A DNA stretch of 63,778 nt, counting the filler, from Octopus bimaculoides (lineage: Eukaryota), in the NCBI RefSeq assembly GCF_001194135.2. It is 7 parts of 7 records of this genome, joined end to end, with 100 filler letters (N's around TTAATTAATTAA, not from the genome) between each part and the next. Parts side by side here need not be neighbours in the genome. Positions count along the whole stretch, not along the records: positions 1 to 24,550 come from NC_068993.1; 6 more parts are not named here. One strand, 5' to 3'. The position numbers and the translations under genes were made by a program. Shown here piece by piece: positions 1 to 63,778 of the stretch (its first letter is position 1; each line of letters begins with the position of its first letter). The notes beneath the pieces were generated by a model that made no database searches, had not been told where the DNA came from, and saw only the letters and a list, made by a program, of their open reading frames with translations.

Positions 1-37
<37 letters not shown>

Positions 38-588
38 GCATTAAGTAATCATCGTATTTCAATTTCCTTCACTTTTACAGACACAACACAGGCTACACTT
101 TCAGGCTTTTTGAATAAAGTTTTCAGGAACAACCGAATGGGTTTACAACTAATCCCGTGAAAAATTCACGGTTTCCATTAGTTCATATAAATTTGGACGA
201 CAGCATACTGCCAAAATCTGTCGTCAACATTTATTCAAAAGGTTTTTGTAACCCCAGTACATACCCCATCACTCCCCATAATGATAATCCTTTTCTTCCT
301 TTCCTTCTCTTTCTCGTTTCTGCCTACCAGTTGACTCTAAGCCACACACACACTAAGCATAGTTTTGGTCTTGTGCTAAAATTCTCATTGCTTCTTTAAT
401 CTTACTCAGTATTTCATTGTTTACTATTTTATTTTTGGCTGTTGCCTTCTTTATTCAGCCGGACTTCCATTGTCTTATGGTTAACTTAGGAATCCCATGC
501 GACAATATAAATTTCATTAAGGTAATTTCATTTCTGAGCCTGATGATTAGGTACGCTAAGTAGATTTCATTGCGCAACATTGCATACA

Positions 589-624
<36 letters not shown>

Positions 625-1295
625 TTTATCATAAAGGATAATATCATTCATTATTTTATCAGGTCAGCACGAAAATAAAAACCTTATAGGTAAATTTTCC
701 AAATATTATATTAATAATTATATACATAATTATAACAAGGGATTGGCAAAACGCCTCAACACGCGCTTAAAGCAGACGCCAGATGACACTAAAACCATCT
801 TAAAACTCTAAAAACACAGGTTGTAATCGAACAAAAGTAAGATAATAAATTAAACTTTTGGTTAATCACGTATAAAGATCTCATTTCAAGCTAAAGGTAA
901 AAATATACCTATTGCTATTATCACAGTTGATATTCCGTTGTATAAATGTACCAGCGTCTACACATACCTATACGAGCAGCGCCGTCGCACAGCAATATGT
1001 GAACATACTTGCAAAAATATACAGTAAAAGTAGAATTTACATCTTTCTCTTCAACCACGTCATATATATCAAAATAATGCTGCAGTGAAGGCAACTTTGA
1101 TGCGGAGTAAAATTTTCATATATTAATTAAATAATAAAGGATAAAATCATTTTATCAGGAGGTCAACATGAAAATAAAAACCTTTTAGATAAATTTTCCA
1201 AATATTTTCAGCGCGTAGTGAGGCGTTTTGCCAATCCCTTCTTATAATTAAATATATAATATAATATAATATAATACACACACACACACACACGC

Positions 1296-1346
<51 letters not shown>

Positions 1347-2827
1347 GCACGTTTGCCTCTTGATATCACCTTTCTTCACCTAAACATCTGTCAGAAATTA
1401 TATGAATTGTAAACATGCAATCAGTGTTGTTAGCGTATTCAAATGAAAAGGAATAAAAAGTCATAAAAGAAGAAATAATCAATAAAAAATTATCGAAGAA
1501 AATAGTAATCATAAGAAAAATATATAAAACACCCCTCTGTATGTCATTTGAAAACGAAGAGATCTCGAATAAAGAAAAAATTATAAATTTTAATAAATTG
1601 CAACTATAAATCAAAATAGTTCGAAACGAGGTCACCGTTTTTGTATTTTCATAATTTTTGTTAAATTCAAGTTTTTATTCATCATAACTTTAAGACTTTA
1701 CAGTTTCAAGAAATATTCTTTTCTTTTATAGAAACCAATATTCATTTTTCCCATTTTTTTCTATTGATGATTTTTATTGATTATTTCTAAATTGTTTTCT
1801 TATTTTTGCTATTTTGTTGGGTATTTGAGTATAGCGTATGAGTTTGTAATGTGATCAGGACAAATGTCATTTTTCACATGTTAAAATGAACCAGGCGACT
1901 GTTGAAATAGAAATACAAACTGCATAGTAAATAATTTTTTAGTTCGTTTATAACCAGTAGTATCCTATGTATATATATATATATATATATATAAAACCAT
2001 GTATATCTATATGTATATATATGTATATAACCATGTGTATATGTATGTATATCTTAATAATACTAAAACTCTAGAGATGTTTGTGTGTAACCGAAATATC
2101 TCAGAAATAGTATATTTTATCTTAATTTGTTTTGCATATTTATTTTCATACTTAACTTGGGCAGTGTAGTACAAATTTTTGTGATATTTGGACCCCCCAC
2201 CACCACCATTTATTAATGAAACGATTAAACACAATTTTTGTTTCTTATTTCTTAACGAAAAAATCATGGCTTCCGTGAAGTCAACACACATACACACATA
2301 CAGAAAACACACATATATTATGAATGTCATAGCGTGTCAACCAACACAAACACACGTCCGCTATCTGTGACATGTACACACACATAAACTTTATGACGTA
2401 CACAATGTTTCAATCATTTAGAAATACCTTTAACTGAATGTGATTTCAAAAATACAAGTTGTTTGTGCAGTAAGTATTTTTATTTTACTTTTCTTTAAAC
2501 AGTTCATTAATTTTATTTGTTTACTTTCGTTTCAAAGTTAAAGAGAGGAGGAAGTGAAAGTTGTATGTACGTGTATATGAAATCGACGTGTGTGTGAAAG
2601 AGAGAGAGAGAGGAAGAGAGAGGGAGAAGAAGAAAGAGAGAGAGAAAGAGTGAAAGATAGTGAGTGAAGGGTGTGATGTCATGTATACGTACATACATCA
2701 ATACATATGCAGACATATTTTTCAATGTACGTGTACATGTTTGTATGAGAGAGAGAAAGAGAGAGGGAGTGAGTGAACGTGTGTGTTCTCATGTATATGG
2801 CACACTCTGTATCTCTCTCTCTCTCTC

Positions 2828-2885
<58 letters not shown>

Positions 2886-3056
2886 GCCCATTTCATATAC
2901 ACGCTTATACATCTTTCACTTTCTCTCACTTTAAAACAAAAGTAAATAAAAAAAATCAGCTGACCTGGATGACAGCTCTGAGAGTCAGAGTGAAAGATTG
3001 CCCCAAAGGAATACTATTACAAAATTTTTACGAATGCACTCAACGTATCTCAGCTC

Positions 3057-3620
<564 letters not shown>

Positions 3621-5174
3621 ATACAAGCATGTATTTAGACGTCTGTAATATAATAGTTTGGCTCTCCATTGGTTGCAATGACCAATGTTCAATGTTCAGT
3701 GATCAATGGATCAGAATGCTCGTGAAATTCACGTGAATATGGTTTGGCAATCCACAGCCACGCATACTCTTAATGTAATTCTCAGGGATATTCAGCATAA
3801 CACAGAATGTGACAAGGGTGTCCCTTTGAATTACAGGTACAACTCATTTTTGCCAGCTGACGTGATTGTAGCAACGTGTCTTGCTGAATGTCACAACGAA
3901 TGCGTACATATATAAACATATATATGTACATATATATACGTACCCATGTCTATGTATATATGCGTATATATGTAAACATATGTACATGAACACATATTAT
4001 ACATATATATTTATACATTTACATATATGCACAGACAAAGACAAGCAAATAAAGAACACACACAAAGACGGAAAGCGTCACAGATGTGTGACGAAAGATT
4101 TCCGGACAATGGACATAAGATGGGAAACGAAAGGAAAGGCAAGAGAGAAATTGTAAGCAAATAATCAAGTTACCAAAGGAATAGGCGATTACATGACATA
4201 AGAAATAGCGAAAATTAGAATATAAAATATAAAGAATGAAAAAGTGGTAGAAGAACCGATGTCATGAAGAAGAGTTGAAGCAAATGCAGATTTCAAATGG
4301 CCTGTATGATAGCAAAAAAGGATGTCGATAACACAAAGTTACCACTTGCAGGCATATCTGTTCCGAATGAGAAAATTGCAGAATAAATATATCTCATAAG
4401 TTGTACGAGAAATAAATAATTAATTAAAACAATTTAAAACACTTTATATGATTAAGAAATTAAAATTATTTATAGCTCATTATAAGGTTATTCATTTGAA
4501 ACATTGGATGTGAAATCTATTTTAAATTCGGTTAAAATCAAGGTAGGTGCATATGAAGGTAGAATAGAGGAAGAAAGAAAGAACAATGACAGAAGGAGGC
4601 AGGGAAAGATAGGAAGAAGGTGTTGATGGGATGCCTAATGTCCTTTATCAGAAGTTGACAATATGCTTTTAAAAACGAGAGAAAATCGATGACATGTTAA
4701 AAGAATAGTCTTGAGAAGTTACGCGGGTGGAAGATACATAAAACAGGATGTTAAATTGAATTATTAAGAATAATTTTAAAATCATGCAACTTAAAATACA
4801 AAATGTAAAATGCATTTCAAAGTAATTCTAAAAATTAAAACTCAGCTTAATGCAATTAATATGTTATATGACTATAAAGAGAATTTTTGTATTGTTCCGT
4901 TGTGTAAAGTGATACGTGAAATAGACATTTGTGTGTGTGTGATTACAGGAAAATCAGAGCTAGCTCAGATGTTGAAGAGATCCCACTACAGAGCGTGCCT
5001 GTATAGTTAAGTAGTTTACTTCTTGCGTTCAGTCCCACGGTGCGGAACTTTGGGCAAGTGTTTTCTACCATAGCCGAAGCGTTGAGATTGGGTTTAGTGG
5101 ACGATAACTGAAACAGACACACACACACACATCTCTTTACCAGAGACCTAGCGGTCTTGTCACGTTTGAATGCT

Positions 5175-6460
5175 TTAATCGCCCTTCTGTTCAGTCTCGT
5201 CCTTACATGTGTCTGATGGCCACCAAAAATTTTTACTGTGACCTGATTTACACCAGTAAAGGATTCCTCCACCTTTCGAGGATGCTTTTCTCCTTAGAGA
5301 GAAGAACCCCAGTAGAGTCCTTAATGGCAGGTGTGATTTAAGATCAGAATCCAGATTAATCTCAAAGTCCGACAATGACTTAACCTGGGACTTTTACACT
5401 GTCTCTGCTGTAACTTTTCGTACCTCACTGTATATGATGCACAAAAGGGGAGACCTGATTCCAAGCCAGGCTTTGTAAACACCCTGCTTTGCTTGCTTAG
5501 CATCTTTAACTTCCTGGTTAAATCAAGGGGTTCCTTTATCAGCTGGTGTCACACCGAGCCGCTTTCATCCACAGCATTATATCAGCCGAATAAGAAACTT
5601 CCTAAGAAAAACAATCACTATTCCGTTTCGATGTACACAGTTTGTTCGGGGAAGTCTTTGAACTTGGATGTAATAATATCTGCATATTTGTCTCTGATCC
5701 CATCATCTACTAGGGTTTCCCATTTTACCTGTAAGCCGCACTAGGCATACCAGTTTTTAGGTTTTGTAGATAGTCTGTTGCTGTAGACTACGATGTGATG
5801 ATCAGTTGATAGCTCAGCCTTGCTCTCTACATGATCCGAGGTGACAATAAAATGACTTGTGTTCCAAAATATCCCTATTCCAGGTATTCTTATGGATATC
5901 TTTGTGTTGGAAGAATGTGTTCATAATGAGAGCCAATTTCTAGCATAGAAGGTTAGTAAGGCCTCACCATTCGTATGGAGTTCAAGAGCACCATACCTCA
6001 CTGTCATTCCTTTCCACGGCCGGGTATTAGTGCCAACATGTACATAGAAATCTCCTAGTAGAATAAACGACTCGGTCTTCAATATGTAAAGCTGCAGTGA
6101 CTTTGTCAAGAAAGAGCTGGAAATTAGCTTCTCTGTTTAGTGCATACATTTGGTTCTTTCTTCAGCCTAAGCGTCGGGAGGCAAACTTTCTCACCAAGTG
6201 CAATCCATTGCATAATACAGCTGGGGTCATGCAAGCACCCGCACTTCCGTCTTCGCAGACAGATTCGGCACTATACCTGAATAGTGGAATTTCCACCCTC
6301 TATCCAAATCTACGATACTAGAGCCATGGAAACACCTATAGGAGACATCAACTATATCTATCCGGCAGCGTTTTGACATCTCTACCAGTTGCTGCTTTTT
6401 ACCTTTTAGGCTCGTGACACGCATCACTTTTGCTCTCACCCACGTCTCCCAGAACAAGTT
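5175..6460 (-). mobile_element. RTE-clade LINE remnant: AP endonuclease domain plus linker
   Basis: Pieces VTSLKGKKQQLV, WKFHYSG, ILLGDFYVHVG, NGEALLTF, STDHHIV (APE motifs), followed by WFNQEVKDAKQAKQGVYKAWL linker; multiple stops. Confidence 0.75.
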
Positions 6461-6660
6461 GTAAGCCTATTACTAGTGGACACTACAATATAATTCTGGA
6501 ACGGATTCCTCTACCTAATATTCAAACATGTCATATTTTAACCTTCGGAACGGACAATACGGTGTGGTTATCCTTTCGAACCCTTTTCATATTGCAGGTT
6601 TTGGTGATCTTATTCGTGATAGGCACCAAGCTGGTATTTATATTACATCGTGACAATATA

Positions 6661-7815
6661 CAGGTTGCGGTGAATATATTGTCATCGAAATTACGCAAAA
6701 ATGAAAATAACACTGACGTCTCACTTTAACAGATATATTTACCAAAATTACATAAAAATATCGTGAAATACTAAAGAGTAAATTTATTCAATAAAATCGC
6801 CATTGGCTCCAACCACGGCCTCCAGACGATTTTGGAATCTCTGCAACTTAAGAGAGTTAAGTGGCCAGATGTTCGGGGTGATGTGGTTGCAGAAATTGAC
6901 TGACAGCCATTACTAGGTTCTCCTGCGTGTGTGACATGGAGTAGTGTCTTGTTGCCAGACATAGGGTCTTCCAGCAGCCATCCTCTGGACCCTACTATTT
7001 CCTTCTGGCACTTGATGTAGGTCTCCGAGTAAAGTCTGAGGCCGTGTGCGAAGATGAATGCAGGCATAACGTCGCCATCCCTAGTCATCACTCCAAACAC
7101 AATGTTGCTGACAAGATGTTTTATTTTTATCACTCTTGGTACATGTTTTGGGGACACGGCAAGCCAACGGTTGTTCTGTGTGTTCAGCATCTGATCCTGG
7201 CAGAAATTTTTCCCATATGAGAAAAACCAAATATGTTCAGTTAGTGGGGATGCTTGAGTTTGTTCAAAAGCTTCGTAGCACAGTCTTTCCTTTTGTGCTT
7301 GATGGCTTGGGGCAAAAATTGGATCTTTCACATCTTGTATGAGGAATACCGAATGTCTTCATGCACTACCTACCGGGTAAGAAACTCAGACACTCCCATA
7401 TCGCTGGCGATGGACCTGATTGAATTGGAGGGTTTGTAGTCAATCACGGCCCTTATATCACAAAACAAATTCAGTTCTTTTCTTATCAGAGCGATTAGAG
7501 TGAGTTTTCCGAGCTGCCATACCTTCGTAATCACCATTTGACTCATTCAACTCTTTCCGAATCCTGTGTACTGTCGTCATATTGACACTCAAATACTCTG
7601 AAATGTTCATATTGGAGCTTGCGATGCGAATGCCAAGCGGTACAGTATGTCATTTCCAAATTTCTAGCAGAGTTAATTACGTCATCGACGTGTATTTGTC
7701 ACAGACAGTGCCCAACTGACCCTGCTATAATTTGTAGTCGACAAATCAAAAACAAACAAAGCGCATGTGTGAAATGAAAAATGTAAAATTGTGACAATTT
7801 ACCTATCGCACCATG
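6661..7815 (-). mobile_element. Tc1/mariner-superfamily transposon fossil (maT/DD37D-like) with internal deletion
   Basis: TA-flanked degenerate TIRs (caggttgcgg..attgtc / gacaatttacctatcgcaccatg). Transposase pieces IWFFSYGKNF, TQNNRW, VFGVMTRDG, then YVWQQDTTPCH..IWPLNS fused to RFQNRLEAVVGANGDFIE*; the third catalytic Asp region is deleted, so the subfamily is inferred. Confidence 0.8.
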
Positions 7816-10800
7816 TATATATATAATCACCGACCTCTATATATGTATCTCTATTTCTCCGTACACATATACATTATANNNNNNNNNNNNNNNNNNNNNN
7901 NNNNNNNNNNNNNNNNNNNNNNNNNNNNNNNNNNNNNNNNNNNNNNNNNNNNNNNNNNNNNNNNNNNNNNNNNNNNNNNNNNNNNNNNNNNNNNNNNNNN
8001 NNNNNNNNNNNNNNNNNNNNNNNNNNNNNNNNNNNNNNNNNNNNNNNNNNNNNNNNNNNNNNNNNNNNNNNNNNNNNNNNNNNNNNNNNNNNNNNNNNNN
8101 NNNNNNNNNNNNNNNNNNNNNTGAATCGGTTATTGTTATAGCTGCTTCATACGGTAATGTATGAGAAATGCAGGATATTTCAAGTGGGGTATTCCGAGCA
8201 TTTTTTTATCATAATCAAAGTGACACAGGAATGTAGGGCACAATAGCCGTATGTCAAAATAATAAGCTAATGTCATACCAATGTGACACAAAGTGAGATG
8301 CAAAACAGAGCACAAAATGACTCAAAGTAACATGATTAAGAGAGAAGTTGGTGCAGTGAAGTCACGCATGAAAATGGTACGCGAAAGTGGTACACTTAGA
8401 TGGCACGCTAAAGTGGTTCACTAAAATGAGATCCTGAAATTTAATTAAGAATATCATTCTGAAGGTGAACGCGTCACATTTGCCATTTTCGGGTCCTTCA
8501 ACATACATGAGACTGCGGTGGTCGATGTTCAGTTTGAATCTTTCTTGAGCGATATTCGTAGAAAATATTTGAAGGTGAAGTAATCCAGGAAGAAACATCT
8601 TCGAACGCAAAGGGTAGAAATAGGGAGTCCAGGTTTTAAGAAATGAGAAGAAAGCTAGAATGTGCTTGGTGGTACATATTAGTATACGCGTTCAAACAAG
8701 TAGAAACCTTTGATGCATCAGGAAGGAAACAAGGACAAGATACAAGGTGCTTATTGGTTTAGTGAACTGTTTAAGTATTGTTTTGGTTTTGGATTTAATA
8801 CAGATATAGAGAAGTATATAGTCAGGAATAAAATAAATATACAATACTTCGTATACAGTCAGATGATTGGGAACATGAAATCTGAATAACTAGGTGTGAG
8901 GTGCCAGCTACAATTACCATAAACAACTCTCGCCCGTTGGCATATACAACATGACGTCAAATTGACTTCAGTGCTATATCATATCTTTCTTGAGCTCAAT
9001 TTTAAAATGTCGACGGGAGAATATTATTAGAGACGCAGAGCTATGAGCAAAACGATGAAACACCCCTTTCCTCTCGAATTTATCTTAATGTAAAAATTGT
9101 ATTGAGATAATGAGTTTTTTTTATTATATTTATGATTTATGAAGACGCCAGAAGGAAGTGGCAACGAAATCATATAGAAGCGCTTTTATATTTTTTCGAT
9201 TGACAAAGTGAATGAAAAAAATTACATAGATATACATTGAAAAGGTTAGGATATTCAATAAAGACATCTGAGTAGAGTCACGGGTCAACAGTTAGAATCT
9301 AAAGCTTGTAATTTTTTGAATCTACTTAAACACGTTGGAGTTGTAAATGAAAATGATAGAAACGGTAGTGACATTTTCACCTATTGACATAAAGACGAGA
9401 GTGTTGTGTACTTAAACAGCTGGTGTTGATGGAATAAATCATTATTCACCTTGTACGAAAAGAGAAAGATAAACTTTATGCTATCGGGAATTCGAATACG
9501 CGCACACACACATCATGTCATATATTCGGAAGAAAGTTTTCAGGCCAGGTGCGCTAGTTCGAACAACATAAAGGCGAATGAAAGGTAGCTGGTGCAGGTT
9601 AATAGAGAACACCGATTAGACAGATTATCATTGCACAGATGCCGCTGGATTAGCATGCCCTCGCGGAGACTGTTAGTTCTGGGATTAAATATTAGGGTTT
9701 CATTCCTGTAATAAGACGAAACGTAACTACAATGGGGAGAGAAGTGGTGGCTCAAGCCAACCGACGGCTTACATGTCTGGATCTTGCTTGTTATTTTCTA
9801 AATTTATTCACTCGGCGACCATTCACGTTAAAGAAAACTGAAATACCGTCATCTCTGTGCAACTTTACAGAGACTTGGTAGTTTGCTGAGAGCGTTTGCC
9901 AGATTCTTTTGTAGTCGCTGAAAAAGGGGTCTCCGTGAAAATAAAGCGACGCTCAGCAGTCATTATGACTCTCATACCAATGTTACTTATAGAAGTAAAT
10001 GTTTTCCTGTATTTAGAGTTCAATTATATTGAATTAGATAAGTCTACTTTATTTTCTTATTGAACAGCTTGATGACAGTGACCCCAACCCCACTTTCACT
10101 ATGCAAATCCATAGTATTTTTAATTTTAGAGTGATATACGCGCATGCTTCATTTTCGAGAGGGTTATTAGTGTACATATGAGTTTGGGTAGAAGATTGTT
10201 CTTAAAATTGATTATCAGGTTTACACATAACAACATGCTCTACGAAGTCCAGAGGATTTTTGCTGTAGTTATAATCGTTTCTGTCTCTCAACAGGAGTAA
10301 AACTTTATTTATTTGGAGATCATACACCTGAATCAAATAGAATTAAGATCTTTCAATCATGCGGAAATAATGATCTGGGCCATTAATGAGATAAAATAAA
10401 ACAAAGACAAATAAATGAAGGGAAACGGGAATAGAAAGGTAACAAGTTTACTTCGAAACCACGTGACCTGAGACGGCAATGAGCTATACACTTTCTTTCA
10501 GACCCGGCAACTACGAAAAAAAAAAAAACCCCATAAACAAAGAGACAAAAGAAAACACCGCTTTCAATAAATTGATTGCTATTTCCTGCAGTTTGCATGA
10601 CCACTTAGAGGCATCCTGATTAGTTCGTCGTGAATGTCGTTCTTTGATGATTTCCTTTATGCGTGTGTGCGCGTGCGAGTGTGTGTGTGAGTGTGCTTGT
10701 TTCTTCTTTGTTTATTTGATTGTTTTTTTCTTTTTCTTCCTTCCTATGTCTGTCTATTTCTTTTTCTACTTCCCTCTTCACCTGTTTCTCTATTTGTCTT

Positions 10801-11427
10801 TTACTCTCACCTTCTCAGGATACTTGTTTCTCTCCTCTCCTCCCTCTCTTTAACAATTCGACTCTCTTTATGTCTTTACTTTTTTTTTACTATTTGCTTC
10901 TTTATTTCTATCTGTCTGTTTGTCTATATCTCTCCCCCTCTTTTTCTGTTTCTCATCTGGCTATCTATCTCTGTATCTCTTTATCTTCCTGTTCACCTCA
11001 ATACCTACAGAGAAATCCAGTAAACCATTCCTTAAATCACGTCTATTTGCTTTTTTCTTGTGGATAAGAGTTATGGGGTGGCGATGCGGTTGGGGGTAGA
11101 AGTGTTGCCTTTTTTCTCTCCTTTGCAGTATTTCTCATGCAGTTACAGATTAGTTCTTTCTTTCTTGTTTTGCTTTGTGCACATCAATAGACACACTTCA
11201 TAATTGCCATGATAGCGTCACTTGAAAGTACTGACAGAACAAAACCTGCCATACAAACAAACTAAATAGAAACTACAAACAAAAATAACGAAAATTAAAG
11301 CAAACAAGTAAACAAATATGACAAGATTTACCGAAAATTTCAAATGAAAATCAAACATTTACACAGGAACCTTTTACTAATAGAAATATTGGCACAGACT
11401 CGGTGATTACAATAATATTGGTTTCAA

Positions 11428-11622
11428 ATTTTGGCACAAGGCCAGCAAGCTCGGGGGAGGAATACATCGATTATATTGATTCCAGTGCTGAACTGGTACT
11501 TATTTTATCGACTCTGAAAGGATGAAAGTCAAAGTCGACCTCGGTGAAATTTGAGCTCAGAACGTAAAGACGGGCGAAATGCCGCTAAGCATTCTGCCCG
11601 GCATGCTAACGATTCTGTCAGC
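11428..11622 (-). mobile_element. Monomeric copy of the abundant SINE (other copies or remnants near 13960-14150, 16540-16900, 17265-17450, 26481-26830, 48531-48860, 53870-54250, 54650-54760, 55195-55350, 57985-58240)
   Basis: Same core (aactggtacttattttatcgac..aaaggatgaaagtcaaagtcgacctcgg..gagctcagaacgtaaagacg). Confidence 0.8.
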
Positions 11623-14502
11623 TGGTTATTGTTGTAACATTAACATTTATTCTTGTTTCTTTATAGAAATATTAACTCTGGGCTTCTCTTTATTGTGATA
11701 TTAACACCAACCCTTTCGTAATACCCTACTTGTAGATAGCATATAGTTTTGATGTAGCATCTTTCTTTGAAAATCTCTAAAGCAATCGGCAAAATGATAT
11801 ATTATGTACCAGTTGCGTACTGGGGTAGATCTGATCGAATGTCCCCCTCCTTCGATATTTCAGGCTTTGTTCTTATAATAGAAAGGAATATTTATATAAT
11901 TACATTGTTTTACTTTCTGGATTCTAATCGCACTGAGGTTAATTTGCATTTCACCTTCGTGGGTTACGAGATAAAATATAAACCTAGTCACATGTACAGA
12001 GGTTGATTCCATCTACTATTCCTTCCCACCCACACGTAGCAAAGGGATTTACAAGCCCAGGCACATATCTTCTTAGCGCTCTGTGGCTATCCAAAGTTGG
12101 CTTGCTACAACGATGAATAGGGGCCCATAAAATCGAAGTGGTTGTATTCCTGGCTAGAGTAGTAAATCCTAAGTTCGTTTAGGGGAATTTCTAAAAGGTT
12201 CCAGAGTATAATAAAAAGACATTAGCTAATACGAAACGTATTATACCATGTGAGTGGCTTGTGTTGAAAAAAATTAGGTTATCCAAAGATACTTACATAA
12301 TAGAAACGCGTGATAGGTTTTTGTAAAGTGTGATCTTCTATTAAAGAGGTGTCAGTGTGTTAGTATTCATTCTAGTTAATGGAATATCAGTGAAGAATTT
12401 CACTGGAAAAGAAGATATAAATTTGCCAGGTTTTTGTCTCTCTCACCAAGATCATCAGCTGTCGAACGCCGACGAAGGGAAATAACCCTGAAATCCGGAT
12501 ACGTTCGTGCTGCTGATCGAGGTGAGAGGGATAACTTCCCTTGGCAAACAGGACACAGTCGTGTGTCGATAAGCCAGCTGGAGGAGATGTCCTCCTGGGG
12601 CTAAAAGCAACAGTAACATCCACCCCTAGGGGTCAGCCACACTTAAGTGGCAATATACTACACTTTATCGTGCAGTTACTGTTAATACTTCATTTAGAGA
12701 ATTAACATTGCTTATATANNNNNNNNNNNNNNNNNNNNNNNNNNNNNNNNNNNNNNNNNNNNNNNNNNNNNNNNNNNNNNNNNNNNNNNNNNNNNNNNNN
12801 NNNNNNNNNNNNNNNNNNNNNNNNNNNNNNTATATATATATATGTATATATATATATAAGTTAACTATGGTCTATCCATAGCACTTACTCAGCATTACCT
12901 GAAATCTCTGGGTCAAAGTGACACCACTATCGCTCATAACCTACATATATTGAGGTTATGAGAGGTAATGGTGTACTTACATATATAAATATAAATGCAC
13001 ATACACACTCTTTCACACACACACACACACACACGCACACATATACATATACAATGTGCGGGATATTACCAGAACCACTTGATAAAATTCTGACACTGAA
13101 TAGTGCAATGAGAAACGGTGGGGTGAGGGGGTGGATTTAAAGAAAAGTGGTCTGGGGTACTTAAGATAGAAAATGTCTATGCTTCCATAACAGTAACAAT
13201 AGTATGTTGAGAAAGGATTTGCTACCATGCAAGAGAGGTGGCACACTTGATAAACATGTAAACAAAGGATGGTACACGACAGACTTGGTATGGTGCTGTG
13301 TAAATTTCTTTTGTGGTACTCTGTAATGTTCATTTTACTTCATGTGGTGTATGAATTAAAATAATGAAGAATGATCAAATCTATATCCTTTTAAAATATG
13401 TGACTTGTGCCAATATACAATTATAATTATCATTATAAGTATTTCTAACATATGCACAAGACCAGAATTACAATAACTTCGGAACGTCCACTTTTTGGCA
13501 CAGCCCACATCCAGCACAAGAAAATTCCATTTAAATGTCGCAGACCATGTAAAACACGCATTACATAACCGATATCGAATAAAATAACACAACCGATACA
13601 ATGCATAATCTACACAAACACCACCACGCTATACATACTCAGCATAATTCCAGGCCGATAGCATAACATATAACACAAATCATATAGCGTGAACAGAATA
13701 CAGTCATCTAACCGTTACTAAACACATTGAGAGCATATATTACACAACAAATGAAGCAAAAAGACAACAACCAAAATGCAGCTCGATGCTGTATACAAAC
13801 ATCATTCTACAAGAACACTGTGCTACACTTCGCGGAGCAGGAGAAATGCGACTGAATAGAATATATGCTAATAATGGTCTATAATTCAGCCACAAGTCCA
13901 GCAGATTTAAGTGAATGGGGTTTACCGATATTTTCATCTCCCGTACTTAGCTGACACGAAAGGGTGAAAGATGAAATTCGGTGAGATTTAAACTCAGAAC
14001 GTAAAGTGTCGGAAGAATTACTTACGCTCTGCACGTTCTGAGTTCCAGTCTTATTGCGGCCAACTTTGACTTTCATCTATTGATAAAATAAATTATCAGC
14101 CAAGTACTGGGATCAACAGTATCAATTTACCTCCCCTCCCAAATTTCAAACCTTGTAGTTATGTTGGGGACAATAAAAATCTGTAAAGACTTCCATTACA
14201 GACCACACATTTGAAGTGAGGGAACGGTTGCTTGTATCTAATCCTCAGAAATGTAGTTTATTTTATCAATCTTAGAAAAATAAAAGGTAAGGATGTCGGC
14301 TAGATATGAATTCGGAACGTAAATAGATGTAGTCAAATACTGCACATATCTCCTCCATGTTTTACTACTTTTATCAGCGCACCACCACCCCAATACCACA
14401 AATAGTTATTTTTAATGATATATTGCGCGCTGTTAAGACTGCATTCAAATAAGGTCAGTGTTTCATACATGAGCATGTCATAGTTTTTACTTTACCAACA
14501 TA

Positions 14503-15682
14503 CGAGGATGGCTGAAAACTTCGTAGGCTGACTATGTAAGACTGGTGCTAGAGCTGTGAAATCTTACATGCATTAAATTCAAATCTTTTTATTAATAACT
14601 GCATTGTTTCTTCCTTGGTAAATTGATATCTGACTGTCCAAACAAAACTTCAAAATTAACTAGTAACGACTTCTCTTGAAAATCGACAAAATTTAGCATC
14701 CTGCTGTTACGAGGTACCTGCAGAAAAAGGATTTAGCAACCCAAGGAGATTCATGCTGACATGGTTGCTACATTAGGAGATGACACTCCAGGTTTATCTA
14801 CAGTGCATAAGTGGACAGTGGAATTTATAAGCGGAAGGGAGAATCTTAAATATAACCCAAGGTCTGGACATCCTATAACTTCCACTACCGAGGGAAACAT
14901 TGTTTGTGTTCACCACATGGTGACAAGTGATTAACTATAAATCAAACAGTCAATGCTATTAGCATATCTAGTGAGAGAGTTGAGATTATTCTGGGCAATG
15001 AACTTGGCAGGACGAAGGTTTCTGCTACGTCTTTTGATACCTGATGAAAAGTACACTAGGCTGATCACACCAGTGAAAAATCTGACGTTGTTTGAGGCAG
15101 ACTCAGCTGGTTTCCATGAACGTTTCCTAACCCGAAATGACTGTTGCCTTCATCACTTTGAGCCAGAGACAAAGAGACAATCTATACGGTGGAAATATTC
15201 TTTGCCGGCTCCAAAGAATGTCAAGGTCGTTTCATCCTCAGGGAAGGTGATGGCCTCACTTTTGGAGGATGCAAAGGGTATTGTGTTCACTGAAAAGGGC
15301 CACACTATTAATGAAGAGTAATATGCCAATTTACTGAGGCAGTTTCGAAAGGCTATCAAGAGCAAACGCCCAGGAAAATTAGCGAAAGGGGTTTTGTTAC
15401 ATGAGGACAATGCTCCAGCAGGCAAGTCTTTGGTTTCAATGGCTCCTCTACGTGACTGTGTCTTTGAACTGGTTGATCACACTCACTCTTCTTCTGTATT
15501 AGCCCCATCTGACTATCATCTGTTCCCCGACATGAAAAAAGCACTCAGCTGGGAACCAGTATCGCAGTGATGATGACGTCATATCTGCTGTTGACGAATT
15601 TTTTGACCAATAGCTTGAAAGGATTTGCTCACATCCTATGAAAGTATCTTGGCCAGCCTATAAACCTTTCAGCCAGCCCTCT
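14503..15682 (+). mobile_element. Mariner (DD34D) DNA transposon fossil
   Basis: TA-flanked imperfect TIRs (cgaggatggctgaaaacttcgtaggctg / cagcctataaacctttcagccagccctct). Broken transposase with HHFEPETKRQS, GKVMAS and LLHEDNAP-(34 aa)-APSDYHLFP; internal stops and frameshifts. Confidence 0.9.
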
Positions 15683-15985
15683 TAGGTATAGAACATTTTG
15701 AATTGATTTAATCGGAAAGTTGATTTTAAGTAGATTATTACGTAGCAATGCAAATATGTCTATTTTGGCACCAAAGTTTATCTGACTTAGCTTAGTATAT
15801 GTTTACCCTATAAGTAAACAGTCATTCAACCGTTTACGACACTAGCTGTGTATCTTAATTGATTAAACTGGCAACCTTGCCAAAATATTTTCATTTCTAA
15901 TACTGAATCACCAACTGTGAAAATCTGTTAATGGTTTCATTCTTCGGCGTGTATGTATATGTGTGTGTGTGTGAGAGAGAGATAG

Positions 15986-16088
<103 letters not shown>

Positions 16089-18481
16089 TAGAAAGAGGGG
16101 GAGAGAAACTACTTCTGTGCGAGTGCATGTATATCTACATTTGTGTGTACGTGTGTATATTAGTATGTTCGATGTTTCAGTTAGTGTATATATGTATATC
16201 TGTGTAATTTGTCTTTGTGTATGTACTCGCACTCTTATATAATGAATGAGTGAATAGGTATTTTTATATTTGTAAATGCATGCCTGTGTGCGTGTGAATA
16301 TTTGTAAGTCTGTGTATGTATGTTTTTGTCTTTGTGTGTGTAATTATGTGCCTGGCTAAATCCAGTAATGATAACCATTACAAAAGTCTGTTAGTCTAAC
16401 ATCATCTCGCTAACGACAGACGTCACCTCAAATACCTGCATGACTGATGAGGAAACTAATTGATTTCTTAGTTAGGCATTAGAAGTGATTATAGTACTGA
16501 TGTGATATTTAATTGTACCCTTTAACGTTTTCATTTCAAATATCGATGATATTCACTTTGACTTTCATCATTCCTAGATCGATAAAATAAGAACTAACCA
16601 AGTAATGATATCGATTTATTCCCCTATACTCCACCGGCCATATGTTTCCCCAGGAAAAATTGCAGATGTATTACACAATTGTTTATAGTTTTACGGTATC
16701 AGATGAAGTAATTAGCACATCACCTTATGTTTCTCTTGTATAGGGACTTATTATTTCTAACTTTGGTACAAGTTTATTATTTCTAACTGTGGTCCGGTGA
16801 AATTTATTTCATCGTTTCGTAGGGGATTTGAACGTAGACCTATAGAAGATATCGCCAAATACCGCAAGGCATATCATCTGATAGTCTGATAGTCTGCTAA
16901 ATGATGTGGTCCTCGTGTTTATGTCAGGAACATTATTATAGCTGTTGATGTTGTTTTCCTTTAACGTCCGCTCTGATTGAGAGAACTATAATCAAAAGCG
17001 TTCCAACCAATGTTTTACCTTCTGTTTTTATATCTAACATAGCATTATTCAATCTGTTCGTTACAATTTATTTTTAAATGACAGTTGGTTGTGATTGAAA
17101 AGATTTGGCTACTATCTCTAGTAGTTTCAGTATCTAAGTAGACCGTCCCTCGCTGGTTCCTTTTCCTAGATGTAGTTTTTACTTGCATTACTTTATATTC
17201 TGAACTTAAAACCAGATAAGGACAATTTTCTTCTTCATCCATGGTCAAAGATATAGAAAACGTTTCACTGGGTGAAACTGAAGAGCATCAGATCAAATGT
17301 ATTACGGCATTTAGCTACTGCACTTCGGGTTTTGAGTTCAAATCTAGTTCCGGTCGATACAATGACTTTTACGGAGTCGATTTTCGGCCCCCAAGAATGT
17401 GAACTCTTGTAGCAAATTTTCAAAATCTTATTGGCAGAAGAAATATATTGCTTCACTTTACTCCTTTCTCTGTCGCTATAAAGCTGTGAACCACCATACA
17501 AGAAATTTATAATGTTTGTTCTAGAAATGTAAGCTTAAAACCAAGGAAATATATTGTGTTAAGTAACTAGTCCGACGCTATTTCTGCCAAAATTTTTCAT
17601 AAAGTTTTGGTCTCGACTCCCAATAGATGACTGGTATTCAACCGAGCCATTGAAGAATCCCATACATGGTTCTGCTAGAAATTGGAGTCAAATTTCCTTC
17701 AAATTACACCATAATGTCTTAAAAATGGGAGTATACATTTAATAGTGTAGTCCTAGTCATGCAAAGACCTAGAGAAGGGCAAAATGGTCAATCTTTGGTT
17801 GGAACACTTTTGCTCCTACTCCGTGAAGGCTTTCCTAAGACTACACAACAACAACTATAACAACAACTGGTACTTAATTTATAGAGTGCCCTAGGGAGAT
17901 GAATGCGAAGTTAACCTGGACGTGATTTGGAATATGAATGCAGAGATTCTAAATGAAATACTGCACCTCCAGTGCTGTGATGTTTAACTCTTTTAACCTG
18001 TCTGAGGGAACAAGGAAGCCTCTGTGTGATTGTTGGTTATGCTAAAAATAGAAGCATGACAGATTCAAGAGTATTGTCTGCCATATTTCACAAGGAATTG
18101 GTAAACTTGAGGTAATGACAAAAGGCACTCGTTCAAGTTACTGCCTAGTAGAATATATCTTTACTAATTGTTTTAACTAATTGACTTTACTGATTAACTT
18201 TAATAATTGATTTATCTTGTGATAAATTTGTCATGTAATTTACCATTTATCTATTTTTCTATCACTTTTTCTTTTACTTAATTCCTCTGTTCCAATATTA
18301 ACCGTTTTCTTATTTAGTCATTGTTTTCCATAACAAAAACACCATTGCAATGATTTCGTATTTTTTTCCTTTGGGTTTTATGTTATCCCTATGTCAGAAA
18401 TTATTTAACAATTTGCTATTTTTGATAATTTTTCATTCTTTTTTATATTCTAATATTCTTCCCTTATTCTCTCTTATACAG

Positions 18482-18855
18482 AAAACTTCACCTGTTTATA
18501 TGCCAGCTTCTATCTCAAGAGGGACATCGGTTACTATATGATTCAACTGTATATACCTAGCATCCTTATCGTATTCTTGTCGTGGGTTTCCTTCTATCTA
18601 AATGTATCAGCTGTACCTGCACGAATATCATTAGGAATTCTAACTGTTCTTACGCTGACAACTCAAAGATCTGCAGGAATAGCAGCCTTACCTAAAGTCT
18701 CCTATATCAAAGCCATTGATGTGTGGATGGCATCTTGTCTCTGCTTCGTTTTCGCAGCACTTTTAGAGTTTGCCTTCGTTAACGTTTTGGACAGGCGATA
18801 TTTAAAGATTATTGCCTCCATGAAAGAAAACGAACTCACTGGAAAATGTCCCGAG
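18482..18855 (+). CDS. Cys-loop ligand-gated chloride channel (GlyR/GluCl-like) internal exon: end of loop C, M1, M2, M3, start of intracellular loop
   Basis: Polypyrimidine tract + tacag acceptor ending 18481, donor GAG|gtgagt at 18856. Translation (E)[105 protein letters not shown]...GKCPE carries the hallmark SWVSF, PAR-M2, [13 protein letters not shown] and LLEF motifs. Confidence 0.95.
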
Positions 18856-19594
18856 GTGAGTACACACACACACACACACACACAAATACGCATACACATT
18901 TGTTTGTTTTTATACTTCTGTTTTGTTTTGTTTTGTTTTAGAGTTACTGAGCTTTACAAATATCTGAGTGCTAAGGATCTCTGGTTCTGTGCTACAGAAT
19001 TAATGATTTGTGTCTTATAACCGAAGATATGATGTATCCACATTTATGAAAATGTTTAACTGTCAGAGGGGCAATGTGGATCATATTTCTCAATACACAC
19101 TCTCTATTGAAAATGAAGACTGACTTGCAGCACAATTTACAGTCAGCCAAAAGAAAGCTAAGTGTATGCATGTCACAATATCTAGTGTTGCTAATATCTA
19201 TCATACCTAAAAATCGTCAGCCTGGGCAATAATTCTTTCTGTTTATTGGTTTGTCCCGAAAGAAGAAGGCTGCAGCATACGGCCTTCGCAAACCATCTTT
19301 CCAAGAAGTTGTTGCATGCTACTAAGGTCATAAAGACGCACATGCCGACCTAAGAAGTCTTTAAGTGTTGTGGAGCCGAGTCAATCTGTTATTAAATACT
19401 TAAGTACTTACTACTCTCATTCTCTCTCATATCTTTTAACTTCGTTTATGGTAATGTTAGGAGTGTGTAAATAAAGCCCCCATTTCATTATGCCGGTTAC
19501 CGTCTAATGATATTGGCTAGTCAGTCAGTTTTTCGTGGTTGCATTTGGATTAGAGAGATATGATGTAGGATAAATATAATAATAACAATAACTC

Positions 19595-20949
19595 TAGGAT
19601 GGAATTTATAAATATTTAATACATCGCGACGTGCGTTTCCATAAATCATACGATTTTAACATCAGAGTCGGTATCCTCGGGATTAGTACAATATAGTCCG
19701 TATTATCCGTGGGCATCATCATTGATTCATTTCATCTGGCGATACTGTATTATTGGATTATTCACAGAGGGATGTGTATCCCTTCTTGCCAGTATGAAAG
19801 CCAATCTAGCTATGTGTGATTTCTGTATGTACTTAGTAAGGGGAGGTACGTGATGGGAGTAAAGGAAGGTATGGTAGTAATATAGGGATGGAGATGTGTG
19901 TGGTGGTGGTGGATTTATCTCCTATTCATTCTGCAGACTTTAAAGATGGTCATTCATTCAGCAGATTTAAGGATGGTAGTACATTTCTTTGTTCTATTTC
20001 ATTCAAAACCTGACTCTCTTCAATAATTTCAGAACCCAACGGCTGTTCAGCTGCTATTCAGTGGGGTTTGTTGACTAAATTGATTAATAGCACTCTTCTT
20101 GTAGTGATATTTTCATTGTTTCTATTATTATAGTGTGTATCATCTTAAACATTGGTATTTTCGCTTATCTGTTTGGATCACTTCACTATTCTATAATTTG
20201 CTACTTCTTTTCAAAATATTTTCTCAAATTTCATGAATGATATTTTGTACTTACATTGTTTACATGGTATTATTGATATCATCCCTATGCTTACAAAATA
20301 TCATTCATGGAATTTGAAAAAATATTTTGGAAAGAAATAGCAAATTATAAAATAGTGAAGGAACCCAAGCAGATAAACTGAAATACTAATCTTTAAGATG
20401 ATACACACTGTAACAATTGAAAGAGTCACTATAAGAGGGGTGGTATTAATCACTTCGGTCAACAAATCCCACTGTATAGCAACTGGCCACCTGTTGGGCT
20501 CAGAATTTATTGAAGAGAGTCAGGTTTTGAATGAAATAGAACAAAGGAATGTACCACCATCTTCAAATCCATCAAATGACTATCCCTAAAGTCTGCAGAA
20601 TGAATAGCATATAACTCCAACACCACCACACGTATCCCCATCCCCATATTACTATCATTCCTTCTTCTACTCCCATCACCTGTCTCCCGCTACCAAGTAC
20701 ATACAGAAATACACACATAGCTAGATTGACTTTCATACTGGCAAGAAGGGAAAAACATCCCTCTGTCATTCATCCACTAATGCAATATCGCCTGATGAAA
20801 TGAATCAATGATGATGATCAACTGGATGCCTACGGATAATACGGTCTATACACTGTACCAATCCAAAGGACACCGACTCTGATGTTAAAATCGTATGATT
20901 TATGGAAACGCGTGTCGCGATGTCGTAAATGTTTATGAATTCCACCCTA
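19595..20949. repeat. 1.35-kb palindrome / foldback element in the channel's last intron
   Basis: Arms about 19595-20249 and 20292-20949 are reverse complements along their length (roughly 80-90% by eye), with a spacer of about 42 nt; termini ta-gg(a/g)tgg...ccaccc-ta. Confidence 0.92.
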
Positions 20950-22524
20950 TATATGTCTATATNNNNNNNNNNNNNNNNNNNNNNNNNNNNNNNNNNNNNN
21001 NNNNNNNNNNNNNNNNNNNNNNNNNNNNNNNNNNNNNNNNNNNNNNNNNNNNNNNNNNNNNNNNNNNNNNNNNNNNNNNNNNNNNNNNNNNNNNNNNNNN
21101 NNNNNNNNNNNNNNNNNNNNNNNNNNNNNNNNNNNNNNNNNNNNNNNNNNNNNNNNNNNNNNNNNNNNNNNNNNNNNNNNNNNNNNNNNNNNNNNNNNNN
21201 NNNNNNNNNNNNNNNNNNNNNNNNNNNNNNNNNNNNNNNNNNNNNNNNNNNNNNNNNNNNNNNNNNNNNNNNNNNNNNNNNNNNNNNNNNNNNNNNNNNN
21301 NNNNNNNNNNNNNNNNNNNNNNNNNNNNNNNNNNNNNNNNNNNNNNNNNNNNNNNNNNNNNNNNNNNNNNNNNNNNNNNNNNNNNNNNNNNNNNNNNNNN
21401 NNNNNNNNNNNNNNNNNNNNNNNNNNNNNNNNNNNNNNNNNNNNNNNNNNNNNNNNNNNNNNNNNNNNNNNNNNNNNNNNNNNNNNNNNNNNNNNNNNNN
21501 NNNNNNNNNNNNNNNNNNNNNNNNNNNNNNNNNNNNNNNNNNNNNNNNNNNNNNNNNNNNNNNNNNNNNNNNNNNNNNNNNNNNNNAGAAAAGAATATGT
21601 AGAAGCGTGTAGTATCAGTACAGGTATCGAGTGTAAACCACGTGGTAGCCTTTGCAAGAAATCTGTGTCTGGGTGGCGAATGGATCATCAGTGGATCATA
21701 TATCCGGAAAAAAGTGCGAATATGTATTGAAATTTCCTCTATGTTAGAGAATGAAAAAATAAACCGAGTGGAAATTCTTAAAAGATGTGTGTGTGTGTGT
21801 GTTTGTACGTGCGTGTGTTTGTGTGTGTGTATGTGTGTGTGTGTGCGTGTGTTTTTGTGTATGTGTCGGTGTGTGTGTGTGTGCCTGCGCGTGTGTGATG
21901 TGGAAATTATTCAAGGTGTCAAGAATTACTGCACCGAGTAAATTTATGTGCTTTGTAAAATGTCGGACTGATCTTTCTTTGCTGATCAAGGGACAACAAT
22001 TGACATATGTTTCGGTTTATTTGGCCTCATCAGCATAAAATGTTGTCATTGAGTCTGTAAAAATATGCAAAATATTCCTTAAACAATTTAAGTAAACCTT
22101 TTTTCTGTATGTTTAAACCTATACACTGAGCTGCTGTCTAGGCTAGACTGTACACTACTGGTGATCTAGAATGAGCTGAAACAGATATCAATGAATATCT
22201 CTTCAAAATAAAGGTTAAACTCTCCTTTCCTTAAAGATGTACTATGAAAATTATTTTTGAATTATCTCCCCTTCTTATAGAGACCCGATATCAATTGTCA
22301 CTGGGTTTACGTTTACGAAAGAAATGACAATAAATAAATTATTTATTATATACAGCTTTTTGACATGATCTTTATAGTTTAATTAATCAAATTCATAGAT
22401 CTCTTTTACATAAACGTATTTATATGTACATGAACATAGTATAAACATACTTTTATACATACATACGTATACATACGTACATACATACATACATACATAC
22501 ATACATACATACATACATACACAT

Positions 22525-22629
<105 letters not shown>

Positions 22630-22847
22630 AATGGGTAACAAAGATGTACAGGTGTCAATTCATTGCGGCCATTTCAAGCGACTCCTTTAATTGATTAATG
22701 AAGACATTACATCATTGCAAAGAAACCGTTTTCGTCAGATGACTGTATAGACTTCACAGACAAAGAACAAACCAATTGCTTTAACATATTCGTATCACCA
22801 CCGGAGCTCAAATATTTACATTGATTCTGCCTTTATATCTTTATAAC

Positions 22848-23168
22848 AGGCGGGTGGCTTCGAGGCTAGGGCATTCGGCTCACGATTATAAGGTCGTGAG
22901 CTTAAATACCGGTGACGCGTTGTGTCCTTGAGCAAGACACTTTATTTCACACTTCTCCAGTTCACTCAGCTGGCAAAAATGAGTAGTACCTGTATTTCAA
23001 AGGGCCAGCCTTGTCACACTCTGTGTCACGTTGAATCTTCCCGAGAACTACGTTAAGGGTACACGTGTCTGTGGAGTGCTCAGCCACTTGCACGTTAATT
23101 TCACGAGCAGGCTGTTCCGTTGATCGTATCAGCTGGGGCCCTCGTCGTTGTAACTGATGGAGTGCTCC
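22848..23168 (+). mobile_element. Third SINE family (copies 53110-53415 on +, 3700-3895 on -)
   Basis: Shared gttgtgtccttgagcaagacactttatt..cagctggcaaaaatgagt..gagaactacgttaag..cacttgcacgttaatttcacgagcagg. Confidence 0.75.
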
Positions 23169-23253
23169 TTTATATATATATAATGTACATGCATACCTAT
23201 ATATAAATGTGTGTGTGTTTTTGATTGTAATTCTATTTCTTATTCTATTTCAG

Positions 23254-23424
23254 GTTAATGACAGAGTCAAATCAAAGCGATTTAAGTGGATTCGTGACCC
23301 CAGGGGTCAACAGAAGGCAGCATATATTGATTTTTTGGCTCGGATAACTTTTCCAATAGCCTTTGGTATATTCTGTATAATATATTGGCTTGTATATGGA
23401 GTAGTTGGGGTGAAAGAAGAATAA
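23254..23424 (+). CDS. Terminal exon (end of M3-M4 loop, M4, stop) of the same Cys-loop chloride channel
   Basis: Acceptor ttctatttcag ends 23253; phase 0 matches the donor at 18855. VNDRVKSKRFKWIRDPRGQQKAAYIDFLARITFPIAFGIFCIIYWLVYGVVGVKEE* contains the typical ID..AR..FP..F......YW M4 signature. Confidence 0.9.
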   Translation, partial: VNDRVKSKRFKWIRDPRGQQKAAYIDFLARITFPIAFGIFCIIYWLVYGVVGVKEE

Positions 23425-24550
23425 ATTCTCCCTCCATCTCCATTTGTAATTGTCCTCTCTCCCTCCTTCCCCCCTCCCTCTCTATCTCCCTTTTTTGCTT
23501 TACACCCCATAACTCAATACATTTTCTTTATTTCCCATCCTGAAATTGTGTATTTATCTGTCTCTCTGTCTGTCTCTTAAATAGAACATACCAAGATTTC
23601 GGGCATATGAACACATTCAGTTTACGAAAATACAAACATGCATACCAAACATGAGTGTGCATTGCGTGTTCGTACACACACATAAAAATACACACCTGTA
23701 GATTCGCGTGCGCGCACACACATACATACACACTCACACAAACACACATATTACACACACGCACATATACACACGCAAACACACACCCACACACGCACAC
23801 ACAGATATTTAAATATAGATAGTTTCCTAAGTACATATGTAGAGGGAAAAGATCTAACTGGATAATTGTGGTTAATCTACACTGGAATATAAATCAATAT
23901 TACAGAATCATTAAATACACATAGTTTAACATATGAGAATATTCTGTCTGTCATTTCTAATCAAAGATATCCACAGCAATTATTTCAATTCAGAATTAAT
24001 CCTCCCTCCTCACATGATGTTACCACGCAGTCGCTTACTCTGTGGAATACTTCCATGTCCACACTCACTATTGCTAGGTAGTTATTGACCCTGTGTTCGG
24101 TTCATCCGTCCTCTTGACAGCTCTTGTTGTTTTGTCCTAAATGACTAGCAACCCTCGTCACCGGGCTAGCCTGGAGGAGCAGGTTGGGAGGCCGACCACC
24201 CAACCATGCTAGACGTTGTATTGGATTAATATGCTAACAGTAACACTCAAAGTGACTTGTTACACATGCAAACATACATGCACACTTATATATACACACT
24301 GACAAACATACATACTTATATATCATGAATATGTACATGCCTTCATATACCTACGCACGCATACACACATATACACACATACATAACAATACAGTATTAA
24401 TGCACATAGCTACTCCGACTTAACACTGAGGTCCGTGTTTTCTCTATGTAATCACACTTTAATAAGTGTTACAGTATATACAAGTGGGTATTTTTCAAGC
24501 AATTTGAGCTTTAAACTGCACTATACGGTTACATTCATATATATATATAT

Positions 24551-24650
24551 NNNNNNNNNNNNNNNNNNNNNNNNNNNNNNNNNNNNNNNNNNNNTTAATT
24601 AATTAANNNNNNNNNNNNNNNNNNNNNNNNNNNNNNNNNNNNNNNNNNNN
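24551..24650. other. Artificial scaffold linker (44 N + TTAATTAATTAA + 44 N); also 32969-33068, 47028-47127, 56670-56769, 60736-60835, 62354-62453
   Basis: Six identical 100-nt blocks; the 12-mer is a palindrome giving TAA in all six frames. Confidence 0.95.
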
Positions 24651-24654
24651 TATA

Positions 24655-24698
<44 letters not shown>

Positions 24699-27094
24699 AA
24701 GAGAGAGAGAGAACGAGACCGGAAGATAGATAGATAGATAGATAGATATCTTGTGATCCTGTCAGAAGTGAAGGGAGTCTGACAAAATTTTAAAAAACAG
24801 ATACGCATTCTCTTAGCGAAATAACTTAAAATTCTGAAAGTGGAGATCCAGGGTAAAGTGTGTCTTGCTGTTAGGACCTTTGCACTTGGATCGCACAAAC
24901 CGTGAGTGGTAAGTTATGATCTTATAGAAGGGATAAACGGGGTCAATAAAAATGACAATACTGATTAAGAAAGATGGCTTATCATGAAGCTAGCCACACC
25001 ACTAAAATATGTTAAGGCAATTTTACTTTTGTTGGAATAATTTTCATTAAATCTCGGGGACTGCCGTCTGCACATGACAGGTATAGAAGCTGAAAATTTC
25101 AATCAGAGTTTCAGGCAGTCAAGATTGACTGGTGCGAAGCGTTCAGTAAAAGTTAGTTTTTCCCTGAGAAAAGCGATACAGGAAATATGATGTCTAAGCC
25201 TAAAATTTAAAAAATAGTGCTATTTCAGCAATAACTGTATTTAGGATATATGATTTACCAGCATTATACGGCAAATTCATACGCGAAAGATTGTTTGAAG
25301 ATATGAACGCTTATTCCTATATGCAGACGCTTTTGAGAAAAATATATTAGAAGCTGACTGTATATGGAGTATACAATTATGCAAGAACTACAAAAATCGA
25401 ATATACTAGACGCATACAGTGTGAGGTAAACGTTTGATGAAATTGCAGATATGTTGGAAGAGATGATTCATATTTATCCAGCAATTCCATTATTTCTGTT
25501 TATGTCGTTGATTCCGAGACTCGGGGCTGAATGGATGGGATATAAAACAGCCATAAAAAATGTAGTTGGGCAAGTGGAGAAGTTCTTTCCTTGAAGGATC
25601 TCATGAAAGGCCTGGTTGTAGACCGAAACATCTGAGCTGTTTTACAGGGCTAAGAAAAAGTGAAGAACTGTTGCGAGGAATGTATATGTGAATCTGAAAA
25701 GGGAATAAGTTGAATAGAATCATAATTAACTAATCCACATAAACTTTTCAGCAACACTCGTACAATCACTGGCTTATGTCGTTTGATACAACAAATGAGC
25801 TAAACTACACAATAACATTCTTAGCTGTTGAGATACTTCTAGTATTAAACAGGCTACTTCTGTCTCTTCTCATCCTTTAAATATTGTGTAATGATTTTCG
25901 AGATAATATAACATACAGGAAAATCCTATGGGACGTACCTTTGATTTTGAGCTAAGTATGTAACAGGGACACTTTAATCCTAAATGATATAGAAACAATG
26001 CTGAGAAAACTAACCGAAAACGAGAAGAAATAATATTAAGGGGATTACTGATACAGAAATACGTTTGAAGCAAATTAACAATATTGCATTGTGAGAGAAA
26101 GCTTTATCCATAGGCACTAAGAGATAATGAATACTTTCACTTGATATATTTTTTTCTTTAACTTTAATATCAGTACGTTTAACAGATGTTGCAATTTGCA
26201 ATTTATGTGACATATATGATACTGAATTTGAGAAAGTATCAGCAAGCAGCATAACCCTACATTATTTAGTTTGAATAATCACACTCTCCTATGGACTATA
26301 CACTGCGTTATCAATATGGTTCTTCGTAATTCTACAGAAAATTAAAGACCAAATTGATGAGACCGTAAAATGGAATGAAACAAAAAGAATAACGAACGGA
26401 ATAAAAGGAATAAATTTCGATTACTATCAAACATGTTGCTCTTGTTCTTATTCATTTTGCATTACCATTGTATTTACATAAAAGGCGAGCTTGCAGGATT
26501 GTTAGCATACTTCATGAAATGCTTAGCGGAATTTCGTCTGTCGCTACGATCATAGATAAAATTCCGGCGAGGTCGTCTTTGCCTTTCATCCATTCTTGAT
26601 AGATAAATTAAGTACCAGTAAAAAAATGAGGTAGCTGTAATCGGCCAGTCCCCTCCCCCAATTTCAAGCATTGTGCCTTAAGTAGAAAGGATTATTATTA
26701 TGAATATAAAATTCGGTGAGCTGGCAGAATCGTCAGCACATTGGACAATGTGCATACCGTTATTTAACTCGTCACTATATTTCGAGTTCCAGTTCCACCG
26801 ACGTCGACTTTGATTTTACCCTTAAGAGATCAATTTACTACAGGGTCAATGTAATTGACAACGGGGCGTTCAAAAAATCAGTTATTATTACTTATTACTG
26901 TCATTAAGAGTAGTAGTAATAGTAGTAGTAGTAGTAGTAGTAGTATCGTTTTTTACCCTTATGAATTTAATATGTTTCAGAGGGAAAGGTAAATTCGCCT
27001 TCGCTATATGATTTAATCTCATGTAAAATAATCTCATAAATAGATAGATAGAAAGATATATATATGTATATATATAAATGTAAAGACTGAGAAG

Positions 27095-27221
27095 GTGAAT
27101 GCCAAGGACCTTTTTGTGTGCACAGTCTGTGACAGACCATGCCTGTCCTTGGCTGGCCTCAAATCTCACCTGCGAACCCATGGAAAACAAACCCCATCCA
27201 GCTATTCTGATTATATGTCTG
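27095..27221 (+). other. Isolated C2H2 zinc-finger coding fragment, probably the C-terminus of an RTE-type LINE ORF
   Basis: FVCTVCDRPCLSLAGLKSHLRTH = C-x2-C-x12-H-x3-H (27119-27181); truncated by N gap at 27222. Confidence 0.5.
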
Positions 27222-27647
27222 NNNNNNNNNNNNNNNNNNNNNNNNNNNNNNNNNNNNNNNNNNNNNNNNNNNNNNNNNNNNNNNNNNNNNNNNNNNNNNN
27301 NNNNNNNNNNNNNNNNNNNNNNNNNNNNNNNNNNNNNNNNNNNNNNNNNNNNNNNNNNNNNNNNNNNNNNNNNNNNNNNNNNNNNNNNNNNNNNNNNNNN
27401 NNNNNNNNNNNNNNNNNNNNNNNNNNNNNNNNNNNNNNNNNNNNNNNNNNNNNNNNNNNNNNNNNNNNNNNNNNNNNNNNNNNNNNNNNNNNNNNNNNNN
27501 NNNNNNNNNNNNNNNNNNNNNNNNNNNNNNNNNNNNNNNNNNNNNNNNNNNNNNNNNNNNNNNNNNNNNNNNNNNNNNNNNNNNNNNNNNNNNNNNNNNN
27601 NNNNNNNNNNNNNNNNNNNNNNNNNNNNNNNNNNNNNNNNNNNNNNN

Positions 27648-27997
27648 TAGCTGTGTGGTAGATACCTTGCTTACCATCCACATGGTTCCGGGTTTAGTCC
27701 GACTGCATAGCACACTGGGCAAGTATTTTCTACCAGAGCCTCGGACCGACCAAAGCCTTGTGAATGGATTTGGTTGACGGAAAATGAAAGAAGCCGTCGT
27801 ATGTGTATATATGCGTGTGTGTATGATTGTGTGTCTGTCTTTGTTCCTCCACTCTCGCTTGACAACCGATGCTGGTGTGTTTACGTCCCCGTAAATTAAC
27901 GGTTCGGCAAAGAGACCGATATAATAAGAACTAGGCTTACAAAGAATATGTTCTGGGGTCGACTTGTTCGACTGAAGGTGGTTCACCAGCATGGCCA
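27648..27997 (+). mobile_element. Second tRNA-derived SINE family (further copies about 4995-5075, 33147-33490, 33515-33690, 50080-50320, and - strand about 34020-34160)
   Basis: gtgtggta..ggttc head, gggcaagt(g/a)ttttctac, gaccaaagccttgtga, internal (TG)n, cttgacaaccgatg..ggttcggcaaa, tail ggtggt..ccagcatggcc. Confidence 0.75.
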
Positions 27998-28039
27998 GAA
28001 TAAATTACTGAAAAATATAAAAGAATACACACATACACA

Positions 28040-28090
<51 letters not shown>

Positions 28091-29340
28091 ATATATATAC
28101 ATATATATATACATATTCCAAAATTACTATTTACACCTGAATCAAATTATAATATATTCATTTACTAATATTCGAACTCAATATATATAGCTCACTCTAG
28201 AGAATGTCTCAAAAATAGAAAGAAGATTGTCATTTCATGTCACCAAGAGTAAGCCTGACCAGGAAATAATGAACAGGTAGCTGATTGTATGGTCGAACGC
28301 AGTAGGGTTTATAGATAAAAGTCCTACTTCTCAAGTGTTGTATTACAGTTAGCTGTTGATAACTTGAAAGGACAAGTAAAGTACAATTTCAATATTTTAT
28401 GGATATTTCTGAGATGCCAAATTTTCTCTATTATTGGAAATTCATTGTATAATGCACCGATGAAAAGATTAAACGACTACTTGCTGTGTGTAACCCATTG
28501 AGGATAGAAACATTAACACGATATGAAATATCTTCTTTGAGGAACTGAAAGCGGTGCACTATTGTTAGTCCAAAGAAGCAGTAATTAATAACATTATAGC
28601 GCTAGTTATTAAAGCATACGCAAGGGATCGTACATTTCCCTGCTGTTTAAAAGGTTGAAGTGACTTGCTATGGATATGAATTAAGTCTATGAATAATGTA
28701 TTGAATGTAGTATGTTATTATAATTAGAAACACGCACCGAAATCTAAGTGGAACTGGTATCAATTTTGCTGGTTTTATTTCTTAATACTATAGAATATAG
28801 TTTGAAATTACGTGCTGTGTAAATTCACATGAACATTTATTTGGTAAAAAAATATTTAAATTTAATTGATGATATTCATTAACAAAATTATAGCTGAATG
28901 ATAAGTGCTTACGCATTATTAAGCAAGCGTATGCTAAGAATTGTCACCTATAAGGAGTATGAAAATAATTAAGAAGTGTGGTTGGTTCTATGACAGAATT
29001 AGATTACAAATATTGCATATCCAGCATCATTTTAACGTTAAATCATCATCTGCATTAAAGACCATGCAAACACTACCAAAGAGAAGATCAAGCTGAAGTG
29101 TTAATAAATATCTGAAGGGGAGAATAGTTGTTAAAATACTAAAATTAATGAAAATATCGCGGAAGAAATAGAGCTTTAGCAGCATAATCGTAAATTTTGA
29201 CTTGGTGAATCACCGTACTGTTTCAGAGACAAGACTCTTGACAGCAAATTATGAAAGATTATCCTAGAGGAAAATTAACTGCCATTCCAATTGTACAAAA
29301 AATGCTGATAATTTTAAATTAGATGCACCAGTGTTAATGC

Positions 29341-29982
29341 TATTTTCTACTCTAGCCACAAGGCCCTTAAATATTGGGGAAGGAGCAAGTCGATTAGATC
29401 GACTCAGTAGGCAACTGGTACTTAATTTATGAACCCCGAAAGGATGAAAGGCAAACTCGATCTCGGCGGAATTTGAACTCAGAACGTGAAGACAGACGAA
29501 ATAACGCTAAGCATATCACCCGGTGTAATAAAGACTCTTATTTCTTTAATTCCCACAAGTCACTACACATAGAGAGGACAAACAAGGACAGACAAACAGA
29601 TGAAGTCGATTATATCGACCCCAATGCGTTACTGGTACTTATCTAATCGACCACCGAAAGGATGACAAGCGAAGTTGACCTCGGCGTAATTTGAACTCAA
29701 AACACGAAGACAGGCGAAATGCTTAGTGGCATTTCGCCTGGCGTGCTAACTTTTCTTATTTCTTTACTGCCCACAAGTGGCTACATACAGACGTGACAAA
29801 CAAGGACAGACAAACGGCTTAAGTCGCTATATCGACCGCAATGTATGAATGGTACTTATTTAATCGACCCCGAAAGGATGAAAGGCAAAGTCGACCTCGG
29901 CGGAATTTGAACGTAACGGCAAACGAAATACCGCTAAGCATTTGACCGGGCGTGCTAACGATTCTGCCAGCTCCCCGCCTTA
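29341..29982 (-). mobile_element. Trimer of the same SINE family
   Basis: Reverse complement of the units at 47929-48530, with the same order of tails. Confidence 0.85.
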
Positions 29983-32329
29983 CCACTGTTAATATTATTT
30001 CATGTTATTCCACGCTTTGTCGTTTAAGTATACTATGCAAATATTATTACTGTATTTATTGACAGAACTAATTATATAAAAATCAAATGAAGATAAACAT
30101 ATTTATCATAGTGTTTTTAACAGATTAATGGAAGTTTGCAATACAGATATCTAACAGAAATAACTTATACTGTAATCACGATCATCTCATATATATAAAA
30201 TCAAATGTGCATAGTTATGTTCTATGACTGTTAAAAATACACATCAGAAAGGTAGCATTAGCAATTGTGGAAACATTGATCTTCTGGCATATAAATAGTT
30301 AAGCCATCCTGTAACAACCTGAAATATTGTAGCCATCCCTTGGACCTAACAGGGTAGTGTGATCGATATATAAACTGGTGGTTAGAAGAGAGTAAGAGTT
30401 AAATCAATGAATAAGCTTGGAATTCGCACGCACAGAATTGTTGAAATGGTCAAAATAAATAGTACGAAAATAAAAGGTTGATTATTATAGCAAATGATTG
30501 AATTGCGGGATTGAGATGTATGAATGAAACATTCCCATAAAGATTTGAACAAAATAAACACTACTAAAATAAATTCGAAATAATGCAAGTAACTGCAGGA
30601 ATATAAGAGAGACAATTGCGAATGCGAAATGACAGGCAGATCGAGGTTAGTTCGACAGAAGGAGAATTAAAAGATAATCTGAAGAATATGAAGCAAGAAA
30701 AAAAGGAATTATGAAAAGAAGATCAAAGAAACGCAAAATAAATCTGTCATTCAAATAGTAATTGAAGGAAAGATGAAGGGAAGTTATAGAACGGCTGGAA
30801 GAGCGTAATGTGAACAAATAAAATAAAATCATGATGAAAAATAAATAATAGCCACTTCGTAAATTGCATTAAAAAGCAAAACACGCGAAATACACGTGCA
30901 AAATGTCGTTGGAAAATTGGAGGAAATACCAACAGGAAAACATGAAAAGAAGGATAAACGGATGGACATAGAATGCTAATTTGGATATTTGGAAAAGGAA
31001 ATCATGAATACAAGAAATCTACGGAAGAATCATGCAAAATATTCGAAAAATAATGTGCAAAAGCGGCATACAAATTACAGCATATGAAAATGGCGGAAGT
31101 GACGATTAGAGCTATAAACGTAAAAAAGTGTTGTAGACTAAAAAAAAAAAAATCATAAAACAATACGTTATAAAACAATATATGGAATCACCAACATTAT
31201 GTTACATGAGTTCAAAAAGTATTTAAAAGTACTCTTACACAAACATTTCCCAAGAAGACTAGAAGTTGAGATTATATTAATGATGTGTATGTGTAATTTA
31301 ATACCGGAGATTATTGTACTAGGAAATAATTATAAACTGTAAAAAGATAGAAGCTTTCAAACGGGGAACTGCACTAATGAATTTACAATTATGGTGGGAA
31401 ATAGTGACAACGGAATGTTCAGTTTACAAATACTGGCTAGTATAAGATAAATGTAGTACATGATTTGCATATTACAATTATAAATACGAGGATCATAACG
31501 AAATGGGTAAAATGTTTTCATAGTATATTCAATAAAGGTTTTAAAACAGTTATCCTAAAAAAGTCAAATTGTACTTTTAGAGTAGAAATTTAAATCAATA
31601 TTTTCAAGAATGTCTATAAATAAGGACCAATATCTAACAAATCTACCGCTAAAAGAAAAAAAAAATTAGAATAGGTAATCAAAAGCACAAGAGATCTACG
31701 TTACAGACTATTTTAGATATGTTTCTGTTTCAACAAAGACTGAACACAACATATATAATAGTATATGTAGCTACTTACGTATCGGAATGTTTTTACATTT
31801 TCCGTAGAGAGTCAAATACATAAACTTGACACTAAGCTCATGTATGTCAAAATAGCACATGCAGATAGAGGGTATATATGAGTGTAATCGATGTCCATAT
31901 AATCGGGTGAATGTTAACGCGAATAGCTTGTATTGAATGAATTTGCTCACGATTGTCGAACCATTTGACCAAACTATTTATTGCATCAGTACTCATTCTG
32001 TAAAATCTCAAATAAACCCACAGTATTAATAACCAGAATGCCTGTGACTATGAATCTGTTTGAAGTTGGTTGTCTTGTGACAAAGTGACAGGATGAACAT
32101 TATGGAACTTTACTGAAATCATCATTAGACCACATCATATTTGAATCCATTAAACCGGTCAGTTTTGATTTTAATATCGCTAATTACATCATTTATATCG
32201 CTATCAAGAGAAACGACTTCGTCAATGGTTTACATAATCAACCATGGAAAGGATTATGTAAACATAGTATCACATTAAGAGACGAGGAGCAAAACGGCAT
32301 GGCATATCATTAGCGAGTATCCGAAATTC

Positions 32330-32913
32330 GCACAAAGCGATTACCAAAGACGGTATGATAATGTGGCAAGAATGATCTATTGGGAGCTCTCTTGAAATCA
32401 GGGCCTACAAAAAGAGCTAGTACATGGTATGAGCAAACGCCGGAAGGAGAAATCGAGAATGAAGATTCCGACATCCTGTGGCAGTCAATGCTTCAGTGCG
32501 ATCACCTGACCAGACATAGGAAACCGGACACTGCTGTGGTGAATGAGAAAACAAACTTCCGTAATAATCAACAGAACGTGCCCCGGTAACAAAAGAGTCA
32601 AAGTGACAGAAGAAAAACCGGACCGGACGAGTACGACGCTTTGAAGTGGGAAATACGAAGGCTATGGTCAATGAAGAGAGTAAACCTGGTACCAGTAGTA
32701 ATTGGCGCACTTGAAAGTATTAGCACTCAACTTCCAACGTGGCTTAAAATGATTGGTGCAAATGTAAAAAACAGGACGCGTAGAAAAATCAGGATTACTT
32801 GGAACTTCAAGAATTCTTCGCAGGGTTCTTGAAGCATCACGAGTAAACAGGTATCACCTAAACCTGCTGGATGTGGACAGCTGTTACTTTCCATCATACT
32901 CAATAAAATAAGC

Positions 32914-32968
<55 letters not shown>
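32330..32968 (+). mobile_element. 3' end of an RLE-type (R4/Dong-like) LINE with (AAT)n tail
   Basis: WYEQTPEGEIENEDSDILW, HRKPDTAVV, LKWEIRRLWSMKRVNLVPVVIGAL (restriction-like endonuclease C-terminus), then an (AAT)n tail running into the gap. Confidence 0.75.
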
Positions 32969-34436
32969 NNNNNNNNNNNNNNNNNNNNNNNNNNNNNNNN
33001 NNNNNNNNNNNNTTAATTAATTAANNNNNNNNNNNNNNNNNNNNNNNNNNNNNNNNNNNNNNNNNNNNTATATATATATATATATATATATACACATGCA
33101 TATATACACACACACATATGTATGTGTGTGTGTATATATATGTATAGGAGTGGCTGTGTGGTAAGAAGCTTGCTTCTCAACCACACTGTTCAAGGTTCAG
33201 TCCTACTGCACAGCATGTTGGGAAAGTGTCTTTTACTATAACCTCAGGCTGACAAAAGCCTTGTGAGTGGAATTGGTAGACGGAAACTGAAAGAACCCCG
33301 TTGTGTATATATATGTATGTGTGTGTTTGTCCATTGCTTGACAACCAATGTTAGTGTGTTTATGTCCCCATAACTTAGTGGTTCAGCAAAAGAGACCGAT
33401 AGAATAAGCCCTGGGGTCGATTTGATCGACTAAAGGTGGTGCTCCAGCCTGGCCGCAGTCAAATGACTGAAACAAGTAAAAGAATAAAGGAATATAATAT
33501 ATATATATTACTATAGCCTCAGGCCCACCAATGTTGCTGTGTTTACATCCCCCGTAACAGCCGTTTGGCAAAACACACCATTAGAATAAGTACGAGGATT
33601 ACAAAGAATAAATCCTGGGGTCAATTTCTTTGTCTAAAGGTGGTGCTCCAGCAAGGCCTCAGTCACATGACTGAAAGAAATAAAACAATAAAAAACTATG
33701 CCATTTTAATCTCGAGCGATGCCAGGTATCTCTGCTAGTCATATATGTATATATGTTTGAGTGTGGATGTGTTTAGGCCTCCTCTTCACATCACGAGATA
33801 GTTGTGTCCATGTCATGCAAGTAGTGTCATACATTTCTATGAGAATATATCCACTGATGGAGATATATTACCTTGCATGGAAACAAGTGAGTGCTGGCAA
33901 CAGAGAATGCATCTGATCCTAGAAAATTTGCCTCAGCAAATTCCATGTGACCTCATGAAACATAGAAATTTGGATTTTAAAATGATGTTGATGATGACAC
34001 AAACATATAACAAGATTCTTTCTATTTCAGCAAGTACTCACAAAGCTTTGGTCAACCAAGAGCTATTGCAGAAGACACATGTCCATGGTGCCAGACAGTG
34101 AGATTGATCCTAAACTATGTGGTTAGGAAACAAACTTCCTACCACACAGCCATGCCTGCACTTATTAATACTTAAAATACTGCTTTACAAGATAAATGTA
34201 AATTTCATCTTTATTATTTTTTTGTTTTTTTAGTAATAAAAAATAGAGAGAAAGGAAAGCAAATCAGCAACTATTACTCTCCAGCAAAAAAACAGCAAAG
34301 TAAATTGTGACCAGCAGTGTGTAACAGCACCTGATAGCCTTGTCGATATCGTAATACTGTGCTATATGCATTCTCTTTAATCCCTTATTCAGTTATTCTC
34401 AGAATATTCAGGTTACATAAGTTAAAATAATTCTTG

Positions 34437-34442
34437 TTTATT
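34437..34442 (-). promoter_or_regulatory. Candidate polyadenylation signal for gamma-tubulin
   Basis: First AATAAA on the - strand that I found after the stop, about 180 nt downstream; another at 34210-34215. Sequence-only guess. Confidence 0.3.
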
Positions 34443-34621
34443 TTGTTTTTCTAGTGCTGGTCTAAGCTGTTGCTGGCGATACCACATCCATCAACACATC
34501 TCATTGCTATGCCATTTTTTAAATGAGGTCAACTTAAATGGCCAATTTACTATCTCAGAAATTGGAAATTTTAACACATATTACGAAACAGGAAAAAAGG
34601 AAAAAAAAGCACTCTATGCAA

Positions 34622-34822
34622 TCAACATACATTCTTCATGCCCCAAGAAAGATACTCTGAGTTGGTAGCAGCATGATATTCATCCACCAATTGTTGCAAA
34701 ACTTCTCTGGAAGCATCAAATTCTGATAAATCATCGTGGAACATAGGTTCTTTCTTAAATGTTTCCATAAAAGCTTCTCGTTTCCGCAGTTTATCATAAT
34801 GTGACATGGTCCTTTCAAACAA
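34622..34822 (-). CDS. TUBG1: Gamma-tubulin, terminal coding exon
   Basis: ttgcag acceptor, phase 0 in register with the upstream exon. [66 protein letters not shown] matches the gamma-tubulin C-terminus ([21 protein letters not shown]). Confidence 0.97.
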
Positions 34823-34974
34823 CTGCAATAAAATGTTTATAAATAGAAAATATTAATATCTTACATAAGGGACAAGTTTTTATACTTATGAGGTAAATTT
34901 CATATTGTAACATTAAAATGCCTTCCGACAGCTCTATTGCCATGTTCAAATGCATTCAACATATTTAATTTCCC

Positions 34975-35079
34975 CATCATCATCATCATCATCATCGTTT
35001 AACGTCCGCTTTCCATGCTAGCATGGGTTGGACGATTTGACTGAGGACTGGTGAAACCAGATGGCTACACCAGGCTCCA
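34975..35079 (-). mobile_element. 5'-truncated copy of the same (GAT)n-tailed SINE
   Basis: About 105 nt nearly identical to 46657-46765 (catcatc-gtttaacgtccgctttccatgctagcatgggttggacgatttgactgaggactggtgaaacc). Confidence 0.8.
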
Positions 35080-35835
35080 ATATGATTGCTACAGAGAAGT
35101 GAGGAGGGGAGTAAAGAGAGTGGTGAGGGTGGTGAAATGGGAGACGAGTAAAAGATTCGGGAAAAAGCTGAGTGAAAATTTTGTAAGAAATAAAAAGATG
35201 TTTTGGAAAGAGGTACAGAGGGTAAGAAAGGTGGTTGGAGGAAAAGAAGAAAGGGTGAAGGATGTAAATGGAAATTTGTTGAAAGGAAGTGAGGATGTAC
35301 AAAGGAAATGGGCAGAGTATTTTAGTGAGCTGTTAAATATGGGGGATTATAGGGAGGCAAGTATAGTGACTGTAGGAGGAGAGAGAGGAGAATACCTGTT
35401 GGGGGAATGGAACTATGGTGCAATTGGAAGAGAGGAGGTGAGGGAATCTCTGCAGAAGATGGCAAACTGGAAGGCACCAGGTATAGATGGGTGTACAGTG
35501 GAATGCCTACAGAAAGGGGGAGTGACAGTGATTGAATGGTTAGTGAGGCTTATGTTTGTTATATGGCTGGAAGAGTACCAAAGGACTGGTGCAGTGCCTG
35601 TATAGTGCCACTGTACAAGGGGAAAGGGGATAAATGTGAGTGTGGAAATTTTAGGGGTATAAGTCTGTTGTGTGTGGCTGATAAACTTTATGGAAGAATT
35701 CTGGTTGTTAGGGTGAGGAACCAGACAGAGAGTGTACTAGGGGAAGAGTAGTGTGGTTTTAGGAGTGGAAGGGGGTGTACAGATAAAATATTTGTAGTAA
35801 GACAGATGTGTGAGAAGTTTTTGGCAAAAGGGAGG
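35080..35835 (+). mobile_element. LINE reverse transcriptase fragment (RTE-like) in gamma-tubulin last intron
   Basis: KMFWKEV, KWAEYFSELLN, KAPGIDG, IVPLYKGKGDKCECGNFRGISLL, CGFRSGRGCTDKIFVVRQMCEK (early RT motifs); frameshift near 35550 and a stop at 35749. Confidence 0.85.
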
Positions 35836-36942
35836 GAGGTGTATTGTGCAATTCTAGTCTGTCTCCTTCCTTTCTTTTGCCTCTCTCTCACCTTCTATTT
35901 TTTGTCTCTTTCCCCCTATGCCACTCACTGTCTCTCTCTCTCCTCCTCCTCCTGTTGCTCTCTAGTTGCTGACTCTTCCTCCCTCCTTCCATTATCACAT
36001 GACCCGTCACGATTAAAGGCAGTGTCATTCTTTTTTACCTGATCGGACATACTTCTCTGAACTCTTTGCTCTACCTCTCTCTTGTGTTTGGTTTAGTCCT
36101 GTAGGACAGTTTTCATTTTCCCTTTCATTACTCCACACTTGTTTGTCTGCTAGCCCATGACTTTTTTTTTTTGTTGTGTATGTATTATTATTTTGTTGTC
36201 TTTGCCTGGCCCTAATGCCCTATTCTGTTTATTTCTTCGCCTTTTTTTACCCTGTTTCTCTTTGTTATCTGTCTTGTTTTGGTCACTTCCACAAGTTCAC
36301 ATGCTGGTTGCCTCCAGGGTGGATGTAATATTATTGATAATGGTATGAAATTATATTTGATGCTCTGGCCTATAACTGATGAGGAATTTGTGACCTGTGT
36401 TTGTTCTCCATTCATCTGTGCATTCAGTATGCCTTTCCATCCTTCCTTTGCTTATTACTATATGATTTACCATATATATATATATATATATATATATATC
36501 TGTTTGTGTGTGTATACATGTGTATATCTATATGTATATGTGTACGCCTGTATAAATATATATTATATAAAATGTACTTGTACATATCTAAGTATGGATG
36601 TATTCATGTATATATGTGTGCCTAAATGTTTTTATATATGTCTATATCTATACACACATATAAATCTACATTCTTACACTTGTATTTGTCTATCTGTGAA
36701 CATATGTAGGTATCAACATGCATGTGTATATGTATCTATATATGTATGTCTGTAAAAATTGATTTCAATAATACAATGTATATTATATATGTATAGATGT
36801 ACTGATGTATGTCTCTGTGTGTGTACATGTATATACACTATGTATATATAAACTTCCTTTTTAAGAGCATGTGTTTGAAAGGTTAAATGAAAGCACTCAT
36901 ACTAGAAAAAAACTTCCCCAAAAAGTTTAACAACATCCTGAT

Positions 36943-37477
36943 CATTTCATTTTCATTTTATCTAGTTTCAGCTCATGAGCTGTGGCCATGCTGGGGTACC
37001 ACCATTTGGTGTTGCTACATAATTTTACTTCACAAATATTACTTCAGGAATTGACATTTGGTGCATGAGAGAGTTTGATGCAGCTGCTCTCATCTGCACC
37101 TCCTGCCGCGAAGTTGGTTCATCTGGGACACTTGACAGGAAGAGGTCCAACTTTATTTTGAAGATACCTATATCCATCCCATGCAGGTCTCTCAGGTCCT
37201 TCGGGCAGATATTGAAGAGTTGTGGACCTCTGAAGTATCTCGTCCTACATCTTGATGGCAAATTTGGAGTCCTTGGCACTATGCAGTGGCGTCCAGTTCT
37301 TTTATTTGTGTAACTTTCGATGCCAAAGTTTGGGACAAGTCCTTTGAGGATCTTCCAGATGTATATTATGGCATATCTTTCTCGCCTACGCTCTAAGGAA
37401 TAGAGTCTTAATCTCTTGAGTCTTTCCCAATAGGTTATATGCTGCATAGAGGCTATCTTCATCGTGTAAAAAATCAC
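36943..37477 (-). mobile_element. 3' end of a CR1/L2-group LINE with 3' UTR and (GAAAT)-like tail
   Basis: YWERLKRLRLYSLERRRERYAIIYIWKIL...GPQLFNICPKDLR...FKIKLDLFLSSVPDEP is a typical non-LTR ORF2 C-terminus; ends in short tandem gaaat repeats. Confidence 0.8.
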
Positions 37478-37586
37478 CTTTACACTTCAAAACTGTATTC
37501 TCATAGACTTTTAAATATACATATCTACAAGTATGTATATATGTATATGACTATATGTGTCTTTGTCTACATATTTATGTATGTAA

Positions 37587-37621
<35 letters not shown>

Positions 37622-37631
37622 NNNNNNNNNN

Positions 37632-37662
<31 letters not shown>

Positions 37663-37697
37663 AGAATTCACAAAAAAACAAAAGACGAAGATAGGTG

Positions 37698-37754
37698 GTG
37701 TAGACAACAAACAGGTGTATTAGTTAAACTAATACACCTGTTTGTTGTCTACAC
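37698..37754. repeat. Perfect 57-bp palindrome (28-bp arms, 1-nt centre)
   Basis: gtgtagacaacaaacaggtgtattagtt-a-aactaatacacctgtttgttgtctacac. Confidence 0.95.
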
Positions 37755-37864
37755 TGCTTGGGAAGTGAAAAAGTCTTTAATGTTTCGAGCCTACGCTCTT
37801 CCACAGAAAGGAACATAGAAAGAAACAAGGAGAGAAAATAAAGAATGTGTAGTGGCTAGCGATC

Positions 37865-37899
<35 letters not shown>

Positions 37900-40339
37900 A
37901 GTGTTAGGTGTGATGTACAGAAGTAAATATTGAAAAAAAAGTCGTCAGAATTTTGGAATAACTTCTTTCATTTATTTTATACATATATGACTAGACTAGT
38001 TTCAGGGTGTTTCCCCTTGTCAATGCAGAGCAGCCAGGCGGCNNNNNNNNNNNNNNNNNNNNNNNNNNNNNNNNNNNNNNNNNNNNNNNNNNNNNNNNNN
38101 NNNNNNNNNNNNNNNNNNNNNNNNNNNNNNNNNNNNNNNNNNNNNNNNNNNNNNNNNNNNNNNNNNNNNNNNNNNNNNNNNNNNNNNNNNNNNNNNNNNN
38201 NNNNNNNNNNNNNNNNNNNNNNNNNNNNNNNNNNNNNNNNNNNNNNNNNNNNNNNNNNNNNNNNNNNNNNNNNNNNNNNNNNNNNNNNNNNNNNNNNNNN
38301 NNNNNNNNNNNNNNNNNNNNNNNNNNNNNNNNNNNNNNNNNNNNNNNNNNNNNATAATTTTTTTTCTATTGCTTTTAGATACTAACAATGTTTATATATA
38401 TAGGTATAGAAATATTTTTAATGTATCTACCAGTATTATAACTATAATTTTGTATTTTAAATGATATTTTAATAAATGCATATTAATATTGTTTTTCCAT
38501 ATGTTTACCTTATATGCTTTAATTGGTGACACTTTGGCATGTGATCTAAAAGGGAGATTACTTTTAAAATTATTTTGTACATACTTAGCATTGTAAATGT
38601 ATTTTTTCAAAATTCTTGCTATTTTAATAAGAAAACCATATAATAATTAAAATAAGTGCATAGATCACCCAGCAAAGTAAATTTGCTTACTTAGATCACA
38701 CGAAAAATAGCACAAACACAAAGTAAACTAAAGTAATCTCTCTTGTATATCATATGCCAAAGTAGCATCCTTTAATCTATCCCAATCTACAGAACTAAAT
38801 TATATTAACCTTATTCTACATTACAACCTATTCTCTATTTACTTATGTATTTGAACCACTAATCTTTAATTTAATGTTGTTCATATTTTTCTTGTTGATA
38901 TCAAACTCTATATTTCATAAACTCTGTCTCTATGAACGATAAATATATGATTTTCCTCTTCTTATACCAAAACTATCTAATAATTATTTCTTAATATCTT
39001 AATAAATCCCCCTTCTCCTCTGAGAAAACTGTATTATCAATCTATATTAATTTTATTCTCAATGTCTACCATACTTTTTATGAATTAAAAAAAAATTAAT
39101 ATTGTTCATATTTCTTTTGTTGAAATCAATTCCTATATTTTGTAAACATTGTCTCTAAATACATTTAAGTTTCAGTTTGTTTTTATTACATTTTTTCTTA
39201 TTTTACAATCTTTTATTTTCTAGATTTTAGTAATATGTCACTTTTCTTTTATTATACTAATACCTACAAGTTACTTTTTAATTATATTACTAAAATTCCC
39301 TTCCATTTGTTAGACAATCATCGTATTATTTTATATTAATTTCATTATTATTGTCTTCTATAACTTTTAACATTCTATTTAAAAAATTAACAAAAAATGT
39401 TCTTTCACCTAAGGACATAGCTTAATTTCTGCATAGCTTGTATTAATTGTATATTTTTGCATTAATGCAGATATGCAATTGATTTATTATCTATATACTA
39501 TTAGAAGTGAAGTTCAATCTTGTTTGCAATGTTACACAACCAAACTGGCACATAATAGGAAAATACTTTGAAAGTAAAGTGCCCTTGAAATGTGAATACA
39601 AACGGAATAAAAGAAGTTTTGCATAAATCAGACCAGTAGTTATTGAGATATTTGGTGTTTTGGGGTATAAATACCCAGAACGGTGCATAATGGGGAAAAT
39701 ACTCTGAAAATAACTTTACCCCGAAAGAGAAGAAACTCTAACCTTTCCATTAGAAACATGATGATAGGTAAAATGACTTTAAAAATACGGTAAATATTTC
39801 ATAAAAGATCCATTCATAACCTCAGTGTGAAATAGTTTTTTTCCATAGGTTTCTTTCAAGTGAATTCAATGTATCTCGCCTCCAAAGATTAGGCTGCTAT
39901 TTCTAGCACACCCTGCCACCACATAACAGCCATTTGTGATAAAGCACCCGAAATAACTTTTACATGATAGCAGGGTGTGCAAGAAGTAGCAGCCAAATCT
40001 TTCCTTTTCTGGGGAAAGGAGCTGTTTACGTATAATTTTGATATCACATTTGTTGAAAGCATGCCAAATACCATGAGAAAGGAAAAAAATACCCACAAAA
40101 CAAAACTCCAATGCTGGGAAAATCAGACTTCCCTGGTGACCCGACAGGTCATGGGTAGTCTAGTTAAATATAACAATATAAATTATCTTTACATGCTTTA
40201 AATTATAAAACAATTTGCTGTGATATTTGAATTGTTTTATAGTTAAATAAATTTTCATCATACTATTTCTCTTGTCATTTATAACTTTATATATATCTAT
40301 TCATACACACACCACCAAACATACAAATGCAATTGTGGC

Positions 40340-40950
40340 TGAGGAGGAGGGAGAAGAACTAGTGGAAGAATTGCTGTTGTTGAGGCACTGTAAAAAGCAG
40401 CATACCAACATGCCTATGGCCCAAACTGACTTTAGAAGTTGAAATCAAAAGGGGTGTCTTCTAAGGTGATTCATTTTCACCATTACTATTTTGTCATAGC
40501 ATTTATACCTATAATACTGACACTAAGGAAAGTGAAAATGAGATGCCAATGTGGAAAGGAAGGGTTATTTACAAAGCATTTTCTGTTTATGGATGACCTG
40601 AAATTGCTTGGACTGTTTGAAAACCAGATAGATTCTTTGGTTAATACTGTCCAGATATGTAGCAGTGATATTGGTATGGAGTTTGGAATTTCCAAGTGCT
40701 CTATGCTCAATATGAAAGTAGGGAAGAAAGCAACCTGCAGTGGATTATGGCTACCATCAGGAGAAACCAGAAGATAGTGGATACAAGTATTTGAGGACTT
40801 TAGAAGTGGATATATACAGAAATGAAAAAATGGTTAGAGAGATGTATTTACAAAGAGTAAAAATTGTTTTAAAATCCAACCCGAATGCAAGGAATCTAGT
40901 CACTACAATGAATATCTGGGCAGTTGCAGTGGTGAGATATATAGTGTGTC
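40340..40950 (+). mobile_element. RLE-type (R4/Dong-like) LINE RT fragment, antisense in gamma-tubulin last intron
   Basis: HFLFMDDLKL, VNTVQICSSDIGMEFGISKC, GYKYL, YLQRVKIVLKS..NARNLVTTMNIWAVAVVRY. Confidence 0.75.
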
Positions 40951-42001
40951 AGAGGAGATAGTGTGTCAGGGTGGACAGAGGAGGAAATATATGATACACA
41001 CACCACACATGCATACATACAAGCAAACACACATTTCACTTATGATAGCATTTGTTTATATTTTTGTTTATTCCTTTCCTCGTTGTCCAATTTACTTTCT
41101 CTTAATTCTCTATTTTGTCTTTTCTTTCTCCTTTTCCCTCTCTTTCTCTTGTTTCTTTGTTTCTCTTTATCTTCTTTAGCAACTGCTTTCTTTCTTTTTC
41201 TCTCACAAATTACTTATAAAATGCCTTGCCATCTACCCAAGTCTAGACATTAGCTCTCTATAATACAGTGCAATAAAGTGCTCCTTGATATCTGTTGAGC
41301 AGCCATCTACAATTGGAACATCCAATGCAGAATTCCAAACAACCAAAATGGTGAAACACATAGGAACAAATAATATAAACTTGTGCTTATCATCATTTCT
41401 TATAAACACACATATATATACACACACACATATTATAAGACAGTGTGGGAAACTGCATGCTACTTATCTCGCAAATCTTGCTCCAAGTTTGAAATACACT
41501 GCATGCACTATCATACATATAAAGAAAAACATATTTACAGTTCTCTATCAGCCTGTTGTACATCTACTGCCCATTAGGTATTACACATATTGTCAGTCAT
41601 TCAGAAATGGTGATATAAAAATACCAGTTAATCAGTTTGTACAAGAATAATTTATGGAAAAATAATGTTATGATACCTATAGTTTCAAGATATTGTTAGA
41701 CTGTATTTGCAATGACTAAGATTATTTCAGCTTTTTCCCCCACCACATTTAGATACAATTATGATCCAAGTCATAAACACTATTTACAAAAAGTAATGTA
41801 ACTAAGATATAGCTCAAAAGCTGAAGCCAAAATATTATAAAGACAAAGGAAATTCAACTTAACTACTGTGACTTATATACATGTATATACAGTAATATAT
41901 TTTCCAAGGAGTTACTTTTAGTGAAAATGAACAAGCATCAGATTATACATCATATTTCTATATTAAAACAAAGCATGAATAAAAGGCAAAGGACTACTCA
42001 C

Positions 42002-42163
42002 TGAAGATATACTGGTGTGATTAGCCAACATTAGACCACTGACTCGATGAGCAGTTAGAATGTAAGGAGATTTTCTGGAAAGTGCAACTTGTATACTAGC
42101 TGGACCCCATGGGATAAACTGTGCCAGTTTACGCTCACGGATTCTCTGCAGACTTTTGTGGAC
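42002..42163 (-). CDS. TUBG1: Gamma-tubulin, penultimate coding exon (162 nt, 54 aa)
   Basis: cag|GTC acceptor and TCA|gtgagt donor. [54 protein letters not shown] is the diagnostic gamma-tubulin [19 protein letters not shown] / [14 protein letters not shown] segment. Confidence 0.97.
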
Positions 42164-42787
42164 CTGTTTAAAGAAAGAATGAATAAAATCAATCAATTAG
42201 ACTTATACCAAATTGAAATAGGCTTACAACATATCTCAAACATTAAGATATATTCTGAAATGTTTCTACCACTATTGTCACAATAACATTGCTTTCATCA
42301 GGTAAGTTTTCCAACAAAGTATGAAACAACTACCTAAGATGCAAATAGCTTGAACCTGGTAACTGTCAATATGAAATATATGGTTAAAGAAAGATGTTGC
42401 ATTGCACTTAGATTGAATTTATATCATGTTAAAATCAGATGTAAACCAGGTGATGATGAAAATAATGCATAAAAAAAAATTAAGTTACTGAATTATGGTG
42501 TAATAACATAGGGCGATAGACAGTATCAGATATACCACTACATGTAATAATGTAAGGCGATGGACAGTATCAGAAATATTAATGTAGAATTCTAGATTTA
42601 TAATCCAATTTCTAACAAAATTTTATGCCAAAAATAATTTAAAATAGTTAGTAAGACAAACTGTCAGTAAATATACTCCATTAAATAATATATGATAGAA
42701 ATATTTCACAAGAATACATTTTTGTGGAATAGCCCTGTCATATATATGTATAAAATAAATTGTGATTTATAGTGAAATATTATTTGA

Positions 42788-45700
42788 CTAGCTAGCCCCG
42801 TGCTATCAAAAATGATGGCTAATTGTAGTATTTTATATATAAATAAGGTACAAAACCAAGTTTTTAGTTTAATAATTCTTTTATTACCAATTTTTTTTGT
42901 GAAAAATCTATCTGCAACTAACACCCCTTGACTGCTTGTTTCCTTCAAAAGAATTTTTAAGTTTTCCTTCCTTTTTGTATGACTTAAGATCACATAAAGC
43001 TGGCCATGACTAAATACTGGATCTGGCAAGTAAATACCAACTTTTTTGAAGCTCTGTCCTTGTGATTTATTTATAGTCATGGCAAAAGCTGGTATCACAG
43101 GGAACTGCCACCTGCTCATATTGAAGGGCTGATCTGCTTCACTCAGATGCAGGTCAACTCATGGTATGAAAGCTTCATTTCCTTTTTTTACTGCCAGTAA
43201 TAATTTTTGCATGAATATAAAATTCATTACAAAATAGAACCAAAAATCGAGTACCATTCAATAATCCACTAGCAGGATTCAAATTTCTCAGCAAAATCAC
43301 AATGGAATTTTTCTTCAGTGCTAGATTGTAGGGGGGAATCAGAGAATTCAAAAACTCTTCCAGATAATTCATGATATTTTCATCACTTTCGTCAACCAAC
43401 ATATCAACACTCTGATATATCTCTAAGTCTACGTCTAGAAGTGATAATATTTTGGTATTCAATTCGATTGAATCTTCTTTACTGCCAAAAGGCTTATGGC
43501 AGCTCATTATTTCCTTTAGCAGTAGATCAATGCACCTCAATGCATTTCCTGAAAGCATTGATGCCTCATCAATTATTATTAGGTCAGCTAATTTTAATTT
43601 TTCAGAGCGCCGTGATGGAATCTTCATTAGTGATGTAGAATTTTCTAAGAGAGAGACTAGGAGCTTAAAGCCACTGTGTATAGTTCTTCCTTGGTAGATC
43701 AGACACAATGCCTGTTGCAGCAAATGAGAGAACACGCTTTCCTTGACAACTCAAATGTGATATCAAGGTATTGTAGAGGTATGTTTTTCCTGTACCACCA
43801 GGACCTAAGAAGTAAAAACTTCTGGGTCAGTGTTCGTCCCAGTGATAATTTGATCAAACACACAAGGCTGTTTGTCTGTTGAAAGAAGTAATTTGTGCTT
43901 CCACTTCAGGGTCGTCCTGGATTTGCTTTACATTCTGGGCATTCATCAAGATGCAACTCTCGGTATGCAAAACCATGCAAGGACAATGTTTCAATTTCTT
44001 GTAAAGCCAGTAAAGTAGTGAGATTGTTCTACTGTGATTTGTAAGGAAGTCTTCGGTCAAGCTCTCTTCAAAGTTGTTGAATAATATGTCAGGATTGACT
44101 GGATTACTGAAAATGCAAATAAGTGCAAACAGCTGTTGAAGCTGCTTTGGCATATTTGTCGAAGAAGCCTCTTTTAAGCATCTTCTCCACACATTGTCAT
44201 TTTGAGCCAACTGCCAGCGCTCTGCTGCTTCTTTATAGCTGCCGCATATGATGTCATCCATGGTTTTCAGTTCTTCAAAACTTCGAGATCCTTTAATGTG
44301 CAACACCAAAAGTCTCATGTGAAATCTTTCCTGATACTTGGGGTTGACAGAATACATTTGATTACGATTTTGTCAGACCCATGCTGTCTGGGAGTCCATG
44401 GCATCGTTTTCTTGTGGTAGATGTATTAAGGAATATCTACATACAGATATTGTCTTGCATTTTCATCATTTTGGTTGAACAAGAACCATGCTGTTTGTTA
44501 GGAGTGTTGTGTTGGGCAGCTCTTTCTAGCGCTTGTTTTTTATTTGTCCCTCCTCAAAATAGACAGGCTGTTCCTGCAGGAAATGAACAGGAAGGTGAAT
44601 AACTGTATGGGATTTGTCATGCATTTTGAATTCAAGCAATCTCCACATTCCTTCTGGAGCACTCACATATCTCGCATCTTGAAAATTCTCAATTTCATTG
44701 AGAATTATAATATTTTTGTCAGTTTGTTTGCTGATGCCTACAGTTATGGAATCATAGCCTTTGTATATGTACTTATACACATATTTCATGGACCTAATGA
44801 AAGTGCAAATTTCTACATTGAGGTGGCAGTTGTATTTGTGACTTAAATATTTATTATAAGGTACAACATATCAGTTGTCCACTACTTTCTGACTGACATT
44901 TAATGTTGAACCCGGACGTCTTCTGTAGGATGGATAACTATCTCAGTTTTTAATGGTTTCCTGTTGAAATTGCTTGGGAAAGCCTTTTGAGCAGTTGTTA
45001 TTTTCCATGCATGGCACATTAGGATTTTGCTCACCACAACGACCATGAATCATAAATTTCTTAATTTCATTGAGTACTGATTCTGTCTCTGGGTCAGGAA
45101 TTTCAGCACACAACTTTGTCAATTCTTTCAGTTGAGTTTGGTTTATCTTCTGGATGAAATATTAATAATAAATGGGTATGCGGTAGTCCTCTCTTCTGAA
45201 ATTCTATGGTGTAACAATGTGCGACAACTCAGCCAATCACACGTTTTTCTGTTACATCAATTATTAATTCCTGCACCTTAATATTGAACATCCAAGCCAC
45301 TAAATCTGGTCTACTGGAGGCTGTTTGACCCAGAAAAATGTTGTTTTGTATCTCAGGTCAATTAGAATTGCATGTCATTGTAAGAAATATATCAAGTGGG
45401 CCAAATTTTCTCACAATTGCTAATGCATTTTGGTAAAGCTCTCATATTTCTTGCTAATCCTTGGAATGATAATGGAAGAATGACTGTCCGTCCGATTCAA
45501 GCATCTTCAGTATTTGCTGCATTAGGTAAATGGTCAGCAAGTCCTTGATATTGTTCCACTTTCAGATTGTTTTGTTGTGTTCATATGTAATTTAAATTGT
45601 TAGCTTCAACTTGCAAGTAAGAATCTACAACTCACTATTGAAAAAGTTTTCCTCCGTGCGAAAGGGGATCGAATTCATTATCCCTTGCTGCAGTTTAAAA

Positions 45701-46656
45701 TATTTTATGTTAAAGCATTGAAATGTTTTGTTGTTGCTGGTCATCACAATTTCCAGTCATGTTTGGTTGCCATCCTGGTTCACCGTGTGGGAAAAACAAT
45801 ACGTATATCATTGGATCAAGATTTAGGCTCAAGATGTTAGTAGGAGCCTCAGAATTCCATGGTTATGCTTTAAAATCTCTATGAAATAGTGGTTCACCTC
45901 CTTCGTTTCTGAACACAATAGCAATTTCTTTGATTGTTGGCATATTGTATCTCCTGTTGTTATTACGATCTCTGTTGAATATTAAGTTGACGCTTGGCAT
46001 ATCAATGTTTTCTTTTTGAGCACGCTGTTCTTCTCGTACTTCAATTTCACAAAGCGTTTGAAAACACTGAGCATACACATTATCCTTATGAATAATATCC
46101 AAATTTTTGAGCACTCTTTGGAAGCAGCCTGAATTGCTTCTGTTGCTTGGGCACTATCTACAACATAAAGTTGAGCATATAGTCTTCGTTTGCCTTCATT
46201 TGGATGAATATGTGATGTTCTGTGGTAAATTTGTCCATGCACGCAGAAACAAAATGGACTTTTCCTGGTGGATTCTGCACTTGAGCACCAATCGAAGTGA
46301 ATGATGGTGATGAATTATATGGCTGAATGTTTTCTTGGAAATTTCTATAATGAGGATGATTTTGATTAGATAACAATGAAACTAAATATAGTGGAAATTC
46401 TCTTCTGAGAGGACATAAAATTTTGCCTTTGTCACAACAATTATTGAAACATTCGACTGATGGTTTCTCAGCAGAAAAATGTTTTCCTGAGCAAAACTGG
46501 CAAATGGAATCCATATTTCCACAGTTATGAGTGTAAACTCTGTTTTCTGAATATGTGTAATTATTAGATATAAAACCTGCATCATTTACATGGGCAGTTC
46601 TCACTGCATTGGTATTCCTTTGCTGTCTTTGAATAGTCTCTTCTGTTTTGTTTGCA
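42788..46656 (-). mobile_element. Decayed Helitron (RepHel: Zn-finger region, HUH Rep, PIF1-like SF1 helicase)
   Basis: Collinear frameshifted pieces: CQFC...CCDKGK region (ORF 46158-46679); HUH motif EFQKRGLPHTH 45172-45204; KYVYKYIYKG 44757-44786; Walker A GPGGTGKT 43782-43805; DEAS 43559-43570; LLRNLNPASGLLNGTR; [12 protein letters not shown]; QLYVILSH. The 3' end is GCACGGGG-CTAG-CTAG|T at 42788 with an imperfect hairpin just upstream. The 5' end is cut by a SINE and a gap. Confidence 0.92.
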
Positions 46657-47027
46657 ATCATCATCATCATCATCATCATCGTTTAACGTCCGCTTTCCAT
46701 GCTAGCATGGGTTGGACGATTTGACTGAGGACTGGTGAAACCGGATGGCAACACCAGGCTCCAGTCTGATTTGGCAGAGTTTCTACAGCTGGATGCCCTT
46801 CCTAACGCCAACCACTCAGAGAGTGTAGTGGGTGCTTTTACGTGTCACCCGCACGAAAACGGCCACGCTCGAAATGGTGTCTTTTATGTGCCACCCGCAC
46901 AAGCCAGTCCAGGGGCACTGGCAACGATCTCGCTCGAAAATCCTACAGGAGCCAGTCAGGCGGTACTGGCAACGGCCACGCTCAAAATGGTGCATCTCAT
47001 GTGCCACCCGCACAAGAACCAGTCCAG
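46657..47027 (-). mobile_element. SINE with Meta-domain-like core and (GAT)n tail, inserted in the Helitron
   Basis: The - strand reads ...gttaggaagggcatccagctgtagaaactctgcc...ctagcatggaaagcggacgttaaacgatgatgatg; CpGs intact; cut by gap. The Meta-domain assignment is from memory. Confidence 0.7.
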
Positions 47028-47127
47028 NNNNNNNNNNNNNNNNNNNNNNNNNNNNNNNNNNNNNNNNNNNNTTAATTAATTAANNNNNNNNNNNNNNNNN
47101 NNNNNNNNNNNNNNNNNNNNNNNNNNN

Positions 47128-47465
47128 AGAATCTTTCAAAATACAAAGACCTGGAAATAGAGGTAACTCGAATGTGGAATCTAAAAACAGAAACAATTCC
47201 TATCATAGTAGGTGCCTTAGGTATGATAAAAAAATATTCAGACAAATACATAACAAAAACACCAGGACTTACAAATATATATAACATACAGAAAATTGCA
47301 CTACTGGGCACTGCACACATCCTACGCAAAACACTTTCAATACAGTAACCATAAGAGCATCACAGCAAACCACAGCACATACCCAAGGCACACAGAGCTG
47401 CGCTCGGTAGTGAAGTGAAAGCACGTTATAAAAATAAAACTACTGAATAATAATAATAATAAATA
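47128..47465 (+). mobile_element. 3' end of an RLE-type (R4/Dong-like) LINE, stop-free in the visible part
   Basis: SKYKDLEIEVTRMWNLKTETIPIIVGALGMIKKYSDKYITKTPGLTNIYNIQKIALLGTAHILRKTLSIQ* followed by a 3' UTR and (AAT)n; the 5' side is cut by the linker gap. Confidence 0.8.
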
Positions 47466-47928
47466 ACGAACTATCGATGCTTGACTCTCCGCGTCGTTTC
47501 CCCGCTTTAATTTGAACCTCCTAATTAGGAATTACCACGTTGCAATTAAACAGCCACTTTTGGTTCTATTTTGCTCTCTGGATCGTGGCACTTAATTACT
47601 TAGCAATTTTGTAATTAATTCAATATTCTAGTTATTCCATCATGTCACATAAGCGTAAAGCAAATGTCATGAGATACTGAAATAAAGTTTATTAAAAGGT
47701 GTAACCGGAGCAAAAAAGAAGTCTGTTGTTGTGTACTGTTGAATTTAAAAGCTATTTCTCCGCACTGAGAGGTCACAGCTCTGATTCTATGATCAAAACA
47801 CTTGTTATGCAACTATATCTCTGTTTTGTTATTATTGTTTTTTTTCTTTAACTGAACTAAAAACAAGATGCACAGAATTCATTTAAAATTACAATGCATT
47901 CGGTGTCTACAATACTTTCTAGTATAGG

Positions 47929-48530
47929 AAGGCTGCGCGCTGGCAGAAACATTAGTGTGCCGGGCGAAATGCTTAGCGGTATTTCGTCTGCCACTGCGAT
48001 CTGAGTTCAAATTCCGCCGAGGTCGACTTTGCCTTTCATCCTTTCGGGGTCGATAAATTAAGTACCAGTTACGCACTGGGGTCGATATAATCGACTTAAT
48101 CCGTTTGTCTGTCCTTGTTTGTCCCCTCTGTGTGTAGCCCCTTGTGGGCAATAAAGAAATAGGTATTTCGTCTGCCGTTACGTTCTGAGTTCAAATTCCG
48201 CCGAGCTCGACTTTGCCTTTCATCCTTTCGGGGTCGATAAACGAAGTACCAGTTACGCACTGGCGTCGATGTAATCGACTTAATCCCTTTGTCTGTCCTT
48301 GTTTAGCCCCTTGTGGGCAATAAAGAAATAAGATACGTTAGTACGCCGGGCGAAATGCTTAGCGGTATTTCGTCTGCCTTTACGTTCTGAGTTCAAATTC
48401 CGCCGAGGTCGACTTTGCCTTTCATCTTTTCGGGGTTGATAAATTAAGTACCAGTTGCGTACTGGAGTAGATCTAATCGACTGGTCCCCTCTCCAAAATT
48501 TCGGGCCTTGAGCCTAGAGTAGAAAAGAAT
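47929..48530 (+). mobile_element. Head-to-tail trimer of the most abundant tRNA-derived SINE in the window
   Basis: Three units sharing gaaatgcttagcggtatttcgtctg..ttctgagttcaaattccgccgaggtcgactttgcctttcatcctttcggggtcgataaattaagtaccagtt (B-box-like gagttcaaattcc). Confidence 0.85.
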
Positions 48531-49221
48531 ACTTTCTACTATAGGCACAAGGCCTGCAATTTTCGGAGTAGGAGCTAATCGATTTGAACGCCCCCAGTAC
48601 TTAACTAAGTACTTAATTTATTGATATCCCCGGAAGGATGAAAGACAAAGTCAAGCTTAGCGGCATTTGAATTCAGAAGACAAAGAGCCGAAAGAAATAC
48701 CGTTAAGCATTTTGTCTGCCGTGAAAAATTTATCTGCACTTGGCTTCTGATCTTAACTGATTAGAAGTGTTATCATGTACATCGACCTCAGTGTGTAACT
48801 GGTACTTGTTTTATCGACCCCAAAAGGATGAAAGTCAAAGTCGACCTCTATGGCATATGAAATTAGGACTTAAAACCGATTCATTCGGTCTCGATAATAT
48901 CCTAGGAATTATATGGAAAGACTATTTTTTTTCCTTTCTTTTTTTTTTTTCTTGTATGACCTAATTCTTGATATCTGCAACAGAGTTTTTGAACACTATA
49001 ACCCACCATCCGTTTGAAGAGAGTCTCAAAGAACTCCAGTTCCATAGATATTTGACTTCACATATACAAATACGTACATAAATACGAATACATATACTCA
49101 CATATACGTATAGATTCATACACACATGCACACACAGAAGCTCCCGCCCATATATATGTATACACAGCCATAAAAGCACATATGTAAAAGCGTACATATA
49201 CAACAATGTGTGTGTGTGTGC

Positions 49222-49276
<55 letters not shown>

Positions 49277-50324
49277 NNNNNNNNNNNNNNNNNNNNNNNN
49301 NNNNNNNNNNNNNNNNNNNNNNNNNNNNNNNNNNNNNNNNNNNNNNNNNNNNNNNNNNNNNNNNNNNNNNNNNNNNNNNNNNNNNNNNNNNNNNNNNNNN
49401 NNNNNNNNNNNNNNNNNNNNNNNNNNNNNNNNNNNNNNNNNNNNNNNNNNNNNNNNNNNNNNNNNNNNNNNNNNNNNNNNNNNNNNNNNNNNNNNNNNNN
49501 NNNNNNNNNNNNNNNNNNNNNNNNNNNNNNNNNNNNNNNNNNNNNNNNNNNNNNNNNNNNNNNNNNNNNNNNNNNNNNNNNNNNNNNNNNNNNNNNNNNN
49601 NNNNNNNNNNNNNNNNNNNNNNNNNNNNNNNNNNNNNNNNNNNNNNNNNNNNNNNNNNNNNNNNNNNNNNNNNNNNNNNNNNNNNNNNNNNNNNNNNNNN
49701 NNNNNNNNNATATATATATATATATATATATGAACATTTGTTTGTTTTTATAAATGTGTGTGTGTGTATATGAAAGTGTGTGTGTATGTGAGTGTTGTGC
49801 GGGTGTGAGTGTGTACGACTTGTATATGGTATTTGTATAGTCACGCACTGCTTAAGGGTAGTAATATTAAATGTAGATCATAGAGAGCTGATAACCCCAC
49901 ACATACAGCCCCTAGCGGGTGGACAAGTAAGTAATGGAGTGGGGGGTCGGGGTCGGGGTAGATAAAGGTACCTACATCCACGTTGTTGAACAAACTTCTG
50001 TTATATGGAATCCGTTGAGGAGTAGGGTTGCGAGTGAACTTGGTCCACTAAATTATTCCCTTTCCTTCACAAGCGCAGTCCATGGCTGTGCGGTTAAGAA
50101 GTTGGCGTTACAACCATGTGGTTTTGGTTTCAGTCCCACATGCGAGGCATGTCGTGCAGGTGTCTTCCACTATAGTCCCGGAGCCATCATGCCTTGTGAG
50201 TGAATTTGGTTGATGGAAACTGATATATTTGTGTGTGTGTGTTTGTGTTTGTTCTTCCCTTCAGCGCTTGACAACCAATGTTAGTGTATTTACGTTCCCG
50301 TAACTTAACGGTTCGGCAAAAGTA

Positions 50325-50975
50325 CGCCGAGCGAAATGCTTAGCGGTATTTCGTCTGCCGTTACGTTCTGAGTTCAAATTCCGACGAGGTCGACTTTGCC
50401 TGACATCCTTTCGAGGTCGATAAATTAAGTACCAGTTACGCACTTGGGGGGTCGATGTAATCGACTTAATCCCTTTATCTGTCCTTGTTTGTCCCCTCTA
50501 TGTTTATCCCCCTAGTGAGCAATAAAGAAATAAGAAACGTTAGCACGCCGGGCGAAATGCTTTGCGGTATTTCGTCTGTCTTTATGTTCTGAGTTCAAAT
50601 TCCGCCGAGGTAGACTTTACCTTTCATCCTTTCGGGGTCGACAAATTAAGTATCAGTTGCGTACTGGGATCGATCTAATCGACTGGTCCACTCTCCAAAA
50701 ATTTCGGGCTTTATGCCTAGAATAGAAAAGAATATATTATCCAATGCGAAAAGCGGCGAACTGGCAGAATCGTTAGCACGCCGGGCAAACTGCTTGGAGG
50801 TATTTTGTCAATCTTCATGTTCCTAGTTCAAATTCCACCGAGGTCGACTTTGACTTTCATTCTTTTGGGATCGATAAAACAAATGTGAGTTGAGCACTTG
50901 GGTCGATGTGATCGACTTACCAGTTCCCTCGAAATTGCTGGTCTTGTGCCAAAACTTGAAATTAATATATTATCT
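50325..50975 (+). mobile_element. Dimer plus adjacent monomer of the same SINE family
   Basis: Units start near 50325, 50536 and 50741, with the same core sequence. Confidence 0.85.
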
Positions 50976-51108
50976 AATGTAAGTTTGTGGTTTTTGTTTA
51001 GATGATATGGGGTAATTTTTGTTTGGTGGAGTTGAAGAAAGATTTAGGCACCTTTGCAGCTCGAGAGAAAGGCTATTATCATCTATGCTCGAAGGAGGGA
51101 ATCAGCGG

Positions 51109-51169
51109 ATTCTAGTAATTCTTCATGAGATTATTCTAGTAATTCTTCATGAGATTATTCTAGTAATTC
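51109..51169. repeat. 24-bp tandem repeat, about 2.5 copies
   Basis: attctagtaattcttcatgagatt x2 + attctagtaattc. Confidence 0.9.
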
Positions 51170-51690
51170 AACATTAGATTATGAAAGGAAATAAGACAGA
51201 TTTTAACAAATGTTCCAAGTGTCGATTCACTAAATGTGTGTGCGTGCGTTTGTGTGTTTGTGTGTGTGTGCGCGCGCGCGCATCTGAGTGAGTATGTGTG
51301 TGTGCGTGTGCATCTGTGTATGTTTGTGTGTATGTGCATTTGAGAGTGTGTGGATGCGTGCGTGTGTGTATGTGTATCTGAATGCGTATGTATATCAGTG
51401 TGTGTGTGAGCGCGTACATCTACGTGTGCGTGTGTGTGTGTGTATCTGAATGTGTGTGCATGCGTGTGTGTGTGTGTGTGGGCATCTGAGTGTATGCGTG
51501 CGTGCGCATCTGAGTCTGAGTGTGTATATGTGTGTGTGCGCGCATCTGAATGTGTGCCTGTGTGTGTGTATGTGTATCAAGTGTGTATGTGTAAATTTGT
51601 GTGTGAGTGTGTATATGTGTCTGTGTGTGAGTGTGTTTGTATGTGCATGTGCGTGTGTCTGTCCGTGTGTGCATGTGTAAGTGTGTGCAT

Positions 51691-51736
<46 letters not shown>

Positions 51737-52259
51737 CATAGTCGATCCGATCCAGTGTCGTCTGCCTCATACAAAGCGAGATTAATATGGCTTTATAGAC
51801 AAGAAGACAAGTGTAACCTGATGCGAGTGCGAATTTGAATTTATTAAAAGTTATGAGATTTTACTTTGTTTTTTTTTAAAAAAAAACCTCTTTCTTCTTA
51901 CCTGCAAGGGGAAAAAAAAAGAAAAGGTAAATCTCTCTCTCCCCATATCACTATTCATCAACGTCACTTTTTCCCTCTTGCCATACACATACATGCGAAC
52001 ATATACACACACATGCGAACATACACACACATATACGCACAAACAAACACAAATACAAACACACTCTCACACACACATATATACGCACATATATGTAAGT
52101 ATGTATGTATGTATGTATGTATGTATATATAAGTATATATATACATACATATGTATATGTGTATATGTATATATGTATGTATATATATATATATATATGT
52201 ACATATATGTATATATATATATATATATGTATATATATGTGTGTATATGTATATATGTG

Positions 52260-52306
<47 letters not shown>

Positions 52307-52928
52307 NNNNNNNNNNNNNNNNNNNNNNNNNNNNNNNNNNNNNNNNNNNNNNNNNNNNNNNNNNNNNNNNNNNNNNNNNNNNNNNNNNNNNNNNNNNNNN
52401 NNNNNNNNNNNNNNNNNNNNNNNNNNNNNNNNNNNNNNNNNNNNNNNNNNNNNNNNNNNNNNNNNNNNNNNNNNNNNNNNNNNNNNNNNNNNNNNNNNNN
52501 NNNNNNTGTGTGCGTGTTTTTGTGTGTACGTATATATATATATACATGTATATATATATATAAATGTATATGTATGTATGTATGTATGTATGTATGGGTG
52601 TGTGCCTATGTGTATACAAACGAGACAAAACAAAACAAAACAAAAAAGGAATCACAATCGTTCTCCCTTTATTCTTGTTCGAGACATAACCGCCCTCCTC
52701 TTCCTTCACCTGTAACCCATCTCTACAGTCTAGGGGTTATTGTCCAACTTTCCTCTAAAAGGTAGGGTCAGCGCGTTCAAAGACTTAATTCTACCCCCAC
52801 TCACTGCTTCTCTCACCTGAATATCACGGCATCGGTATATCATCAACAATAGCTTTCAATTATTCTGGGATCAACCACGTCTTGTTCTCACCGCTCTGCT
52901 TTCATTACTATCTGTGTGATTCTCCGAT

Positions 52929-53023
52929 CGCCTCGAACGACCGTCGTCGCCTCGAACGACCGTCGTCGCCTCGAACGACCGTCGTCGCCTCGAACGACCG
53001 TCGTCGCCTCGAACGACCGCCGT
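52929..53023. repeat. CpG-rich 19-bp minisatellite, 5 copies
   Basis: (cgcctcgaacgaccgtcgt)x4 plus one copy with a single substitution. Confidence 0.95.
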
Positions 53024-54293
53024 TGCCGCCGCCATTTCTGTTACTATCCTATCGTTCGACCTGCATTTAGAACGTCCGTTTCAACCTCACCTCTCTCAGA
53101 TTCATTTGTAAATGCCCGTGGCTGAGTGGGTAGAGTATTCGCCTCGCGATCGTAACGCTGTGAGTTCGACTCCCGACGGCTCGTTGTGTCCTTATGCAAG
53201 ACACTTTATTCCACGTTGCTCCAGCTGGCAAAAATGAGTTGTACCTGTACTTCAAAGAGGCCAGCCTTGCCACATTCTGTATCACGCTGAATCTCTCTGA
53301 GAACTACGTTAAGAGTACACATGTCCGTGGAGTACTCAGCCACTTGCATGTTAATTTCACGAGCAGGTTGTTCCGTTGATTGGATCAACTGGAACACTCG
53401 TTTCGTAACCGATGAACTGCTAGTATCCTCAGATTGATTCTGCTGAAGGTTTCCCTGCGTCTATCGGTGCCGATCCTCTCACAGTTTATGTGCTGAATCT
53501 AAAAGAAGGGACAGAGCCCATGGGCCTTGCAGGCATCCCTAGACATATGTTGTTGACCTTAATGACGTTGGTATTCCGTTAAAACTGTTGCTGGTTAACA
53601 CTTAGAGAGGAAAGACATAAACGAGCTTGGGATGGGGTGAGATTTCATAGGGATGATGGGCTTGGGATGAAGGACTGGGCACAAAGGCTGATGCAAGGAA
53701 AGGTGTTTTGGATTACCGATGGAGAGCCATGCTGCTCTCAGAGCTCGTTATTTTTGTTATTGTTGTTTAAAGCCGTATTTTGTTGACTAAACTGGGTTAT
53801 GTTTGATAGAGATTTTACTGCTAAAACGAAACAACTTGTTGGTGCTCTGAACCCTGCATTACCTGTGACTTCAATTAGGGAGTACACTGGAAAAATATGT
53901 AGCGCGTCGCACAAACTGCTTTTCGTCATTTCTTGAGGCTCTTTATGTTCTGGGTTCAAATATCATCAAGGTCAGCTTGGCCTTTCGTCCTTTGAGTCGA
54001 TAAAATAAGTACCAGTTGAGTATTGAGGTCGAGTATTGAGGTCGAGGCAATCAGCTTTCCCGCTTGTGCCAAAATAAGTACCAGTTGAAAACTGGAGATC
54101 TATGCAATCGACTAGCCACACCCCTCCCAAATTTCAGACCCTGTCATTGTTGAAAGATTTGTGGCTTCATTCAGTAAGCTGACAAGATGGCTGAATCGTC
54201 AGCTCTTCGGACAAAATGCTTAGCGGCATTTATTTCGGTTCTTTACGTTCTGAGATCAACTTCGCATTTCGTTGTTATTATTGTTACTTTTGT

Positions 54294-54545
54294 GGAGGCG
54301 CGTGGCTTAGTAGTTAGGGTGTCAGCACCATGATCGTAAGATTGCGGTTTCGGTTCCTTGACCGGGTGGCGCTTTGTGTTCTTGAGCAAAACACTTCATT
54401 TTCACGTTGCTCCAGTCCACTCAGCTGCCAAAAATGAGTAACGCTGCGATGGACTGGCGTCCCGTCCAGCTGGGGAACACATACGCCATTGAAACCGGGA
54501 AACCGGGCCCATGAGCCTGGCTAGGCTTTAAAAGGGCGCATTTAT
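54294..54545 (+). mobile_element. SINE with V-domain-like core (second copy about 55590-55790 on -)
   Basis: tRNA-like head (gtggcttagtagttaggg...ggtttcggttcc) and ctgcgatggactggcgtcccgtccag at 54444-54469, resembling the V-SINE domain as I recall it. Confidence 0.6.
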
Positions 54546-55877
54546 TTTAAAAATTTTATTGTCATTTTTAATCGATTCAAGTTTCAAGCTAGTTTGCAGA
54601 CAATTATGATATTGCTGTAGTCTTATGAATATGATCTTGTATCTGTAAAGGTGAACCTTCATTTCATCGCTTTGGGATCGATAAAATAATGTTCTAGTCA
54701 AGTACCGAGGTCGATGTAATCGAATCGTCCTCTCCCTCAAAAATTGCTGTCGTTGAACTCTGCAACGGATTGTCGTCCCGTTGAGTGAACATGTTGTAAT
54801 CTCGGTCACTTATACGCCATGGAAACCGGGCAACCGGCCTTATAAGTCCTGCTGGTTAGAGTGTTACTCTCACGATCACCAGATTGGGTGGTGCGTTGTG
54901 TTTTTGAGCAAAACTCTTTATTTCACGTCGCTCTACGATCACTTTGACCTCTGACGCGTAGTACACCGTGCACCTGTTCAGGAAACATCGATTTGATGGA
55001 AAGTGTGAGCTGAAGTACAGCACATACATTTGATCATTATAAACAAATCATTTGTGCGGGTCATACAGCAAAAAATGTACACTAATAGGTCGTCTTCCAC
55101 GGGATATTCCATCAGCAATGTATGTATTTTAAGACCTGTCTTAAAAATGGTGTCGTTCTTTAAAATTCAGAATCCTGTGATGTTGTTAAAAATCATTAAG
55201 TTCTGAGTTCAAATGCCACCGAAGTCGACTTTGCCTCTTATCCGCTAGGGTCGATAAAATGAGTACTAGTTGAGCTCTAGGATTCATTGTAATCGACATT
55301 CACCTCCCCTCAAAATGGCTGCCCTTGTACCCAAATTGGAAAGAATTATTTGAAACTTCAATTCAAATAATTCCCCGTTGCCTCTTGCATTTCTCTCATG
55401 CTGAGGTTACTGGCGTAAAGATGACTTCCTCTGATATTTTGAACTGGTCTGCATCAGTTTGTATCGTCGCATACATTGTATCCTTGATAGGTAACCGGCG
55501 CACTGTACTGCTGCCATCTTTCTTATATTCTAACACAATTTTTTTTATACAACTTTCACAGAATCTTTACCTATAAGAACTCTAATATCCGCCTTTTATC
55601 ACAACATTAACTCCTGGACGGGACGCTAGTCCGCCGCAGAGTTGACAGGACTAAAGCGAAATGAAATACTTTGCTCAAGAAAGCAACGTGTGCTTTACTA
55701 AAGAACACAACGCATCGGCCACGGCCTGGAATCGAAACTACGACCTGGTGATCGTAAGTGCGACTGCCAAACCCTTAAGCCACGCACCTTCTTGCAGACT
55801 ATTTTCAGGTTTCCGCGAGGACATCCTTCAAGCCCCACAAAAGAGATTTCAGTCAAGCCGATAGAAGCCATTCTCTG

Positions 55878-55908
<31 letters not shown>

Positions 55909-55939
55909 TTTCCTTCCTTCCTTCCTTCCTTTCTTTATT

Positions 55940-55987
<48 letters not shown>

Positions 55988-56369
55988 TNNNNNNNNNNNN
56001 NNNNNNNNNNNNNNNNNNNNNNNNNNNNNNNNNNNNNNNNNNNNNNNNNNNNNNNNNNNNNNNNNNNNNNNNNNNNNNNNNNNNNNNNNNNNNNNNNNNN
56101 NNNNNNNNNNNNNNNNNNNNNNNNNNNNNNNNNNNNNNNNNNNNNNNNNNNNNNNNNNNNNNNNNNNNNNNNNNNNNNNNNNNNNNNNNNNNNNNNNNNN
56201 NNNNNNNNNNNNNNCTCGCTCTCTCTACCTATCTCTCTCTCTCCGCCTTCCACTCCAGCAAACCCCTGTACCCACTGTCGTCCAATTCTACTGATCCCAT
56301 TCACATTAATAAACCCTTCTAAATAGACCAACAACAAAACTTATACCCCTCCTCCTCCTCCTCCTACTC

Positions 56370-56407
<38 letters not shown>

Positions 56408-56598
56408 GATGATGATGATAATAAAACCTATCCACCTTCGTTTTACACTGGTTTCTTCTAAATCTTTAAACGGCGATCATTTTTGTTCCTGGCCGTTGCC
56501 TTTGCCATGTTTTACAATCTTTGACAAATTTTATTCATAAAATAACCTGATTCCATTCGTTTCCTCGTTCTTTTCTCTTCTCTTTGTTTCTCTCTCTG

Positions 56599-56669
<71 letters not shown>

Positions 56670-56769
56670 NNNNNNNNNNNNNNNNNNNNNNNNNNNNNNN
56701 NNNNNNNNNNNNNTTAATTAATTAANNNNNNNNNNNNNNNNNNNNNNNNNNNNNNNNNNNNNNNNNNNN

Positions 56770-56828
<59 letters not shown>

Positions 56829-58702
56829 GTATGTATATATATATATGTGTGTTTATATACATATATGTATGCGTGTATGTGTGTGCTGGACACACACACA
56901 CACACACACACATATATGTATATACACACATACACGCATCTATCTGAGTTTGTGTGTGTGTATATATATATACTTTAATTACATCTGTTTGTTGCATACA
57001 CACCCGTCTTCGTCTTTTGTTTTTCTATAAATTGTCACTATAGATAAATAGTAAGATTAATAGATAACTAGAAGTGTAGATAAACATGACTTGGCAAAGA
57101 GAATTATCTCGTACGTGTATATATATATATATATATACACTCTCTCGCGCGCATACATATATGGGGTTGGACAATGGATGGTAATTTGATGTAAAGCTCT
57201 GTACTGCTTACGACCTGCTCCTTTCGTGCCAACCTTGTCTTTATTCGCTTACGGTAACCCTAAAATACGTCATAGGCAATATAATGGCCTCGTTACCAAG
57301 CTTTTTGAAGTCCATGACCCAGCAGAGGTACAACTTAACCTATTAAAGGAGTCACCCGCCAACGAAGATGTCTTTGTAATATGTTACCATCCTTTCGCTA
57401 ACTGTTTTCAGTTCTTGTGTAATTACAACCAGACACAGACACTCCGTCATGTTTAACCCAGCCGAACATCTGAAGATGAGAGCAGAAAGGAAAACTGACT
57501 GCCCTAATCCTCGGATGGTACTCATTTTCGACTGAGTGGAGTGAAGGACGTGAAGTGGAGTGTTTTGGCCAAGGGCACAACGCACAAGCGGAGTTTTGGT
57601 ATGGCGCACATGACCAGAATGCCCTTTACAACAAGTCTACGCGTATTCGCTAAATCTTTCATAGAATAAAATAATTTATGTTCGTGTATGTATGTTTTTG
57701 CGTGTGTGAATTTCTGTATGTGTGTGTGTGAGTGTATATGTACATGTGTATTTGTACGTGTGAGATTTATATGCGTTTGTACATAACTTTTTCGACCTCC
57801 AGATCAAAACATGCCCGCTGGTTTCACCAGTGTTTTTCAAGGCCAGATCCATTTCAGTCAGTATTATCTTGATTTTATTAAAAAGAAAAAAACTGTACCC
57901 GTCAAATACTAGGAGGTTAACATAATCCCCTGAACCCTCTCCCTTCAACATTGCTGGCTTTAAGCTTAAATCAGAAACAATATTATTACGAGCACAGGTT
58001 TGGCAGAATCGTTAGGACGTTGGACAGGATGTTTTACAATATTTATCCCGAGCTGGCAGAATCGTTAGCACGCCGGGCAAAATGCTCAACAGAATTTCGT
58101 CCAGCATTACGATCTGAGTTCAAATTCAGCTGAGGTCGACTTTGCTTTTCATCCTCTCGAGGTCGTCAGAATTAAGTACCAATTGAACAGTGAGATCGAT
58201 GTAATCGATTTACACCCGAACTTATTGGCTAAAAGTTGAAACCAATATTTATCCCAATCCTTTATGTTCTAAGCTCAAATCCTGTCGAGGTCTGTGACTA
58301 TTGGAAATTTAACCGATGCCAGTACTTCGTCTCCTGCCGGGTGGATAACCATTATACTAAGTTTTAGCGTCTCATAATTCTGTTATTCGATACAAGTGCT
58401 TTCTTCGGATAGATATGACGAGATTGTTATCTATGCTACGAGGCACGTTCAGTAGAGGGAAATTTATTAAAACAATCTTTATAATTTATATTTTGGCTCT
58501 GTATTTCTACTTGTCTTATTATTTTTATATTTCTTATTTTTTTCGTTTCTTGCTTGAGTCTCCAACTTATATAGGGGCTTATATTTAAAAAAAGGATCCT
58601 TGACGAGACAATTCTAAGAAACTATGCAATAATCCTGTTACTTAGGAATTATTGAAACAAATGTAGAAAAAAATTTCCACTGACATTGTTTTCTGTAGTT
58701 CC

Positions 58703-58754
<52 letters not shown>

Positions 58755-60686
58755 GATGTGGTAGAAAGGCCTTAATTTTGTCCTATCTTGTAGGCATTGT
58801 ATATGTAGAGCTAACCACTTCAATAAATTCTAAATTATCTCTTGAGCACTTATATCGACAATCTGCAGGTTTATACATCGTGTGTAGAATTAGAAAGATG
58901 TGTGTCCTTTTTCTACACACATATGCCTCCCTCCATACGTGTGTGTGCATATATATACTTAGACATACATATACACTCATTAAGAAATATATACATTGTA
59001 TATAGTGAGAAAAATGCAGGCGCATGTATACAGATGAACTCAGAAATAATAGCGAAATCTCCATTAATTCTAATAGTGCTCTGTTAACAAAAGAAGGACA
59101 TATTATGCAGTATGTCCTACAAAAAGATGAAATGTTCATGGCTGGAGCGTCTTTTGTGGTAGATTCACTAAGTCGTTCTTCATTTCACCTAAACAATATC
59201 AACACATGTACATATACATGTATGTGCACAGATACACTAATGAATGTATATAGGTATATGAAAATATATATACATCTATATATACATACATACCAACGGA
59301 GATAATTATGCACATACACTCACATTTATATTTGTACACGCATATATGCATACACAGACACACATATTTAGATATGCATACACATGCATACAGACACACA
59401 CACACACACGCACATACATACACATGCAAACGCACAGAAATTTATATACATGCATAAAGCAATAATCACATGTGCACACACACTTAAAAACTAGTAACAC
59501 AAAGGCATGCACAATAAGTGGCAAACACAAAGATATTCACATACACACATTTAGACACACATACACACACAATCACATCGTTACAAGAAATATATACGCA
59601 TAGATAAGACCACAACCACACACACATTTCTATACAGTCATACCCATATATATAAACATACACGGACAGACATACACCATACAAGCGGTGTCAACATCAA
59701 ACAGAGAACCTCATTCAATTAGGAAATGCCTTCACGAAACATCAAGCAAGCTGGTTCGATGTTTAAGAGAGGCAGTCAATAATGGGATGGGATGATAAGG
59801 GTGGACTCTCTTATCGAATTGAATAGTACCACCAGGGGTAGACGACCAGGCTGTTGTTTGCATTTCTTTTGCTTTTGGTTCTTTTTTTTTCTTTTTTCGG
59901 TGGGGTTCGCTTTTTTGTTTTATAAGTGGTAACTGAATATGTGAATATAGATGGATGCATATGTAATACTTATATATGCTTGTACACACACACACACACA
60001 CATATATATATATTCACGTGAATATGTATGTGTGTGTATGTATAAATATGTGTGCGTGTGTGTGTACATATATATATGTAAACAAATATATATATATATA
60101 AGGTATTTATATATGTATACATATGTGTATCTATATTCATGTGTATATATATNNNNNNNNNNNNNNNNNNNNNNNNNNNNNNNNNNNNNNNNNNNNNNNN
60201 NNNNNNNNNNNNNNNNNNNNNNNNNNNNNNNNNNNNNNNNNNNNNNNNNNNNNNTATATATATGAAGTTTTTGTATTGCATGTGAATTGTTTTTCTTGGC
60301 TTCTTAAATGGCAGAATCTCCTCCCAGCGGAGTTCATTAGGGCTGGTTATATATAGATTAATGGTTCGATCCTCGCTGTGATCGTTGCTTAATGACATAG
60401 ACAATGTCTATACTCTGTGCACGTACATGAATGTGTGTATGTGTATAAATATTAATATATGTGTGTGTGTGTGTGTGCGTGTCTGTGATTATATACAAAC
60501 ATATATATAAATGCATATACTCATAAATATATAGATATTTATATTCACACACACACACACACACACGTATATAACACAAACATTTCCAGCTAGATATTGA
60601 CAATATCCAACAAGTACAATATTAATGTGATGGCTACTTATTTTCCATTTTACCTAATATTATTTTATAAAATAAATATTTATACA

Positions 60687-60735
<49 letters not shown>

Positions 60736-60993
60736 NNNNNNNNNNNNNNNNNNNNNNNNNNNNNNNNNNNNNNNNNNNNTTAATTAATTAANNNNNNNNN
60801 NNNNNNNNNNNNNNNNNNNNNNNNNNNNNNNNNNNTTGGGTCGTTGATGACCTCTTTCTAGCATATTGGCTGTCCACCTAGTGGTCATCCCTTATACACG
60901 TATAATACAATTTTCAGATTTGTTATATGCTAGGCCACTTGGTTTTAAATTGAATTAATATTCAATTTATCATCCTATCTATCTATCTATCTA

Positions 60994-61025
<32 letters not shown>

Positions 61026-61029
<4 letters not shown>

Positions 61030-62072
61030 ATACTTCGACCGTGCGAACCAAAGTAGATGGCGACGTAGACGGTAAAGGCTCCTTTTTACCATGTCGCACG
61101 GTCGAACACAAAATAAAGATATATATGATAGAAGGCTCATCGTGAGATACGAACCATGGTGCCAGTAAAGAACTTAGGACAAACTCAACCGTTAGATATA
61201 TAATGAGAATAAATTTATTAACAAAGTGAAACTGTTTGTGTCTGTGTGCGTGTGCATGTGACATATAAAATTAACACAGTAGATAAATCAGGCCTTGGTG
61301 TACAAGAGAATGTATACAACAATGTGAAGTGACGGACAGTCGTATAAAACAATAGTGTGAGAGTACAAGGGTGTGTGTGAGTGAGAATAACACAGAACAT
61401 AGAAAGAGTGTCTGTAACATAGACTACAAGTCTCAAACACTGAGAATAGAGAAAACCAGTTCGTATAAGAGTTACACAAGATTTAGAATGTTCATACGCA
61501 GGAAGTCGTGGTCAAGGAGCAGAGCTGTAGTATCACACTATGTGTGTTGAGCGTCGAATGCTGCGACCGTGTTACCTGATATAGTATATTCTGGCTGGTT
61601 AGTTCTGACTGTTGATCGTGAGTGGAAACTCCATTCAAACAGTGAAAATAAAACCGCGCTTGTTGATGTTGGTGTTGCTGGCGATGACAATGGTAGACAG
61701 TGCATTGGTAGTGAAGACGTCGGCGCTGGAACTGGCTGTAGCTGTGTTCTGTATGTGTGTGGTCAACGACCAGACCTGTGAGAGATCTGAAATCGAAGAC
61801 GTGTGTGGTCAGCGACCAGACCTGTGAGAGATCTGGAGTCGAAGACGATTGCCGTCGTTGGATCGGGCTTATTTATAGGCGAAAATGGGCTCACCGGAAA
61901 CCCAGTAAGACTCTCTATCATGTGACTTTATCCCTAGGCCACGATTGGACGTAATGCCCCCTTAGCAAGCAGAACATAGAGACAATTGCCACGCAAAATA
62001 AGAACCAATCAGGATGATGGACAGAAAGGGCCCAAGGTAGCTGAAGGCTAGATGTTAGCAGCTTCGTTATCA
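61026..62072 (-). mobile_element. Probable solo LTR
   Basis: The - strand begins TGATAA and ends TATTACA (TG...CA). It carries CCAAT (61943-61948), TATAAATAA (61869-61877) and AATAAA (61214-61219) in the expected order, plus an internal 46-bp direct repeat (61755-61846). No clear TSD. Confidence 0.45.
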
Positions 62073-63160
62073 TTTATGATTGAATGGCCGAGAGAAAAGT
62101 TTCACTACATATATATATTTATATGAGCAACACACACATACACACACGCACGTATGTACACCAATTGCATACATATTTTTTGTACGCATACATGTTCGTA
62201 TGTGTGTGTGTGTGTGTTGCCCGTATATCAACAAAACACACACACCTTGCCTTACATATATATACGGATAAATGATTTGAAATAAAGATATTTTGGAAAT
62301 GGTGATTTATGGTACAATACCTAGAAACGTGAAAATCAGACCACATGGGTTTGNNNNNNNNNNNNNNNNNNNNNNNNNNNNNNNNNNNNNNNNNNNNTTA
62401 ATTAATTAANNNNNNNNNNNNNNNNNNNNNNNNNNNNNNNNNNNNNNNNNNNNTGTGTGTGTGTGTATTGCGAGAAGACGTATATTATTACCGCTTTAAA
62501 TTACTTAATTTCCATATCTAAAGTTTCTATGTACTAAGACGCATACCACAGTCATCGTGTATAATTATATATGTACGTCTGTGTGTGCATATATCTATCT
62601 TTATTTACATGTTATATATATATATATATGAATGTATGTCCTCGCATACACATATGTAGATACAGACATATGTATGTATACAGATGTATAGACAAAGACA
62701 AGCGCATGCGTGTACATATACACATTCACATATATATACACACATACACACACACACACACCCATACACACACGCGCGCAAACACGCGCGCAAACACGCT
62801 TACACACACACACACATACTCATATATATATATATATATACACATAAACACATGTATAAATTTACATATTCGTGCGAATACGTCCATCCACGTATACACA
62901 TATACATACATGTATACCTACATACATATATACATACTTACATATTTTTAACCCTTAATTTTTTTTTGCTTTTACACTATTGCTCGTCTCAGTTATTCAA
63001 TTGTGGACATTGTAGGGTGCCTATTTTAAGGTTTTCAGTCGAGCAAATCGACTCCAATACATATTTTATGCCGATCTCTACTTCTGACATAATTTCCGGT
63101 TGCTAACCGGCGTTGTTGTGTCATAAACACAATCTCAAACATAATTGCAAAAATATTTGT

Positions 63161-63221
<61 letters not shown>

Positions 63222-63249
63222 NNNNNNNNNNATATATAAACGCACCTAG

Positions 63250-63296
<47 letters not shown>

Positions 63297-63598
63297 GTAT
63301 ACGTCATAAGAAATTGGAAACTTCCAGATTACGTGAAATGATTCGTTTTTAACGGTCGAAGCAGATAGTTATAAATAACGGCGAATAAATATTGAGCTTA
63401 AAAACAACTTTTTTCTAGTCAAAGGGTTCTTTCTTGGGTTCTCCACTTCGAATTCTATCGTTAAAAAGTAATTATTTCTTATATATGCACGTATATAGCT
63501 AGCTTCCCAAAGATGGATAAACAGACAGACAGACAGACAGATAGATAGATGATAGTGAGAGATAGAGAGATAGATAGATTGTTAGCTAGCTAGCTAGC

Positions 63599-63642
<44 letters not shown>

Positions 63643-63778
63643 TAAATAGATAGCTAGCTAAATAGACAGACAGACAGATAGATAAACAGATAGATAGCTA
63701 AATAGACAGATAGATAGATAGATAGATGGGGTATCTAAGAGATACCACCACGCTGGAAATAACAGTCAAATCTTGACT

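What the first reader, a model, noticed from the sequence alone, without database searches (positions are those of the whole stretch)
19595..20949. 1.35-kb intronic palindrome just downstream of the pore-coding exon: candidate ADAR-recruiting dsRNA
Seen: two arms of about 655 bp (19595-20249 and 20292-20949), reverse-complementary almost to the centre with a spacer of about 42 nt. The element is TA-flanked, contains no recognisable ORF, and starts 740 nt after the M1-M3 exon donor. Established: coleoid cephalopods recode neural transcripts by A-to-I editing very extensively, and mammalian Gabra3 M3 editing is boosted by a downstream intronic stem-loop (editing inducer element). Inference: a foldback transposon derivative that forms a roughly 650-bp duplex in the pre-mRNA could act as a TE-derived editing inducer, a splicing modulator or an endo-siRNA source for a Cys-loop channel. 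This is the best candidate for an undescribed system in the window.
Basis: partly seen in the sequence, partly recalled or inferred. Interest (0 to 1): 0.72.

Follow-up and report, generated by a model that had tools for sequence, protein, structure and literature searches.

The report
Old intronic inverted duplication, probably inert
The 1.35-kb palindrome is real and lies in the last intron of a glycine-receptor-like channel gene, but it looks like an ordinary, neutrally decaying inverted duplication, and nothing in the sequence shows it was shaped to recruit RNA-editing enzymes.

Summary
Observation confirmed. The arms are 19595-20249 and 20292-20949 with a 42-nt spacer. They are 86.8% complementary at aligned positions (83% counting gaps). 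The predicted RNA hairpin has about 580 bp and -847 kcal/mol. The element starts 740 nt after the donor of the M1-M3 exon and lies inside the last intron; the M4 exon is at 23254-23424. It has no coding potential.

New findings:
- A related species' contig (L001) carries the left arm at the identical position, so that arm predates the species split.
- The two arms resemble each other far more than either resembles the ortholog (unique-site counts 7, 8 and 28). The present pair therefore arose, or was homogenised, after the split.
- Mismatch is uniform along the arms.
- The + and - strand RNAs fold equally well, and G.U versus A.C mismatches are balanced.
- The arm is no better conserved than the flanking intron.
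- The upstream exon shows no unusual structure.

The duplex would very probably be a passive ADAR substrate, as long inverted repeats generally are. The editing-inducer, splicing and siRNA roles are unsupported. Transposon origin is plausible but unproven. A 624-N assembly gap starts 14 nt after the right arm. Interest is low to moderate.

The parts
19595..20249 (.). Left arm of the inverted duplication (655 nt). It starts TAGGATGGAATTT. This arm is ancestral: it is present at the same site in ortholog contig L001.
20250..20291 (.). Non-palindromic 42-nt spacer (the hairpin loop). It contains a small internal hairpin around TGATATCA.
20292..20949 (.). Right arm (658 nt), the reverse complement of the left arm at 86.8% of aligned positions. 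It keeps a 12-nt segment (CATCCAGTTGAT) that the left arm has lost and that the ortholog L001 also has.
19595..19724 (.). CpG-rich outer patch of the left arm: 9 CpG, observed/expected 2.0. The mirror patch is at 20820-20949 (observed/expected 1.6). The inner 525 nt of the arms have observed/expected about 0.25.
19924..19977 (.). 28-nt tandem duplication inside the left arm. It is mirrored in degenerate form in the right arm, so it is older than the arm pair.
18482..18855 (+). Upstream exon encoding pre-M1 to M3 of an anion-selective (PAR motif) Cys-loop channel, closest to glycine receptor alpha. GTGAGT donor at 18856.
18856..23253 (+). Host intron, 4398 nt as assembled including 624 N, phase 0. 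It contains the palindrome.
23254..23424 (+). Last exon (M3-M4 loop end, M4, stop codon), in frame with the exon that ends at 18855.
20963..21586 (.). Assembly gap (624 N) beginning 14 nt after the right arm. The true right flank is therefore unknown beyond TATATGTCTATAT.

Best explanation
This is an old, non-coding inverted duplication that is decaying neutrally inside the last intron of a glycine-receptor-alpha-like channel gene.

The left arm already occupied this exact position before the window's species separated from the species sequenced in Logan run SRR11869391. The two present arms, however, last shared an ancestor only about half as long ago as that separation. So the pair was produced within the window's lineage in one of two ways:
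- (a) a snap-back or template-switch inverted duplication of roughly 655 nt of pre-existing intron (or resident transposon) sequence; or
- (b) a whole-arm homogenisation (arm-to-arm conversion) of an older foldback-type element.

I rate (a) slightly above (b). Since then the arms have drifted apart evenly to 13% mismatch.

When the gene is transcribed, the arms must fold into a hairpin of about 580 bp with mismatches every 10-50 bp. By general ADAR biology such a duplex is promiscuously edited and then discarded with the intron lariat. I infer that this happens as a by-product. There is no sign that the structure has been selected or that it acts on the M1-M3 exon.

Shown: the anatomy, the intronic position, the ancestry of the left arm, the relative age of the arms, and the absence of any strand-specific or conservation signal. 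Inferred: the mutational mechanism, the ADAR editing and the lack of function.
For: Anatomy and fold.

Orthology of the left arm: the related contig L001 (exon 95.5% identical at the DNA level, protein 99%) aligns without a break across the left boundary (window ...AACTC|TAGGATGGAATTTAT; L001 ...GATTC|TAGGAGGGAATTTAT) and runs about 209 nt into the arm.

Relative age of the arms: in a three-way alignment of 195 ungapped columns, 28 sites are unique to L001, 7 to the left arm and 8 to the right arm (binomial 7 vs 28, p = 5e-4). The arm-to-arm Jukes-Cantor distance is 0.146, against 0.21-0.30 for window versus L001.

Single event: mismatch density is uniform along the arms (chi-square p = 0.68).

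Real divergence, not artefact: 54 transitions to 31 transversions and few indels. The right arm and L001 share 12 nt that the left arm has lost.

No RNA-level selection: the + and - strand folds are -847.0 and -847.8 kcal/mol. There are 28 G.U-compatible against 26 A.C-type transition mismatches on the transcribed strand. The arm is conserved like the flanking intron (77.7% vs 75.5%).

The mechanism operates locally: the same intron in L001 carries a perfect 27+27-nt palindrome whose left half replaces unrelated ancestral sequence, a textbook template-switch event (PMC5453318, PMC8794818).

Passive ADAR substrate: octopus has the highest hyper-editing signal among 19 species and an unusually high density of long, near-perfect dsRNA-forming loci (PMC5625713). 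Squid intronic editing overlaps repeats (PMC9068888).
Against: Only about 209 nt of one arm is available from one other species, so it is unknown whether that species has a right arm.

The age argument assumes similar substitution rates in the two lineages. A roughly four-fold faster L001 lineage would mimic it.

The sharp 5'-TAGG...CCTA-3' ends, a 5/8 match of the flanking 8-mers (chance about 0.04 before correcting for the several lengths tried) and a CpG-rich subterminal patch look transposon-like. They would fit a true mobile foldback element better than a random duplication.

Arms that are more alike than expected are also what selection for pairing would produce.

No RNA data could be examined, so function cannot be excluded.
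Confidence: 0.6

Rival explanations
1. Editing inducer element: the hairpin recruits ADAR to the pre-mRNA and raises site-selective editing in the adjacent M1-M3 exon, as the intronic hairpin of mammalian Gabra3 does.
For: A very stable long duplex lies in the same pre-mRNA, 740 nt from the exon. EIEs work regardless of sequence and of whether they sit upstream or downstream (PMC5654063, PMC3479170). The left arm has persisted since before a species split. The arms are more alike than neutral expectation, which maintenance of pairing could explain.
Against: The two RNA strands fold with equal stability and there is no G.U bias. The arm shows no conservation above the flanking intron. The exon has no excess local structure (z = -0.09), although cephalopod recoding sites generally lie in structured coding sequence. 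Known EIEs are 60-150 nt long and 32-220 nt from the site (PMC5654063). Long dsRNA-forming loci are very common in octopus (PMC5625713), so proximity to one neural exon is unremarkable. It is not known whether this exon is edited.
Confidence: 0.08
2. Simple foldback or long-TIR non-autonomous DNA transposon that inserted as a unit and whose arms have diverged independently ever since.
For: Sharp symmetric ends TAGGR...YCCTA that resemble hAT-type YARNG termini (from my own knowledge of Ac/hobo ends). TA at both ends and a 5/8 match of the flanking 8-mers. No ORF. A TE-rich neighbourhood with a mariner transposase fragment and SINE-like repeats. Foldback elements such as Galileo have long TIRs that are 98-100% identical within a copy (PMC3573991).
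Against: The left arm is present at the orthologous site, so the insertion would predate the split. The arms should then be at least as diverged as the orthologs, but they are about half as diverged, and left-arm-unique changes number 7 against 28 for L001. No other copy or solo arm exists in the 24.5-kb window. The target-site duplication is not significant once the lengths tried are allowed for.
Confidence: 0.12
3. Assembly artefact: a chimeric or hairpin read, or a mis-join next to a gap, created a false palindrome.
For: A 624-N gap begins 14 nt after the right arm. Palindromes are a known product of some library and assembly errors (from my own knowledge).
Against: The arms differ at 13% of sites with a transition bias of 54:31 and only 7 indel events. 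The right arm retains ancestral states (7 sites plus a 12-nt segment) shared with L001 and lost from the left arm, so it is not a copy of the same reads. Arm, spacer and arm are contiguous without N.
Confidence: 0.03
4. Hairpin-RNA (endo-siRNA) locus: Dicer processes the duplex into small RNAs.
For: The structure resembles Drosophila hpRNA loci (the comparison is from my own knowledge).
Against: A survey of 32 molluscs including O. bimaculoides found no siRNA-type Dicer or Ago, and siRNA-like reads at least five-fold below species that make siRNAs (PMC12479628). The Rfam hits are only generic hairpin matches to plant miRNA models, far below threshold.
Confidence: 0.02
5. Splicing modulator: the hairpin shortens the effective intron or hides or brings together splice signals of the last intron.
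For: It removes about 1.3 kb from the linear path between the donor (18856) and the acceptor (23253). Complementary (AC)n at 18862-18898 and (TG)n at 21786-21902 flank it.
Against: No splice site or branch region lies inside or next to the stem. There is no conservation signal. Nothing here could test it.
Confidence: 0.04

Closest known systems
Inverted repeat pairs in human introns and 3' UTRs (inverted Alu pairs), the main promiscuous ADAR substrates
   Same: Two inverted copies a few hundred bp long, about 85-90% complementary, inside one pre-mRNA. They form a long imperfect duplex that has no protein-coding role.
   Different: The arms here are not shown to belong to a dispersed repeat family. 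The spacer is only 42 nt, so the whole thing is a single palindromic unit. Editing was not measured.
Editing inducer elements (Gabra3, GluA2 and others; PMC3479170, PMC5654063)
   Same: An intronic stem-loop downstream of an exon that encodes the pore region of a Cys-loop or glutamate receptor.
   Different: It is about ten times longer (1355 nt vs 60-150 nt) and lies further away (at least 740 nt vs 32-220 nt). No edited target site is known. It shows no conservation above background and no strand-specific pairing signal.
Foldback-type or long-TIR DNA transposons (Drosophila FB, Galileo, Tetris; PMC3573991, PMC4079207)
   Same: The element is almost entirely two long inverted arms with a short loop, sharp ends and no ORF. 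Arms within one copy are more alike than expected from the copy's age.
   Different: No family, no clear target-site duplication and no tandem-repeat-built arms (only one 28-nt duplication). The left arm is fixed in two species, so there is no evidence of mobility.
Template-switch or snap-back inverted duplications (PMC5453318, PMC8794818, PMC8604942)
   Same: An inverted copy lies directly next to its template across a short spacer. One arm is ancestral. The arms coalesce after the species split. A small perfect example (27+27 nt) lies in the same intron of the related species.
   Different: The described events are mostly tens of nt, whereas this would be about 655 nt. The junction on the right side is hidden by the assembly gap, so microhomology cannot be checked.

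Membership tests
Foldback / long-TIR non-autonomous DNA transposon | Long terminal inverted repeats make up most of the element, and there is no transposase ORF | tested here: met
   Arms of 655 and 658 nt out of 1355 nt. No ORF over 77 aa and no Pfam or protein hits.
Foldback / long-TIR non-autonomous DNA transposon | Target-site duplication flanking the ends | tested here: inconclusive
   The TA at each end is part of the repeat. The outer flanks are TC and TA. The 8-mers AATAACTC and TATATGTC match at 5/8, with a chance probability of 0.044 before allowing for the 9 lengths and 4 offsets tried.
Foldback / long-TIR non-autonomous DNA transposon | Multiple dispersed copies (a family) in the genome | not testable with these tools
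   No eukaryotic genome DNA search is available. There is no other copy in the 24.5-kb window. The translated-ORF search and the metagenome scan were both empty.
Foldback / long-TIR non-autonomous DNA transposon | Arm-to-arm divergence equals the time since insertion (the arms evolve independently after insertion) | tested here: not met
   The left arm predates the species split, yet the arms are half as diverged as the orthologs. Unique-site counts are 7, 8 and 28.
Editing inducer element (EIE) | A stable long intronic stem-loop in the same pre-mRNA, near an exon | tested here: met
   -847 kcal/mol and 579 arm-to-arm pairs, 740 nt from the donor.
Editing inducer element (EIE) | An efficiently edited site in the neighbouring exon whose editing depends on the element | not testable with these tools
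   No RNA-seq or editing tables could be mapped. The exon fold z-score of -0.09 gives no hint of an editing hairpin.
Editing inducer element (EIE) | The stem is conserved across species and is itself edited | tested here: inconclusive
   The left arm is present in one related species, but its conservation (77.7%) equals that of the flanking intron (75.5%). The right arm in that species is unknown. No A>G excess is seen between L001 and the window, and the L001 contig carries unspliced intron.
Template-switch / snap-back inverted duplication | The inverted copy abuts its template across a short spacer | tested here: met
   42-nt spacer.
Template-switch / snap-back inverted duplication | One arm is ancestral and the other is lineage-specific | tested here: inconclusive
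   The left arm is ancestral and the arms coalesce after the split. Absence of the right arm in the other species cannot be checked, because contig L001 ends inside the left arm.
hpRNA / endo-siRNA locus | The host has an siRNA pathway and the hairpin yields 21-23-nt duplex small RNAs | not testable with these tools
   The literature reports no siRNA-type Dicer or Ago and no endo-siRNAs in molluscs (PMC12479628). Small-RNA data are not available here.

The most novel reading that the evidence does not exclude
The hairpin is kept double-stranded by repeated arm-to-arm homogenisation that selection favours, because the long intronic duplex concentrates ADAR on the pre-mRNA of a glycine-receptor-like channel and boosts recoding of its pore-lining exon. 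That would make it a duplication- or transposon-derived editing inducer in a cephalopod. The excess similarity of the arms relative to the ortholog (7 and 8 vs 28 unique sites) is the only observation that leans this way, and neutral duplication or conversion explains it equally well.
Probability: 0.05. Interest if true: 0.7.

Novelty: new member of a known kind. Interest (0 to 1): 0.25.

Why it matters
If the neutral reading is right, this locus is one more of the many long dsRNA-forming inverted repeats that make octopus transcriptomes heavily hyper-edited. Its value is then mainly as a dated example: one arm is older than a species split and the pair is younger, and a small template-switch palindrome in the same intron of the sister lineage shows how such hairpins are born.

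If it did act on the neighbouring exon, it would be the first editing inducer described outside mammals. It would also link de novo hairpin birth to channel recoding. No current evidence supports that.

Tried and rejected
(1) Copy number through proteins. I joined all 32 stop-to-stop frames of at least 28 aa from both arms into one query against 5.8 billion proteins, hoping for spurious ORFs called on Logan contigs. Nothing scored at E <= 1. The longest frame against 1.84 billion representatives gave only a tandem-repeat pseudo-protein at 21% identity. This says nothing about copy number.

(2) An exact-pattern scan of JGI metagenome contigs with a degenerate 31-mer conserved in both arms and L001 found 0 hits.

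(3) Rfam at gathering thresholds and ARAGORN over the whole piece found nothing. Rfam in permissive mode gave only generic hairpin matches to plant miRNA models, far below threshold.

(4) I looked for the arm ends elsewhere in the window with 3 mismatches, and for TIRs around the mariner-like fragments. There is no link.

(5) Species identity. The run accession is not in the paper library. The protein hits carry no cephalopod names. The 'octopus' attribution therefore stays unverified; the best named relatives are bivalve glycine-receptor-like proteins.

(6) More distant homolog loci (L002-L008, about 73% exon identity) have no hairpin downstream of the equivalent exon within their short contigs. 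They are too distant and too short to be informative.

(7) Subterminal repeat motifs in the CpG-rich outer 130 nt: no exact repeated 7-mers.

(8) Patchy gene conversion is rejected as the sole process, because mismatch density is uniform.

Full report
**1. Observation.**

The repeat finder reports five collinear inverted blocks that together cover 19595-20249 and 20292-20949, with 42 nt between the innermost arms. A gapped alignment of the left arm against the reverse complement of the right arm has 557 matches, 85 mismatches and 29 gap columns. That is 83% overall and 86.8% at ungapped positions. BLASTN scores it at 688 bits, E = 0.

As RNA the 1355 nt fold into a single hairpin of -847 kcal/mol. 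It has 579 arm-to-arm pairs and a longest uninterrupted helix of 52 bp.

The longest open frame is 77 aa. None of the frames hits Pfam or any protein in two very large collections.

Two details need correcting:
- The 'TA flank' is the first dinucleotide of the repeat itself. The bases outside are TC and TA.
- A 624-N assembly gap starts 14 nt after the right arm.

**2. Context.**

Exon 18482-18855 (+) encodes pre-M1 to M3 of an anion-selective Cys-loop subunit: Pfam PF02932 at 4e-30, a PAR motif, and closest solved relatives among glycine receptor alpha subunits at 2e-44. It ends in phase 0 at a GTGAGT donor.

An exon with an AG acceptor at 23252-23253 continues the frame from 23254 through M4 to a stop codon at 23422-23424. 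The palindrome therefore lies inside the last intron (18856-23253) and begins 740 nt after the donor.

The neighbourhood is repeat-rich. It holds a mariner transposase fragment at 14953-15321, a SINE-like element at about 22850-23150 with an inverted 82% partner at 3701-3865, and many microsatellites. I could not verify that the source is an octopus. The named protein relatives are molluscan.

**3. Comparative evidence.**

The only close relative in the protein collection, P0001 (99% identity), lies on a 1472-nt Logan contig from run SRR11869391 (L001). L001 aligns to window 18268-19828:

| Segment | Identity, window vs L001 |
|---|---|
| Exon | 95.5% |
| Upstream intron | 86% |
| Downstream intron | 75.5% |
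| Arm | 77.7% |

The alignment runs without a break across the left boundary of the palindrome and about 209 nt into the left arm. The left arm was therefore already at this site in the common ancestor, and it is no better conserved than the surrounding intron.

**4. Age of the arm pair.**

I aligned the left arm, the reverse-complemented right arm and the L001 arm over 195 ungapped columns. 28 sites are unique to L001, 7 to the left arm and 8 to the right arm.

If the two arms had evolved independently since before the split, changes unique to the left arm and changes unique to L001 should be about equal. They are not (p = 5e-4). The Jukes-Cantor distance is 0.146 between the arms, against 0.21-0.30 between the species. 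Mismatch density is uniform along the arms (chi-square p = 0.68).

The arms therefore coalesce at roughly half the age of the species split, probably through one event. That event was either an inverted duplication of pre-existing sequence or a whole-arm homogenisation of an older palindrome. The caveats are the clock assumption and the fact that only about 209 nt from one other species is available.

**5. It is not an artefact.**

Differences between the arms are mostly substitutions, 54 transitions to 31 transversions, with few indels. The right arm also keeps 7 ancestral states and a 12-nt segment that L001 has and the left arm has lost. So it is an independent evolutionary copy, not the same reads assembled twice.

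**6. Tests for selection on an RNA structure.**

- The transcribed (+) strand and the antisense strand fold equally well, -847.0 and -847.8 kcal/mol.
- Among transition mismatches, 28 give G.U wobble and 26 give A.C on the + strand.
- The arm is conserved like neutral intron.
- The upstream exon folds no better than shuffled sequence, z = -0.09.

None of these points to an RNA-level constraint. The complementarity looks like a DNA-level inheritance.

**7. Mechanism.**

A direct hint comes from the sister lineage. In the same intron, about 140 nt upstream of the arm boundary, L001 has a perfect 27+27-nt palindrome with a 2-nt spacer. Its right half is orthologous to window sequence, and its left half replaces unrelated sequence. 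This is the signature of a template-switch mutation (PMC5453318), a process shown to create and maintain hairpins (PMC8794818) and to homogenise inverted-repeat arms (PMC8604942). It shows the process acts at this locus, although on a scale 25 times smaller.

Transposon-like features remain: sharp TAGGR...YCCTA ends, a 5/8 match of the flanking 8-mers, and an outer 130 nt with CpG observed/expected of 1.6-2.0 against about 0.25 for the inner arms. Foldback elements are also known to keep the TIRs of one copy 98-100% identical (PMC3573991). A foldback element re-homogenised after the split is therefore a live alternative. The two sub-hypotheses cannot be separated without the right-hand side of the ortholog and a genome-wide copy count.

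**8. What it does.**

Any transcript of this intron will contain a duplex of about 580 bp. Long imperfect duplexes are the generic ADAR substrate. Octopus shows the strongest hyper-editing signal among 19 metazoans and an unusually high density of loci able to form long, near-perfect dsRNA (PMC5625713). In squid, intronic and ubiquitous editing overlaps repeats, whereas neural recoding lies in coding sequence (PMC9068888). So the hairpin is very probably edited, as a by-product.

The inducer hypothesis is mechanistically possible, since EIEs act independently of sequence and side (PMC5654063, PMC3479170). But described EIEs are 60-150 nt long and 32-220 nt from their site and are conserved. 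Here nothing beyond proximity supports it. The siRNA option conflicts with the reported absence of an siRNA pathway in molluscs (PMC12479628).

**9. Verdict.**

The best reading is a neutral inverted duplication or foldback remnant that acts as a passive dsRNA source (confidence about 0.6). It is a new instance of a known kind, of low to moderate interest. Its most instructive feature is its datable two-step history.

Noticed in passing
L001:1072-1127 (orthologous to window ~19400-19459): The related species' contig has a perfect 27+27-nt palindrome with a 2-nt spacer in the same intron. Its right half is orthologous to window sequence and its left half replaces unrelated sequence, which is the signature of a lineage-specific template-switch mutation.
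   Followed up: yes
window 19595-19724 and 20820-20949: The outer 130 nt of each arm holds 9 CpG (observed/expected 1.6-2.0). The inner 525 nt has observed/expected of about 0.25 and the flanking intron 0.5-0.8. The patch is also CpG-rich in L001. It could be a transposon subterminal region or an unmethylated island; this is unexplained.
   Followed up: partly
window 20963-21586: A 624-N assembly gap begins 14 nt after the right arm, so the right junction of the palindrome and the true intron length are unknown.
   Followed up: partly
window 22850-23150 and 3701-3865: A SINE-like element sits just upstream of the M4 exon. It has an inverted partner at 82% identity about 19 kb upstream (165 nt aligned). 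If both lie in one pre-mRNA, they form a second potential dsRNA.
   Followed up: no
window 18862-18898 and 21786-21902: An (AC)n tract directly after the exon donor and a (TG)n tract after the gap are complementary (about 37 nt at 76-88%). They bracket the palindrome.
   Followed up: no
window 14953-15321 (+) and 6771-7331 (-): A mariner-type transposase fragment (PF01359; best relatives 50-65% identical). A second 186-aa ORF looks like a DDE transposase remnant by eye but has no Pfam hit.
   Followed up: partly
window 703-771 and 1206-1272: Another small inverted repeat: 69 nt, 87% identical, with a spacer of about 435 nt.
   Followed up: no
window 18784-18855 + 23254-23355: The M3-M4 intracellular loop implied by joining the two exons is only about 45 residues, which is short for a glycine-receptor-like subunit. 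A further small exon in the intron or in the gap cannot be excluded.
   Followed up: no
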